Part shown: positions 1-11,144 of the stretch, one piece after another
Position numbering within the stretch: position 1 is the stretch's first letter
How the letters are laid out: each line of letters opens with the position of its first letter
Source: a virus
Taxonomy: Duplodnaviria > Heunggongvirae > Uroviricota > Caudoviricetes
Length of the DNA stretch: 11,144 nt
IMG/VR virus record: IMGVR_UViG_2695420643_000004
Location: 1-11,144 of that record
Direction: 5' to 3' (one strand)
Notes under the pieces: model-generated
Seen by the model: only the letters and a program-made list of their open reading frames with translations
Database searches by the model: none
What the model was told of the DNA's origin: nothing
Made by a program: the position numbers and the translations under genes

Positions 1-360
1 CCCGTTCCTGATGGTGTGGCGATGACGGGTACCGGTAATCCGTTCCTGATGTCGTACTTCACTCAGACCACTGACGGCAGAGTGAATCTGATGCATCACA
101 GGAAAGCCGGAAACACGAAGCTGGGGGAGTTCGGCGATTACGGTAACGACTGGCAGACGCTGGAGCTGGTGTTCACCGCCGGCAGTGCCACGGTTACTCC
201 GAAACTGAATGGAGTGGCTGGCCCGGCATTCCAGGTTATAAAAGACAGTCTGACACTGGGACTGAATGCGCTGACGCTGACGGATGTTACAAAAAATGCA
301 GCGTATGGCGTTGAGATAGAAAGTCTGGTGCTGGAGATAAATGCACCGGCATCATCATAA
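1..360 (+). CDS. 3' end of an upstream gene (5'-partial; C-terminal 119 aa, Gly/Thr/Asn-rich, probably beta-rich); product not recognised
   Basis: Frame 1 is open from base 1 to TAA at 358-360; the ORF-track start at 16 is only the first in-frame GTG. Sits upstream of the holin, the slot where lambdoid phages carry morons. No family recognised from this fragment. Confidence 0.55.
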
Positions 361-445
361 AAAGTGAGCCAGTCAAATGGAAGGTATCGTTAAACTCACC
401 GGTAGTGTCAGTGGGTCGTCTGAGACGCCTGCATGAGTTATCAGA

Positions 446-474
446 GCCATCAGTAGTTAACTGGTGGCTTTTTT
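446..474 (+). terminator. Intrinsic terminator-like hairpin downstream of the upstream gene
   Basis: Stem GCCATCAG (446-453) pairs with CTGGTGGC (461-468), one G-U wobble, 7-nt loop, followed by TTTTTT (469-474). Confidence 0.45.
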
Positions 475-509
475 ATTGTTGTCAGCTTCCGGATAACGGG
501 AGACGGGGT

Positions 510-725
510 ATGTACCAGATGGAAAAAATCACAACAGGTGTGTCATACACCACGTCAGCGGTGGGGACGGGATACTGGTTACTGCAGCTGCTGGACAAAG
601 TCTCTCCGTCCCAGTGGGTGGCAATAGGCGTGCTGGGGAGTCTGCTGTTTGGTCTGCTGACGTACCTGACGAACCTGTATTTCAAAATCAGAGAAGACCG
701 GCGTAAGGCGGCGCGGGGAGAGTAG
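510..725 (+). CDS. S: Class II holin (pinholin), phage 21 S / DLP12 EssD-like, 71 aa with dual start (Met1 at 510, Met4 at 519)
   Basis: [10 protein letters not shown]... has two TM segments: a Gly/Ala/Ser-rich TMD1 (SAR-like) and TMD2 [18 protein letters not shown], then a charged tail [24 protein letters not shown] lies just upstream of the ATG. The ORF-track start at 405 is an upstream in-frame start without a comparable RBS. Confidence 0.88.
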
Positions 726-728
726 ACG

Positions 729-1370
729 ATGAACCATGAAGAAATGAATCAGCGCATAAGTTGCCTGGAAAATGAAATCACTGAACTGAATAAAAAACTG
801 TCGGTGCTGATGGTTTCTGAAGATGAAAAAAAACGCCGCGATGAGCAGGAAGCAGCGTTTTACGATGATTGCATCAAAATTGCTCGCAGGACCTTTGCGA
901 AGATTTTGCAGGAAAAGTTTTTACCGACCGCATTGTCAGAAAAGTACTCCATTACAGTTAAAAGTGCCGGAGAGGAAGGCAATAAACGTTATTTTATTGC
1001 GTCTGCACCGGATAAAGACCAGGAATGGGGGGATAATCGGCCATCTTTTATTGTGACAAGCGATGACTGGAATATCACGATCCGTGAAGATGGAAAAGTA
1101 ACACCAGCATCGCACCAGCACAGTGAGGCGCTCATTGAATTTGCCATTGATTACCTGAAGAACAATAAAAAGCAGGGACTAATGAAGCGCATTGGTCGTT
1201 GCATGGGATATCTGCAGGTAGCTGCTGAGATTGAAGCGCTGGCCAGTGGTGCGGACAAGGATGCAGTTGTGCGGGAGGCTCTTCTTCGTGATTTTGATAA
1301 TCCGCCCTTTAAAAAAGTGCCGGCTTACTGGTTTCATCCAGGACTGACTTATCTTAAAGGACGTATATAA
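729..1370 (+). CDS. Hypothetical protein, 213 aa, soluble, N-terminal coiled-coil-like segment; inserted between holin and endolysin
   Basis: ATG is 3 nt after the holin stop with GGGGAGAG 7 nt upstream, so it is probably translationally coupled to S. Visibly AT-rich compared with flanking phage genes. No TM segment or signal peptide, and no family recognised. Confidence 0.7.
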   Translation: MNHEEMNQRISCLENEITELNKKLSVLMVSEDEKKRRDEQEAAFYDDCIKIARRTFAKILQEKFLPTALSEKYSITVKSAGEEGNKRYFIASAPDKDQEWGDNRPSFIVTSDDWNITIREDGKVTPASHQHSEALIEFAIDYLKNNKKQGLMKRIGRCMGYLQVAAEIEALASGADKDAVVREALLRDFDNPPFKKVPAYWFHPGLTYLKGRI

Positions 1371-1379
1371 GCTGGCTCG

Positions 1380-1736
1380 TTATCTGTTGCCGGATAATCG
1401 ACGGAAGATGCGTTCTTTTTGTGATTTGGCGTAATGATGATCCCACTCACATTCAAGGTAGTTTAATTCTTCGTTTAACCAGTCATTTATATTGTCTTTC
1501 AGACGTAGAAGCATGGCTGGTGTTAATATTCTGGACATAATGTCGAGAGTTGGTGGTGTGAGGTGTCCATACGGCTCAGCCTGAATGGATTTTACTGCTT
1601 CGTGGTTTTGCTGAATGAGTTTAAGGAATGCTGATTTAAATTGTTCATTCATGGCCTGCATGCAGGCGGTATATTTATGTTCATCGTTATACATTGCTAA
1701 ATCCTCGACGGGAATTGTCAGATATATTTCAGCCAT
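1380..1736 (-). CDS. Hypothetical protein, 118 aa from ATG at 1736 (122 aa if the GTG at 1748 is used); convergent with the preceding gene
   Basis: Only long ORF in the AT-rich 1371-1822 interval, where random ORFs this long are uncommon. Its stop is 9 bp from the stop of the 729-1370 gene. The RBS is weak and no family is recognised. Confidence 0.45.
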   Translation of the reverse strand: MAEIYLTIPVEDLAMYNDEHKYTACMQAMNEQFKSAFLKLIQQNHEAVKSIQAEPYGHLTPPTLDIMSRILTPAMLLRLKDNINDWLNEELNYLECEWDHHYAKSQKERIFRRLSGNR

Positions 1737-1822
1737 CAGGTAAAACACCAGTGCCCACCACTGGCGGGCTGAAGACTTAACATATCCAGGGATTCGGAAC
1801 CGATAAATCCTGATAAATATCC

Positions 1823-2356
1823 ATGAACACCAAAATCAAATACGGTCTGTCGGCTGCCGTTCTGGCGCTGATTGCCGCAGGTGCGCCTGCGCCTGAAATC
1901 CTCGACCAGTTTCTGGATGAAAAGGAAGGTAACCACACCACGGCATACCGTGATGGTGCGGGGATCTGGACCATCTGCCGTGGAGCCACCCGGGTGGATG
2001 GTAAGCCTGTTATTCCTGGCATGAAGCTGTCAAAGGAAAAATGCGACCGGGTTAACGCCATTGAACGTGATAAGGCGCTGGCATGGGTGGCGAAAAACAT
2101 CAAAGTGCCACTGACTGAACCCCAGAAAGCGGGGATCGCGTCATTCTGCCCGTATAACATTGGCCCCGGTAAGTGTTTCCCGTCGACGTTTTATAAACGA
2201 ATTAATGCAGGCGATCGCAGGGGAGCGTGTGAAGCGATTCGCTGGTGGATTAAGGATGGTGGCAGAGACTGCCGTATCCGCTCAAACAACTGTTACGGTC
2301 AGATATCCCGTCGTGACCAGGAGAGCGCGCTGACGTGCTGGGGAATCGACAGATAA
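1823..2356 (+). CDS. R: SAR endolysin (T4-lysozyme-like muramidase, GH24), DLP12 RrrD-like
   Basis: N-terminal signal-anchor-release segment YGLSAAVLALIAAGAPAP, then the lysozyme catalytic spacing E(GNHTTAYR)D(GAGIW)T. No Shine-Dalgarno motif is visible within about 15 nt upstream of the ATG. Confidence 0.9.
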   Translation: MNTKIKYGLSAAVLALIAAGAPAPEILDQFLDEKEGNHTTAYRDGAGIWTICRGATRVDGKPVIPGMKLSKEKCDRVNAIERDKALAWVAKNIKVPLTEPQKAGIASFCPYNIGPGKCFPSTFYKRINAGDRRGACEAIRWWIKDGGRDCRIRSNNCYGQISRRDQESALTCWGIDR

Positions 2357-2445
2357 GCAGAATATTTTGCTGAAAAATGACGTTGACCAACGCGGACGGA
2401 TAACACGAAATCCTGCGAACTGGCAAAACCTAAGTGAATAAAAGT

Positions 2446-2485
2446 AAAACCCCGTTTGTTGGCAGCAAGCGGGGTTTTGTGTTTC
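2446..2485 (+). terminator. Intrinsic terminator-like hairpin downstream of R
   Basis: AAAACCCCGTTTG (2446-2458) pairs with CAAGCGGGGTTTT (2466-2478), 7-nt loop, one G-U wobble, followed by a T-rich run GTGTTTCTG. Confidence 0.45.
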
Positions 2486-2511
2486 TGACCTTGGATAAGG
2501 CAAGGGAGAAC

Positions 2512-2694
2512 ATGGAAAAGTATAAACGAATTCTGTTGAGGTTGACTATGAAAAACGGCCTTGAACTGAAAGCGCCTGTAACTGATGACATCAGCAGAGC
2601 GCTGGCTTTTGCTATTAAGTGGGTGGCGGTCGGTATTGCTGTGTCTCCGATGCTGTATGGGCTGGCAAAACTGGTCATTGCGTTGAAATCGTGA
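2512..2694 (+). CDS. Small hypothetical membrane protein, 60 aa, with a C-terminal hydrophobic helix
   Basis: ATG at 2512 is preceded by AGGGAGAA. Predicted TM segment WVAVGIAVSPMLYGLAKLVIAL. The ORF-track start at 2434 is a GTG inside the terminator hairpin and is unlikely. Confidence 0.5.
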   Translation: MEKYKRILLRLTMKNGLELKAPVTDDISRALAFAIKWVAVGIAVSPMLYGLAKLVIALKS

Positions 2695-2706
2695 AGAGGA
2701 TTAAGC

Positions 2707-2838
2707 ATGTCAGACAAGCTCATAACGCTGGCGAAGATCCTCTGTGTAATCGTCGGCATTTCATTTTCACTAATGCTGGTTGCTCTTAGGCTGGATGATG
2801 TTGTCTTCGTCGGGGATGCTGGGGTGAGGGGGATATGA
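2707..2838 (+). CDS. Small hypothetical membrane peptide, 43 aa ([43 protein letters not shown])
   Basis: ATG at 2707 with GAGGA upstream; one predicted TM helix; its stop overlaps the Rz start (ATATGA). Not in the ORF track because it is short. Confidence 0.4.
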
Positions 2839-3302
2839 ACCGTGTTCTGTGTGTGGTGATTATTGTCCTGCTGGTAGCCTGTGGTGCGCTTGGTCTGGGG
2901 CTGAATCATTACCGCGATAACGCCATCACCTACAAAGCGCAGCGCGATAAAAAAGTCAGAGAGCTGGAGCTGGCGAACGCGACAATTACTGATATGCAGA
3001 TACGCCAGCGTGATGTCGCTGCGCTCGATGCAAAATACTCGAAGGAATTAGCCGATGCGAGAGCTGAAAATGAAACTCTGCGTGCTGATGTTGCCGCTGG
3101 TCGTAAGCGCCTGCGGATCAACGCCACCTGCCCCGGTACCGTGCGTGAAGCCACCGGCACCTCCGGCGTGGATAATGCAACCGGCCCCCGACTGGCAGAC
3201 ACCGCTGAACGGGATTATTTCATCCTCAGAGAACGGTTGATGATGATGCAGAAGCAGCTGGAAGGGGCGCAGGAATATATCCGCACTCAGTGTATTAACT
3301 AG
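2835..3302 (+). CDS. Rz: Rz i-spanin (inner-membrane spanin subunit), 155 aa
   Basis: N-terminal TM anchor and a coiled-coil periplasmic domain with the conserved [15 protein letters not shown]...[12 protein letters not shown] motif close to lambda Rz; nested Rz1 in the +1 frame. Confidence 0.9.
3055..3240 (+). CDS. Rz1: Rz1 o-spanin (outer-membrane lipoprotein), embedded within Rz in the +1 frame
   Basis: Lipobox LVVSAC followed by a proline-rich mature region ([32 protein letters not shown]) resembling lambda Rz1. Start could be the ATG at 3055 or 3070. Confidence 0.85.
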
Positions 3303-3325
3303 TATTTTTGTTATCCGGAGAATGC

Positions 3326-3550
3326 ATGAAGAAATTACTGGTAACCGTAAAGCCTTTTCAGGGAACAATTCCGTTCCGTGTTTTGCAGCGTGGTCGTGTT
3401 CTTATTGAAGGTTCGTTCAGTGGTAAATGTACGCAATTACACTCCCGGACCTTTCAGGTGAATGCCACGAATGAAGAGCTAACCGTGGAGTGTACGATGA
3501 ATGCCGCTAAATGCCGCATGGCATCCGCTGCATTACAGCCAGTGTGTTGA
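3326..3550 (+). CDS. Hypothetical small protein, 74 aa, four Cys, no signal peptide; in the Rz-to-cos moron slot
   Basis: ATG at 3326 preceded by CCGGAGAA. The ORF-track start at 3308 is TTG. Not Bor-like (no lipoprotein signal). Possible relationship to small DLP12-region proteins such as YbcW is unverified. Confidence 0.45.
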   Translation: MKKLLVTVKPFQGTIPFRVLQRGRVLIEGSFSGKCTQLHSRTFQVNATNEELTVECTMNAAKCRMASAALQPVC

Positions 3551-3809
3551 GCGACCTTATTATCCATGCGCGGTATTGTCGCCGTATTCCCGTATTAACA
3601 GAGACCGCAGCCCGACAGGGAGACTCCTCTGCGCGAGTGTGCGGGGATAATCAAAAACGATACACACCGGGGTTTACCGCGTTAACGGAGCGCGGCGTTG
3701 TCCCCTCATGGTCGCTGGTCCGGTGCGATGGTGGAAGAAACTGGATTTTGTTGCAACTGATAATCATTATTGTTTTCGCGGGTCCTTTCCGGCGATCCGG
3801 GCCGTTACG

Positions 3810-3821
3810 GGGCGGCGACCT
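3810..3821. other. cosN: cosN cohesive-end sequence GGGCGGCGACCT (12-nt lambda-type overhang, terminase nicking site)
   Basis: Exact match to the lambda left cohesive end as recalled. Flanks (CGGGCCGTTACG upstream, CGCGGGTTTTCGCTATTTATGAAAATTTTCCGG downstream) match recalled lambda genome ends. Confidence 0.85.
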
Positions 3822-3860
3822 CGCGGGTTTTCGCTATTTATGAAAATTTTCCGGGGAAAA

Positions 3861-3969
3861 TCATGTCGGTACTTCTCGAACATAACTATTTGTTTTTTCT
3901 AATATCGAATCCGTAAAGGTCCGACATGAAAACGCCTGAAAAAGTCATTTTCGGGCACTTTCATGTCGG
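3861..3969. promoter_or_regulatory. cosB: cosB: three putative small-terminase R elements (TCATGTCGG at 3861-3869 forward, 3920-3928 inverted, 3961-3969 forward) with an A/T-rich putative IHF site (about 3881-3912) between the first and second
   Basis: Three copies of one 9-mer in alternating orientation within 110 bp between cosN and nu1, mirroring the lambda R3-I1-R2-R1 layout. The motif differs from the lambda R element as I recall it (CGTTTCC core). Confidence 0.6.
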
Positions 3970-3996
3970 ATCCTGTATTTGTTGTGAGACTGTTTC

Positions 3997-4516
3997 ATGA
4001 AGGTTAATAAAAAGAAACTTGCCGAAATTTTCAACGTGGATCCGCGAACGATTGAACGCTGGCAGTCTCAGGGGCTCCCTTGCGTCTCCGGAGGTGGTAA
4101 GGGCGTTGAATCTGTATTTGATACCGCCACGGCAATTCAGTGGTATGCGCAGAGGGAAGCTGATATCGAAAATGAAAAACTCCGTAAAGAGGTTGAGGAT
4201 TACAGGGCTGCCAGCGAGGCAGATCTCCAGCCTGGGACTATTGAGTACGAACGCCATCGACTTACGCGTGCGCAGGCTGACGCCCAGGAGCTGAAGAATG
4301 CCAGAGACTCCGCAGAAGTGGTGGAAACCGCATTCTGTACTTTCGTGCTGTCACGGATCGCAGGTGAAATTGCCAGTATTCTTGACGGGATCCCTCTCTC
4401 AGTACAGCGGCGTTTTCCGGAACTGGAAAACCGACATGTTGATTTCCTGAAACGGGATATTATCAAAGCCATGAACAAAGCAGCCGCGCTGGATGAACTG
4501 ATACCGGGGTTGCTGA

Positions 4517-4542
<26 letters not shown>
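3997..4542 (+). CDS. nu1: Terminase small subunit (Nu1/gp1), 181 aa
   Basis: The C-terminal two thirds match lambda Nu1 as recalled ([56 protein letters not shown]...). The N-terminal DNA-binding domain is divergent. Overlaps A by 26 nt as in lambda. Confidence 0.95.
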
Positions 4543-8223
<3,681 letters not shown>

Positions 8224-8243
<20 letters not shown>

Positions 8244-9543
8244 TCTCCCGCATATTGCCAGCATGGCTTTTAATGAGCCGCTGATGCTTGAACCCGCCTA
8301 TGCGCGGGTTTTCTTTTGTGCGCTTGCAGGCCAGCTTGGGATCAGCCGCCTGACGGATGCAGTATCCGGCGACAGCCTGACTGCCGGAGAGGCACCCGCG
8401 GCGCTGGCGTTATCCGGTGATGATGACGGACCACGACAGGCCCGCAGTTATCAGGTCATGAACGGCATCGCCGTGCTGCCGGTGTCCGGTACGCTGGTCA
8501 GCCGGACGCGGGCGCTGCAGCCGTATTCGGGAATGACCGGTTACAACGGCATTATCGCCCGTCTGCAACAGGCTGCCAGCGATCCGATGGTGGACGGCAT
8601 TCTGCTGGATATGGACACACCGGGCGGGATGGTGGCGGGAGCATTTGACTGTGCTGACATCATTGCCCGTGTGCGAGACATAAAACCGGTATGGGCGCTG
8701 GCCAACGACATGAACTGCAGTGCAGGTCAGCTGCTTGCCAGCGCCGCCTCCCGGCGTCTGGTCACGCAGACCGCCCGGACAGGCTCCATCGGCGTCATGA
8801 TGGCTCACAGTAATTACGGTGCTGCGCTGGAGAAACAGGGCGTGGAAATCACGCTGATTTACAGCGGCAGCCATAAGGTGGATGGCAACCCCTACAGCCA
8901 TCTACCGGATGATGTCCGGGAAACACTGCAGTCCCGGATGGATGCAACCCGCCGGATGTTTGCACAGAAGGTGTCGGCATATACCGGCCTGTCCGTGCAG
9001 GCTGTGCTGGATACCGAGGCTGCAGTGTACAGCGGTCAGGAGGCCATTGATGCCGGACTGGCTGATGAACTTGTGAACAGTACCGATGCGATCACCGTCA
9101 TGCGTGATGCACTGGATGCACGTAAATCCCGTCTCTCAGGAGGGCGAATGACCAAAGAGACTCAATCAACAACTGTTTCAGCCACTGCTTCGCAGGCTGA
9201 CGTTACTGGCGTGGTGCAAGCGACGGAGGGCGAGAACGCCAGCGCTGCGCAGCCGGACGTGAACGCGCAGATCACCGCAGCGGTTGCGGCAGAAAACAGT
9301 CGCATTATGGGGATCCTCAACTGTGAGGAGGCTCACGGACGCGAAGAACAGGCATGCGTGCTGGCCGAAACCCCCGGTATGACCGTGGAAACGGCCCGCC
9401 GTATTCTGGCCGCAGCACCACAGAGTGCACAGGCGCGCAGTGACACTGCGCTGGATCGTCTGATGCAGGGGGCACCGGCACCGCTGGCTGCAGGTAACCC
9501 GGCATCTGATGCCGTTAACGATTTGCTGAACACACCAGTGTAA
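8224..9543 (+). CDS. C: Head maturation protease / minor capsid protein gpC, 439 aa, GTG start overlapping the B 3' end
   Basis: Protein from GTG at 8224 (TAELRNLPHIASMAFNEPLMLEP...) matches lambda C as recalled. The ORF-track start at 8089 lies inside B and is rejected. Confidence 0.92.
8938..9543 (+). CDS. nu3: Scaffolding protein Nu3, in-frame internal start within C, 201 aa
   Basis: Internal ATG at 8938 (MDATRRMFAQK...) in the C frame, sharing the C stop; position collinear with lambda nu3. Confidence 0.7.
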   Translation: MDATRRMFAQKVSAYTGLSVQAVLDTEAAVYSGQEAIDAGLADELVNSTDAITVMRDALDARKSRLSGGRMTKETQSTTVSATASQADVTGVVQATEGENASAAQPDVNAQITAAVAAENSRIMGILNCEEAHGREEQACVLAETPGMTVETARRILAAAPQSAQARSDTALDRLMQGAPAPLAAGNPASDAVNDLLNTPV

Positions 9544-9552
9544 GGGATGTTT

Positions 9553-9885
9553 ATGACGAGCAAAGAAACCTTTACCCATTACCAGCCGCTGGGCAACAGT
9601 GACCCGGCTCATACCGCAACCGCGCCCGGCGGATTGAGTGCGAAAGCGCCTGCAATGACCCCGCTGATGCTGGACACCTCCACCCGTAAGCTGGTTGCGT
9701 GGGATGGCACCACCGACGGTGCTGCCGTTGGCATTCTTGCAGTTGCTGCTGACCAGACCAGCACCACACTGACGTTCTACAAGTCCGGCACGTTCCGTTA
9801 TGAGGATGTGCTCTGGCCGGAGGCTGCCAGCGACGAGACGAAAAAACGGACCGCGTTTGCCGGAACGGCAATCAGCATCGTTTAA
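9553..9885 (+). CDS. D: Head decoration protein gpD, 110 aa
   Basis: [27 protein letters not shown]... matches lambda D as recalled. The second ATG (9553) is chosen over the first (9547), with AAGGGA upstream. Confidence 0.94.
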
Positions 9886-9902
9886 CCTGACCCTTCATCA
9901 CT

Positions 9903-9927
9903 AAAGGCCGCCTGTGCGGCTTTTTTT
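9903..9927 (+). terminator. Stem-loop with T-run in the D-E intergenic region (terminator-like or mRNA-processing structure)
   Basis: GCCGC (9907-9911) pairs with GCGGC (9916-9920), loop CTGT, flanking A/T pairs, then TTTTTTT (9921-9927). Confidence 0.4.
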
Positions 9928-9940
9928 ACGGGATTTTTTT

Positions 9941-10966
9941 ATGTCGATGTACACAACCGCCCAGCTGCTGGCGGCAAATGAGCAGAAATTTAAGTTTGAT
10001 CCGCTGTTTCTGCGTCTCTTTTTCCGTGAGAGCTATCCCTTCACTACGGAGAAAGTCTATCTCTCACAAATTCCGGGACTGGTAAACATGGCGCTGTACG
10101 TTTCGCCGATTGTTTCCGGTGAGGTTATCCGTTCCCGTGGCGGCTCCACCTCTGAATTTACGCCGGGATATGTCAAACCCAAGCATGAAGTGAATCCGCA
10201 GATGACCCTGCGTCGCCTGCCGGATGAAGATCCGCAGAATCTGGCGGACCCGGCTTACCGCCGCCGTCGCATCATCATGCAGAACATGCGTGACGAAGAG
10301 CTGGCCATTGCTCAGGTCGAAGAGATGCAGGCAGTTTCTGCCGTGCTCAAGGGCAAATACACCATGACCGGTGAAGCCTTCGATCCGGTTGAGGTGGATA
10401 TGGGCCGCAGTGCGACGAACAACATCACGCAGTCCGGCGGCACGGAGTGGAGCAAGCGTGACAAGTCCACGTATGACCCGACCGACGATATCGAAGCCTA
10501 CGCGCTGAACGCCAGCGGCGTGGTGAATATCATCGTGTTTGACCCGAAAGGCTGGGCGCTGTTCCGTTCCTTCAAAGCCGTCAGGGAGAAGCTGGATACC
10601 CGTCGCGGCTCTCATTCCGAACTGGAGACAGCGGTAAAAGACCTGGGCAAAGCGGTGTCTTATAAGGGAATGTATGGCGATGTGGCCATCGTCGTGTATT
10701 CCGGACAGTACGTGGAAAACGGCGTCAAAAAGAACTTCCTGCCGGACAACACGATGGTGCTGGGTAACACTCATGCACGCGGTCTGCGCACCTATGGCTG
10801 TATTCAGGATGCGGATGCATTGAGTGAGGGTATTAATGCGTCTCCCCGTTATCCGAAAAACTGGAAGACATCCGGCGATCCGGCGCGAGAGTTCACCATG
10901 ATTCAGTCAGCACCGCTGATGCTGCTGGCTGATCCTGATGAGTTCGTGTCCGTTCAACTGGCGTAA
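9941..10966 (+). CDS. E: Major capsid protein gpE, 341 aa
   Basis: MSMYTTAQLLAANEQKFKFDPLFLRLFF... matches lambda E as recalled. The ORF-track start at 9914 is upstream and in frame but runs through the hairpin; ATG 9941 is used. Confidence 0.96.
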   Translation: MSMYTTAQLLAANEQKFKFDPLFLRLFFRESYPFTTEKVYLSQIPGLVNMALYVSPIVSGEVIRSRGGSTSEFTPGYVKPKHEVNPQMTLRRLPDEDPQNLADPAYRRRRIIMQNMRDEELAIAQVEEMQAVSAVLKGKYTMTGEAFDPVEVDMGRSATNNITQSGGTEWSKRDKSTYDPTDDIEAYALNASGVVNIIVFDPKGWALFRSFKAVREKLDTRRGSHSELETAVKDLGKAVSYKGMYGDVAIVVYSGQYVENGVKKNFLPDNTMVLGNTHARGLRTYGCIQDADALSEGINASPRYPKNWKTSGDPAREFTMIQSAPLMLLADPDEFVSVQLA

Positions 10967-10968
10967 TC

Positions 10969-10990
10969 ATGGCCCTTAGGGGCCATTTTC
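10969..10990 (+). terminator. Stem-loop in the E-FI intergenic region followed by a T-rich tract
   Basis: ATGGCCC paired with GGGCCAT around a 4-nt loop (10969-10986), then TTTCTCTCT. Confidence 0.3.
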
Positions 10991-11007
10991 TCTCTGTGGA
11001 GGAGTCC

Positions 11008-11144
11008 ATGACGAAAGATGAACTGATTGCCCGTCTCCGGTCGCTGGGTGAGCAACTGAACCGTGATGTCAGCCTGACGGGGACGAAAGAAGAACTGGCG
11101 CTCCGTGTGGCAGAGCTGGAAGAGGAGCTTGATGACACGGATGA
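11008..11144 (+). CDS. FI: DNA packaging protein FI (3'-partial, first 45 codons)
   Basis: MTKDELIARLRSLGEQLNRDVSLTGTKEELALRVAELEEELDDTD matches the lambda FI N-terminus as recalled; GGAGGAG RBS upstream. Confidence 0.88.
   Translation, partial: MTKDELIARLRSLGEQLNRDVSLTGTKEELALRVAELEEELDDTD

Follow-up and report, generated by a model that had tools for sequence, protein, structure and literature searches.

The closest described systems are prophage defence genes that need an antidote. In the Pseudomonas phage JBD26, Tab is a small moron protein of 83 aa with no similarity to known proteins, its gene lies inside the late operon and is constitutively expressed from the prophage, and the anti-Tab counter-defence is the product of a late-operon gene that is made only upon induction; Tab cannot be kept without the counter-defence gene (PMC10884400). 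A passage of the TERi report places the Tab/Tai genes on opposite strands (bioRxiv 10.1101/2025.02.27.640495). In the Listeria phage phi10403S, the 65-aa TerI (ORF65), the counterpart of anti-TerI1,2, is encoded on the opposite strand within the lytic operon and has its own promoter, and the TERi gene set is kept as a unit among prophages (bioRxiv 10.1101/2025.02.27.640495). In the S. aureus phage 80alpha, Tha and Ith form a ‘noncontiguous operon’, an antisense pair made mutually exclusive by convergent transcription and switching with the life cycle (PMC11087260). The rule for Tab, TerI and Tha is that the defence gene needs its antidote and that an orphan antidote is harmless (bioRxiv 10.1101/2025.02.27.640495; PMC10884400).

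The locus examined here belongs to an E. coli prophage, and the window is the whole stretch of 11,144 nucleotides that was analysed. Two genes, ORF1 and ORF2, lie in its lysis cassette between the pinholin gene S and the endolysin gene R, and they share the layout of Tab, TERi and Tha in that they are on opposite strands, with the putative antidote, ORF1, in the lytic operon. Tab has no sequence or fold relation to ORF2 and lies between terS and terL, whereas ORF2 is in the lysis cassette; the target of Tab (the tape-measure protein) and its phenotype are demonstrated, whereas the roles of ORF2 and ORF1 are putative and drawn from sequence. TERi belongs to the early lytic module of a phage with a Gram-positive host, overlaps its partner gene and has no homology to ORF2 or ORF1, and its defence gene has a promoter of its own, whereas lysogenic transcription of ORF2 is putative. 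The polarity of Tha/Ith is reversed relative to ORF2/ORF1, with Tha in the lysogenic cI operon and its antidote antisense, and Tha has a HEPN effector domain where ORF2 has none.

The interval between S and R

The left edge of the slot is an S21-type pinholin gene with the dual-start motif MYQM (510..725, plus strand; PF04971, E=1e-32; phrog_9876/phrog_20 holin), and the right edge is the gene for the SAR-type endolysin R, a lysozyme with a hydrophobic N-terminus (1823..2356, plus strand; PF00959, E=2.7e-24); Rz/Rz1 lie 3′ of R in the same cassette. The interval covers positions 726-1822, or 1,097 bp, in agreement with the initial annotation, which had described a two-gene insert of about 1.1 kb between holin and endolysin. 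Its statement that both genes are more AT-rich than their surroundings is likewise borne out: the GC content is 43% in the S-R segment versus ~54%, and 44% in ORF1 and 40% in ORF2 versus 54-55% in S, R and Rz, with GC3 at 0.41-0.43 in ORF1/ORF2 versus 0.58-0.69 in S, R and Rz.

The same annotation had taken S and R to be normally adjacent and the insert to split that pair. Adjacency holds for 933W- and VT2-Sakai-type Stx phages, but the slot is filled in 57 of the 70 S21-holin loci sampled from IMG/VR, and empty, single-gene and two-gene alleles are found among phages whose S and R are >90% identical. S and R thus bound a slot that is polymorphic, recurrent and not normally empty, and the reading as an unusual one-off insertion is not supported. 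The usual fillers are a single mosaic gene family of YdfR/DUF1327 heads, coiled coils and C2 tails (C2 being the C-terminal domain of ORF1, described below), and the exact ORF1+ORF2 module was found in only ~38 of 5,426 complete E. coli genomes. [quoted passage not shown] Presence or absence in near-identical cassettes, low GC and the lack of a match to known lysis proteins all speak for accessory cargo rather than core lysis machinery, as had been proposed, and we hold with high confidence that the two genes form a genuine accessory module and that the slot they occupy is polymorphic.

Morons are reportedly defined in the work of Hendrix and Juhala. Like them, the module is present or absent among close relatives and deviates in base composition; as for flanking elements of the moron type, there is no clear promoter, a terminator cannot fit the 9-bp gap between the genes, and a hairpin at 1746-1769 lies upstream of ORF2. 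Bor-like lambdoid morons resemble ORF2 in being extra genes of the late region that run against the late operon, have deviant GC and occur in only some relatives; bor itself was seen adjoining Rz in Stx2 phage 86. However, bor is an outer-membrane lipoprotein with a known role in serum resistance, whereas ORF2 is cytoplasmic cargo that is partnered by a gene on the sense strand and can be exchanged for others behind a common leader.

Filling the slot also affects the translation signals at its left edge. A Shine-Dalgarno sequence, GGGGAGAG, can be read directly within the 3′ end of S (715..722, plus strand), and ORF1 starts 3 nt past the S stop codon, which upholds the earlier proposal that it is coupled to the holin stop. 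The element serves ORF1 here and R in empty-slot phages; for example, in the empty-slot allele L078 the ATG of R lies 4 nt past the S stop with the same motif 5′ of it. Comparison of the leaders indicates that in the occupied slot of this prophage R has a 5′ leader without a Shine-Dalgarno sequence and is not coupled to S, and by this comparison ORF1 sits in R's former translationally coupled position. The initial annotation had not registered this placement, nor the co-inheritance of the pair in other genera and cassettes, nor the antisense cargo behind a shared leader.

Since R thereby trades a strong, coupled Shine-Dalgarno sequence for a leader that has none, the S:R stoichiometry must change, and one possible explanation for the module is lysis regulation: ORF1, a cytoplasmic protein made alongside S and R, would adjust the triggering of the pinholin or the release of the SAR endolysin, and ORF2 would modulate this. 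ORF1 can be likened to the lysis regulators T4 RIII, P1 LydB and Mu gp23/gp25; its translational coupling to S fits such a role, as does the fact that every context seen has the module within a lysis cassette or next to one. Against it, neither protein has a transmembrane segment (maximum 19-residue hydropathy of 0.76 for ORF1 and 0.94 for ORF2 versus 1.83 for S), and neither is similar to known holin, antiholin or lysis-regulator families. Additionally, a specific protein partner within the cassette is hard to reconcile with the three unrelated types of holin and endolysin that the pair is associated with, and many close relatives lyse without the module. We consider lysis regulation quite unlikely.

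The forward and reverse genes

ORF1 (729..1370, plus strand; phrog_1085, E=2e-101) encodes a soluble, slightly acidic protein of 213 aa (pI 6.15) within the late operon, and its 189 homologues are all from E. coli. It is built of modules. Module B (aa 1-65; 729..923, plus strand), delimited by alignments, is a coiled coil with predicted helices at residues 3-27 and 31-64, and in other alleles it lies C-terminal to a DUF1327 head. Module C1 (aa 66-105; 924..1043, plus strand) is an optional middle piece, present or absent across alleles. Module C2 (aa 106-213; 1044..1367, plus strand) is a conserved C-terminal domain of ~105 aa with the motif LGRxMGLLQvAAEIE...DNPPFK..P..W..PG..YL, and it is the portion of ORF1 that co-occurs with ORF2. 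C2 accounts for only 44 representative clusters in a set of 1.84 billion proteins, and its profile found Escherichia and Shigella only among GTDB representative genomes. Profiles of ORF1 and C2 gave nothing significant against PDB sequences, and the AF2 model of ORF1 is poor (pLDDT 49) and unfit for fold searching.

ORF1 itself does not match the DUF1327 domain model (PF07041) at E<=0.1, and the model does match the slot proteins of Stx2 phage 86 (E=3.7e-45) and PhiR5_1 (E=6.6e-40). Modules B, C1 and C2 are common to ORF1 and to DUF1327-headed slot proteins, and distant C2 proteins bear DUF1327-like heads. On these alignments, ORF1 is a ‘headless’ relative in an extended YdfR/DUF1327 mosaic family. 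YdfR of the K-12 Qin prophage (essQ-ydfR-rrrQ) occupies the same S-R slot and has coiled-coil and tail modules in common with ORF1, again as a mosaic, but is 103 aa long and lacks C2, whereas ORF1 lacks the DUF1327 domain. From the K-12 map, ydfR presumably has no antisense partner.

This kinship raises the hypothesis that ORF1 acts on host RNA metabolism as YdfR may do, and protects or reshapes late transcripts; ORF2 would either modulate this or have nothing to do with it. The modules shared with DUF1327/YdfR proteins of the same slot point this way, and YdfR binds the N-terminal domain of RNase E, with RNA co-purifying (PMC13232886). However, the RNase E-binding surface is residues 1-72 of YdfR, that is, the DUF1327 head, which ORF1 does not have, and overproduction of YdfR altered few transcripts (PMC13232886). 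An RNA-metabolism role for ORF1 seems to us very improbable.

ORF2 (1380..1694, minus strand; phrog_1853, E=8e-47) encodes a cytoplasmic protein of 104 aa, antisense to the late operon. It had been described as a convergent 118-aa ORF whose stop is 9 bp away from that of ORF1; convergence and spacing are correct, but the length is not. Several alleles have CTG in place of the upstream ATG at 1736, and in others in-frame stops occur there, while all ORF2 homologues, those of Salmonella included, begin at an internal ATG with GAGGA 7 nt upstream. The protein is confidently predicted to form a five-helix bundle, and no known fold or family resembling the predicted bundle was found. A weak, colinear similarity to an RpiR-type HTH (3iwf, E=0.2) was lost with a broader alignment and was discarded. 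The ORF2 profile found nothing among GTDB representative genomes.

Family searches bear on the earlier statement that neither gene resembles a recognised family. It holds for Pfam, NCBIfam and PADLOC, where the window proteins and all family members gave nothing meaningful; in PADLOC-DB v2, ORF2 has only a chance-level match to Cas6b (E=0.015), ORF1 has none, and the Salmonella partners have none of meaning. It does not hold for PHROG, where phrog_1085 and phrog_1853 are matched, both of them families of ‘unknown function’ that the Salmonella partner genes match as well, nor for the modules that ORF1 shares with DUF1327/YdfR.

Both genes show the marks of protein-coding constraint. Across three diverged alleles with zero indels, dN/dS is 0.25-0.31 for ORF1 and 0.27-0.47 for ORF2, more relaxed than for S (0.05-0.08) and R. 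Of the six frames across the ORF2 interval, the one annotated gives the lowest dN/dS and is the sole frame without internal stops. By these substitution patterns, ORF1 and ORF2 are both real genes under purifying selection. The possibility that ORF2 is a spurious antisense ORF was ruled out by dN/dS, zero indels and conservation to 38% identity.

The leader, the hairpin and exchangeable cargo

The stop codons of ORF1 and ORF2 are separated by 9 bp (1371..1379, read directly from the letters), so there is no space for a terminator between the two genes. At its other end, ORF2 is preceded by a leader of its own (1695..1745, minus strand), with the ribosome-binding site GAGGA at 1706-1702, also read directly; it is kept among ORF2-type alleles, and taken as a coding extension it is frame-shifted or broken by stops. 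Beyond this lies a stem-loop (1746..1769, minus strand), CCAGTG-N5-CACTGG with an alternative GCCCGCC/GGTGGGC pairing, which gives a terminator-like match and marks the inner edge of a ~80-bp shared leader, or ‘platform’, abutting R (1746..1822, minus strand). Alignments indicate that this platform is conserved 5′ of unrelated reverse-strand cargo genes, and it presumably carries the cargo promoter and 5′ leader. A consensus sigma-70 scan found no promoter for ORF2; the best candidate, TTTATC-17-TATGTT, has weak -35 and -10 elements and matches 7 of 12 positions.

In a scan, the platform motif turned up at 47 loci; it adjoins R in every case, and the cargo behind it falls into four unrelated families. 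Counting ORF2, reverse-strand genes of at least six unrelated kinds are found here, and at least four kinds lie behind the identical ~80-bp leader and hairpin. Such exchangeable reverse-strand cargo is the signature of an accessory or defence gene hotspot. The reverse-strand ORFs of the other alleles were considered as distant ORF2 homologues and rejected, with nothing found by blastp and an hhalign probability of <=1%. These other cargo genes are paired with forward genes without C2, and each cargo would therefore need an antidote module of its own.

The conserved leader also permits an explanation in which the cargo is secondary: acting in cis, the leader and hairpin would start antisense transcription and so keep leaky read-through out of the dangerous SAR-endolysin gene in the lysogen; alternatively, they would serve to stabilise the R mRNA or to process it. 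Conservation of the ~80 bp abutting R whatever the cargo agrees with this, as do the L136 and L029 alleles, whose hairpins differ in sequence and occupy the same position, and the transcripts must collide, there being no terminator between the convergent genes. However, the same hairpin accompanies ORF2 homologues in Salmonella and at locus L088, where it lies 5′ of the gene with a neighbour other than R; purifying selection acts on the cargo ORFs, whose proteins are conserved to 38% identity; and empty-slot phages cope without the element. The folding z-scores of the hairpin, -1.3 to -3.0, are modest. We therefore regard a purely cis-acting role as improbable. An Rfam search of the leader and hairpin region gave no match. 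A general intrinsic terminator was dismissed as well, since a U-run is found only in ORF2-type alleles and the hairpin is upstream, not downstream, of ORF2.

The C2/ORF2 pair and its possible function

A convergent C2/ORF2 pair, with stop codons 6-21 bp apart, recurs in three contexts that have diverged deeply. One is the S-R slot of E. coli; in Salmonella prophages the pair is flanked by Q/HicAB on one side and an HP1-type holin on the other, and in metagenomic contigs it adjoins a GH108 endolysin. The pair thus accompanies three unrelated types of holin and endolysin. Relative to the window, ORF2 is 49% identical in Salmonella and 38% in the metagenomic contigs, and C2 is 44% and 41% identical, respectively; BLASTP of C2 gave E=1e-23 with the 260-aa Salmonella partner and E=5e-16 with the 125-aa metagenomic partner, and comparison of the C2 partners by hhalign gave a probability of 98.9%. 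The orientation is invariant in all loci, with the C2 gene sense and ORF2 antisense to the late operon. An adjacent C2 gene is present in 45 of 48 ORF2 loci from IMG/VR, many of them near-identical contigs that are not independent, and in all 7 of the Salmonella and metagenomic ORF2 loci. The reverse does not apply: ORF2 is found in only 20 of 78 C2-anchored loci, and C2 stands alone in 58. That the pair is a conserved mobile unit stands, and we think it fairly probable that ORF1 and ORF2 work together.

The co-occurrence has other possible explanations. Much of it could come from linkage alone, given that many of the contigs sampled are nearly the same and do not count as independent, and ORF1 and ORF2 would then be independent morons in a shared hotspot without a joint function. 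C2-only alleles are common (the 58 loci above, with slots of 596-603 bp), loci L136-L138 have an ORF2 homologue without any C2 gene, and the forward slot genes are highly mosaic, with many recombinants. At locus L105, C2 is 97% identical to that of the window and ORF2 only 73%, so recombination does separate the two genes. On the other hand, the pair is adjacent, convergent and in the same orientation at 38-49% identity, across unrelated holin/endolysin cassettes and in a position upstream of the holin; it persists in a mosaic region, where mere linkage should have been broken. Independent acquisition also leaves the asymmetry between ORF2 and C2 unexplained, and we judge it rather unlikely. 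A toxin-antitoxin or addiction module is suggested by two small proteins in a prophage and by the HicAB pair that adjoins them in Salmonella. However, the genes are convergent and not co-transcribed, each is found alone in many loci, and neither protein resembles a toxin or antitoxin family; orientation and independent occurrence rule this reading out for practical purposes, and we give it almost no credence.

The reading that we favour, tentatively and with less confidence than in the partnership itself, is a defence/self-immunity mechanism by analogy with Tab/anti-Tab, TerI/anti-TerI and Tha/Ith; the initial annotation had already suggested a cargo module whose expression runs with the late transcript or against it, defence or exclusion being among the possible functions. 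Under this hypothesis, ORF1 would be made only from the Q-antiterminated late transcript, by translation coupled to the pinholin gene. ORF2 would be read off the opposite strand, behind the ~80-bp leader and hairpin that abut R, and with its opposite-strand position and own leader it could thus do without the late operon for its expression, for instance in a lysogen. Convergent late transcription and antisense RNA would silence ORF2 once ORF1 is produced. ORF2 would be a small protective protein of the lysogen (defence or superinfection exclusion) directed against a late step of incoming phages, and the C2 domain of ORF1 would confer the cognate self-immunity (counter-defence), neutralising ORF2 during the prophage's own lytic growth. 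In this scheme, ORF2 expression in lysogeny, physical interaction between ORF2 and C2, and anti-phage activity are all putative.

Several observations are consistent with defence and self-immunity. The asymmetric co-occurrence counts in favour because an orphan antidote would be harmless and an orphan defence gene could not be maintained. The relaxed dN/dS of ORF1 and ORF2 fits because it is expected of accessory or arms-race genes, and the small size of ORF2, without a known fold or family, recalls the 83-aa Tab and the 65-aa TerI. Other observations count against this possible mechanism: there is no consensus sigma-70 promoter, neither protein gives a PADLOC or Pfam defence signal, and loci L136-L138 break the rule of ‘never without antidote’ unless those phages are insensitive. 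The RNase E binding of the DUF1327 head (PMC13232886) hints, moreover, at a function of the forward family that is unrelated to ORF2.

A broader and more speculative proposal, which we hold to be unlikely as a whole, is that the S-R interval of S21/R21-type cassettes, those of many Stx and O157 prophages among them, forms a hitherto unrecognised expression-platform hotspot. Its leader and hairpin would drive interchangeable, lysogen-expressed anti-phage genes (ORF2 and at least five unrelated others), and the convergent late gene would carry, at its 3′ end, an antidote module specific to each (C2 for ORF2). ORF2/C2 would then be a new enterobacterial defence/self-immunity family that hits phages at a late stage, in assembly, packaging or lysis for instance.

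Even without a defence function, in about four-fifths of the sampled S21-type cassettes S and R are separated by members of an uncharacterised gene family, a filled slot would, from the leader sequences, alter the translation of R, and the pair is a conserved mobile unit. If the defence reading is true, the locus would add a new prophage defence/self-immunity family and an exchangeable-cargo hotspot to the lambdoid lysis cassettes of pathogenic E. coli, Stx-converting phages included, and would carry the Tab/TERi/Tha design, in which one strand bears the defence and the lytic operon bears the antidote, over to the lambdoid phages of enterobacteria. It would then bear on prophage competition, on the spread of stx genes by phages and on host range in phage therapy.

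Gene content of the lysis cassette

The window covers late genes of a lambdoid prophage of E. coli. From left to right, it carries the tail end of a DUF6645 gene, the S21-type pinholin gene S (510-725), the SAR-type lysozyme gene R (1823-2356), another small variable stretch separating R from Rz (2357-2834), Rz and Rz1 (2835-3302 and 3055-3240), and then Nu1, the large terminase subunit, portal and head genes, in that order. The initial annotation described an AT-rich, two-gene insertion of about 1.1 kb between S and R, and most of that description held. The S-R interval, here called the slot, is 1,097 bp long (726-1822). ORF1 (729-1370, forward strand, 213 aa) starts 3 nt past the S stop codon, to which it was said to be coupled, with the strong ribosome-binding site GGGGAGAG ahead at 715-722. 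The stop of the convergent ORF2 is 9 bp from that of ORF1, and GC content is 44% in ORF1 and 40% in ORF2, against 54-55% in S, R and Rz. The proposed 118-aa length of ORF2 (1380-1736) has to be revised to 104 aa (1380-1694, reverse strand), because every homologue, Salmonella included, uses the internal ATG (1694) as its start, with GAGGA 7 nt ahead of it. At 1736 the ATG is not conserved: several alleles have CTG, and in others the extension carries frameshifts or stops.

ORF1 and ORF2 are real genes. In a comparison of three indel-free alleles with 12-22% DNA divergence, ORF1 gave dN/dS values of 0.25-0.31 and ORF2 of 0.27-0.47 (S and R, 0.05-0.10). When all six frames of the ORF2 interval were compared, the annotated one had the lowest ratio and was alone in having no internal stop. 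In E. coli O157:H7 strain 7.1_Anguil (RefSeq; locus L223, 12681-13037), PGAP gives ORF2 the non-conserved 118-aa start; in that prophage copy several genes for lysis and morphogenesis (lysozyme, Rz, portal, tape measure) are frameshifted pseudogenes, and ORF1 and ORF2 are intact.

Other features flank the module. The gap between the DUF6645 gene and S holds a terminator-like hairpin (443-471) with a 12-bp stem and a T-run after it, some 40 bp before the pinholin start. The R-Rz interval contains two tiny hydrophobic ORFs and, at about 2452-2476, a strong hairpin of terminator type (CCCCGTTTG/CAAGCGGGG) with TTTTGTGTTT after it. The first ORF (2434-2694, phrog_1115), listed as 86 aa, probably starts at ATG 2512 (60 aa), with GGGAGA ahead as its ribosome-binding site; the second (2707-2838, phrog_4906) encodes 43 aa. 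Stx2 phage 86 has the anti-repressor Ant in this interval instead. Between Rz and nu1, about 700 bp (3303-3996) hold no confidently assigned gene, and GC falls to 43-46% at both ends; bor, present at that place in Stx2 phage 86, is absent from the ORF list here.

A polymorphic slot with exchangeable antisense genes

A stretch of 1,131 bp spanning the slot matches, at 100% identity, prophages in the chromosomes of E. coli O157:H7 and of other strains. The whole module occurs in about 38 of 5,426 complete genomes and fragments of it in 2,213, a first sign of a mosaic, polymorphic region. We surveyed 70 IMG/VR loci that share a near-identical holin of the S21 type and in which an endolysin was detectable downstream. 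The expectation that S and R are normally adjacent applies to 13 of them; about 28 carry a gene of ~400 bp encoding only DUF1327 (YdfR-like), and the remainder carry variants of 600-1,300 bp. Among deposited Stx phages, the slot is likewise empty in the 933W and VT2-Sakai type and occupied in others. The slot is therefore polymorphic and not normally empty. In the empty-slot allele L078, the R ATG is 4 nt past the S stop codon with the same GGGGAGAG ahead, whereas in the window ORF1 takes this coupled position and the R leader is without a Shine-Dalgarno sequence. Comparison of these junctions places the insertion boundaries, which the initial annotation had left to be defined, at the S stop codon and the R start codon, and judging from the two leaders slot occupancy must alter R translation. 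In occupied alleles, R is uncoupled from S and follows the leader CCGATAAATCCTGATAAATATCCATG, which has no recognisable Shine-Dalgarno sequence (window 1795-1830 versus L078 4205-4225); the start of R, over its first ~6 codons, is likewise not the same (MSRKLRYG in empty and MNTKIKYG in occupied alleles). We hold with high confidence that a real two-gene accessory module occupies a polymorphic slot.

The reported lack of any recognised family stands for Pfam, NCBIfam and PADLOC, none of which matched ORF1 or ORF2. Each does match a PHROG family of unknown function, and ORF1 has a wider kinship. Its protein is soluble, slightly acidic and modular: aa 1-65 form a coiled coil at the N-terminus (module B), aa 66-105 an optional middle segment (C1), and aa 106-213 the C-terminal domain C2, which is strongly conserved (LGRxMGLLQvAAEIE ... 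DNPPFK..P..W..PG..YL). The combination of modules varies among slot proteins: gp05 of Stx2 phage 86 is DUF1327+C1+C2, PhiR5_1 has DUF1327+B, and distant C2 proteins of Salmonella and metagenomes join a remote DUF1327-like head and a coiled coil to C2. These mosaic combinations make ORF1 a headless member of an extended YdfR/DUF1327 set. An RNase E- or RNA-directed function, as in YdfR, is very improbable for ORF1, as the binding surface of YdfR is the DUF1327 head that ORF1 lacks. The family is tiny and confined to enterobacterial phages: searched exhaustively with a profile, a set of 1.84 billion representative proteins yielded only 44 clusters, of which about a dozen have C2.

Other slot alleles carry R-proximal reverse-strand genes, revA (86 aa), revB (105 aa), revC (91 aa), revD (90 aa) and revE (210 aa), which are unrelated to ORF2 and to one another and have no known function assigned. 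About 80 bp immediately upstream of R (1746-1822 in the window), including the stem-loop CCAGTG-N5-CACTGG, are common to the ORF2, revA, revB, revC and revE alleles, and the outer hairpin edge is an exact homology break. A scan of IMG/VR with nothing but this motif returned 47 loci, all abutting R, with revE (20), revA (10), ORF2 (8) and revC (7) as cargo. Near-identical hairpins precede ORF2 homologues at locus L088 and in Salmonella, where the neighbour is a holin; by this comparison the hairpin is assigned to the cargo side, not to R. Hairpins also occupy the same position in the ORF2-only and revD alleles, with sequences of their own. Fold energies are modestly better than shuffled (z = -1.3 to -3.0), and Rfam gave no match to the hairpin or leader region. 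Consensus scans found no convincing sigma-70 promoter for ORF2, which is the weakest link of the argument. That the locus is mainly a cis-acting antisense or insulator element, shielding lysogens from leaky SAR-endolysin expression, we consider quite improbable.

Two of these alleles have further features. At locus L015 (2284-2833), a window-like ORF1 is followed by a second forward ORF of 75 aa, mini-DUF1327-like and convergent with revB, and revB has a weak partial PADLOC match to the candidate defence system PDC-S51 (E=1.3e-5). The commonest cargo at the exact motif, revE (L060 4454-5086; L023 912-1544), matched no PHROG, Pfam or PADLOC entry; it overlaps and apparently truncates a forward coiled-coil gene, whose read-through tail at these loci is probably not real.

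A convergent pair and its proposed function

Relatives of ORF2 occur in Salmonella (49% identity) and in metagenomic sequences (38%). Salmonella prophages encode the homologue antisense to the late transcript, in the stretch between Q/HicAB and an HP1-type holin, where it converges with a 260-aa gene; its convergent partner in the metagenomic contigs is a 125-aa gene adjoining a GH108 endolysin. Both partner genes contain C2 (BLASTP E=1e-23 and 5e-16, respectively; hhalign probability 98.9%), so that a C2-domain gene facing ORF2 constitutes a mobile unit. The pair has kept its adjacency, and its orientation to the late operon, across cassettes with unrelated holins and endolysins. In one Salmonella prophage (L084, 6601-7238), the toxin-antitoxin genes HicA/HicB, which oppose late transcription, separate the Q antiterminator from the pair, which makes the region a small island of accessory genes.

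Counted as contigs, many of them near-identical, C2 neighbours ORF2 at 45 of 48 IMG/VR loci (the exceptions being L136-L138) and at all seven Salmonella and metagenomic loci, while ORF2 is present at 20 of 78 C2-anchored loci, the others running directly into R. Conserved pairing of this kind suggests that ORF1 and ORF2 are probably functionally linked; that they are independent morons kept together by linkage seems unlikely. A cytoplasmic regulator of lysis timing would suit the place within the cassette and the altered R leader, but is rather improbable: ORF1 has no transmembrane segment, no homology to known regulators was found, and the pair occurs with three unrelated cassette types. We give hardly any credence to a toxin-antitoxin module.

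Our tentative proposal is that ORF2 is a protective factor expressed in the lysogen and the C2 domain of ORF1 its self-immunity partner. ORF1 would be made solely from the Q-antiterminated late transcript. Because ORF2 is antisense and no terminator separates the convergent genes, late transcription would collide with that of ORF2 and yield RNA complementary to its mRNA. Orphan C2 genes might then serve as escape factors. We favour this reading because of close architectural precedents, in which lysogens express a small prophage-encoded defence protein. For Tab (PMC10884400) and for TerI (bioRxiv 10.1101/2025.02.27.640495), the antidote is made from the lytic operon on induction; for Tha (PMC11087260), the antidote Ith is encoded antisense and is freed for expression once the cI operon is switched off. 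These authors emphasise that a defence gene of this sort can be maintained only if the antidote is present too, and the asymmetry between ORF2 and C2 has the same form.

Prophage accessory-gene hotspots and opposite-strand defence/antidote pairs are already known in kind. In the literature searched, the genes in this slot were described only in a study of the YdfR-RNase E interaction, and this family pair, its location within the lysis cassette, and the leader shared by exchangeable cargo genes appear to be undescribed. With its putative function, the pair is readily testable by standard E. coli genetics and bears on the biology of Stx and O157 prophages.

Follow-up and report, generated by a model that had tools for sequence, protein, structure and literature searches.

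In lambdoid phages a single antiterminated transcript covers the late genes, and extra genes lying between conserved neighbours in these phages are known as morons (in Hendrix's sense). Signal-anchor-release (SAR) endolysins, as in the lysis systems of phage 21 and P1, build up in the membrane and are needed in small amounts, and when over-made they can trigger premature lysis. Two described arrangements of holin gene S and endolysin gene R are closest to the one reported here. In 933W (and also in AU6Stx1, P27 and VT2phi_272) R lies directly behind a phage-21-type S, with a Shine-Dalgarno (SD) sequence inside the 3′ end of S and the next gene 3-4 nt past the S stop codon. R of this type opens with ATGAGC/AAC AGG AAA CTC CGC TAT behind the stop codon TAA and the spacer GCTG, and its start region is comparatively G+C-rich, predicted to be structured (opening cost 9.7-21.8 kcal/mol) and equipped with an SD. 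In the Qin prophage of E. coli K-12 (essQ-ydfR-rrrQ) the ydfR gene, which encodes a 103-aa DUF1327 protein, lies between holin and endolysin genes of the same types; it starts 4 nt past the S stop, and its own stop codon overlaps the start of R (ATGA), so that R, which has no SD, can be overlap-coupled there. In the literature on ydfR, DUF1327, BP-4795 and SAR endolysins we found no account of a slot between S and R or of how R is initiated.

Here we describe the S-R region of an 11,144-nt stretch of a Caudoviricetes virus (IMG/VR record IMGVR_UViG_2695420643_000004; hereafter the window). The window shares with 933W the same phage-21-type holin (92% nucleotide identity), the same endolysin body (93%) and the SD sequence GGGGAGAG inside the 3′ end of S. 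In contrast to 933W, a 213-aa gene sits in the position of R, 3 nt past the S stop and behind GGGGAGAG, as an earlier note on this DNA had observed, and R has a different 5′ end. The window resembles Qin in carrying a gene between S and R and in an R without an SD, and homology extends over the ∼18 nt that precede R and over the 5′ codons of R (MNTKIRYGLS in Qin). Unlike Qin, its cargo is a 213-aa protein lacking DUF1327 together with an antisense gene, and an untranslated gap of 452 nt precedes R. We consider it likely that positions 729-1822 represent a variant of a cargo slot, long established and subject to recombination, that lies between pinholin S and endolysin R in Stx-type lambdoid E. 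coli prophages, that R starts from an SD-less leader of its own, and that a short repeat flanking the insert is coincidental. The features of the region are as follows.

510..725, plus strand: S, a phage-21-type class II holin (pinholin) of 71 aa with a dual-start motif, Met1 at 510 and Met4 at 519 (Pfam PF04971)
715..722, plus strand: SD sequence GGGGAGAG inside the last S codons, predicted from its anti-SD duplex to serve whichever gene comes next
729..740, plus strand: left repeat copy, comprising ATGAAC at 729-734 (start codon and Asn) and CCATGAA at 734-740 (inside codons 2-4)
729..1370, plus strand: 213-aa cargo gene of the YdfR family (PHROG 1085), without DUF1327 and with an N-terminal helical module (PHROG and DNA comparison)
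1380..1736, minus strand: antisense cargo gene, 118 aa from the ATG at 1736 (RefSeq call, open reading frame list; PHROG 1853)
1746..1769, minus strand: G+C-rich hairpin (GCCAGTG..CACTGGC) followed by a T-run, terminator-like, upstream of the antisense gene (conservation)
1748..1822, plus strand: right-end module common to several otherwise different cargo cassettes, with leader ATAAATCCTGATAAATATCC (sequence comparison)
1805..1849, plus strand: SD-less R initiation region (-18 to +27), A/U-rich and predicted single-stranded (opening cost and fold)
1821..1828, plus strand: right repeat copy CCATGAAC, which includes the R start codon (1823)
1823..2356, plus strand: R, a 177-aa endolysin of the phage lysozyme family with a Gly/Ala-rich N-terminal segment (PF00959)
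2835..3302, plus strand: Rz i-spanin (PF03245, E 8e-50)
∼3055-3240: Rz1 lipoprotein reading frame inside Rz, with lipobox LVVSAC (open reading frame list)

The lysis genes and their cargo

The lysis genes resemble a cassette of the phage 21 type. S matches PF04971 with an E-value of 1e-32 over 63 of 64 profile positions, as expected of the S21 family of class II holins, and is named “class II holin family protein” in RefSeq; Rz contains an embedded Rz1, giving the spanin pair of such cassettes. R matches PF00959 (E 2.7e-24), and at its N-terminus, YGLSAAVLALIAAGAPAP, it is rich in Gly and Ala and of weak hydrophobicity, like SAR endolysins, so that R may be of the signal-anchor-release type.

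The 213-aa protein corresponds to the C-terminal two-thirds of long YdfR-family proteins. It aligns with positions 117-296 of the PHROG 1085 profile (E 2e-101) and is 60-87% identical to PF07041-containing proteins of 268-333 aa. Pfam returned no match to DUF1327 (PF07041), or to any other family, in the 213-aa protein itself, whereas the slot proteins of BP-4795, PhiR5_1, phage 86 and Stx2_95 match PF07041 at E 1e-40 to 1e-46. Phage 86, PhiR5_1, Stx2_95 and Stx2_12E129 carry cassettes in the same slot with a common right-end leader; the first three encode an N-terminal DUF1327, and the window and Stx2_12E129 instead encode a short helical module beginning MNHEEM. A derivation of the MNHEEM start from a DUF1327 fusion by in-frame deletion is unsupported, as neither the DNA nor the protein is homologous to the fusions before 824 (codon 32). 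Stx2_12E129 is 88% identical to the window over the whole S..R region and phage 86 is 87% identical over 943-1822, and both carry an antisense gene homologous to that of the window. Segments are shared with different relatives: 729-872 with Stx2_499, 824-913 with PhiR5_1 and Stx2_95, 943-1822 with phage 86, and 1017-1369 with Stx2_95. The window cargo, a YdfR-family protein without DUF1327 plus a moron-like gene in antisense orientation, is thus a mosaic from recombination among slot variants.

Purifying selection acts on both genes of the cargo: dN/dS is 0.30 for the 213-aa gene against its copy in LC567841 (Stx2_12E129_PPompW) and 0.36-0.47 for the antisense gene. The latter has an alternative start at 1694 (104 aa, with a GAGGA SD), and its reading frame reaches up to a GTG at 1748. 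Cargo of this kind is present or absent between conserved neighbours and deviates in base composition, as morons do (G+C 0.40-0.46 against 0.50-0.55 in the flanks; 0.40-0.43 in the antisense region against 0.50-0.55 in S and R), and one of its genes lies opposite in strand to the late operon. Morons have their own promoter and terminator, and here no clear promoter was detected: sigma-70-like sites were absent from a crude scan of both strands of 1700-1830 and of the surroundings of the antisense gene. Furthermore, the minus-strand terminator-like hairpin (1769-1746) lies upstream, not downstream, of the antisense gene, and the plus-strand gene is embedded in the late operon on the holin's SD rather than forming an autonomous expression unit. 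The hairpin is kept in variants with the antisense gene, or in Stx2_499 with an unannotated stretch, and is absent from the plain ydfR type. An Rfam search of 300-3400 gave a single sub-threshold match, to a rimP leader at 2437-2510 (E 0.86), which we treated as chance.

Searches for a function of the 213-aa protein gave no match in Pfam, NCBIfam or PADLOC, only function-less families in PHROGs and nothing significant in a PDB profile search; its AlphaFold2 model, from an alignment of 31 sequences, was poor (pLDDT 50, pTM 0.27). The antisense protein had no Pfam, NCBIfam or PDB match, and its PADLOC match to Cas6b (E 0.016) was dismissed as noise. The sole lead on cargo function comes from the related Qin YdfR, for which binding to the RNase E catalytic half and co-purification with RNA have been reported (PMC13232886), but the N-terminal domain of Qin YdfR is missing from the window protein.

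Census and breakpoints of the S-R slot

We surveyed 244 S..R loci among the IMG/VR matches listed, together with K-12; many are near-identical prophages and hence not independent, so that the following counts overstate the number of independent events. Among the matches listed, S and R were uninterrupted in 91 of the 244 loci, 17 (16 from IMG/VR, plus K-12) were Qin-like with the 4-nt overlap of ydfR stop and R start, and 136 bore cargo of 358-1316 nt, the first cargo gene ending 36-881 nt before R. GGGGAGAG is near-invariant among the 244 loci listed, and the next ATG lies 3-4 nt past the S stop in 189/190 of those listed. The first gene comes in at least eight start types, and stop codon and spacer co-vary with the type of cargo. 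At the other end, most cargo-bearing loci share ∼18 nt of leader immediately 5′ of R, and the leader ATAAAYCCTGATAAATATCC together with the 5′ codons of R was found behind at least eight cargo types other than that of the window. This leader is also present in BP-4795, in phage 86 and in the PhiR phages on E. coli C or K-12, whose records were deposited as phages and in part name a host.

The empty sites of 933W, AU6Stx1 and P27 have the junction GGGGAGAG-TAA-GCTG-ATG and read GGGGAGAGTAA-GCTG-ATGA[G/A]CAGGAAACTCCGCTAT. They differ from the window in the S stop codon (TAA vs TAG), in the spacer (GCTG vs ACG) and, within the first 27 nt of R, at 8-9 positions, and are almost identical to it thereafter, which places the right homology breakpoint near R nt +27. 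All eight near-fixed differences between the two classes of R fall at R nt 5-27, with none elsewhere in R or in S. With R nt 13-32 as the sole query, 85/85 and 169/169 of the matches listed were linked to their context and none was recombinant; this complete linkage of R nt 1-27 again puts the right breakpoint ∼27 nt inside R. A search for the S-coupled context joined to the leader-type R allele gave 0 matches among those listed, against 83 for the positive control, and an empty site with the window's R allele was found neither among the IMG/VR matches listed nor among the best-ranking matches in 5,426 E. coli genomes. The pattern ATATCCATGARCAGGAAA (leader followed by a 933W-type R) gave nine matches, all to unrelated sequences.

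The S-R junction of Stx-type prophages can be described as a cargo slot that is sharply delimited, the left breakpoint being the S stop codon and the right one R nt +27. The first gene in the slot begins 3-4 nt past the S stop behind the S-embedded SD, and, using an SD inside the 3′ end of S, would probably be made in step with the holin. The right end is a unit of ∼45 nt, comprising ∼18 nt of A/U-rich leader and the first 27 nt of R, that appears to go with R in every interrupted cassette and is sharply unlike the R 5′ end of uninterrupted phages. The SD-less state of R would then be older than the 213-aa gene. The right-end module is homologous to the last five ydfR codons plus spacer in BP-4795, and its last ∼18 nt to C-terminal ydfR codons in Qin, where the counterpart bases form the 3′ end of ydfR, with its stop overlapping the R start (ATGA). 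Consequently, the leader may be a relic of ydfR stop-start coupling, or the reverse may hold. A resemblance between the N-termini of ydfR (MKKKYEL) and R (MNTKIKYGL) is too short to be taken as homology, and is weakened further by the abundant MTQNYEL class.

The endolysin thus occurs with two fully linked start-region haplotypes that have opposite predicted initiation properties. It is conceivable, if on the whole doubtful, that these represent two discrete initiation designs that have never recombined, one SD-coupled behind the holin and the other a portable SD-less unit of ∼45 nt (-18 to +27) with codons tuned to stay unstructured, and that the second, once it had arisen from the ydfR stop-start overlap, allowed the S-R junction to turn into a hot spot for cargo. 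If this were so, any gene placed behind S would be expressed at holin stoichiometry with endolysin supply undisturbed, and the first nine codons of R would be selected for mRNA accessibility rather than protein sequence. Complete linkage of R nt 1-27 could, however, reflect the edge of a non-homologous block that bars crossovers instead of co-adaptation. On a practical level, the slot boundaries should be of some use in annotating and engineering the lysis cassettes of Stx phages.

Initiation of the endolysin gene

The earlier note was right that no SD precedes R: the predicted anti-SD duplex is +0.3 kcal/mol for the 20 nt upstream of R, compared with -8.5 kcal/mol at GGGGAGAG. The opening cost at the R start, computed on 120-nt fragments rather than the real late transcript, is 2.8 kcal/mol, within the lowest 0.25% of window positions, and 1815-1842 are unpaired in the minimum free energy fold. 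Exchanging window codons 1-9 for the 933W version raised the cost to 8.0 kcal/mol, so that the codons themselves contribute ∼5 kcal/mol. The contrast extends to the two classes of loci, with an opening cost of 5.2 kcal/mol (range 0.8-8.7), an SD duplex of -0.1 kcal/mol and 73% A+U in the leader class, compared with 14.6 kcal/mol (9.7-21.8), -8.3 kcal/mol and 42% in the uninterrupted class. The R start thus combines a lack of SD complementarity with a locally unpaired start, by prediction, and judging from sequence and predicted folding we suggest that R is initiated independently of an SD on an unstructured, A/U-rich leader. SD-independent initiation on locally unstructured mRNA has been described by Scharff et al. 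2011 (PMC3121790); the R start resembles this in having no SD and, from -18 to +27, an A/U-rich region predicted to be single-stranded around the start codon, a resemblance at the level of mechanism. By analogy with those sites, R in the window would be initiated de novo, S1-assisted and structure-free, uncoupled from S or the cargo gene, as the cargo stop codon lies 452 nt upstream. The anatomy of the slot, the linkage, the mosaicism and the predicted energetics are shown here, whereas the mode of initiation, the direction of evolution and any effect on the timing of lysis are inferred. The locus may offer a natural test case for SD-less initiation within a polycistronic late mRNA.

The earlier note took the context of R to be poor, a reading under which R would be under-produced, either as adaptive down-tuning of a SAR endolysin or through decay in a prophage that no longer lyses. 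R is indeed without an SD and decoupled from S, SAR endolysins need little protein, and many carriers are resident prophages. However, the R gene is undamaged and strongly constrained by purifying selection (dN/dS 0.09-0.13), and the same leader is present in the records deposited as phages. Furthermore, few sites of the window are as unstructured as its start region, to which coding codons contribute, which argues against a simply “poor” site and for a maintained one rather than decay. We regard under-production of R as unlikely.

Independent initiation of R has also to be weighed against a short or leaderless transcript arising within the leader, or coupling or reinitiation that has escaped detection. 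Two GATAAAT motifs 11 nt apart in ATAAATCCTGATAAATATCC, just 5′ of the R ATG, could be read as -10-like elements, Qin-type R is truly overlap-coupled to ydfR, and conservation of the leader exceeds the apparent need of an unstructured spacer. Against this, the candidate -10 hexamers fit the consensus poorly and the crude scan of 1700-1830 found no sigma-70-like site on either strand; 452 nt separate R from the end of the next plus-strand gene upstream, with no plausible reading frame ending at the R start, and late genes of lambdoid phages form one transcription unit. Dependent expression of R is therefore improbable in our view, and we retain initiation from its own SD-less leader as the better account of the window.

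The repeat flanking the insert

The earlier note had also drawn attention to a short direct repeat at the two junctions, and had offered, as one reading, an insertion at the ancestral R start codon. Under that reading the cassette entered exactly at the R ATG through recombination or duplication at ATGAAC/CCATGAA, the new gene keeping the S-coupled ribosome-binding site and R being stripped of it. The repeated bases are present: ATGAAC occurs at 729 and 1823, and CCATGAA at 734 and 1821, ATGAACCATGAA (729-740) lying right behind the S stop (TAG, 723-725) and a 3-nt spacer, ACG. However, the left CCATGAA occupies 734-740, not 733-739, and as codons 2-4 of the 213-aa gene it is gene-internal and away from the junction. 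The copies of the two matches are offset by 1094 and 1087 nt respectively, and as these are different registers a single duplication is impossible.

The repeat does not exceed chance. Counting both strands, the window contains ATGAAC 16 times (shuffles give an expectation of 6.65), CCATGAA occurs four times (2.1 expected, a count reached in 27 of 200 shuffles), and two exact 11-nt direct repeats lie within the same 1.9 kb. The repeat is also not conserved among copies of the same insert: relatives of the 213-aa gene open with ATGAAGCATGAA or ATGAACCCTGAA, which break it, and some leader-type R genes open with ATGAGC or ATGAAT. A target-site duplication would show one register at both ends and a single copy at the empty site, but ATGAGC is what the majority of empty sites have. 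Nothing marks the insert as a transposable element or insertion sequence: terminal inverted repeats were looked for at 726-1822 and not found, and neither cargo protein matches a Pfam or NCBIfam family, transposases and recombinases included.

Alignment with an uninterrupted S-R junction had been named as the check on this reading, with a different junction sequence counting against it, and the junction does differ in stop codon, in spacer and at 8-9 positions within R nt 1-27. Moreover, the SD-less leader also precedes R behind at least eight other cargo types and in K-12 Qin, which argues against R having been deprived of its ribosome-binding site by the present insertion, and no empty site carries the window's R allele among the matches listed. 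Insertion at the R ATG is accordingly very improbable, even though the 213-aa gene holds the position of R in 933W-type phages, a minority of empty sites begin R with ATGAAC (AU6Stx1; 3/91 loci among the matches listed) and the left junction GGGGAGAGTAG-ACG-ATGAA is common to the PhiR5_1-type ydfR gene.

The caveat that a repeat this short might be chance proved well founded, and the repeat matters little; genes lying between S and R have already been annotated in K-12 Qin and many Stx phages. The use of a 5-nt microhomology (ATGAA) in some ancient illegitimate recombination may be formally possible. The six-base repeat itself is a coincidence of two start codons, each followed by an A-rich second codon, and Rz, at 2835, likewise opens with ATGAAC.

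The slot between holin and endolysin

In the window, the late region of a lambdoid, Stx-phage-like E. coli prophage, two cargo genes lie between the holin gene S and the endolysin gene R. Positions 480-2400 are 99.9% identical to several Shiga-toxigenic E. coli chromosomes, whose RefSeq annotation lists both middle genes as hypothetical proteins. In a set of 5,426 complete E. coli genomes, 92 contain 80% or more of the length of this arrangement.

Genes of the window, with strand and family or source
510-725, plus: holin S, phage-21-type class II (PF04971)
729-1370, plus: 213-aa gene (without a Pfam family)
1380-1694/1736, minus: antisense gene (without a Pfam family)
1823-2356, plus: endolysin R, lysozyme-family (PF00959)
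2512-2838, plus: two tiny ORFs (PHROGs only)
2835-3302, plus: Rz with embedded Rz1 (PF03245)
Downstream, plus: terminase and head genes (ORF list)

Pattern scans of IMG/VR, GenBank phage records and K-12 yielded 244 S-to-R intervals among the matches listed, with 91 uninterrupted, 17 of the K-12 Qin type and 136 carrying cargo of 358-1316 nt, where the first cargo gene ends 36-881 nt before R. In the Qin type a 103-aa ydfR begins 4 nt past the S stop and ends in a stop codon that overlaps the start of R (CTATGAAC). The cargo of the window is a variant in this S-ydfR-R slot, known from K-12 Qin and from Stx phages.

Boundaries of the variable block

A composite query with the S 3′ end fused directly to the R 5′ end aligned in one piece to 933W and to numerous further Stx phages. 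These empty junctions read GGGGAGAG-TAA-GCTG-ATGAGCAGGAAACTCCGCTATGGTTTATCG (ATGAAC instead in a few, e.g. AU6Stx1), with R 4 nt past S behind the same Shine-Dalgarno (SD) sequence as in the window, and the first gene after S thus does hold the place of R, as the earlier note had proposed. Its further proposal, insertion at the R start codon, is not supported by the alignment: 933W-type empty sites have stop TAA rather than TAG, spacer GCTG rather than ACG, and 8 or 9 differences in the first 27 nt of R, synonymous positions included, beyond which the R genes are almost identical. No empty site with the R allele of the window occurred among the IMG/VR matches listed (control pattern, at least 83), and none outranked two-piece matches in the 5,426 E. 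coli genomes.

At the left end, GGGGAGAG (715-722, within the S 3′ end) forms a predicted duplex of -8.5 kcal/mol with the 3′ end of 16S rRNA, compared with +0.3 for the 20 nt preceding R, which bears out the reported strong ribosome-binding site (RBS) before the 213-aa gene and lack of an SD before R. In every interrupted locus among the matches listed, 3-4 nt separate the S stop from the first cargo gene, whose starts are of eight or more types (MKKKYE, MNKKYE, MTQNYE, MTQDYE, MVQNYE, MNKQYE and MNHEEM, plus variants MKHEEM and MNPEEM). Stop codon and spacer of S change along with the type of cargo, and the left module boundary is therefore the S stop codon.

For the right end, loci were retrieved by R nt 13-32 alone, leaving the upstream context unselected. 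Among the matches listed, the 933W-type core had the S-coupled SD upstream in 85 of 85 loci and the window-type core an A/U-rich, SD-less leader in 169 of 169; the reciprocal pattern search of IMG/VR matched only unrelated sequences. The eight near-fixed class differences all fall at R nt 5-27, S and the remaining 507 nt of R having none, and between-class divergence is 41% over nt 1-27 and about equal to within-class divergence elsewhere. On the right the block therefore runs past the R start codon and ends ~27 nt into the gene.

The ~18 nt preceding the R ATG, TCCTGATAAATATCC, recur with almost every cargo type; roughly twelve of the loci listed have a second leader, GCTGAATATTTAATATATCC, before R. 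In K-12 Qin the bases homologous to the leader are instead the last ydfR codons, and in BP-4795 homology to the window reaches back to the last five of them. The SD-less context is therefore older than the 213-aa gene, whose insertion did not leave R without an RBS. The described architecture, holin-coupled RBS for the cargo and no SD for R, stands, as a property of the slot in general rather than of this insertion. GATAAAT occurs twice in the leader (starts 1801 and 1812, 11 nt apart, spanning 1801-1817 just 5′ of R), both copies being kept in most cargo types; the pair may simply reflect A/U-richness, or it may serve as a -10-like element or a site for protein binding.

The short repeat (ATGAAC / CCATGAA) that had suggested an insertion scar does not serve as one. 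Its bases are present at both junctions, ATGAACCATGAA at 729-740, 3 nt past the S stop codon, and CCATGAAC at 1821-1828, but the left CCATGAA lies at 734-740, one base right of where it had been placed, inside the 213-aa gene and off any junction. The window has 16 copies of ATGAAC against 6.65 expected, one of them opening Rz at 2835, and 4 of CCATGAA against 2.1 (27 of 200 shuffles reach 4). The two matches have offsets of 1094 and 1087, hence different registers, and the same 1.9 kb holds two exact 11-nt direct repeats. Since leader-type R genes begin ATGAAC, ATGAGC or ATGAAT, the repeat is neither general to interrupted junctions nor kept in the window's own gene family; it is a coincidence of two ATG-AAC starts.

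Initiation of the endolysin gene

No plus-strand ORF ends close to the R start, the nearest translated gene ending 452 nt upstream, and a promoter scan found no promoter-like site near R. The start region is 75% A+U, with a predicted opening cost (-18 to +12) of 2.8 kcal/mol against a window-wide mean of 14.1 ± 4.4 (lowest 0.25% of positions); in the minimum free energy fold of 1730-1880, 1815-1842 is unpaired between structured flanks. Over the distinct contexts compared, the two R classes do not overlap in predicted opening cost.

Predicted initiation contexts of the two R classes
Leader-type R: opening cost 5.2 kcal/mol (0.8-8.7); SD duplex -0.1 kcal/mol; A+U 73%
Uninterrupted R: opening cost 14.6 kcal/mol (9.7-21.8); SD duplex -8.3 kcal/mol; A+U 42%

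Placing 933W codons 1-9 behind the leader of the window raises the predicted cost from 2.8 to 8.0, and the A-rich early R codons therefore belong to the unstructured site. Among the matches listed, the first nine codons are completely linked to initiation contexts with opposite predicted energetics, which may be, but need not be, a mark of co-adaptation. Where mRNA lacks local structure, initiation can proceed without an SD (PMC3121790); the R start, SD-less and predicted to be unstructured, fits this principle. From sequence and folding we infer that R would be initiated without an SD on this A/U-rich site. Since database entries filed as phages, some of which name a host, contain the same leader (BP-4795, phage 86 and, on E. 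coli C or K-12, the PhiR phages), and R is under strong purifying selection (dN/dS 0.09-0.13), we think that R is probably made in adequate amount. In cryptic prophage Qin (NC_000913.3, 1640054-1640057) the ydfR stop overlaps the rrrQ start as ATGA, as in at least 16 IMG/VR loci; to judge from sequence, such stop-start coupling to a cargo gene would be a third way to initiate this endolysin.

Cargo genes and neighbouring elements

Among 189 homologues, the 213-aa protein is confined to E. coli. It matches PHROG 1085 positions 117-296 and is 60-87% identical to C-terminal parts of 268-333-aa "YdfR family" proteins, but their N-terminal DUF1327 is missing from it, and a short helical module forms its own N-terminus. 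Its DNA is a mosaic, common to Stx2_499 (729-872), PhiR5_1 and Stx2_95 (824-913), phage 86 (943-1822), Stx2_95 (1017-1369), and BP-4795, PhiR5_1 and Stx2_499 (1748-1822), a patchwork indicating that recombination between slot variants assembled the cassette. Both appear to be genuine genes, with dN/dS of 0.30 for the 213-aa gene and 0.36-0.47 for the antisense gene. The cargo block is A+T-richer than its flanks; morons usually are.

The cargo proteins matched nothing in searches for protein families, defence systems and PDB structures, and AF2 modelled the 213-aa protein poorly. The only functional lead is Qin YdfR, whose first 72 residues bind the RNase E catalytic half and which co-purifies with RNA (PMC13232886); that RNase E-binding domain is missing from the 213-aa protein. 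The cargo genes change far more quickly than the lysis genes: against two related loci, they show 84% and 67-68% amino acid identity and dN/dS of 0.30-0.47, compared with 93-97% and 0.04-0.13 for R and S at similar synonymous distances. On the minus strand, 1746-1769 contains a conserved hairpin, G+C-rich and followed by a T-run, that resembles an intrinsic terminator yet lies upstream of the antisense gene; it occurs in slot variants with an antisense gene, is missing from the plain ydfR type, and could be an insulator, 5′ stabiliser or processing site.

Directly 5′ of the holin gene, a strong intrinsic-terminator-like hairpin (443-480, plus strand; 12-bp stem and T-run) implies that S and all genes 3′ of it presumably rely on antiterminated late transcription. 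In NZ_AP026097, the best genomic match, genes for DUF1378 and DUF826 lie 5′ of S (positions 1-3000 of the segment compared, against window 1-480), whereas in the window a different ORF ends there (its 3′ part at 16-360), together with a terminator; the region 5′ of S is therefore another mosaic boundary. Between R and Rz, 2357-2834 forms a second cargo slot, with a strong terminator-like hairpin (CCCCGTTTG-TTGGCAG-CAAGCGGGG then TTTTGTGTTT, ~2451-2485) and then two short ORFs, both hydrophobic, of 60 aa (2512-2694) and 43 aa (2707-2838), which match only PHROGs of unknown function; 933W, BP-4795 and phage 86 instead carry the ant antirepressor gene there.

Follow-up and report, generated by a model that had tools for sequence, protein, structure and literature searches.

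An antisense gene between the holin and lysozyme genes of a lambda-like prophage: a candidate moron of the lysogenic phase

Gene layout of the lysis region

The DNA analysed here, which we call the window, is the whole stretch of 11,144 nucleotides at positions 1 to 11,144 of the IMG/VR virus record IMGVR_UViG_2695420643_000004. It is the late region of a lambda-like prophage of the Stx-phage type, and its features are collected in Table 1. An earlier note on this DNA had described a minus-strand open reading frame lying within a plus-strand late transcription unit. The gene content bears this out, with S and a forward gene for a 213-amino-acid protein on its left and with R, Rz/Rz1, the terminase genes and the head genes on its right. 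The reading frame (1380-1748) is the sole sizeable one on the minus strand of the window, and no forward-strand gene overlaps it. S and R are 1097 nt apart, and the antisense gene between them is divergent from R and convergent with the forward gene, the two stop codons being separated by 9 nt. We take R to be a lysozyme of the SAR type, on the basis of its sequence and of general knowledge of R21-type lysozymes.

The head-on placement of the gene within the late operon is likewise borne out: a consensus scan of the interval from S to R found just one terminator-like site on the plus strand, a weak hairpin within the antisense gene itself. The same scan returned no plus-strand promoter-like sites between S and R.

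Table 1. Features of the window, listed from left to right.
Feature	Position	Strand	Match or remark
End of DUF6645/esterase-type gene	left of S	+
S, phage-21-type class II holin	510-725	+	PF04971, E 4.2e-32; dual-start motif MYQM
Forward accessory gene, 213 aa	729-1370	+	PHROG 1085
Terminator-like site, minus strand	901-883	-	weak; inside forward gene
Antisense gene, most likely CDS, 104 aa + stop	1380-1694	-	PHROG 1853; conserved start and length
Terminator-like site, plus strand	1654-1667	+	weak, 5-bp stem; within antisense gene
In-frame upstream extension of the mechanical ORF	1695-1748	-	not conserved across lineages
Shine-Dalgarno sequence GAGGA	1702-1706	-	7 nt before ATG 1694; GAGGA or GGAGA kept in lineages A-C
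GC-rich leader hairpin CGCCAGUG-GUGGG-CACUGGUG, then UUUU	1742-1766 (stem-loop 1766-1746)	-	terminator-like in scan
Predicted transcription start	1770-1772	-	inferred from the mapped start of the EDL933 homologue
Candidate -10 hexamer TATGTT	1779-1784	-	preceded by GGA (G at -14 kept, T at -15 lost)
Candidate -35 hexamer TTTATC	1802-1807	-	15 nt from R start codon, inside R translation-initiation region
R, phage lysozyme, 177 aa	1823-2356	+	PF00959, E 2.7e-24; hydrophobic N-terminus
Two small ORFs	between R and Rz/Rz1	+
Rz/Rz1	2835-3302 and 3055-3240	+
Lambda-type cos site, then Nu1, A, W, B, C, D and E homologues	right of Rz/Rz1	+

The antisense reading frame and its start codon

The antisense reading frame matches PHROG 1853 (E 8.4e-47, over residues 13-121 of the 122-residue mechanical translation), as does the EDL933-type homologue (E 3.5e-47). 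A word search over 5.8 billion proteins gave 12 clusters, all from Escherichia coli, and an exhaustive HMMER scan of 1.8 billion representatives gave 18 hits, some of them 105-107 amino acids long at just 26-47% identity. The homologues fall into six lineages, which we label A (the type found in the window) to F and which share 24-85% identity.

Three start codons have to be told apart. The mechanical reading frame runs from GTG 1748 to the stop codon at 1382-1380 and encodes 122 amino acids; from ATG 1736 the product has 118 amino acids, which is the RefSeq/PGAP call (WP_371832131.1) in the 100%-identical prophage of strain 08-00022; and ATG 1694, the start that is conserved in all homologues, gives 104 amino acids. 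The reading frame described earlier as 118 amino acids at 1380-1748 thus exists, but its length and its coordinates belong to different start codons, since GTG 1748 yields 122 residues and the 118-residue product begins at ATG 1736. Among the candidate starts only ATG 1694 has a Shine-Dalgarno sequence, none being found before 1736 or 1748. All full-length homologues begin at the aligned methionine and are 101-107 residues long, in lineages B, D and E the frame is closed by stop codons shortly before this methionine, and GTG 1748 falls inside the leader hairpin. We read the segment 1695-1748 as probably a 5' leader and not coding sequence. Annotated starts of the family are inconsistent, giving 90, 104 or 118 amino acids, and the copies are labelled 'hypothetical protein'.

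Pairwise dN/dS between the lineages is 0.17-0.49 (Nei-Gojobori, with dS up to saturation), the mark of a fast-evolving protein under moderate purifying selection. Of the 84 family-bearing loci about 80 have an intact frame; a few truncated or frameshifted copies exist. Across 95 complete E. coli genomes the DNA matches occupy 132 places; all of them are full-length and, among the matches listed, all are annotated as coding sequences. Disruption of the reading frame in closely related functional prophages had been named beforehand as an observation that would speak against the earlier interpretation. The inducible Stx2 phage 86 has an intact frame (orf6), however, as do almost all of the prophage copies. 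The antisense reading frame is a genuine protein-coding gene.

The 104-residue product is a soluble, hydrophilic protein of 12.4 kDa with a pI of 6.5, for which AlphaFold2 gives a confident model of a five-helix bundle (pLDDT 92, pTM 0.84). The protein contains no transmembrane segment or signal (its maximum 19-residue Kyte-Doolittle mean is 0.94) and no enzyme, DNA-binding, membrane or secretion signature. Scans against Pfam and NCBIfam gave no match, and no informative fold relatives of the model were found. A scan against PADLOC-DB 2.0 gave no credible defence match, a Cas6b hit (E 0.015, 48 residues) being dismissed as spurious. At the nucleotide level no Rfam family matched positions 300-4000, even at E<=1, and a literature text search on members of the family, including ECs1097 and EDL933_RS06280, found no paper.

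Distribution and insertion site

The family is present in about 13% of complete E. coli genomes, including the O157:H7 and O104:H4 outbreak lineages. Lineage D is the commonest, being found in 631 of 5426 complete genomes (with at least 99% identity in 623 records), and its members include ECs_1097 of O157:H7 Sakai (prophage Sp4) and EDL933_RS06280 (prophage CP-933M); lineages A-C are found in 95 of the same 5426 genomes. There are just 3 distinct carriers among 50,697 GenBank phage records, one of which is the Stx2-converting phage 86 (orf6), and the family resides mostly in prophages, some of them defective. A scan of genome contigs, with one genome per species, found no relative.

The position of the antisense gene between a holin and an R21-type lysozyme is invariant across about 85 loci and two holin types, a lambda-S-type holin replacing the S21 type in one locus. 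Wherever a locus extends far enough, R is the left neighbour of the family. In Sakai Sp5, S and R are only 4 nt apart, and in the Qin prophage of K-12 ydfR overlaps rrrQ and there is no antisense gene, so the gap between S and R can be regarded as an insertion site. S, R, Rz and terminase have a GC content of 0.54-0.55, but the antisense gene has one of only 0.40 and the forward gene one of 0.44, and we take the antisense gene to be inserted, low-GC DNA.

To see what else occupies this site we used a 28-nt anchor that spans the R start codon and the -35 hexamer, which gave 110 usable IMG/VR loci. A 90-residue protein of PHROG 2411 was found in about 40-44 of these loci, PHROG 1853 in 14-15, PHROG 18136 in 6, PHROG 2572 in 5, an unclassified protein of about 210 residues in 3 and PHROG 10490 in 1-2, while 29-37 loci had no cargo and contained YdfR followed by R. 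All six kinds of cargo are functionally uncharacterised. A single superfamily for them was considered and rejected, as hhalign comparisons of the PHROG 1853 family profile with four others gave probabilities below 1%. Since unrelated cargos occur at the same place in different phages, the gap between S and R behaves as a polymorphic antisense slot behind a shared promoter region. In cassettes without cargo this promoter region may be a remnant, may belong to an R 5' UTR under selection, or may indicate that antisense transcription is itself relevant.

The forward gene is a mosaic, with a variable N-terminal module (a coiled coil in the window, DUF1327/YdfR elsewhere) joined to a conserved C-terminal domain of about 118 residues. 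This C-terminal domain accompanies lineages A-C in 14 of 14 R-anchored loci and in all other loci compared. Lineage D lacks it, so that about 255 nt separate S from a solitary antisense gene, and O104:H4 strain 2011C-3493 has kept an intact antisense gene beside a forward gene that is now a pseudogene; on both counts the antisense gene is independent of the forward gene. The AlphaFold2 model of the 213-residue forward protein (pLDDT 54) was too poor for a structure search.

Promoter, leader and transcription

The earlier note had also supposed that the antisense gene has a promoter of its own in the interval 1749-1822, with a weak -35/-10 arrangement. A standard consensus scan of 1695-1822 found no sigma-70 site. 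In a position-weight scan the pair TTTATC/TATGTT, with a 17-nt spacer and a match to consensus at 7 of 12 positions, was the best candidate, but shuffled sequences reach the same value as the median of their best scores, so that the score alone means little. The candidate gains its weight from comparison, as the same hexamers with the same 17-nt spacing lie 83-85 nt from the start codon in lineages A, B, C and D, while the leader downstream of the promoter differs completely between A-C and D-F. The spacer from ATG 1694 to the R start codon is 128 nt in the window and 117-128 nt across loci, with the promoter within 45 nt upstream of the R start codon. The predicted leader is about 78 nt long.

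We then looked up the lineage-D homologue EDL933_RS06280 (CP-933M, 53% identical) in the published Cappable-seq tables for EDL933, a method that enriches 5'-triphosphate ends and for which agreement of three replicates was required (PMC10469882). Gene 6280, on the plus strand of that genome, has a start site at 1272853 under each of the 8 uninduced conditions (Table S5, PMC10469882), namely LB, M9, LB with acid and LB with salt, each sampled in exponential and in stationary phase (PMC10469882). The mean relative read scores of this site are 31-72 per million (Table S7, PMC10469882), similar to those listed there for ordinary chromosomal genes. Two of the conditions, stationary LB and stationary LB with acid, show a secondary start at 1272864 (PMC10469882). 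On the EDL933 sequence, position 1272853 is an A exactly 7 nt after TATGTT, which is part of an extended -10 reading TGaTATGTT, and 1272864 lies 7 nt after a TATAAT that is specific to lineages D and F.

The conservation in lineages A-D and the EDL933 start 7 nt after TATGTT together substantiate the proposed promoter. Expression in the lysogen, which had been proposed as well, applies to the EDL933 homologue in all eight uninduced conditions and extends to the copy in the window by homology only. Because the same promoter fires in every uninduced EDL933 condition, we regard the antisense gene as a gene of the lysogenic phase. The window has GGA where EDL933 has TGA before the -10 hexamer, so the promoter in the window may be weaker or inactive. 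The R-proximal 50 nt are also present where the antisense gene is absent (locus L094), and conservation of the promoter region could thus reflect the R 5' UTR.

The idea that the spacer also holds a plus-strand promoter serving R finds no support, either in the consensus scan or in the EDL933 late-strand signals there, which are below threshold: the neighbouring lysozyme gene has single-condition signals only on the late strand, and these were classed below noise by the authors (PMC10469882). Such weak signals agree with R depending on read-through from pR'. The lysis module of EDL933 is inverted relative to Q, which makes these data uninformative on convergent late transcription. At the CP-933K lysozyme of EDL933 S abuts R, and this locus is uninformative on the antisense promoter. 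Values for ECs1098 in the Sakai RIBOseq supplement were set aside as evidence on the antisense gene, ECs1098 being a neighbouring reading frame on the opposite strand and ECs1097 not being listed.

The leader hairpin would occupy roughly +4 to +31 of the mRNA, which places it after the predicted start and before the reading frame. It folds with a dG of -13.3 kcal/mol, but its z-score is only -1.6. Across nine sequence variants 98% of the cells are paired. The variation is confined to four hairpin positions, where one partner of the pair has changed, in every case from C to U, which gives a G.U pair on the minus-strand RNA and an A.C mismatch on the plus strand; there is no double compensatory change among the nine variants. 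The same hairpin precedes an unrelated cargo gene (locus L093), where the U-run is absent, and lineage D has no equivalent hairpin. It may serve as a leader attenuator or as a 5' stabiliser, or have no function at all. We rejected, as the main reading, a role as terminator of transcripts entering from R, as the conserved promoter is located upstream of the hairpin and two of the variants lack the U-run. After the antisense stop codon at 1380 the consensus scan, which is blind to Rho-dependent termination, found no minus-strand terminator; the nearest terminator-like site on that strand is the weak one inside the forward gene.

Interpretation and alternatives

Our main reading, to which we give a probability of roughly 0.6, is that the antisense gene is a genuine 104-codon moron between S and R that has its own minus-strand promoter, is on in lysogeny and off on induction, and encodes a product that binds a partner. 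Transcription of the minus strand would begin at the weak-consensus sigma-70 promoter in the 128-nt spacer before R and would give a transcript whose leader, about 78 nt long, has a hairpin near its 5' end and GAGGA as the ribosome-binding site. In lysogeny the promoter would be on, as it is for the EDL933 homologue. On induction, Q-modified polymerases coming from S would cross the gene and its promoter and silence it by occlusion and collision; we infer this silencing from the head-on geometry, the presence of at most one weak terminator-like hairpin and the location of the promoter within 45 nt of R. The earlier note suggested in addition that collision could attenuate transcription of R and that the gene might serve lysogenic conversion or defence. 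The soluble five-helix protein would bind another protein in the lysogen cytoplasm, in a role of the host-benefit or anti-phage type. Binding of a partner protein in the lysogen is the most likely mode of action, and a role of this type would be the default expectation for a moron (PMC3594210).

A broader proposal, which we put forward as tentative and think doubtful in its full form, is that the 45-60 nt before R in S21/R21-type lysis cassettes are a dedicated, outward-facing constitutive promoter, set within the R translation-initiation region, for swappable antisense cargos from six or more unrelated small-protein families, and that it is silenced by Q-dependent late transcription. If true, lambdoid prophages would possess a repressor-independent slot that is on in lysogeny and off in lysis, and the cargos of the slot, the 104-residue helical protein among them, would be undescribed prophage factors for defence, lysis safety or host modulation.

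The observations that suggest a shared promoter region can also be read in another, unlikely way, in which it is antisense transcription itself that is selected. In the lysogen an outward-facing constitutive promoter next to the R start codon would then produce RNA complementary to the transcripts of the forward gene and S, this RNA and polymerase collisions would curb leaky lysis genes, and the reading frame would be a passenger or secondary. The R-proximal sequence with the promoter persists beside six unrelated cargos and also where there is no cargo, in 29 of the 110 loci, the promoter overlaps the R translation-initiation region, the consensus scan found no terminator between the antisense gene and the forward gene or S, and some late-strand transcription, at a low level, does occur in uninduced cells (ECs1098/ECs1100 RPKM 18-24). 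However, the dN/dS of 0.17-0.49 together with a conserved length in six lineages indicates that the protein itself is selected, and phages of the Sp5/933W type do without any such element. The same selection, along with the PHROG match, the retention of one length at 24-47% identity, the high-confidence predicted fold, the mapped promoter of a homologue and the lack of an overlapping forward gene, effectively refutes a chance reading frame or annotation artefact, in spite of the missing Pfam and NCBIfam matches, the inconsistently annotated start and the few frameshifted copies.

Two further readings, each of which we hold to be very improbable, concern what the protein does. It might be a lysis regulator, a cytoplasmic brake on the pinholin/SAR-endolysin pair that would be produced in the lysogen or soon after induction and would guard against premature or accidental lysis. 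SAR endolysins such as R21 and P1 Lyz are dangerous if leakily expressed, and the family occurs only inside lysis cassettes and always beside an R21-type lysozyme. Against this, unrelated proteins occupy the same slot and many cassettes have no cargo, the family is also found beside a lambda-S-type holin, the protein lacks a membrane segment or signal while S21 and R21 act in or across the membrane, and the orientation of the gene opposes co-expression with S and R. Alternatively the antisense gene and the forward C-terminal domain might form a convergent two-gene module resembling an antidote and effector, in which the protein made in the lysogen would neutralise or partner the one made late, as might be suggested by their co-occurrence in lineages A-C at 14 of 14 R-anchored loci, by the 9 nt between their stop codons and by the swapping of forward N-terminal modules while the C-terminal domain is retained. 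But lineage D, in 631 genomes, lacks the forward domain, the O104:H4 pseudogene has left the antisense gene intact, and the linkage may be shared descent of one block of DNA.

Relation to known systems

The lambdoid morons are described as extra DNA between otherwise adjacent genes, with deviant GC content and a promoter of their own that is active in the repressed prophage (Juhala et al. 2000; reviewed in PMC3594210). Judged by its sequence, the antisense gene would be a moron with a bor-like layout, its insertion and its composition corresponding to this description and its promoter doing so by homology only. HK97 gene 15 resembles it in being small, inserted and of a function that is not obvious from sequence. 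HK97 gp15, however, is a membrane superinfection-exclusion protein whose gene lies co-directionally in the tail operon and has its own terminator, whereas the antisense gene opposes its operon, has no recognisable terminator, encodes a soluble product and has its promoter inside the R translation-initiation region.

Lambda bor is the closer match in arrangement, as both genes lie on the minus strand of the late region and adjoin the lysis genes. In work of Barondess and Beckwith from 1990 and 1995, bor was reportedly found to be transcribed from its own promoter in lysogens, against the late transcript. It is annotated in minus orientation in Stx2 phage 86 and in Sp5. The products differ, Bor being an outer-membrane lipoprotein (serum resistance) encoded after Rz/Rz1 while the antisense gene is located between S and R; the antisense protein has no Bor domain (PF06291), no other Pfam match and no hydrophobic N-terminus.

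We also compared the gene with other kinds of element that might be expected in a lysis cassette. Antiholins and membrane lysis regulators of the S21-71, T4 RI and P1 LydB type are not a fit, as the protein has no transmembrane segment and is encoded on the strand opposite S and R. Nor is a type I toxin-antitoxin or cis-antisense RNA of the hok/sok type, there being no Rfam match and instead a conserved 104-codon reading frame under selection, and no membership in the known anti-phage defence systems of PADLOC-DB 2.0 was found. Elements of this kind are known, whereas this member and its slot are, as far as the literature shows, apparently undescribed. The layout repeats that of bor and of morons in general. 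The antisense gene can be put forward as a concrete candidate for a prophage function exercised in lysogeny, and the polymorphic antisense slot between S and R offers a simple way to collect more such candidates.

Transcriptional interference between convergent promoters is known from pR/pL of coliphage 186 and from lambda paQ, which produces an antisense RNA within Q. As with the antisense promoter, a weaker promoter there meets a strong processive phage transcript head-on, and the outcome to be expected is reciprocal interference in which the weaker promoter falls silent once the strong one fires. Those systems are regulatory switches with measured interference, whereas in the window the interference would follow from the geometry and the transcript encodes a conserved protein. 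The slot is a natural system in which to study how the promoter of a moron and an antiterminated late transcript interfere when they meet head-on.

The same cassette tolerates other insertions, with YdfR/DUF1327 between S and R (essQ-ydfR-rrrQ in K-12 Qin) and ant between R and Rz (in 933W/Sp5), and YdfR modules are often the immediate neighbours. Both ydfR and ant are co-directional with the lysis genes and ride the late transcript, whereas the antisense slot genes need, and have, their own promoter.

Antisense genes between S and R

The gap between the holin gene S and the lysozyme gene R is a polymorphic slot for antisense cargo. At least six unrelated small genes are found in different prophages behind the same R-proximal promoter region, which lies upstream of position 1823 in the window (loci L003, L093 and L097–L216). 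The cargos comprise members of PHROGs 2411, 1853, 18136, 2572 and 10490, together with an unclassified protein of approximately 210 amino acids. Approximately a quarter to a third of cassettes have the promoter region without any cargo.

The antisense gene of the window belongs to PHROG 1853, in which six lineages (A–F) were distinguished. RefSeq start codons are inconsistent within this family (loci L088, L090 and L091), giving proteins of 118 amino acids in lineage A, which includes the window, 104 in lineage B and 90 in lineage D, where an internal methionine is taken as the start. Alignment supports a length of approximately 104 amino acids for all lineages.

A terminator-like hairpin followed by a U-run is located between the predicted antisense transcription start and the open reading frame, and an optional outer stem could surround it. 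In sequence variants of this leader hairpin the pairing is retained solely as G·U, and in the minus-strand RNA only.

The forward gene and the orientation of the lysis module

The 213-residue forward gene, which is convergent with the antisense gene, is a mosaic with a variable N-terminal module, a coiled coil in the window and DUF1327/YdfR in other loci, and a strongly conserved C-terminal domain of approximately 118 residues (MKRIGRCMGYLQ...PGLTYLKGRI). This C-terminal domain is found together with lineages A–C of the antisense gene. In O104:H4 2011C-3493 the forward gene occurs as a pseudogene. AlphaFold2 (AF2) gave a poor model of the protein (pLDDT 54).

In Sakai Sp4 and EDL933 CP-933M the entire lysis module of holin, antisense gene, lysozyme and Rz has the opposite orientation to that of Q and the head genes, and the late promoter pR' therefore cannot read S and R there. 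The inverted module adjoins pchA/PerC and has IS629 and IS66 elements at its flanks.

Other features of the late region

On the late strand, the interval separating an esterase-type gene from S contains a strong-looking intrinsic-terminator-like hairpin with a 12-bp stem followed by a T-run. Late transcription would have to pass this site, consistent with antitermination by Q. A consensus promoter scan of positions 300–3400 returned a single passing site, located between R and Rz. In published transcription start site tables, EDL933 CP-933K has a minus-strand start that is reproducible and falls where its Rz gene ends, which is the location occupied by bor-type morons.

A cosN of the lambda type (GGGCGGCGACCT) precedes a cos flank that resembles the one in lambda. 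The inverted repeat TCCGACATGAAA...TTTCATGTCGGA, immediately upstream of Nu1, probably represents terminase-binding sites; sub-threshold Rfam matches to "MIR8001" on both strands correspond to this palindrome.

Coordinates of features, in the window unless a locus is named
Feature	Position	Strand	Detail
Terminator-like hairpin	443–471	+	
Forward gene	729–1370	+	
Region with leader hairpin and U-run	1742–1772	-	
Optional outer stem	1772–1767 with 1734–1729	-	
Small ORF between R and Rz	within 2434–2838	+	86 aa, PHROG 1115
Small ORF between R and Rz	within 2434–2838	+	43 aa
Promoter scan site	2548–2519	-	
cosN	3810–3821		
Inverted repeat	about 3919–3973		
Inverted lysis module, Sakai Sp4 (L092)	23366–26376		
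Inverted lysis module, EDL933 CP-933M (L096)	15697–18707		
CP-933K transcription start, EDL933 NZ_CP008957.1	902742	-

Follow-up and report, generated by a model that had tools for sequence, protein, structure and literature searches.

The closest described counterparts of the peptides studied here are small membrane proteins of phage lysis. The holin/antiholin pairs of lambda (S105/S107) and phage 21 (S21 68/71) are small membrane proteins of the lysis cassette that depend on the Q-controlled late promoter; the lambda cassette is functional without any insert between its R and Rz genes. MS2 L, whose N-terminal half is basic and hydrophilic and whose C-terminal helix is hydrophobic, represents peptides of about 60 to 75 aa from ssRNA phages that are sufficient for lysis on their own. 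The type I toxins (Hok, TisB, Ibs, and ZorO) are likewise hydrophobic peptides of at most 60 aa. In phage Mu, the releasin gp25 (DUF2730) is described as a membrane-tethered, mostly cytoplasmic, non-holin accessory lysis factor encoded alongside an endolysin of the signal-anchor-release (SAR) type and spanins, and its family is described as occurring with cytoplasmic endolysins as well (PMC9239132). Classical morons, as defined by Juhala et al. 2000 (cited in PMC4104026), are preceded by a promoter of their own, followed by a terminator, and active in the lysogen.

Here, we compare with these systems two small ORFs, ORF60 and ORF43, that lie between the endolysin and spanin genes in a window of 11,144 nucleotides (the whole stretch of DNA that was analyzed) from the late region of a lambda-like E. 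coli prophage. We show that the insert holding them is a mosaic cargo slot of the lambdoid lysis cassette with two independent modules in the window, namely, a portable unit in which a short leader links an intrinsic terminator hairpin to ORF60, and a second module, ORF43, which belongs to a family of single-helix peptides of ∼43 aa located directly 5' of Rz in lambdoid phages, Stx phages among them. The features on which the argument rests are as follows.

510-725, + strand: S21-type class II holin (pinholin family; PF04971, E = 1e-32), located upstream in the same lysis cassette
1823-2356, + strand: endolysin R, a P21/RrrQ-type phage lysozyme (PF00959, E = 2.7e-24; phrog_7 endolysin)
2357-2445, + strand: conserved 89-nt spacer 3' of R, common to R21-type cassettes irrespective of cargo (small ORFs, ant, or other peptides)
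2446-2485, + strand: intrinsic-terminator-type hairpin with A-run, GC-rich stem, and T-run; 5' boundary of the portable ORF60 cassette
2489-2509, + strand: ORF60 leader, with a small hairpin (CCTTG..CAAGG, 2489-2505) and the Shine-Dalgarno sequence AGGGAGA (2503-2509)
2512-2694, + strand: ORF60, ATG start, 60 aa, predicted tail-anchored membrane peptide (phrog_1115)
2518-2565, + strand: invariant 5' coding tract of ORF60, 48 nt without substitutions between E. coli and Salmonella
2519-2548, - strand: hypothetical promoter-like site, TAGTCA-18-TATACT
2538-2550, + strand: possible internal start of ORF60 (GAGG, 6 nt, ATG; Met13), predicted product of 48 aa
2707-2838, + strand: ORF43, 43 aa, frameshifted allele of the phrog_4906 small membrane peptide
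2835-3302, + strand: Rz i-spanin (PF03245, E = 8e-50)
3055-3240, + strand: Rz1 o-spanin lipoprotein, embedded in Rz (PF06085, E = 1.7e-21)

A mosaic slot between endolysin and spanin genes

The gene order in the window is S21-type holin, P21-type lysozyme R, an insert of 478 nt, Rz/Rz1, a lambda-type cos site, and terminase; the insert contains the hairpin with its T-run and both ORFs, in the orientation of the lysis genes. Their co-oriented position between R and Rz is thus confirmed. The first-pass annotation had taken the overlap of ORF43 with the Rz start as a sign that the ORFs appear integrated into the operon, but this overlap comes from an 11-nt frameshifting deletion. The N terminus of R (MNTKIKYGLSAAVLALIAAGAPAP) reads as a short Lys-containing cytoplasmic part followed by a segment that looks like a SAR segment. 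As in Mu, the cassette pairs a small, here predicted, membrane-tethered peptide with a SAR-like endolysin and spanins. However, gp25 is anchored by an N-terminal transmembrane domain (TMD), whereas the helix of ORF60 is C-terminal, and neither ORF60 nor ORF43 matches DUF2730 in Pfam.

Comparison across genomes shows how variable this junction is. In the Qin prophage of K-12, the insert is absent and rrrQ overlaps rzpQ directly. Positions 1 to 154 of the insert query match genomes without ORF60 and ORF43 (H55-H60), and in an Stx1 phage the same spacer is followed by a different terminator and ant. At least 80% of the insert is present in 990 of 5,426 complete E. coli genomes (about one in five), and both ORFs are found in the plaque-forming temperate phages PhiR12 and PhiR5, of which the inducible PhiR12_1 has accession PV340549; 933W has an ORF43 homologue only. 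The two ORFs are separable and form no fixed pair: Stx phages carry ORF43 and ant without ORF60, and Salmonella carries ORF60 without ORF43. ORF43 abuts Rz with either ant or ORF60 upstream, and at one locus (L010) its peptide is found without Rz. ORF60 homologues lie directly 3' of five endolysin types—P21 lysozyme, the lysozyme of HP1-type holin cassettes, GH19, GH108, and an M15-like peptidase—and usually directly 5' of Rz; in most cassettes examined, ORF60 is immediately 3' of the endolysin gene or of the ant gene that follows it. Overall, the R-Rz slot may be empty or hold ant, ORF60, ORF43, or peptides of phrog_4493 and phrog_6632 in many combinations, these last being tail-anchored as well and forming hybrids among themselves. 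Diverged members of the ORF60 family also occur outside lysis cassettes, that is, 3' of tail-fiber genes, 3' of the major capsid gene, and in a P2-type slot between the tail-fiber and sheath genes. A scan of GTDB contigs with the ORF60 alignment yielded no confirmed locus, and the diverged DNA copies used here were obtained from contigs encoding homologues. In two cassettes, a small lipoprotein (phrog_7528) lies 3' of the ORFs.

The two membrane peptides

The coordinates first given for the two ORFs were borne out, as were their plausible ribosome-binding sites, AGGGAGA for ORF60 and AGAGGA (2695-2700) for ORF43, and the claim that each encodes one hydrophobic helix, with best 19-residue Kyte-Doolittle means of 1.90 (residues 38-56) and 2.51 (residues 11-29), respectively. 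ORF60 lies within an 86-aa ORF that begins with GTG at 2434, and a spacer of 2 nt (2510-2511) separates its Shine-Dalgarno sequence from the ATG at 2512. Its product has a basic helix at the N terminus, the motif KNGLELKAP, and, at the C terminus, a TM helix (AFAIKWVAVGIAVSPMLYGLAKLVIALKS); AlphaFold2 places helices at residues 2-15 and 23-59, with a pLDDT of about 90 over residues 31-60. We therefore predict a tail-anchored single helix with a basic cytoplasmic N terminus. In overall layout this arrangement resembles that of MS2 L; the two have no sequence similarity. ORF60 is intact in the window and matches the phrog_1115 profile over its full length (E = 1.4e-42; residues 1-60 on profile positions 8-67 of 67). 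The exact protein is found on about 1,000 contigs, and all of its 121 homologues in Escherichia and Salmonella are annotated as hypothetical.

Conservation of the reading frames, proposed in the first-pass annotation as a check on the ORFs, was found for both. For ORF60, comparison with Salmonella homologues gives a dN/dS of 0.05 to 0.13 on codons 19-60 at a pS of about 0.6, which identifies it, by its substitution pattern, as a genuine protein-coding gene under strong purifying selection. For the canonical ORF43 frame, dN/dS between distinct alleles is mostly 0.05 to 0.6, including the C-terminal third; two comparisons of closely related alleles with few substitutions exceed 1. In the last 17 codons, the Sakai and Stx-phage alleles differ by 8 synonymous versus 2 non-synonymous changes, and Sakai versus L010 gives a dN/dS of 0.06. 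Sequence comparison thus confirms that both ORFs are more than chance frames and are conserved genes for single-helix membrane peptides. A 159-aa antisense ORF (2430-2909, minus strand) was rejected as coding, since the antisense frames differ in length and phase among homologues and the selection signal lies in the sense frame.

The 5' part of ORF60 behaves differently from the rest of the gene. The 48-nt tract shows 0 synonymous differences on 10.3 synonymous sites, compared to the downstream pS of about 0.6, and points to either an extra nucleotide-level constraint or a recombination tract. Within it lies a possible second in-frame start with a candidate ribosome-binding site of its own; Met1 and Met13 are both conserved, Met13 is kept across the wider ORF60 family, many of whose members start with MKNGLE, and an SD-like GGAGG is retained in one diverged copy (L096) despite differing residues. 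ORF60 is a dual-start candidate that may be made in two forms, and the longer form would carry a positively charged N-terminal extension, as in the holin/antiholin pairs. The resemblance to these pairs is limited in that ORF60 has one C-terminal helix instead of two or three TMDs, an S21 holin is already encoded in the cassette, and ORF60 also accompanies unrelated holin types. At E ≤ 1, Pfam returns no holin match for ORF60, and class II holins and pinholins (PF04971 and PF16080) have two TMDs compared to its one predicted helix. More generally, we detected no sequence or profile similarity of ORF60 or ORF43 to holins, antiholins, releasins, or spanins, and sequence searches of Pfam, NCBIfam, PADLOC, and PDB gave no match, whether the query was one of the two ORFs or an alternative slot peptide.

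A further likeness to S21 is that the ORF60 helix is rich in Ala, Gly, and Ser, and a stretch of 16 residues bears a weak resemblance to S21 TMD2 (E = 0.002 in a single pairwise comparison). Homology to this TMD was considered and rejected: an HMM of the family, searched against 1.84 billion representatives, does not recover the similarity and finds just 22 small peptides, none of them a holin. We treat it as resemblance or as the product of a microhomology-mediated deletion. A natural S21-ORF60 chimera exists (P0120).

The window's copy of ORF43 is not representative of its family. Residues 1-27, including TM residues 8-27, are canonical, but alignment and an allele census show an 11-nt deletion with its junction after 2787, which puts the last 16 residues (28-43) out of the family frame, whose stop would be the TGA at 2825-2827. 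Because of this deletion, the window's ORF43 matches phrog_4906 only over residues 1-28 (E = 6.6e-15), compared to residues 1-43 (E = 2e-23) in canonical relatives, and its stop overlaps the Rz start as ATGA (2835-2838). In relatives, ORF43 ends 7 nt 5' of Rz, with the Rz SD (GAGGGGGA) at the end of the ORF, so that the overlap is a derived feature of this lineage. The exact frameshifted variant is present on 331 contigs, implying that the peptide is dispensable, at least in prophages, and the window's copy is possibly decaying. By contrast, the family is full length and directly 5' of Rz in all 276 matching phage records, most of them Shiga-toxin phages and 933W among them, where it is usually unannotated. 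For the window itself, then, the message is modest: an intact ORF60 and a frameshifted allele of ORF43. The broader point is that lambdoid lysis cassettes, among the best-studied modules in biology, contain conserved and selected genes for small membrane peptides that are often unannotated.

Predicted late expression and proposed role

The strong hairpin with a T-run reported upstream of the ORFs stands. Its sequence (AAAACCCCGTTTGTTGGCAGCAAGCGGGGTTTT, 2446-2478, then GTGTTT up to 2484) folds at -21.6 kcal/mol (z = -4.8), with 0 of 200 shuffles folding equally well, and consists of a GC-rich stem of 15 to 16 bp followed by TTTTGTGTTT, the stem-loop and U-run of an intrinsic (Rho-independent) terminator, whose activity is predicted. 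Across 10 variants, 99% of cells are paired, 3 pairs show compensatory changes, and 4 variants contain a U·G wobble that pairs only on the + strand. Since a simple terminator scan did not report this hairpin, the case for a terminator rests on folding and covariation. The A-run and T-run make it potentially bidirectional. Upstream of ORF60 homologues, the hairpin also occurs in GH108, M15, GH19, and HP1-type cassettes and at one tail-fiber locus.

From the T-run to the ORF60 start codon there are 26 nt, too few for a promoter, and a promoter scan called no promoter-like site on the + strand in 1-4200. Given the strong upstream terminator and no promoter, expression is expected to depend on Q-antiterminated late transcription. 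Separately, the spacer between R and the hairpin contains TTGACC-17-CGAAAT, a poor sense-promoter candidate that the scan did not call.

The most likely reading, which we infer from this arrangement, is that ORF60 and ORF43 are accessory membrane peptides expressed late and acting at lysis; a two-module cargo slot with Q-dependent expression of accessory lysis factors is our best explanation of the locus, with a rough probability of 45%. Both peptides would be produced only when Q-modified RNA polymerase reads through the terminator, late in lytic growth and together with the holin, endolysin, and spanins, and the terminator would protect against leaky transcription, in the lysogen, of a gene whose peptide is potentially toxic to the membrane. 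Once inserted in the cytoplasmic membrane, the peptides would act as non-essential accessory factors of envelope disruption, tuning holin triggering, the release of membrane-tethered endolysin, or spanin activity, possibly through helix-helix contacts on the Ala/Gly/Ser-rich face of the ORF60 helix. The link to lysis is favored by the position of ORF60 homologues next to five endolysin types and usually before Rz, by the presence of other tail-anchored peptides in this slot, and by the constant place of ORF43 against Rz, be it ant or ORF60 that lies upstream; against it count (i) the diverged family members outside lysis cassettes, (ii) the lack of similarity to lysis proteins, (iii) the functionality of insert-free cassettes, and (iv) the persistence of frameshifted ORF43. 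Among the roles suggested at the outset, modulation of lysis timing and membrane toxicity remain plausible. Superinfection exclusion from the lysogen, also suggested, is unlikely in view of the strong terminator, and the lack of a promoter, in front of the ORFs.

If the peptides tune lysis, they would matter for when Shiga toxin is released and for the size of phage bursts. We consider rather unlikely, as a whole, the bolder proposal that phrog_1115 (ORF60) and phrog_4906 (ORF43) are new classes of trans-acting lysis regulators, tail-anchored and made from the antiterminated transcript only, whose binding to holin, membrane-tethered endolysin, or Rz would determine when, or how sharply, lysis occurs, the promoter-less cassette headed by a terminator being a distinct way to carry toxic late-operon cargo. 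Were it true, the ORF43 homologues found 5' of Rz in 276 of 276 records would affect when the toxin is released.

Alternative readings

The alternative that survives best, unlikely but a genuine contender, is that the peptides are generic late-operon cargo with a membrane function unrelated to lysis, such as a late block of DNA entry by other phages or of progeny re-adsorption, or inhibition of a host membrane protein, and that the site beside R is simply a permissive recombination slot. The mosaic content of the slot fits this reading, as do the family members 3' of tail-fiber genes, the classical place of exclusion genes, those after the capsid gene and in the P2-type slot, and the lipoprotein that follows the ORFs in two cassettes. 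The lambdoid morons lambda Bor and Lom, phi80/N15 Cor, and HK97 gp15 are comparable in being small envelope proteins and optional cargo of late-region junctions, including tail-fiber-adjacent slots. However, the present arrangement departs from a moron in the sense of Juhala et al. in that the terminator lies upstream, no promoter was found, and ORF43 and Rz follow directly downstream; the strong terminator in front and the lack of a promoter argue against the prophage expression that is normal for exclusion genes. Neither ORF60, nor ORF43 in its window or canonical form, nor any alternative slot peptide matched a family (0 hits) among the PADLOC-DB defense and exclusion profiles, and the position of ORF60 directly 3' of the endolysin, or of ant after it, in most cassettes and with five unrelated endolysin families is also at odds with a merely permissive site. 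Should the peptides have another role than lysis, the R-Rz junction would serve generally to accommodate membrane cargo that is expressed late and insulated by a terminator.

For ORF43 only, it is improbable that the ORF is mainly a translated spacer, in which termination in or next to the Rz ribosome-binding site restores the coupling of Rz seen in the R-Rz overlap of insert-free cassettes, with the peptide itself being of minor importance. ORF43 indeed always abuts Rz, by a 7-nt gap in canonical alleles and by the ATGA overlap in the window, so that even the common frameshifted allele still ends at Rz. Yet, the canonical protein is constrained even in its last 17 codons, its length and hydrophobic character are kept across 276 phage records, and L010 has the peptide without Rz.

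We regard a type I toxin-antitoxin-like module with ORF60 as its toxin as quite improbable. The minus-strand promoter-like site would yield an antisense RNA of ∼72 to 75 nt, running from near 2512 over the ORF60 start and SD to the bidirectional hairpin, and would thereby mask the ribosome-binding site and start and silence a membrane-depolarizing peptide. ORF60 shares with the type I toxins its small size and hydrophobicity and this candidate antisense RNA ending at a terminator. Diverged copies retain equivalent minus-strand hexamers (TGGACA-18-TATACT in L007 and TTGGCC-16-TATACT in L096), the 48 nt that cover the site are invariant between E. coli and Salmonella, and the hairpin has both an A-run and a T-run, being followed on the minus strand by TTTTACTTTTATT. 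In addition, as in mok/hok, some ORF60 copies (Salmonella and L007) have a coupled leader ORF, here of 8 codons and joined to the start as GTGA, beside an SD-sequestering stem. On the other hand, the site is a weak match to consensus (9 of 12) and the sole promoter-like site found where shuffles give 5.0 ± 2.5, so that it is not significant alone; the U·G wobble of the stem pairs on the + strand only; and the 48-nt invariance is equally explicable by the internal start, a conserved N-terminal motif, or a recombination tract. Unlike type I toxin genes, ORF60 has no dedicated promoter on the + strand in 1-4200, no sequence similarity to these toxins, and a co-directional position in a phage late operon. 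Published Sakai sRNA data report no Hfq-bound or other sRNA at the Sp14 locus, and Rfam 15 (E ≤ 1, including prophage anti-sRNAs) gives no match in 2357-2838, with only three sub-threshold microRNA-model matches elsewhere in the window.

Other leads to an RNA or a product at the locus were pursued. The Hfq-CRAC sites EcOnc10/11/12 seemed to lie at a fitting distance, but they map downstream of Rz instead of to the R-Rz hairpin, and AsxR and AgvB are unrelated in sequence. The supplements of the Sakai RIBO-seq small-gene paper list neither the peptide nor the neighboring locus tags, and a full-text literature search for ECs2740 found nothing.

Finally, that the ORFs are chance open frames in a noncoding spacer is very improbable: both are short, the first 5 kb contain 65 ORFs of 30 aa or more, and two antisense frames are also open across ORF60, but this reading is already contradicted by the strong purifying selection in the sense frames, the conservation across Escherichia and Salmonella of ribosome-binding sites as well as starts and stops, and the PHROG family matches.

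The endolysin-spanin junction and its contents

The window is a lambda-like prophage late region from E. coli; the features discussed here are as follows.

Features of the window
510-725, S21-type class II holin (PF04971)
729-1370, + strand, 213-aa cargo ORF (phrog_1085, no function annotated)
1380-1748, - strand, convergent 122-aa cargo ORF (phrog_1853, no function annotated)
1823-2356, lysozyme gene R, P21/RrrQ-type, SAR-like N-terminus (PF00959)
2357-2834, 478-nt R-Rz insert
2446-2478, hairpin
2512-2694, + strand, ORF60 (60 aa; phrog_1115, no function annotated)
2707-2838, + strand, ORF43 (43 aa)
2835-3302, spanin gene Rz (PF03245)
3055-3240, spanin gene Rz1, inside Rz (PF06085)
3326-3550, 74-aa ORF directly 3' of Rz (phrog_2571, no function annotated)
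3810-3821, lambda-type cosN
3997-4542, Nu1
4517-6442, terminase A

Segment 2357-2838 (482 nt) has a perfect (100%) match in E. coli GB089. Among 5,426 complete E. coli genomes, 1,953 carry some part of it and 990 carry at least 80%. Since rrrQ and rzpQ overlap directly in K-12 Qin, the R-Rz segment is a true insertion relative to a minimal cassette. Comparison across phages and prophages shows that ORF60 and ORF43 are separable modules: Stx phages carry a different terminator followed by ant, an ORF43 homologue, and Rz; Salmonella prophages have ORF60 without ORF43; and other E. coli prophages combine ORF60 with a peptide ending in IRWW, or have only that peptide or only a phrog_6632 peptide. 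Rearranged and hybrid versions also exist. It is firmly established that two conserved small-membrane-peptide genes are optional cargo of this junction, one of them frameshifted in the window. Both families already stand in PHROGs and RefSeq with function unassigned, so the ORFs themselves are no discovery; new here are the selection evidence for both, the frameshift that ORF43 carries in the window, the portable unit of terminator and ORF, the full-length state of the ORF43 family in every matching phage record, and a candidate dual start and antisense element.

The 89-nt spacer after R (2357-2445) is kept whether small ORFs, ant, or other peptides lie downstream. The holin-endolysin interval is a second cargo slot, filled here by the two ORFs at 729-1370 and 1380-1748 and in related prophages by YdfR/DUF1327, DUF1823, IS1, or IS629. 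The 74-aa ORF, shared with many related prophages, occupies the position of bor in lambda. CosN and the left-end sequence (GGGCGGCGACCTCGCGGGTTTTCGCTATTTATGAAAATTTTCCGG) are identical to lambda, and a long inverted repeat (GGTCCGACATGAAA...TTTCATGTCGGATCC; region 3913-3978) immediately 5' of Nu1, ~100 nt past cosN, produces spurious microRNA-model matches on both strands.

Selection on both frames and a frameshift in ORF43

The positions given in the first-pass annotation for both ORFs and the hairpin are correct, as are its plausible ribosome-binding sites (AGGGAGA, 2503-2509, for ORF60; AGAGGA, 2695-2700, for ORF43) and its one hydrophobic helix per ORF, each peptide having a single strongly hydrophobic segment. 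Conservation of the reading frames, on which it let its proposal depend, holds for ORF60 and the canonical ORF43 frame, both of which show protein-level constraint. For ORF60, the window copy was compared with five Salmonella and two diverged E. coli copies. Codons 19-60 against Salmonella gave pS of 0.59-0.67, pN of 0.11-0.17, and dN/dS of 0.09-0.13 (0.05-0.12 for the helix by itself), and the E. coli copies, at lower divergence (pS 0.18-0.27), gave dN/dS of 0.10-0.16; these substitution patterns point clearly to protein-level selection.

In ORF43 the picture is divided. Residues 1-28 match phrog_4906, and the match ends there: DNA alignment reveals an 11-nt deletion after 2787 relative to all other alleles, which puts residues 28-43 in a different frame, one that happens to stop on the TGA within the Rz ATGA (2835-2838). 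The overlap with the Rz start reported at first pass therefore exists but is reached through the frameshift, whereas canonical copies stop 7 nt 5' of Rz. The canonical frame, judged by pS 0.32 and pN 0.02 (Sakai versus Stx-phage allele) and by pS 0.57 and pN 0.16 (L010, a related locus, versus AU5), is under constraint, with a signal that takes in the last 17 codons; two close-allele comparisons with few substitutions gave ratios above 1. It is full-length, and mostly unannotated, in all 276 phage records containing it (e.g., 933W, phi24B, Min27, and P13374). The frameshifted allele was found in 9 of 84 related loci examined and is absent from the 276 records of isolated phages; its protein is present on 331 contigs and so is not a sequencing error.

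The 121 ORF60 relatives in Escherichia and Salmonella are all labelled hypothetical, and none has a Pfam domain. AlphaFold2, run on the family alignment, predicts two helices, an N-terminal one at low confidence (2-15) and a long, confident one (23-59); together with the hydrophobic segment, these make ORF60 resemble a tail-anchored peptide whose N-terminus is basic and cytoplasmic. Searching 1.84 billion representative proteins with an HMM returned 22 relatives in all, peptides of 20-71 aa except for one uninspected 4413-residue protein; the 14 that were read have in common the motif (Y-K/R-R-x-L-R-L-T)-M-K-N-G-L-E-x-D-A-P and, after it, a variable hydrophobic tail. Some relatives sit 3' of tail-fibre genes or the major capsid gene and some in the P2-type tail-fibre/sheath slot, in every case co-oriented with the late genes.

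Tandem paralogues of the ORF60 family (the first of 47 or 64 aa, the second of 55 aa) at a Salmonella prophage end, 3' of a SASA-esterase tail-spike gene (L097 3356-3668; L098 165-528), show duplication outside lysis cassettes. One protein on a 554-nt ENA contig (P0120) is a natural chimera of the N-terminal two thirds of the S21 holin and the ORF60 C-terminal helix, joined at the WVA(I/V)G motif common to both, and probably formed through microhomology-mediated deletion across R.

A hairpin-led unit and its predicted expression

The strong hairpin with a T-run noticed upstream of ORF60 has a folding energy of -21.6 kcal/mol (z = -4.8); its T-rich tail runs to 2484/5. It is absent from the output of a simple terminator scan, so the case for a terminator rests on folding and comparative evidence. 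Its distance to ORF60 is constant across several unrelated contexts with non-homologous sequence 5' of it: behind a GH108 endolysin (L010), an M15-like peptidase cassette (L051), or GH19 (L093), in HP1-type holin cassettes, and after tail-fibre genes (L096). On this comparison, the hairpin is to be assigned to ORF60, not R. Ten stem variants show compensatory changes at three pairs, with 99% of cells paired, and four of them have a U.G wobble, which pairs on the + strand only and favours function in the sense transcript.

Between the T-run and the ORF60 start codon there are only 26 nt, and a promoter scan found no + strand promoter-like site anywhere in 1-4200. In lambda, Q-modified polymerase reads through intrinsic terminators. 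Taken together, these points suggest that ORF60, ORF43, and Rz should be made only from the antiterminated late transcript, and that the hairpin would stop unmodified polymerase arriving from upstream cargo or IS elements.

Met13 of ORF60, conserved family-wide, is preceded by GAGG with a 6-nt spacer, and L096 keeps an SD despite different residues, which makes two products (60 and 48 aa) possible. Positions 2518-2565 (48 nt) do not differ between E. coli and Salmonella, even though downstream synonymous sites are near saturation; by our own calculation from the pS figures, zero changes on 10.3 synonymous sites has a chance of ~5e-5. This block includes a minus-strand promoter-like site (TAGTCA-18-TATACT) whose hexamers are kept in diverged copies and which, if active, would give a ~72-75-nt antisense RNA that covers the SD and start codon and terminates at the hairpin.

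EcOnc11, EcOnc12, and EcOnc10, published Hfq-bound sites of Sakai (NC_002695 1946819-1946867, 1779522-1779569, and 2234239-2234287; L102, L103), were rejected as RNAs of the ORF60 locus, their candidate sites mapping downstream of Rz. EcOnc11 and EcOnc10 lie just 3' of Rz, antisense to the late operon, beside a small DUF3950/YnfO-like gene; in the window this interval corresponds to about 3550-3800. The 89-nt spacer after R has a weak promoter-like TTGACC-17-CGAAAT, absent from the promoter-scan calls, which could start a short sense RNA with its end at the hairpin. An 8-codon leader ORF (MCREVCSL or MGREVLSL) is present in Salmonella copies and in part of the E. coli copies; its stop overlaps the GTG start of the peptide gene (GTGA), with an AGGGA/TCCCT stem over a second SD (L092-L094 and L100-L101, ~60 nt 5' of the ORF60 homologue; L007 2650-2700); the window copy lacks ~27 nt of this region, the leader ATG being fused straight to ORF60.

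Proposed accessory lysis factors or other cargo

We favour the reading, drawn from gene context and given a probability of about 0.45, that both peptides are late-expressed accessory factors that would act in the cytoplasmic membrane at lysis. It is suggested by the position of ORF60, downstream of endolysins from five unrelated families and usually ahead of Rz, by ORF43 always abutting Rz, by the repeated filling of the slot with peptides of similar design, and by a terminator-first, promoter-less layout suited to a product not to be made in the lysogen. Against it, neither peptide has homology to any lysis protein, distant relatives occupy non-lysis late slots, and the inserts are dispensable. 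That the peptides are cargo without a part in lysis we consider rather unlikely, and a coupling role for ORF43 improbable. A type I toxin-like module is more doubtful still, its candidate antisense RNA having no entry at the ORF60 locus in the Sakai Hfq-CRAC table, and chance ORFs are scarcely credible given the protein-level selection on ORF60 and the canonical ORF43 frame.

The closest functional analogies are holin/antiholin pairs, Mu releasin gp25 (PMC9239132), type I toxins, and moron-encoded envelope proteins; checked criterion by criterion, membership is established for none of these classes, and we group both peptides with the small accessory membrane proteins that phages encode in their late and lysis regions. 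Where a cassette has a GH108 or M15-type endolysin and lacks a recognisable Rz, a lipoprotein of 51-60 aa (lipobox LLVGC, three Cys; phrog_7528, no function annotated) lies 3' of the small ORFs (L010 2439-2594; L051 3108-3374); it may serve in exclusion or as an atypical spanin component.
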